Source of the DNA: Promethearchaeati archaeon
GTDB taxonomy: Archaea > Asgardarchaeota > Heimdallarchaeia > JABLTI01
Reading direction: 5' to 3'
NCBI GenBank assembly: GCA_013166835.1
Contig: JABLTI010000054.1
Location: 1 to 18,690, forward strand
Length of the DNA stretch: 18,690 bases
Part shown: positions 1 through 18,690 of the stretch, in pieces
How positions within the stretch are numbered: position 1 is the first letter of the stretch
Layout of the letters: each line of letters begins with the position of its first letter
Made by a program: the position numbers and the translations under genes
Notes under the pieces: generated by a model
Database searches by the model: none
What the model was told of the DNA's origin: nothing
What the model saw: only the letters and a program-made list of their open reading frames with translations

Positions 1-1943
1 TTTGTTAAGTTCTTCAATATTAATGCTTCACTAGCACAAGCTGCAACACAAGTACCACAACCTTCACAGAGAATCTCATTTATTACAGAATGATTATTGA
101 CATCATCGAATGTTATTGCTCCATATGGGCATGTTACAACACAGACCTTACAACCACAACATTTGTCTTCATCTACAGTTGAAACTAATGGTTCGTGGAA
201 TAGTTTTGGTTGGTTGAGAAGTGCTAGGGCTTTAACAGCTGCTGCACTGCCTTGTGCAACAGACTCAGGGATATCTTTTGGTGATAAAGCTGTGCCTGCG
301 ACAAGTAAACCGGATACTAAGCTTTCAACAGGTCGTAATTTCATGTGAGCTTCCTTGAAGAAACCATATTCATCAAGGCTGCATTTAGTTATTGATGAGA
401 TTATTTTTGTGTCAAAAGAGGGAATCATAGCAGGGGCTAAAATAACCATATCAGCTTCGACTTCTAATCTTTCACCAGTTAAAGTGTTAGCAGCCCAAAC
501 AATTGTCTTGTCGCCTTCTCTGAAAATCTTAGAAGGTTTGCCTCTGATATAGATGACTCCTTTCTCTTGAGCTCTTTGAATAAATTCTTCATAACCTCGG
601 CCTGCAGCACGTATGTCAATGTAAAAAATATAGACTTCTGTATCAGGAGCTTGATCTTTGAGAAGCAATGCGTGTTTGCCGGTATAGGTACAACATATTT
701 TACTACAGTATGCCATGTGATGTTCAGGATCACGGCTTCCCACACATTGAACGAAAACAACTGTTTCAGGTTTCTTATGGTCTGAAGGTCTTAAGACATC
801 ACCACCAGTGGGTCCTGAACTACTTAGTAATCTTTCAAATTGGATTCCATCAATGACATCTACATCTGCACCAAATTCATACTCTTGAACTTTTGAGATA
901 TCGTATAAATCAAAACCAGATGCGATAATTATTGCACCGTAATCTTTGTTGATAGTTTCAGTCACCATATCGTAATCAATTGCTTGTGGTCCACATGCAT
1001 CTCTACATTTTGAGCAGACGAGTGGGTGAATACCTAAACAATTTTCTGGATCAAGTGTGTAAACGCTAGGAACAGCCTGTGGGAAAGGCAGATAAATTGC
1101 TTTTCTTGGACTTAATCCTCCTTCAAATTCATTTGGTACGATTACTGGACAAACTTTTACACAATCATCACAAAGTGTACATTTGTCCGGATCGACATAT
1201 CGAGGATATTTCTTAATGTCTACATTGAAATTACCAACAAATCCAGAAATGTTTGTTACTTCTGCATTGGTAATTAACTCAATCTTGTCATGGTGACCAA
1301 TCTGTGACATTTTTGGAGAAAGAATACATTGAGAACAATCAAGTGTTGGGAATGTAGAAGATAATTGTGCCATATGTCCACCTATGGTTGGTGATTTCTC
1401 GACTAGAGTTACATCAAAACCGGCATCAGCAATGTCTAATGCGGATTGTATTCCGGTAATTCCTGCACCAATAACTAAGCATCTTCTATTAACATCAACA
1501 GAAGCAGGTGTTAGAGGTTCGTTTAATAAAGCTTTTTCAACTTTTGTTTCAATAATTCTTATTGCTTTCTCTGTTGCTTTACCTCGTTCAGTATGAACCC
1601 AACTACATTTCTCACGTATATTGGCTATCTCAACTTCGTATTTATTCATCCCAGCACTTTCAGCTGCTGTTCTAAATGTTTCTTCATGCAATGTTGGTGA
1701 GCAACACGCACAAACAATAGAACTTAAGTTATGGGATTTTATTGCTTCGGTTAGCTCTTTTTGACCTGGTTCAGAACACAAGTAATGACTATGTGTTGTG
1801 AAAACAACACCTTCTAGATCTTTAGATACTTCAGCAGCTTTTTGAACATCTACCATTTCAGCAATGTTTTTACCACAGTGGCAAACAAAGACACCAATAC
1901 GTTTTTTTGACGCGGGATTATTTTTCTTACTTTCAGCAGTCAC
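1..1943 (-). CDS. hdrA: Heterodisulfide reductase subunit A-like FAD/Fe-S flavoprotein (3' end beyond window)
   Basis: Manual translation from GTG at 1943 (AGGAGG upstream) gives MTAESKK..RIGVFVCHCGKNI..LCSEPGQ..CACCSPTLHEETF..ANIREKCSWVH..LVIGAGITG..EKSPTIGGHMAQLSSTFPTLDCSQCILSPKM..CTLCDDCVKVCP..QCVGSRD..YCSKICCTY..PKDIPESVAQGSAAA..CCGCKVCVVTCP..CEGCGTCVAACA. The frame is open for 647 codons to the window edge, so it is missing from the ORF track. Confidence 0.96.
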   Translation of the reverse strand, partial: MTAESKKNNPASKKRIGVFVCHCGKNIAEMVDVQKAAEVSKDLEGVVFTTHSHYLCSEPGQKELTEAIKSHNLSSIVCACCSPTLHEETFRTAAESAGMNKYEVEIANIREKCSWVHTERGKATEKAIRIIETKVEKALLNEPLTPASVDVNRRCLVIGAGITGIQSALDIADAGFDVTLVEKSPTIGGHMAQLSSTFPTLDCSQCILSPKMSQIGHHDKIELITNAEVTNISGFVGNFNVDIKKYPRYVDPDKCTLCDDCVKVCPVIVPNEFEGGLSPRKAIYLPFPQAVPSVYTLDPENCLGIHPLVCSKCRDACGPQAIDYDMVTETINKDYGAIIIASGFDLYDISKVQEYEFGADVDVIDGIQFERLLSSSGPTGGDVLRPSDHKKPETVVFVQCVGSRDPEHHMAYCSKICCTYTGKHALLLKDQAPDTEVYIFYIDIRAAGRGYEEFIQRAQEKGVIYIRGKPSKIFREGDKTIVWAANTLTGERLEVEADMVILAPAMIPSFDTKIISSITKCSLDEYGFFKEAHMKLRPVESLVSGLLVAGTALSPKDIPESVAQGSAAAVKALALLNQPKLFHEPLVSTVDEDKCCGCKVCVVTCPYGAITFDDVNNHSVINEILCEGCGTCVAACASEALILKNLT

Positions 1944-2519
1944 TTATTTTTTAACCTCCTGCTGTTTTGCTTTTTGAGCATATTCCATCCCAGTTTTGAA
2001 TGCTCTCTCATTTAATTTTTGGAATCTTGCTGGCACCATTTGTAGAGTTGCTTTAAGAATTGCATTTTTGCTTATTAGTGAGTTTAGTTCAGCAAAGAAT
2101 CCTAGCATTACAATATTTGCGACTATTTTTCTTCCTAATTTTTTCTCTGCAATTTCTGTTGCAGGGATTTTGTAAATTTTACTAGCTTTATTCATTCTTT
2201 CATCAACGTGTACTAAATTCTCCTCGTAGAGAAATAATCCCCCTTCCTTAAAAGAATCAATATATTTTGTGTAAGCTTCTTTGCTCATACAAATAAAGAT
2301 CTCAGGTTCTGTGACATAAGGGAAATCTACTATTTCGTCAGATATGACAACGTTGCTTGCACTTGCTCCACCTCTGCTTTCGGGTCCATATGATTGAGTT
2401 GTTACACTGTTTTTTTTCTCAATAAATGATACTGCAGAGCCAAGGATTTTCCCAGCTAAAGCAATACCTTGTCCACCAAAACCACAAATTCGTATTTCAT
2501 GTCGAGTCATTTCTTTCAC
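1944..2519 (-). CDS. korC: 2-oxoacid:ferredoxin oxidoreductase gamma subunit
   Basis: EIRICGFGGQG, QSYGPESRGGAS and ANIVMLG motifs; operon context. Confidence 0.93.
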   Translation of the reverse strand: MKEMTRHEIRICGFGGQGIALAGKILGSAVSFIEKKNSVTTQSYGPESRGGASASNVVISDEIVDFPYVTEPEIFICMSKEAYTKYIDSFKEGGLFLYEENLVHVDERMNKASKIYKIPATEIAEKKLGRKIVANIVMLGFFAELNSLISKNAILKATLQMVPARFQKLNERAFKTGMEYAQKAKQQEVKK

Positions 2520-2521
2520 CC

Positions 2522-3385
2522 TTATTTCTCAGTTTTTTTCCCAATACTTAGGATTCGTTCATCAAGTGTTGGGCGACCTGCTTTCTTAATAAATTCGCCA
2601 ACGATAAGATCCTTTCCGAATACTATGTTAGTATCTTTCGGATCAATTCCATGTTTAATGACTGTGTGCATTTTGAAGAAATTCAGCATCTTTAGACCTG
2701 TGTCAAATTTGTTCCTTCGACCAAATGTTGTAGGGCAAGGATTAACTACTTCAATAAAGGAAAATCCTTTGCTCATAATTGCAGTTTCCATTGAAGCCAT
2801 TAATCGTCTAGCGTTTAGGGAAGTCCAACGAGCAACATAAGTTGCACCTGCAGCAGCGACTAAAGCACTCAAATTGAAGGGGGGTTCTACATTACCATAA
2901 GGAGAGGTAGTAGTCCACGCATATTCTGGTGTAGTTGGTGCTAATTGACCACCAGTCATACCATAATTGAAATTATTTGAACAAATTACTGTGATATCTA
3001 CGTTTCGTCTTGCTGCGTGAATGATGTGATTTCCACCTATTGCAAATAAATCACCATCACCAGAAAAAACTATTACATTTAAATCTGGATTTGCTAATTT
3101 TAATCCAATTGCAAATGGTATTGCTCGACCATGAGTAGTATGAAAAACATCAAGATTCAGATACCCTGAAACCCTGCCTGTGCATCCAATTCCAGATACA
3201 ACTGCAAATTTTTTCAAATCTAATCCGGTATTAGTTAATGCTTGGACAAAACATGATAACATGCTTCCAAGTCCACATCCGCTGCACCAGACATGTGGTA
3301 GTCGATCCCACCGTAATAGATGATCCATAGGATGTTTTTTAGCTTCCAATATTGTATCTCGAACATACTCTTCTGGAGCGGTCAT
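2522..3385 (-). CDS. korB: 2-oxoacid:ferredoxin oxidoreductase beta subunit (TPP-binding)
   Basis: WCSGCG, SGIGC, HTTHGRA, GDGDLFAIGGNH, NYGMTGGQ and CPT motifs; ATGA overlap with the alpha gene. Confidence 0.95.
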   Translation of the reverse strand: MTAPEEYVRDTILEAKKHPMDHLLRWDRLPHVWCSGCGLGSMLSCFVQALTNTGLDLKKFAVVSGIGCTGRVSGYLNLDVFHTTHGRAIPFAIGLKLANPDLNVIVFSGDGDLFAIGGNHIIHAARRNVDITVICSNNFNYGMTGGQLAPTTPEYAWTTTSPYGNVEPPFNLSALVAAAGATYVARWTSLNARRLMASMETAIMSKGFSFIEVVNPCPTTFGRRNKFDTGLKMLNFFKMHTVIKHGIDPKDTNIVFGKDLIVGEFIKKAGRPTLDERILSIGKKTEK

Positions 3386-4548
3386 TTTTTAGCAACTTCC
3401 TCTATTTTCATGAGAATTTCTTTTGGTGTATGAACCATTCCACCAAGCTTTGAAGAAAGAACGATAGGAATTTTCCTATTTGTTGCTTCTTTAACTTCCT
3501 TTATTATTTGCCCATTATTTATCTCCGCAACAACAATTGCATTAGTTTTTTCTGCAAGTTTTTCTATTAGTTTTGTTGGGAAAGGCCAAATAGTGATTAA
3601 GCGTAAGAGCCCTGCCTTAATGCCCTTTTTACGAGCGAGATCAACAGCTCCTTTTGCTGAACGTGAAGTAATACCATAAGAAATGACTATAACTTTTGCA
3701 TCATCGATCTTATAGCTTTCAGTTTTTCTTATTTTTTCTTCGTTCAGTAGTATTTTATCACATAATCGTTTCACAAGTATTTCTTGAGTTTCAGCATTAA
3801 TTACAGGATAACCCTTTTCGTTATGAGTTAAACCTGTTACAAATACTTTGTATCCTTCACCTGCTGCAGCCATTGGAGGAATTAAATCTGCATCCGGTTT
3901 AAAGGTAAGATAATCTTTGGGAGAGCCCTTAGGTTTCTTTCGATTCTTAATCTTTATCTTACTTTTCGGAGGAATGATTAGTTTCTCAAACATATGGCAT
4001 ATCGATTCATCTGTTAGCATTATCACAGGAGTACGATATTCTTCTGATAAATTGAAACATTCTATAGAAAGATCAAATGCTTCCTGAACAGAATTCGGTG
4101 CAAGTGCTATTATTTCATAATCACCATGAGAACCCCATCTTGCTTGCATAACATCTTGTTGTCCAACTAGTGTTGGGAGACCAGTTGATGGTCCACCTCT
4201 TTGAACGTTAATAATTACACAAGGAGTTTCGGTCATGGCTCCAAGACCAATATTTTCCATCATTAATGAAATTCCGGGTCCCGAGGTTGCTGTCATAGAT
4301 TTCTTTCCAGCCCAAGATGCACCCAAAATTGTAGCCATCGATGCAATTTCGTCTTCCATTTGAATGAAAACTCCACCTAATAGGGGAAGACGTTGAGAGA
4401 TTCGTTCTGCGATCTCACTTGAGGGTGTAATTGGGTAACCGCCAAAAAATTTGCAACCAGCAGCAAGACATCCTTCAGCAATTGCTTCATTGCCGCTAAC
4501 ATAGTGCTCCCCGGTTAAAACTTCACTTTGTGGTGCTTTTTTACTCAT
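3382..4548 (-). CDS. korA: 2-oxoacid:ferredoxin oxidoreductase alpha subunit (2-oxoglutarate-type)
   Basis: GNEAIAEG, GYPITPSSE, QMEDE, ATSGPG, QRGGPSTGLPT and QARWGSHGD motifs. Confidence 0.95.
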   Translation of the reverse strand: MSKKAPQSEVLTGEHYVSGNEAIAEGCLAAGCKFFGGYPITPSSEIAERISQRLPLLGGVFIQMEDEIASMATILGASWAGKKSMTATSGPGISLMMENIGLGAMTETPCVIINVQRGGPSTGLPTLVGQQDVMQARWGSHGDYEIIALAPNSVQEAFDLSIECFNLSEEYRTPVIMLTDESICHMFEKLIIPPKSKIKIKNRKKPKGSPKDYLTFKPDADLIPPMAAAGEGYKVFVTGLTHNEKGYPVINAETQEILVKRLCDKILLNEEKIRKTESYKIDDAKVIVISYGITSRSAKGAVDLARKKGIKAGLLRLITIWPFPTKLIEKLAEKTNAIVVAEINNGQIIKEVKEATNRKIPIVLSSKLGGMVHTPKEILMKIEEVAKK

Positions 4549-4591
4549 CCATTTTCGCCTTACTTTAAATTTTCTTTAATTTTTTCATATT

Positions 4592-4888
4592 TTAATCAGT
4601 TTTTGCACCAGATTTTTCTTTATCCTTCTCAAGAAATATTGAGAATTCGGGACAAATTAATTCACAAAAACCACATTTTGCACAATCGTCCATCGTTTCA
4701 CCTTTTTTCAATCTGGGAGGATGATATCCCTTAGCATTGATTTCGGGAGAACTTTCCAATATCTCAGTAGGACAATACATAATGCAAAACAGGCAACCTT
4801 TACAGCGATCTGTAATAATTTTTAGCTGCCATTTCTCCTGCTCTTTAAATTCTGGGGGTATAAACGATATTGCTTTCTTAGCTGTCAT
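4592..4888 (-). CDS. korD: 2[4Fe-4S] ferredoxin-type delta subunit of 2-oxoacid oxidoreductase
   Basis: CKGCLFCIMYCP and CAKCGFCELICP clusters plus NAKGYHPP; first gene of the kor operon. Confidence 0.9.
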   Translation of the reverse strand: MTAKKAISFIPPEFKEQEKWQLKIITDRCKGCLFCIMYCPTEILESSPEINAKGYHPPRLKKGETMDDCAKCGFCELICPEFSIFLEKDKEKSGAKTD

Positions 4889-5108
4889 TGCGCAAACGAC
4901 ACTGTTATGATTGTGTCAACCTTAAAATAATAATCACTTAAAAAATTATTCTATACAGTTGTTATCTAACTCAAGTTTTTGTGTTATTTATTCTAGATTG
5001 AAATAGTTAATTGACTTTATTTTACTTTCAAATATAGGTTTTACATGTTAAAAATGACTATTCTATATAAAAGAAAGATGATTTTATTATTTTTGCAGAA
5101 ATTTCAAT

Positions 5109-5204
5109 TATGTAATGTATGTAAAATATGTAATCCATGTAAATTTTGTATCAAAATTTAGTGTAATGTATGTAAAGTATGTAAACTATGTAACTAATGT
5201 AGGA
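5109..5204. repeat. Degenerate 9-bp tandem repeat array (consensus TATGTAAnn), two blocks of five units
   Basis: The G of TGTA recurs at 5112, 5121, 5130, 5139, 5148 and again at 5163, 5172, 5181, 5190, 5199. Confidence 0.85.
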
Positions 5205-5220
5205 AAAAAAGCAAGCAAAA
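5204..5220 (-). terminator. Putative archaeal oligo-U terminator of the GTPase gene
   Basis: TTTTGCTTGCTTTTTTT on the minus strand immediately after the stop at 5222. Confidence 0.4.
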
Positions 5221-5221
5221 G

Positions 5222-6148
5222 TTAATATGAAACATCTAAAGGATAAAGATCCCGAATGATTTTAACTAAGTTTATTGATTTATCACAATAAGGACTTATA
5301 ATTTTCAATACATTTCGAGATATTTCGATTGCACGTGGTATAGAATCATGAGGACCAACAACCAAAGCTACTATATGTCTATGTTCCTTTACTAGTGGGA
5401 TTTTGAAGCTGGCAATTTCTATAACTTCTTCCCCGGACCCATGAACTCGCATAGTTCTTGAAAATATCGTCACTTTTCGTTTTAATTCCCGCAATGTTGC
5501 TAATAGTGTAAGGTTAGGTTTTTCTGTTAAAACAGCTTCGTTTATTGCTCCACTTTCTTCGCAAAGTGTTATACAAGCAACAATCTTTGTATAATTAATA
5601 ACTCGTTCTCGTCGTTTGAAGAGAATTCTATTCAACCATTCTTCAATAGCATACAAACCTTCTCCTGTTTTTGATGAGAATTTGAAAAGATCAACATCAC
5701 ACTTGGTTTTATCAAGATCCATAAGACTGAGATTTGTCATTAATTCTCCCACAGAAGCAGAATTTGGCAAGTCCGATTTAGAACCCAGAACAAGTAACCT
5801 TATAGGAAAATTCTTCTCCACTAAATCTTTAATCAGCTTTCGACTTTGCTGAAAGATATCCTTATTAGTTGAATCAACAAGAAAAAGTAAAGCATTTGCA
5901 CCAAGAATGGAACGTTTCCATAGAGTTTTCTTTTGAGGGATATGATCATCTAAATCCCAAGTTAATAAAGAAAAATTATCTAGAATTTGTAACTCAAATT
6001 CCGTTGTATTACTCACCGAAGCCTCGATGAATTCATCGGATTGAAGGATTCGTTTCACAAATTCAGTTTTTCCAGAATTAACTAAGCCTACTATAGCAAT
6101 TGATATTTTCACATCAAATTTCGTCATGAGATTTTTTATAGCAGACAT
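5222..6148 (-). CDS. Arf/Sar-like small GTPase domain (degenerate G3/G4) fused to a C-terminal longin/roadblock-like domain
   Basis: IAIVGLVNSGKT P-loop, TWDL, LWKRSILGANALLFLVDST, LLVLGSKSDLP and FSSKTGEGL..EWL match the Arf layout. The C-terminal ~120 aa show a beta-hairpin/helix/beta-strands/helix pattern (fold inferred). Confidence 0.8.
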   Translation of the reverse strand: MSAIKNLMTKFDVKISIAIVGLVNSGKTEFVKRILQSDEFIEASVSNTTEFELQILDNFSLLTWDLDDHIPQKKTLWKRSILGANALLFLVDSTNKDIFQQSRKLIKDLVEKNFPIRLLVLGSKSDLPNSASVGELMTNLSLMDLDKTKCDVDLFKFSSKTGEGLYAIEEWLNRILFKRRERVINYTKIVACITLCEESGAINEAVLTEKPNLTLLATLRELKRKVTIFSRTMRVHGSGEEVIEIASFKIPLVKEHRHIVALVVGPHDSIPRAIEISRNVLKIISPYCDKSINLVKIIRDLYPLDVSY

Positions 6149-6272
6149 TTAATCAATTCCCAGCTCTAAGATACTACCTTAACATATAGCTCTTACTAGT
6201 ATTAATCTTAATGCAATTAACAAAATTGCATTGTAAAGATAAATTAAACAAAAAGTCTAAAGAAATTTGAAG

Positions 6273-6294
6273 TTAAGGGAGAAATATCCCTTAA
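6273..6294 (-). terminator. Stem-loop downstream of the proline-rich gene, possible terminator or processing site
   Basis: Perfect 8-bp arms TTAAGGGA/TCCCTTAA with a 6-nt loop, ~25 nt after the stop and followed by T-rich sequence on the minus strand. Confidence 0.5.
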
Positions 6295-6318
6295 TTCTAA
6301 TTAATCATGATTTGTTAA

Positions 6319-7269
6319 TTATTGAGTTTCCTCACTCATAAATTTCTTTAAGCGAGCTAATTCTCTCAACATTTCCATTCGCAAACCGCTAATAGTTTGT
6401 CCATCGCTATCAGTTGCTGGTGTAGCTGATGTGGTAGGAGCTGAAGTTGGTACGGGAGGTGGAGCCATATCTGAAGTTGTTGGTGGTGCAACAGGTGATT
6501 GTGTTGGAAGTCTTGGTGGTAAAGGTGGTGTAGAGATAGTTGGAGGTGCAACACTAGGCGGAACAACTGTTGTTGGTCTTGCAGTTGATGATACAGGGGG
6601 TATTTTTGGTGGGATAGGAATTGGAGATGATGGTTTTGTTGGAGGAGATCCTGTTGGTATTGATGGAATTGTAGGAACTGAAGGTGGAGCACCAGATGTT
6701 GGTGGTCCTGTGGGAGGTAATCTTGGAGGAGCTGCTCCGGGAACAGGGGGAGCTGTGGGAGGAATTCCTGGAGTACCTGATGTTGGGGGAGGTGGTGTTG
6801 TTGGAGGTGGCATTACTTGATCTCTTAATCGATCTCTGCTTGACTCAAGACTTTCAGCAAGTGATTGGTATTCTTGAGCACCAGATCTTCTCTTCAAATC
6901 AGCATCAATTTTAGTAATTCTAGCTTTATATCTACTAGAAAGACTATCACTTACAGTTGAGCTTATGCGTTTACTTCTTCTTGCATCTTTTACTGCAGAA
7001 AGAGCAGTACTTGCTGCAACACGCTCTATGGACAAAATAGTCATAACCTCTCGAGGATCAACACTTGCGGCAGCACCTTCGGACATTGGTTCTGAGGATG
7101 CTAATGCAGCTAATGCAGAGACATCTACTCCTTTCTTTCTTCTTGCTGTAGCTATCCAAATAATAGCAATTAGAAGTATAATTGCAAACCAGAATATTGT
7201 TGCCCAGATAATTCCGGACATTCTTTCGCTTACGTTGGGTAAATTAAATATGAAATCATACCAAGCCAA
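6319..7269 (-). CDS. Single-pass membrane protein with helical region, long Pro/Thr/Ser-rich tail and C-terminal amphipathic helix
   Basis: TTG start with GAGGGG upstream; hydrophobic IIWATIFWFAIILLIAIIWIATA followed by RRKK; ~135-aa Pro-rich segment; C-terminus ISGLRMEMLRELARLKKFMSEETQ. Confidence 0.85.
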   Translation of the reverse strand: MAWYDFIFNLPNVSERMSGIIWATIFWFAIILLIAIIWIATARRKKGVDVSALAALASSEPMSEGAAASVDPREVMTILSIERVAASTALSAVKDARRSKRISSTVSDSLSSRYKARITKIDADLKRRSGAQEYQSLAESLESSRDRLRDQVMPPPTTPPPPTSGTPGIPPTAPPVPGAAPPRLPPTGPPTSGAPPSVPTIPSIPTGSPPTKPSSPIPIPPKIPPVSSTARPTTVVPPSVAPPTISTPPLPPRLPTQSPVAPPTTSDMAPPPVPTSAPTTSATPATDSDGQTISGLRMEMLRELARLKKFMSEETQ

Positions 7270-7324
7270 TTATTTTGCCCCTCATTCTTTTTTATCTTTA
7301 TGAGTATTAAATTCTCCGAATTTT

Positions 7325-7360
7325 TTTAATATAAATATTATTTCCTTGCTTTCTGAAAGC
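7325..7360 (-). promoter_or_regulatory. Putative TATA/BRE promoter with adjacent palindrome
   Basis: Minus strand reads GCTTTCAGAAAGC-AAGGAAAATAATA-TTTATA, with the TATA-like hexamer ~60 nt upstream of the start at 7269. Confidence 0.35.
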
Positions 7361-7571
7361 TTTATCTTCAACAAAGATGTTCTTTTGCTTTCTTATAAGA
7401 CCTTTGTTATGTGTATAACTGAGGTCAGTTTCCTATCGAAAATATTTACTTCCTAGTTATTATTTGTTGCGCTTTTGACATTTAAAATCATTCGCATTAA
7501 ATTAATAAGATGAAATTGCTTTTTTAATATTAGTATTTTAGCAAATTAGCACAACATTTAGCTTATAATAC

Positions 7572-7586
7572 AAAAAACACCAAAAA
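7572..7586 (-). terminator. Putative oligo-U terminator of the MazG-like gene
   Basis: TTTTTGGTGTTTTTT on the minus strand right after the stop at 7589. Confidence 0.35.
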
Positions 7587-7588
7587 GC

Positions 7589-7936
7589 TTATTTCGGTTC
7601 ACTTTTTGGCGGAAAACGCTCAAAGTTCTTATCCATTTTCGCTAAAACACATTCAAATATATCAATATTTAAATTTAAACCCAAACTAATAGTATAAATT
7701 ACAATATCAGCTATTTCATCTTTTATTTGTGACATTAGTTCTTGGTTAGAAATTACTGTTGATTTTTCAGGATTTGACCACTGTAATAGTTCCATTAGCT
7801 CCGCAGCTTCTATTGCAATGGACATAGCAACGTTTTTTGGAGTATGAAATTTCTCCCAGTCACGTTCTTTTAGAAATTGAATCATTTTTTCTCTCAAAAT
7901 ATCAAATTGCTCTTTTTTCTTGGTCATTCCTTTCAC
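7589..7936 (-). CDS. MazG-like (DCTPP1-type) nucleotide pyrophosphohydrolase
   Basis: ERDWEKFHTPKNVAMSIAIEAAELMELLQW and DEIADIVIY motifs, C-terminal KMDKNFERFP. The start may be the ATG at 7927. Confidence 0.9.
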   Translation of the reverse strand: MKGMTKKKEQFDILREKMIQFLKERDWEKFHTPKNVAMSIAIEAAELMELLQWSNPEKSTVISNQELMSQIKDEIADIVIYTISLGLNLNIDIFECVLAKMDKNFERFPPKSEPK

Positions 7937-8055
7937 AACTGATTATTTTATAAGGATTGTAACTACCGTATTTGCATAACAATGAATATTAATAACTACA
8001 TATTGTGTAAAGATAAAAATTATCCCGAAACAATTAAACGGTAGCTAGGGAGAAT

Positions 8056-9030
8056 ATGATCATAATGGTTTCAGAGAAAAGCAAGTTTTTATCAGAAAAA
8101 TTCGGTTATTTACCTGAAACTATTGAGAGATATTTACAGCTTTTTGGATTAGAGGAAACTAAAGACTTACTGCAAGCTTATGAGAGAAAACCCAAGACAG
8201 CAATAAGAATCAATGAATTAAAAATAAATCCTCCCGAACTCATTGAACGAATGGAAAAAAAAGGTTTTGTTTTAACAAAAAGTAATTGGTATGAAAATGG
8301 ATTTTTCATTGAAAAAACACCTTTTTCATTGGGCGCTACAACTGAGTATTTGGCAGGATATTATTTTATTCAATCTGCAGCTTCATGGATCCCCTCATTG
8401 ATTTTAAACCCTAAACCAGGTGATTTAATTGTAGATCTAACTGCTGCGCCGGGAGGGAAAGCAAGTCATCTCGCACAACTCATGAAAAATGAAGGGACAC
8501 TATTTTGTATTGATATTTCAAGAGACCGAATAAAATCACTTAGGTCAAATTTAGCTCGATGTGGAGTTAACAATAACATATGTATTAGAATGAATGCAAT
8601 AGAATTTCCAAAATATAATCTTAAAGTAGATAAGGTATTGCTTGATGCTCCATGCTCTGGAGAAGGATTAATGGCTACAGATATTTCAAGAAGAACATCA
8701 AAAGGGGAGGAAGATATCAAACGGCTTGCTCAATTACAAAAAGAGCTTGTTCAGGCAGGAATTAAGACTCTAAAGAAAGAAGGAGTTATGGTATATTCTA
8801 CTTGTTCCACAGCACCTGAAGAAAATGAAGAAGTAATTAATTGGACTTTAGATAATTTTCCTGTCCAATTGCAAGAAATTCCATTCAAGGAATTTTCATC
8901 CGGATTTACTAAAGCTTTTGATAAAACATATGACTCTGAGCTAGTTAAATCAAAACGACTTTACCCTCACAAAGATGGCACAGAAGGATTCTTTGTTTGT
9001 AAACTTGTTTTGCTGGAGGAGGTTCAATAA
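8056..9030 (+). CDS. NOL1/Nop2/RsmF-family RNA m5C methyltransferase
   Basis: DLTAAPGGKA, LLDAPCSGEG, VYSTCS..PEENE and HKDGTEGFFVC motifs. Confidence 0.95.
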   Translation: MIIMVSEKSKFLSEKFGYLPETIERYLQLFGLEETKDLLQAYERKPKTAIRINELKINPPELIERMEKKGFVLTKSNWYENGFFIEKTPFSLGATTEYLAGYYFIQSAASWIPSLILNPKPGDLIVDLTAAPGGKASHLAQLMKNEGTLFCIDISRDRIKSLRSNLARCGVNNNICIRMNAIEFPKYNLKVDKVLLDAPCSGEGLMATDISRRTSKGEEDIKRLAQLQKELVQAGIKTLKKEGVMVYSTCSTAPEENEEVINWTLDNFPVQLQEIPFKEFSSGFTKAFDKTYDSELVKSKRLYPHKDGTEGFFVCKLVLLEEVQ

Positions 9031-9575
9031 TGGTTATAGAATTTAGAGAACCCACCCAAGCAGAAGCAGAAATAATTAGGGATTCATTGCTTTATTGGGT
9101 AGACAATGATAATTTCCTCCTTATCGACGAAAAGTATCATTTTGTTATAGGGGATGGAAACTGGAAAGAAGTTTTCATAACAAATAAGACAACTTCCACT
9201 TTTGTCACGGGTAAGAAACGCATATCCCCATATAGTATAGGATTAGGAATTGGTGAAATAAAGAAAAATAATCTCTTGCTCACATTAAGTGGCGGGTATT
9301 TTATATCACCTTATACAGATAAGAGAGCAATAATTAATCCAGACGCTGAACAACTATTTCTTTACAAGCGAGACATTCATTGTAAATCTATAATTTCAAT
9401 TAAAAAAGGATTATCAAGTGAAGACAAAGTTTTGATTACTAATACAAGTAATGATTATCTTGGATTAGGAAAAATATTACTGCCAATTTCTGACATTAAT
9501 GATCCAAAGAAAGAAGATGAAGTAGCAATCAAGAATCTCATAGATCTTGGTTGGTATCTAAGAAAAGGAAAGTAA
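9030..9575 (+). CDS. nip7: Nip7-like PUA-domain ribosome biogenesis protein
   Basis: PYSIGLGIGE, AEQLFLYKRDI, LGLG and C-terminal KNLIDLGWYLRKG; TAATG coupling to the Nop2-family gene. Confidence 0.8.
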   Translation: MVIEFREPTQAEAEIIRDSLLYWVDNDNFLLIDEKYHFVIGDGNWKEVFITNKTTSTFVTGKKRISPYSIGLGIGEIKKNNLLLTLSGGYFISPYTDKRAIINPDAEQLFLYKRDIHCKSIISIKKGLSSEDKVLITNTSNDYLGLGKILLPISDINDPKKEDEVAIKNLIDLGWYLRKGK

Positions 9576-9602
9576 GATAGTTTACTATCTGAATGGGATT
9601 AC

Positions 9603-10310
9603 TCAGAATTTGAAACTATCAATGAATAATACTTCTTTGCATTCGGGAAAATTCTTGTTAATTTCTGCTGCAATACGTATTTTTCTAAATTGTAAGTATA
9701 GATCTTTTGTTGTGATTTCTTCTGGCATTGTGATGGTAATTTTTTCTTTCTCGTTTTTAATTGTGAAAGTTTTAAGATCAACACCTGGAAGAAGATAATC
9801 TATTAGAACCTCTAGTTTCTTCTTTGCTCCGGTTATTTTCTCTTTAATTTCTACTTTATATTCGATTGTTTGCCCTACTAAGGGATGATTAAAATCAACT
9901 CTAACCCTTCCTCCTACAGCAGAAAGAACTACACCTGTTTGATTTCCCCATTGAATTTGTCTTCCTACTTCAGGTATGATATTTTTAGCGACCAATTCTT
10001 TTCTACCTAGAAGCTTAATTTTCGAAGGATCTCTTTGACCAAAAGTGTCTTCTGGAGGAATTGACACCTTGAATTTTTCACCTACATCCTTCCCTACAAT
10101 TGATTCATTTAACTTTTTAAGATACATCTCGTCATTGCCCACGATCATTAAACGTTGACCATAACTATTTTTCTCATCAAAAATATTTGCTTTTTGAGCA
10201 ATTTTCTCATCAGTTGTTTCGATAATTTGTCCACTATCTTTTACAGCTAAAGTAAATGAAATCTTAAGGAAATCGCCAATTTTAATTTTCGCCATTTTTA
10301 TAAATCCCAC
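9603..10310 (-). CDS. slyD: Long-type archaeal FKBP peptidyl-prolyl isomerase (SlyD-like)
   Basis: GDFLKISFT, IPPEDTFGQRDP and GGRVRVDFNHPLVGQTIEY motifs plus a C-terminal extension. The start is probably the ATG at 10295. Confidence 0.9.
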   Translation of the reverse strand: MGFIKMAKIKIGDFLKISFTLAVKDSGQIIETTDEKIAQKANIFDEKNSYGQRLMIVGNDEMYLKKLNESIVGKDVGEKFKVSIPPEDTFGQRDPSKIKLLGRKELVAKNIIPEVGRQIQWGNQTGVVLSAVGGRVRVDFNHPLVGQTIEYKVEIKEKITGAKKKLEVLIDYLLPGVDLKTFTIKNEKEKITITMPEEITTKDLYLQFRKIRIAAEINKNFPECKEVLFIDSFKF

Positions 10311-10430
10311 TGGATAGTTATTGACAGTCTATACTGTTAGTGTTTCAATAACCACCAAGCTTAACTCATATTCAAAAGATTTGTGTTGATTCAACCAAAT
10401 AAACAGGGAAAATTGAATAATAATCAAAAA

Positions 10431-11393
10431 TTAAAGTTTTAACAAATTGAGATTCTTGAGAGCTCTATAACTTCGTTCACCCGTTTCTAAGGGAGAAGCG
10501 CTGTATGAATTCATCACTTTCTCAAAAATCGCTTCATTTATAGGTCCTATTCCAACCGCGGTTTTTGTTCCAGGATCAAGTTGTGTTTTTCCTGCATCTC
10601 TGATTAAGGAGCTGTTAATCTTTAGTTTCTGAATTTGACGATTGATTCCAAGTAAATCTTCTTCACTTTTAACTGTCCAGATTTCAATTGGTTTGTTTTT
10701 AAAATCCCAGTTCAAACCTTTTTCTGAAAGCAAGCTAACAATTGCATGTGCCGTTTGAACGCTAAATTTGCCTTTACCCATTCGAATGTCTTTCCTTAAT
10801 ACTACTCCAATCATTTGCTGAGACATGTTAACTAAAGTATCATTTTTCACTAATAGGACCTTATTGCTCTGCCAAAACGATTCTATACTATTTTTGTTCC
10901 ACAAGCCTTTCAATTGAGGTTTTAAGATTAAATCTGGTTGATGAAAGGGAACTTGACTTGTGGATAAAATGAAGCCTTCACTATCTTCTCCTCGAATTTC
11001 CAGCAAAACATCTCCTAGAAACTTTTTCTCTAATTTCCTTAGCGATCTACGAATCGCAATATCATGCAAGTGAGCAGCATCAGTTTCTTGAATAGAGTAA
11101 TCAAATCTTGAGTCTACATTTGAAGGAGCTGTATCATAGACATCTTTAGCATAAGTTACTAACCATTCCAGAATCTCTGGATTATCTTTAAAGAAATGAA
11201 AATAACCAGTTTCGTAAAGTTCCAATGCTTCCTCTTGAGAATGTAATTTATTATTTACTAGATGAAGGATTTTCCAGTTTCCAGAACCAAATTTCTCCTC
11301 TAATTCATTTCTTCGTAATTTTTTCTTCTTCCCAGCATAACCAGGTCTACCTAAGATTATCCAATCATCGAATGCTTTGAAAGTACCTGTCAC
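10431..11393 (-). CDS. pth2: Uncharacterised N-terminal domain fused to peptidyl-tRNA hydrolase 2
   Basis: C-terminal VVLRKDIRMGKGKFSVQTAHA and IRDAGKTQLDPGTKTAVGIGP are Pth2 signatures; ~190 extra N-terminal residues; GAGGA before the GTG start. Confidence 0.85.
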   Translation of the reverse strand: MTGTFKAFDDWIILGRPGYAGKKKKLRRNELEEKFGSGNWKILHLVNNKLHSQEEALELYETGYFHFFKDNPEILEWLVTYAKDVYDTAPSNVDSRFDYSIQETDAAHLHDIAIRRSLRKLEKKFLGDVLLEIRGEDSEGFILSTSQVPFHQPDLILKPQLKGLWNKNSIESFWQSNKVLLVKNDTLVNMSQQMIGVVLRKDIRMGKGKFSVQTAHAIVSLLSEKGLNWDFKNKPIEIWTVKSEEDLLGINRQIQKLKINSSLIRDAGKTQLDPGTKTAVGIGPINEAIFEKVMNSYSASPLETGERSYRALKNLNLLKL

Positions 11394-11541
11394 TGGTTAA
11401 ATCCTCATTATAGACATGGTATTATGAACCATTTAAAGACAAATTACCTGATAGAAGATTAAAAACATTCGTTTTAGAGGAACAAAAAGTATATGAAACT
11501 TCAATTGAATTTTCTTAATAGAATTTTGGTGTGGTGTTAAT

Positions 11542-13443
11542 TTGACTTTAAGAATAAAGGATGATACTTTCAGAGATGAAAAAGGTCGTTCAGTGTTGTT
11601 ACGAGGAGTAAACTTAGGCGGGAGTACTAAAGTTCCTGTAACACCTGATGGTGCAACTCATATTAAAACTGATTTTAGAGATCATAGAGATGTTTCATTT
11701 ATTGGTCATCCTTTTCCTTTGGAAGAAGCTGATGAACATTTTTCACGATTAAAAAATTGGGGTTTTAATTGCTTAAGATTTCTTACAACATGGGAAGCAA
11801 TAGAACACAAAGGTCCCGGAAAATATGATATAGAATATCTGAAATATTTACGCAAGCTTCTCGAGAAAGCAAATGACTACAACTTATATTGTTTCATAGA
11901 TCCTCACCAGGATGTCTGGAGTAGAATGACTGGGGGAGATGGTGCACCAGGGTGGACATTTGAAAAGGTTGGTCTAGATTTTACAAAATTCACAGAAACA
12001 GATGCAGCTTTACTTATGCAAGAAAAGTATCCAGAGGAATATCCTCTTATGATTTGGTCCTCAAATTACTATTTATTTGCTGCATCCACGATGTTTACAC
12101 TCTTCTTTGGAGGGAATGAATTTGCTCCTGGTTTTAATATTGGAAAGACAACTATTCAGGATTACTTACAAGAGCATTTTATTAATTCAATGAAAGAAGT
12201 TGCTAAAATTTGTAAAGACCTACCCAGTGTTATAGGGTATGATATTTGGAATGAACCAAATAAAGGATTTATTGGGAAAGAGAACTTAAATCACTCATAT
12301 GATTTATCCTGGGGGTTACGTTTTACTGGTTTCGAAGCTATGGCTACAGCTGCTGGCTATCCAATGAAAATACCTCTCTATGAAATTAAAGGAGTAGGAA
12401 TGAAACATACTGAAACTAGATTAGTTAATCCTAATCGAGTATCCTGTTGGTTACCAAATGCTAAAGATATTTGGAAAGAATTAGGAATCTATGAAGAAGA
12501 TGTAAATGGCAATCCTAAGCTTCTGAAACCACACTACTTCTCAAAAGGAGGAAAAACTAATTTCTTCTGGAACCATCTAAAGCCATTCATAAACAAATAT
12601 GCGAAAGCGATGCGTACATTTGATAATGAAGCTATAATTTTCATAGAAACAGATCCATTCGAATTCATTTTTGCTACAGACCCCTCTTTTCAAGAAGATA
12701 ATTCCAAGTGGACAAAGAAGGATGCTAAAGATATTGTGAATGCATCTCATTGGTATGATGGCATAACACTTTATCTTAGAAGATTCATGAAACACTTTAC
12801 ATTAGATACCCAAACAACAAAACCTTATTTCTTTTACAAAAATGTAAAGAATCTCTTCATTAAACAGCTAAGTAATATCAAAAAGTATTCCAAGTTACTA
12901 AATAACTGCCCTACTTTAATCGGGGAATTTGGGATTCCATTCAATATGTATAACAAGAAAGCTTATAGAAATGGTAATTGGCGGAAACAAATTGATGCTC
13001 TTACACTCCATCTTGATTGTATGGATGCAAATTTACTAAATTTCACTATTTGGAATTACACAGCTGATAATGTTAATGAATGGGGAGATTTGTGGAATTT
13101 AGAAGATCTATCTATTTTTAGCCGTGATCAACAAATTAATCCAGATGACATTAATAGTGGAGGAAGAGCCATTGAAGGTTTTTGTAGACCATTTGCTAGA
13201 AATATAACAGGTGAAATCATTTCTATGGCTTTTAATCGAAGGAAAAAACATTTTGTTTTGGAATATGAAAATAATCCAAAAATCAAAGATCCATCAATAA
13301 TCTATGTACCTAATATTCAATACCCAAATGACTATCTAGTAACTGCACCAGGTGCTATATACATAAAAGATAGAAATGAGCAAATCCTTGAAGTGTACTT
13401 TAAATCTAAAGGAACACATAGAATTGAAATTAAGGGAAGATAG
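11542..13443 (+). CDS. Glycoside hydrolase family 5, endoglycoceramidase/steryl-glucosidase-like
   Basis: LRGVNLGG, TWEAIEH, DPHQDVWSRMTGGDGAPGWT, acid/base WNEP, nucleophile IGEFGIP, WNYT, DLWNLEDLS and C-terminal beta domain; no obvious signal peptide. Confidence 0.92.
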   Translation: MTLRIKDDTFRDEKGRSVLLRGVNLGGSTKVPVTPDGATHIKTDFRDHRDVSFIGHPFPLEEADEHFSRLKNWGFNCLRFLTTWEAIEHKGPGKYDIEYLKYLRKLLEKANDYNLYCFIDPHQDVWSRMTGGDGAPGWTFEKVGLDFTKFTETDAALLMQEKYPEEYPLMIWSSNYYLFAASTMFTLFFGGNEFAPGFNIGKTTIQDYLQEHFINSMKEVAKICKDLPSVIGYDIWNEPNKGFIGKENLNHSYDLSWGLRFTGFEAMATAAGYPMKIPLYEIKGVGMKHTETRLVNPNRVSCWLPNAKDIWKELGIYEEDVNGNPKLLKPHYFSKGGKTNFFWNHLKPFINKYAKAMRTFDNEAIIFIETDPFEFIFATDPSFQEDNSKWTKKDAKDIVNASHWYDGITLYLRRFMKHFTLDTQTTKPYFFYKNVKNLFIKQLSNIKKYSKLLNNCPTLIGEFGIPFNMYNKKAYRNGNWRKQIDALTLHLDCMDANLLNFTIWNYTADNVNEWGDLWNLEDLSIFSRDQQINPDDINSGGRAIEGFCRPFARNITGEIISMAFNRRKKHFVLEYENNPKIKDPSIIYVPNIQYPNDYLVTAPGAIYIKDRNEQILEVYFKSKGTHRIEIKGR

Positions 13444-13445
13444 AA

Positions 13446-13877
13446 ATGAAGCAATTCTACGTGGCAGTTGGGGCACTTATCGAAAAAGAAGATCAATATT
13501 TAGTTCTTCTAAGATCACCAGAGAAAGATGTGGGAGCGAATATATGGGAGTTTGTAACAGGTCGTTTGGAAGAAGAAGAAGATCCAGCTATAGGGGTATT
13601 ACGTGAAGTAAAAGAAGAAGTGGATTTAGATGTTGAAGTAATTATGCCTATTCACACCTCTTTCTTTTACCGAGGAACAAAAGAATATCCAATGGTTTTC
13701 ATCGTTTTTTGGTGTCGATACCTACAAGGAGAAGTCAAGCTTTCTTGGGAACATACCGAATACAAATGGGTTTCACTAGACGAAGCAATAAACAGTGAAG
13801 AATTGGGCTTATTTCGGAAAGGATTTACTATTGTTAAAAAACTAAAGGAATTCCTACCTAAAGATTTCAAGTTATAA
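13446..13877 (+). CDS. Nudix hydrolase
   Basis: Nudix box GRLEEEEDPAIGVLREVKEEVDL and LSWEHTEYKW; starts 2 nt after the GH5 stop. Confidence 0.92.
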   Translation: MKQFYVAVGALIEKEDQYLVLLRSPEKDVGANIWEFVTGRLEEEEDPAIGVLREVKEEVDLDVEVIMPIHTSFFYRGTKEYPMVFIVFWCRYLQGEVKLSWEHTEYKWVSLDEAINSEELGLFRKGFTIVKKLKEFLPKDFKL

Positions 13878-13883
13878 GGACTA

Positions 13884-14177
13884 TTAGATAGTTGGAGGAT
13901 GTCTCTGAAGTTCTTGTTCCTTAGCCATTACTTTTAATTGTTCTTTTGTATACTTGACTTTCACATTTCCATCTGGTTGCAATTGAGCATCTCTGGTTCG
14001 AACTTTTACGATTTCTCTAGCACCAAATTTAATTCGCTTCTCAATTTCAATTTCGATGAAATCAGCAGAAATTTTTTCATATTTCTCTCGAATAACTTTT
14101 AGAACGGTGCCAGCTTTAACGCCTTTTGTATCAAAAACTATTTTTGATTTCAACATATCCGGTGTTACTTTACTCAA
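13884..14177 (-). CDS. Small PRC-barrel-like protein
   Basis: LKSKIVFDTKGVKAGTVLKV resembles the PRC-barrel N-terminal consensus (L.GK.V.D..G..IG.V.DV); AGGAG before the TTG start. Confidence 0.65.
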   Translation of the reverse strand: MSKVTPDMLKSKIVFDTKGVKAGTVLKVIREKYEKISADFIEIEIEKRIKFGAREIVKVRTRDAQLQPDGNVKVKYTKEQLKVMAKEQELQRHPPTI

Positions 14178-14288
14178 TGGGTTTGAACTCCTAATAGGGA
14201 CATTGCATTTTCAAAGGATACTTTGTAGTTTAAAGAGGGATTATAATGTTTTTTCATCAATTAAAAAAATATGGAATAAGGCAATTTC

Positions 14289-15587
14289 TCAAGTTATAAG
14301 GGGTAGCGTGAGTAGGAATAATAGGGTGGAGGAGACGAGGTTTGAGAGTGCAGCAATTACTGGAACAGCAAGATTGTCAGGATCTAAGCCTCTCTTAAAT
14401 GCGAAAATTATTAGCAAGAACGCTATGGATTGAACTACTAAGAAACCAATAAAGTTAATCGCGAGTGAAATACCTAGTACCAGACCGATATGCTGAAAGT
14501 CTCCTGCAAATATTGAACCAAAGATCCCATAGAATAAGTGCAGAACAAAACCAGCAAGACCTACCCCTATTAAATTCGTCCACAAATCCTTATCTTTAAT
14601 CGCAGAGAGGTTTGGTTTTAGAGTACCTAAAGCTAGATTTGTAGAGGTAGTATTTGCTATGATAGTTACTTCATCACCCAGTGTATCTATTAATGCAGGA
14701 TAAACTAAGAACAATCCACTAATATTCTTTAGTGCAACATCTGCTTTACTAAGAATACCGCCTGTCAATGAGTTTATAGTTAATGTGACGGTTTGAACTG
14801 GGACAGCTTGCTTGAGTATTTTTCTGTAATCCTTATTTTTTACTTTTATACCAACTAAAACTGAAATGAAAACTAAATACAGAAATGCAGGAATAAATGC
14901 GAAATAGGTTCCTCTTGTTATTGAATTAAAACCCGATTCATTATACCAATTAGCAGGTTTCAACATACTAATCATTGCAGCATAGAGGAGAGTGCTTAAG
15001 ACGTTGTTTACTGTAGACATTGTGGGATATACCCAGATATCTGGATTCAGTTTTCTTTTGAACATAAAGAAAGCCATGAAACTAGCGATTTGTGATGAAA
15101 TCAAAGATGCAAAGGTTAGTGTCAAAATTGGTATAACAATGAAAGGTAAGGGATTTGGAATTCGATTTGCTCCTTGTATTATCAAGTTTATAATATAGGA
15201 AATAACACCAATCCAAAGACCATTGAAAGCTCCTAAAGTTAGTGTTGCTGAAATTAATGTGTAATACTGTTTTGTATTCTTGAGAATTTTGGGTTTAATA
15301 GAACCGAGATGCAAACCAGTACCTAGTCTACTAACTAAAATCCCTATCCCTCCATCAGAAGATAGTAACGGAGGATAGAGAAGTATGATAAATGCTCCAG
15401 CTTTAGCGAAAACCTCGGCAGGATCAGTTCTACTAGCATATTCCAGGAAAGTAAAGGTGCCAATACTTCCTGCACCAAGACCGAAAACATCAAAGAGAAG
15501 AGCAAGTAATGCTTGAACAGCAATTAAGAATGTGATTCTAATAACGGTTGGTTTTTTGAGCCATTCCTTTATTTTTACTCTATTCAC
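14289..15587 (-). CDS. MgtE/SLC41-family cation transporter with two membrane repeats
   Basis: About 10 hydrophobic segments; SRLGTGLHLG, LNPDIWVYP, TNLALG and GLDPDNLAVP motifs. Confidence 0.88.
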   Translation of the reverse strand: MNRVKIKEWLKKPTVIRITFLIAVQALLALLFDVFGLGAGSIGTFTFLEYASRTDPAEVFAKAGAFIILLYPPLLSSDGGIGILVSRLGTGLHLGSIKPKILKNTKQYYTLISATLTLGAFNGLWIGVISYIINLIIQGANRIPNPLPFIVIPILTLTFASLISSQIASFMAFFMFKRKLNPDIWVYPTMSTVNNVLSTLLYAAMISMLKPANWYNESGFNSITRGTYFAFIPAFLYLVFISVLVGIKVKNKDYRKILKQAVPVQTVTLTINSLTGGILSKADVALKNISGLFLVYPALIDTLGDEVTIIANTTSTNLALGTLKPNLSAIKDKDLWTNLIGVGLAGFVLHLFYGIFGSIFAGDFQHIGLVLGISLAINFIGFLVVQSIAFLLIIFAFKRGLDPDNLAVPVIAALSNLVSSTLLFLLTLPLIT

Positions 15588-15602
15588 GTAATTTCACACT
15601 CC

Positions 15603-15779
15603 TCTAGGTTGTTTTATTTGTCTGGTCAGGTTTAGAGAGAAATTTCCCAGTTTCTGGGAATACTATCTCCATCGTGTTGTAGTGAAAGCTAATTCTTATT
15701 TCTATTTTTCGCTTTTTTTGCAAAATCTCTTTATTGTGAAATTCTCTCTAAACAAGAATTGTCCAACAAAAGAACTAGA
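15603..15779. repeat. Long imperfect inverted repeat in the intergenic leader of the downstream MgtE gene
   Basis: GTTTAGAGAGAAATTTC (15630-15646) versus GAAATTCTCTCTAAAC (15738-15753); outer arms extend imperfectly to TCTAG/CTAGA; internal hairpin TTCCCAG-ttt-CTGGGAA. Confidence 0.75.
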
Positions 15780-15894
15780 TTCAAAGCTCTTTACTAAACA
15801 AGTTAATATATGTAAAATAGTATTTGAATCTTTCAAAATTCTCTGAAAGTAAAAATAGCTGTAAAAGATTAAAAGTTATAGTTTTTAAAAACTT

Positions 15895-17280
15895 CTATCC
15901 TATGAAAGCTATAACTGCGGTAGAAAGCGTTTCAGCATGACTTCCAGCCACTCCAGGAAGCATTATGAATGAGAACACTATAATGAATCCAGCACATGCT
16001 AAATCAGCTAAACAAGCCGTAAGAGGTATTGCAAAATTATCTGGATCAATTTCTCTTCTAAACGCAAAGATTGACAAGACATAAATTAAAGAACCAACAA
16101 TTATGAATCCTAATATATTTGCTAATATCGTAACAATCATGACTAATATTATAAGAACAATAATTGGTCTACCAAGTTCTTCAGATATAATTCGAACCTC
16201 TTTAAACTTAATGAACGTTCCAACAAGACCTAGAAGCGCTGTAATGATTATTCCACCCGCTCCAATACCCGAAAATTTAGTCCAAACCGCAGGTTTTCTA
16301 AATGATTGTATCTTCGGTTCCGTATAACCAGCTGAGAAATCCGTAATTAGCATATTGGCAAAGATAGCATTTTGATCAACCAGAGTACCTATCAGTGCGG
16401 GAAATGCAACTAATAACTGAGGATAGATTTCTAAGGCTGCCTCACCTTGTGTGAGGATGAAGCCTGTAATTGTACCTATAATAGCACTAGCGAAAACTGC
16501 AAAAACTGCTTCTTTCATCATTTTTCTGTATTCATGATCTTTTCTGTTTTTCATTACTATATAGAATGTACCAGCAAGAGCTAGTAATGCAGGAATAATT
16601 GCTATATAAGTAGCAAGCATTTCATTTCCTTGTGCAACAGCGAAAACTTCTTGTCCATTTACTTCAATAAAGGGATGATCCCACCCCCATGGTCTGAGAG
16701 CAGCTAAAGCCCCAGCAAAAGTTACTGTTATAAGAATATTGTTTACAGTAGACATCACTGGCACTACGTAAACATCTGGATTCAATCCTCTTTTATAAGT
16801 GAAGAAAGAAACAGCACTTGTTATTTGAGTTGAAATGAGTGCTGCAACAGTCATAACAAGTATTGGAATTACAAAAAAGAATGTGGGATTGTAAACCTTC
16901 AAGTCAGCGGGAAAAATTAAAAGATTCATAATATAAGTTACAATACCAACTAAGAATGCATCTAACATAGCAATTGTTAAAGTTGAAGCAATCAAACTCC
17001 TGTAAACAGGTGTGTTTTTTCTAAAAGTAGGTTTCACAGTACCCAAATGCAAACCAGTGCCTAATTTTCCAGCAAGGACAGCTATATCTCCTCTTGCTGC
17101 TAATAAGGGACCATATAATAATAAAATCCATTTTATTTGTTGAGTATTCATTGCTACATTAGCAATGGTACCTGAAACAATTCCGCCGGAGTCGAAGGCA
17201 AGTGCTATCATAGCTTGGATAAATATTCCAAAAAACATATTCACGGCAGTTCTTTTGCCTATGCTCGACGTTGATGACAT
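15895..17280 (-). CDS. MgtE/SLC41-family cation transporter with two membrane repeats (paralog)
   Basis: GKLGTGLHLG, GLNPDVYVVP and IDPDNFAIPLTACLAD motifs; GGTGA before the ATG; clearly similar to 14289..15587. Confidence 0.88.
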   Translation of the reverse strand: MSSTSSIGKRTAVNMFFGIFIQAMIALAFDSGGIVSGTIANVAMNTQQIKWILLLYGPLLAARGDIAVLAGKLGTGLHLGTVKPTFRKNTPVYRSLIASTLTIAMLDAFLVGIVTYIMNLLIFPADLKVYNPTFFFVIPILVMTVAALISTQITSAVSFFTYKRGLNPDVYVVPVMSTVNNILITVTFAGALAALRPWGWDHPFIEVNGQEVFAVAQGNEMLATYIAIIPALLALAGTFYIVMKNRKDHEYRKMMKEAVFAVFASAIIGTITGFILTQGEAALEIYPQLLVAFPALIGTLVDQNAIFANMLITDFSAGYTEPKIQSFRKPAVWTKFSGIGAGGIIITALLGLVGTFIKFKEVRIISEELGRPIIVLIILVMIVTILANILGFIIVGSLIYVLSIFAFRREIDPDNFAIPLTACLADLACAGFIIVFSFIMLPGVAGSHAETLSTAVIAFIG

Positions 17281-17307
17281 TTATTTCACCAATATACCAG
17301 GTAATTT

Positions 17308-18690
17308 TCATTGTACATGCGAAATCACGCATCCTAATTTTTCGTGTAATTGGCTAACTTCCTCTGCAGCTTCTTTTGCAGCTTTTTTAGCAACTTTCTT
17401 AGTTTCCTTTTCAGCTGCTTCCATGGCTGCTTCCTCTGCTGCTTTAATAGCTACTCTTTTACCAGTGCGCTCAACAACTCTCTCAGCTGATTTCTCAGCT
17501 ACTTCTTTCGCTGCCTCTGTAGCTGCATCTTTCACTATTTTTTCAGGTTCATCTACCGCGGATGTTTCTTTTATTGCTACAGTAGCAGCTTTCTTGGCTG
17601 CTCGTTCGGTTTCAATCTTAACTGCATCCTTAACAACCGGTTCAATTTCTTCTGTTGCTTTTTTCTCAGCAGCTTTTGTTACTTTCTTAATAACTGTTTC
17701 AGACTTTTCTTCGATTGTATCCTCTGCTGCTTCTTTTACAGCTTGTTCAACTTTTTTACGGGCATCGTCAACAGTTTTCTTAGCAGCATTTTCAGCAGCA
17801 TCTTGAACTACTTTCTTTGCTGCATCTTCCTTCAGTCTAGGTTTGTCTCCTTTTTTCGTCTTCATGGTTTCTTTAACAACCTCGGAGACGATCTTGTCAG
17901 TCATTTTCTTTGTTACAGTTTCAACAGCTTCTTCAGCAGCTTCTGAAGCTGCTTTCTTGGATGCTTTTTCTGTTGCTTTTTCCGCTGCTTTACTTGCAAC
18001 TTCTTTTACTGTTTTCTTTGATGCTTCTTTTGCAGTTACCTCTGAAACTTCTTCGGAGACTTTTTCAACGACCTCATCTACCACTAACTCTGCTGCTTTC
18101 TTAGCTGCTTCTATCTCCGCTTCTTTTTCTTCTACTGCTTCTACTTCGCGTTGTTTGAAAGCATTACAAGCATCTCTTAATCCTGTGAAGATAATTGTAT
18201 CACCGACTCGAATTTTGGTCCTTCTTCTTGGTTTGAAGTAGTGACCGCCAGTTCTTTTGATCGCTAAGACCCTTATCCCGAATTCATCAAGATAATTACC
18301 AGCGGGAACTGTTTTATCAACAATTGATGATGATTGTTCAACTATCATTTCGAAAATATTGTCCGTTGATTCCTCAACCACAAGCTCAATAATGGGGTGT
18401 GAAGGGAGTTCAGCTAGAACTGTCTTAGCAATCTGATTAGCTGAATCAGAAATGTTTTCAGTGGCTTCTATAATTCTAACAAGACCTTGAAGAGCTGATA
18501 TTTCTTCAGAGGAAGTTCTTGATAAACGTAAAACAGCTATTTCTGCTTTATTTCGTATGGTATCAACTCGTTTCTCCATATTAGTAACGAGATGTGCTAA
18601 TTCTTTATTATTATAAAGAACAGCACCATATGCAAGGTCAACCATAACTTCACTGGTATCTTTTAATGCGATTAGATAATCAACAATGTT
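17308..18690 (-). CDS. PhoU-like plus TrkA-C (RCK_C) domain protein with long Ala/Glu/Lys-rich helical tail (5' end beyond window)
   Basis: The frame is open to the window edge (NIVDYLIALKDTSEVMVDLAYGAVLY). ATENISDSANQIA fits a PhoU-like domain and GIRVLAIKR..P..TKIRVGDTIIFTG fits TrkA-C. Confidence 0.88.
   Translation of the reverse strand, partial: NIVDYLIALKDTSEVMVDLAYGAVLYNNKELAHLVTNMEKRVDTIRNKAEIAVLRLSRTSSEEISALQGLVRIIEATENISDSANQIAKTVLAELPSHPIIELVVEESTDNIFEMIVEQSSSIVDKTVPAGNYLDEFGIRVLAIKRTGGHYFKPRRRTKIRVGDTIIFTGLRDACNAFKQREVEAVEEKEAEIEAAKKAAELVVDEVVEKVSEEVSEVTAKEASKKTVKEVASKAAEKATEKASKKAASEAAEEAVETVTKKMTDKIVSEVVKETMKTKKGDKPRLKEDAAKKVVQDAAENAAKKTVDDARKKVEQAVKEAAEDTIEEKSETVIKKVTKAAEKKATEEIEPVVKDAVKIETERAAKKAATVAIKETSAVDEPEKIVKDAATEAAKEVAEKSAERVVERTGKRVAIKAAEEAAMEAAEKETKKVAKKAAKEAAEEVSQLHEKLGCVISHVQ

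Follow-up and report, generated by a model that had tools for sequence, protein, structure and literature searches.

A membrane-anchored, proline-rich protein of Asgard archaea carries a phylum-wide conserved C-terminal helix, a probable docking element

Actin, profilin and gelsolin all occur in Asgard archaea. A WH2 domain is defined by a short amphipathic helix, a flexible linker and then an extended LKK[T/V] motif. Tethers such as ZipA, TonB and cTAGE5/TANGO1 join an N-terminal anchor, through a long proline-rich spacer, to a C-terminal partner-binding part, with coiled coils ahead of the proline-rich tail in cTAGE5/TANGO1. Arcadin-2 of Pyrobaculum (PDB 5LY3) shares a gene cluster with crenactin; the protein ends in a conserved 17-residue helix that sits in the crenactin hydrophobic groove, as the C-terminal helix of ParR does in that of ParM (PMC5173319). 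The profilins of Heimdall and Thor archaea bind polyproline weakly, with Kd values of 0.3–3.3 mM (PMC8410842). The Asgard machinery that recruits profilin–actin to start or lengthen filaments is described as undiscovered as of 2022 (PMC9433394).

The gene studied here occupies positions 6319–7269 of the window (the whole stretch of DNA analysed, 18,690 nucleotides) on the minus strand, and its stop-free translation of 316 residues runs from a TTG start codon (7267–7269) to a stop codon (6319–6321). The start at 7269 is supported because the N-terminus is conserved (MAWYDFIFNLP here, MSLIDWFENLPP in distant orthologs) and because a Shine–Dalgarno-like hexamer, GAGGGG (7278–7283, minus strand), lies 8 nt upstream. 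All further features are read on the same strand. Residues 1–17 (MAWYDFIFNLPNVSERM; 7219–7269), a short segment conserved among orthologs and predicted to be extracellular from the count of basic residues, precede a single transmembrane helix (residues 18–42; 7144–7218). The hydrophobic segment itself covers residues 19–42, with a Kyte–Doolittle maximum of 2.72 at residue 19, and an AlphaFold2 model based on a 32-sequence alignment places a helix at residues 15–43 (pLDDT ~90). After the basic stretch RRKK (residues 43–46; 7132–7143), residues 72–152 (6814–7056) are predicted to fold as a hairpin of two helices, 72–98 and 104–152, both modelled at pLDDT ~90 and conserved in the membrane-anchored members. 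The next 136 residues (153–288; 6406–6813) contain 52 prolines (38%) and include PPP at 154, 159 and 270, PPPP at 159, PTAP at 171, RLPPTGP at 183 and PPLPPR at 248, in blocks that are conserved within genus and family; the model leaves residues 153–292 disordered (pLDDT <60). The chain ends in a predicted amphipathic helix, residues 293–315 (ISGLRMEMLRELARLKKFMSEET; 6325–6393; pLDDT 76–87), which contains LRMEMLRELARLKKFM (residues 296–311; 6337–6384). The transmembrane helix, the RRKK stretch, the helical region, the proline-rich tract and the terminal sequence at 6337–6384, all named in a preliminary description of this DNA, are thus present in the translation and the model. A Pfam scan of the whole protein matched BatA in the transmembrane segment and nothing else; BatA and DUF4381, both confined to the membrane segment, were rejected as assignments. 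The likeness to ZipA, TonB and cTAGE5/TANGO1 is one of layout alone, since the C-terminal part is here a single predicted helix rather than a domain.

The orientation of the anchor is supported as N-out/C-in, which would place the arm and the terminal helix in the cytoplasm. RRKK acts as a positive-inside signal for the remainder of the protein, and in 31 of 31 single-anchor members lysine and arginine are more numerous in the 15 residues that follow the hydrophobic segment than ahead of it. In addition, none of 11 soluble relatives has a hydrophobic segment (maximum 19-residue Kyte–Doolittle mean ≤1.06), and therefore the arm and helix appear to work in the cytoplasm. The cytoplasmic C-terminus proposed earlier agrees with both observations.

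Of the 41 genomes of the class, 36 have a full-length ortholog with the reading frame kept, and 47 proteins of the protein collection match at E ≤ 1e-3, all of them unnamed or labelled ‘hypothetical’. Conservation is concentrated at the C-terminus, where identity to distant members is 57% vs 13–30% elsewhere, and ten columns of the terminal helix are invariant in the class-wide alignment. A 34-position profile of this helix, the C-terminal motif taken as an HMM, finds matches in 219 of 301 genomes of the phylum, mostly one per genome, in proline-rich carriers that are either membrane-anchored or soluble proteins of ~210–260 residues. The 6319–7269 protein scores 76 bits against the profile (E 9.2e-21) and contains the helix motif [ST]-x-[IV]-x-x-L-[RK]-x-E-M-L-x-E-L-x-R-L-K-x-[FIL]-M after a proline-rich disordered tract. 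Within the host genome the helix is unique: the profile search finds one carrier, and a position-matrix scan of 4,231 ORF tails gives 57.6 bits here vs 9.4 for the next best. When the anchored and soluble forms are compared profile to profile, the 33 helix columns alone align (probability 99.1%, E 5.5e-19), and homology of the soluble forms' N-terminal region to the hairpin was not detected. By these comparisons, the terminal helix is the sole part conserved across the phylum. In five genomes of four other families the motif was not detected at E ≤ 5; actin is encoded in all five and Snf7 in three. We note that, all five having actin, this contrast in motif presence is uninformative on the partner.

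The helix is modular, and among 65 matches in a representative library it lies almost always at the extreme C-terminus. P0052 contains three tandem copies, in parallel to the nucleators built from tandem WH2 domains, whereas P0099, P0100 and P0106 contain two copies joined to a Ras-like GTPase or a zinc ribbon. The same helix is found on a Sec23/24-like protein, L133 (Sec23_BS 36.3 bits and Sec23_trunk 33.7 bits, both above cut-offs), and on zinc-ribbon proteins with a longin-like end. Pfam searches with the helix, the hairpin, distant orthologs and 52 library matches returned no informative family, barring Ras on P0099 and a weak CdvA match on P0101. Searches of the ESM Atlas gave unnamed archaeal clusters alone (scores ≤0.85, TM-scores ≤0.33), and a PDB sequence search with the helix profile (E ≤ 10) gave GCN4 constructs and Lem22 alone, none significant. 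The end of the helix may resemble the Lifeact peptide, a likeness to which we give no weight. A description of the family was not found in the literature searched, including passages of PMC8410842, PMC9433394, PMC9834061, PMC12962969, PMC5173319 and PMC10936438, whose supplements could list it as an unnamed orthologous group. Judged from these searches, the 6319–7269 gene represents, in its membrane-anchored version, a protein family that has not been described before and is spread over most of the Asgard genomes searched.

The host genome encodes a bona fide actin (PF00022, 448 bits), as the preliminary description had anticipated for an Asgard archaeon, on a contig (C176) other than that of the gene; weaker matches to the actin family lie on C149 and elsewhere. 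A search of this 84.75%-complete genome with PF00235, a model that may miss divergent Asgard profilins, yielded no profilin at E ≤ 1. In the neighbourhood of the gene, the co-directional downstream ORF (5222–6148, minus strand, separated by a 170-nt gap) encodes an Arf-like GTPase (Pfam Arf, 65.6 bits; Foldseek list filled by Arf/Arl structures) fused to a C-terminal domain (residues 185–308) with the predicted order beta-beta-alpha-beta-beta-beta-alpha-alpha. This GTPase gene is kept downstream in nine of the ten other loci of f1, the family to which the 6319–7269 gene belongs, and is possibly a functional partner; the adjacency was seen in no locus outside f1. Eleven of 13 membrane-anchored loci scanned outside f1 adjoin rpiA, mostly together with a PIN/PilT-type ATPase (with a KH domain in some) and a tRNA-intron endonuclease, all housekeeping genes. 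A different arrangement is found in family f14, where the soluble form lies upstream of an actin paralog on the same strand, at a distance of 160–1000 nt, in nine of nine genomes from six genera. With 280–295 bits, the paralog scores below the main actin of these genomes (441–445 bits), and the pair sits in a ~6-kb block that is itself conserved in f14. The conserved 120-aa gene after the paralog was considered as a profilin and rejected on its sequence. Actin genes were absent from the other 21 Pfam-scanned neighbourhoods, the 18.7-kb window included. The f14 synteny, which concerns one family and an actin-related paralog rather than the main actin, is circumstantial evidence that the family is in some way connected with actin-family proteins. 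The membrane-tethered actin regulator proposed earlier thus keeps circumstantial support for an actin-family link while losing its WH2 identity, as discussed below.

Arcadin-2 is the closest precedent for this arrangement. Both are archaeal proteins with a conserved helix at the extreme C-terminus as the working part (a predicted role for the Asgard helix), and the actin-family neighbour of arcadin-2 is matched by the soluble f14 form. However, no sequence similarity to arcadin-2 was found in the PDB profile search (E ≤ 10), and the 6319–7269 protein is membrane-anchored, has a long proline-rich arm and is without an actin neighbour in 18.7 kb. Arcadin-2 depolymerises filaments.

We consider it probable that the protein is a membrane tether with a docking helix. 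The single N-out/C-in helix would anchor it in the cell membrane, the two-helix hairpin would be placed at the cytoplasmic face, and the ~135-residue disordered proline-rich arm would present the 23-residue amphipathic helix, the putative working part. The terminal helix would be a modular docking element, common to anchored and soluble proline-rich proteins and to a few other carriers, that binds a highly conserved cytoplasmic protein and thereby brings it to the membrane. The likeliest partner would belong to the actin family (Lokiactin or an actin-related paralog), with the helix seated in the actin hydrophobic groove in the manner of the arcadin-2 and ParR C-terminal helices and of the helical part of WH2, and with the proline-rich arm possibly contributing weak profilin binding. 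The actin of the class is highly conserved (76–99% identity), which would fit a nearly invariant docking helix. The assignment of the partner to the actin family is tentative, and we propose the complete arrangement of tether, docking helix and actin partner with the same reserve. The synteny is confined to f14 and involves a paralog rather than the main actin, the host's main actin gene is on another contig, and anchored loci outside f1 mostly sit beside housekeeping genes. Pfam gives nothing for the helix itself at E ≤ 10, its sequence leads to no solved chain of relevance, and the five genomes of four families without a detected motif do have actin. Occurrence of the helix on coat-like and GTPase proteins fits a general hub equally well, and its wide hydrophobic face, acidic on one side and basic on the other, would suit self-association too. 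That the family is the missing Asgard actin-assembly factor is a more doubtful proposition; the helix would then occupy the barbed-end groove of an actin, either Lokiactin or an actin-related paralog, the arm would feed profilin–actin, and the site of filament growth would be set by the anchor in this lineage and by an N-terminal helical domain in others.

The order of targeting element (here the anchor), proline-rich region and short amphipathic LKK helix is shared with the WH2-containing, Ena/VASP and WASP regulators, and with actin present in the genome it invites the literal reading of a canonical WH2 plus polyproline, i.e., a WASP/VASP-type nucleation-promoting factor. We regard that reading as highly improbable. 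The last 34 residues match no Pfam family at E ≤ 10 and therefore neither WH2 (PF02205) nor the VASP tetramerisation domain, and a genome-wide scan with PF02205 (E ≤ 10) matches two other ORFs and misses this one. The linker between helix and LKK is missing; LKK (residues 307–309) lies within one continuous AlphaFold2 helix from 293 to 315, which runs through it to the end. In each of the 27 instances, of 29 distinct ones, that extend to the column after the two basic residues, this position, T or V in WH2, is taken by F, I, Y or L. Moreover, EVH1, GBD and C/A elements are absent, an Arp2/3-binding central or acidic element is not evident in the sequence, and proline runs reach at most PPPP. 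As judged from its sequence and model, the terminal helix is not a WH2 domain, and the ‘WH2-like’ label of the preliminary description is withdrawn. That description had itself allowed for an oligomerisation helix, a short coiled coil forming dimers to tetramers like the VASP tetramerisation domain or a leucine zipper, with multivalency of the proline-rich arm as the working principle. A continuous hydrophobic stripe (I293, L296, M300, L304, L307 and F310/M311), flanked by the conserved acidic E299 and E303 and basic R297 and K308, would suit such a coil, and tandem copies within one chain (P0052, P0099, P0106) could form bundles. The sole solved chains touched by the profile that bear on it are GCN4 zipper constructs, at E values (0.31–0.37) that are not significant, and Pfam coiled-coil and VASP_tetra models are unmatched at E ≤ 10. 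A mere zipper would not usually be nearly invariant at hydrophobic and charged positions alike throughout a phylum, and the helix spans ~three heptads, so that we consider self-association as its main role unlikely.

The hairpin directs attention to ESCRT, where the protein would be an adaptor and a functional analogue of CdvA, combining a hairpin of the steadiness-box or CdvA type with a MIM1-like helix that holds Vps4, or another protein, at the membrane through its MIT domain. CdvA (PF18822) and the ESCRT-I steadiness box offer a similar combination of membrane association, helical hairpin, unstructured stretch and short C-terminal partner-binding element, and similarity between their hairpins has been published (PMC10936438). 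Among 48,161 chains, the best fold matches of the hairpin are ESCRT-I headpiece hairpins (ranks 1, 2, 4 and 7; Z 9.0–10.0), and the CdvA filament of S. islandicus is listed at Z 8.8, but these values, among 103 chains at Z ≥ 8, lie inside the helical-hairpin plateau (under ~13) that the fold-search tool's own note terms generic and uninformative. This fold search, made with the AlphaFold2 model, matched the hairpin alone, and generically, with the terminal helix set against a hairpin in one row (rmsd 10.3). One family member, P0101, has a weak match to CdvA (E 7.8e-4; 19.9 bits, below the cut-off of 30), the single case among 52 library matches, whereas none of 32 aligned members matches at E ≤ 1 and a PRC-barrel was not matched in Pfam scans of the neighbourhood and the aligned members. 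A Vps4-like ATPase with an MIT domain (50.4 bits, contig C125) and two ESCRT-III proteins are encoded in the genome, but Snf7, Vps4 and MIT genes occur in none of 22 Pfam-scanned neighbourhoods. In the MIM1 consensus, a C-terminal helix, positions i, i+4 and i+7 are aliphatic, i+8 is basic, i+3 is arginine and i−3 is acidic. M300, L304, L307 and K308 fit this spacing, but i+3 is E303 and i−3 is R297, and therefore the charged positions are unmatched. Against the motif matrix, the two ESCRT-III tails rank 18 and 332 of 4,231 ORF tails, with scores of −6.1 and −16.8, and both are missed by the motif HMM. With soluble forms that have neither an anchor nor detectable N-terminal homology to the hairpin, an ESCRT adaptor is rather unlikely. 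Alternatively, the helix might dock on a module of the small-GTPase, longin/roadblock or coat-like kind, such as the Arf-like GTPase encoded next door with its C-terminal domain, and the protein would be its membrane receptor, loosely like cTAGE5/TANGO1 for COPII or the Ragulator anchor for Rag GTPases. Its presence on the Sec23/24-like, Ras-like GTPase–zinc ribbon and zinc-ribbon/longin-like proteins, together with the conserved GTPase gene in f1 and small-GTPase genes within ~6 kb in four of the 21 other Pfam-scanned neighbourhoods (L058, L062, L067 and L071), would be in keeping with such a hub. However, GTPase adjacency was seen in f1 and in no other family, and Asgard genomes are rich in small GTPases, so that some chance adjacency is expected. 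A motif common to several carriers also suggests a common partner, not that one of the carriers is the partner, and we consider a trafficking hub distinctly unlikely.

Returning to the tether with a docking helix, the family consists of mostly single-copy, unnamed proteins in which a proline-rich arm is combined with an almost invariant, predicted docking helix, fixed to the membrane in this lineage. It offers a concrete and cheap target, as a 30-residue peptide could fish out the partner. Whichever that partner is (actin, Vps4, a GTPase module or the helix itself), a new and conserved connection of membrane to cytoplasm would be defined in the archaea most closely related to eukaryotes. Any effect on filament assembly would carry the meaning further: if the family were an actin-assembly factor, it would be a pre-eukaryotic functional forerunner or analogue of machinery of the Ena/VASP, WASP and formin FH1 type, and the relatives with two or three tandem helices would be nucleators.

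The gene under study is a 316-codon open frame on the minus strand (window 6319–7269). Judged by sequence conservation, it is a real gene: full-length frames match its protein in 36 of the 41 genomes of its class, and the 47 matching database proteins are all unnamed or "hypothetical", such labels as exist being Heimdallarchaeota or Asgard group plus one Thorarchaeota and one Bathyarchaeia. The likely start codon is the TTG at 7269, since the residues ahead of the anchor are kept in distant orthologs and a GAGGGG lies 8 nt upstream. The raised G+C content of the gene stretch (0.40, against 0.30–0.33 in the flanks) is expected from its proline codons. Every feature listed in the preliminary description is present, i.e., a hydrophobic segment (residues 19–42) directly followed by RRKK (43–46), a helical region, a proline-rich tract (residues 153–288; 52 of 136 residues, or 38%, are proline, and PPPP, PTAP, RLPPTGP and PPLPPR are included) and the terminal sequence LRMEMLRELARLKKFM (residues 296–311, window 6337–6384). 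In the AlphaFold2 model, built on a 32-sequence alignment, a membrane helix (15–43) is followed by a hairpin of helices 72–98 and 104–152 (pLDDT about 90), residues 153–292 without predicted structure, and a terminal helix (293–315, pLDDT 76–87). Each of the 31 aligned single-anchor members has more lysine and arginine in the 15 residues that follow the hydrophobic segment than in the 15 that precede it, and relatives in other classes (11 of 11) lack the segment altogether. Together these observations place the arm and the end helix at work in the cytoplasm, as had been predicted from RRKK, and remove the alternative of an extracellular proline-rich tail.

Over the last 28 residues, distant class members are 57% identical to the window protein, against 13–30% elsewhere, and the class alignment shows ten invariant helix columns. 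A 34-position profile of the helix, A2, matches one ORF in the window's genome, where the helix is unique (57.6 bits, versus 9.4 for the next best of 4,231 ORF tails). Searching Asgard genomes with such a profile was the check proposed earlier: among 301 genomes drawn from across the phylum, A2 has hits in 219, in most cases a single one; reading the ORFs confirmed weaker yet genuine members in further families. The carriers fall into two architectures. Type A, which includes the window protein, comprises anchor, hairpin, a Pro-, Gly-Pro- or acid-rich linker, and helix. Type B is soluble and about 210–260 aa long; its N-terminal helical region is a different one, and a short L-x-x-L-L-S-G-like motif and GPPKAP-type repeats come before the helix. 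The profile–profile alignment of the two types covers the last 33 columns only (probability 99.1%, E 5.5e-19), so the homologous unit common to both is the helix; the arm before it is compositionally similar in the two. We note that in g4, a genus of the same class, the family protein is about 560–575 aa with about ten membrane segments instead of one, often encoded by two genes on the same strand 2–2.3 kb apart (loci L027 and L073; e.g., genome:contig G033:C38, G025:C8, G039:C1, G269:C169 and G037:C152).

The terminal element had been described as a WH2-like helix-LKK. The last 34 residues match zero Pfam families even at E ≤ 10, the ORF is not among the matches of a genome-wide WH2 scan, LKK lies inside one continuous helix in the AlphaFold2 prediction, and of the 29 distinct instances, the 27 that extend to the next column all have F, I, Y or L there. 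A WH2 domain is rejected on these grounds, though the helix may still act like the helical part of WH2. Among solved chains the helix profile finds no related chain, only GCN4 zipper constructs at E 0.3.

The helix also occurs on other proteins. A search of 1.84 billion library representatives yields 65 proteins with a match to it at E ≤ 1e-3, nearly always at the extreme C-terminus. Three copies stand in tandem at the N-terminus of library protein P0052, P0099 combines a Ras-like GTPase (Pfam) with two copies and a zinc ribbon, and P0100 and P0106 have two copies each, P0106 with a longin-like end as well as a zinc ribbon; the ribbon pattern is CxxC...CC-C. Loci L134 (1225–1641, minus strand) and L135 (1231–1680, minus strand) likewise encode carriers in this one-to-three-copy range. 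Genomes of another family, f14, hold small zinc-ribbon proteins with the helix and a second carrier, a Sec23/24-like protein (L133, 1300–2964, minus strand; Sec23_BS 36.3 bits and Sec23_trunk 33.7 bits, both above cut-offs) with zinc finger, trunk and beta-sandwich. This protein is without the usual helical and gelsolin end and has the docking-helix motif near its C-terminus instead. The presence of a short, nearly invariant helix on different carriers suggests a docking motif whose partner is shared and conserved.

Outside the window's family, f1, 11 of 13 scanned type A loci lie beside rpiA, mostly also with a PIN/PilT-type ATPase gene (KH domain in some) and a tRNA-intron endonuclease gene, housekeeping surroundings that give little indication of function. 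The order family gene, rpiA, ATPase, endonuclease is deeply conserved, in at least seven families (loci L062, L066, L071, L117–L122, L125 and L126); in family f2 the V/A-ATPase subunit D gene directly precedes the family gene, and in f18 a subunit F gene adjoins rpiA. In f1 the gene is flanked by a MazG-like gene on one side and an Arf-like GTPase gene on the other; of 10 other f1 loci, 9 keep the GTPase neighbour. The Arf-like neighbour in the window (5222–6148, minus strand; Pfam Arf, 65.6 bits) matches Arl3/Arf1 and Asgard ArfR1 (Foldseek, E 1e-13) and carries a fused C-terminal beta-beta-alpha-beta-beta-beta-alpha-alpha domain of roughly 120 aa that looks longin- or roadblock-like by topology. 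Elsewhere in the window, a PhoU and TrkA-C protein (17308–18645, minus strand) has a ~270-aa low-complexity tail rich in lysine, glutamate and alanine and is adjoined by two MgtE-type transporter genes (14289–15587 and 15895–17280), and peptidyl-tRNA hydrolase PTH2 forms residues 197–296 of a protein (10431–11393, minus strand) whose ~190-aa N-terminal region has no Pfam match. The run of redox genes at 3–4888 (minus strand) resembles ordinary metabolism, with an Fe–S flavoprotein, HdrA-like by eye, running off the window end, followed by four subunits of 2-oxoacid:ferredoxin oxidoreductase (alpha and delta from the Pfam scan, gamma and beta named by eye).

An actin-family protein is the leading, if tentative, candidate for the partner. 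The genome encodes a true actin (448 bits; class-wide identity 76–99%). In f14, an actin-family gene lies 160–1000 nt downstream of the type B gene on the same strand in 9 of 9 genomes from 6 genera, with a PIG-L gene between them in some and a conserved 120-aa gene afterwards. This neighbouring actin is a paralog (280–295 bits, versus 441–445 for the main actin of the same genomes) and is consistent with published actin-related proteins of Lokiarchaeia (PMC9834061). The layout recalls arcadin-2, reported to be encoded in the crenactin cluster, whose conserved last 17 residues form a helix filling crenactin's hydrophobic groove, the mode also used by ParR on ParM (PMC5173319). Heimdall and Thor profilins are reported to bind polyproline weakly (PMC8410842), and a 2022 paper calls nucleation machinery using polyproline motifs undiscovered in Asgard archaea (PMC9433394). 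However, the f14 synteny lies inside a ~6 kb block itself conserved in f14, whose genomes are related and hence not independent; an actin gene occurs in only 1 of 22 Pfam-scanned neighbourhoods (L057, f14), four further f14 loci outside those 22 holding one by phmmer; and five genomes from four families have no motif even at E ≤ 5, yet actin in 5 of 5 (Snf7 in 3 of 5). Each of the five f14 loci has the ~120-aa gene directly after the actin-related paralog (L057, 2827–3186, L064, 4163–4498, L069, 3493–3852, and L070, 3316–3669, all minus strand; L065, 7534–8273, plus strand, where it is duplicated); its sequence matches nothing in Pfam or the PDB, and a profilin identity is rejected by sequence.

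An MIT/ESCRT partner seems unlikely. In the fold search the hairpin scores best against ESCRT-I headpiece hairpins (Z 9–10) and CdvA (Z 8.8), but Z 8 is attained by 103 chains, and the search tool cautions that hairpins of this kind are generic. A CdvA match, below threshold, turns up in one library member, against 0 of 32 aligned members. The genome encodes an MIT ATPase and two ESCRT-III proteins, but the ESCRT-III tails resemble the motif only generically, and ESCRT genes occur in 0 of the 22 neighbourhoods. Self-association of the helix, the caveat raised in the preliminary description, would suit its broad hydrophobic face, which acidic residues border on one side and basic ones on the other; we consider it rather improbable. 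Less probable again is a GTPase or coat module, for which the other carriers and the neighbouring Arf-like gene suggest a hub, but the Arf-like adjacency is not kept outside f1.

In sum, the observations behind the proposed actin nucleation-promoting factor are confirmed and their interpretation is partly supported, without the WH2 domain. The family is undescribed in the literature searched. The window protein is probably a membrane tether that presents a docking helix on a floppy, proline-rich cytoplasmic arm.
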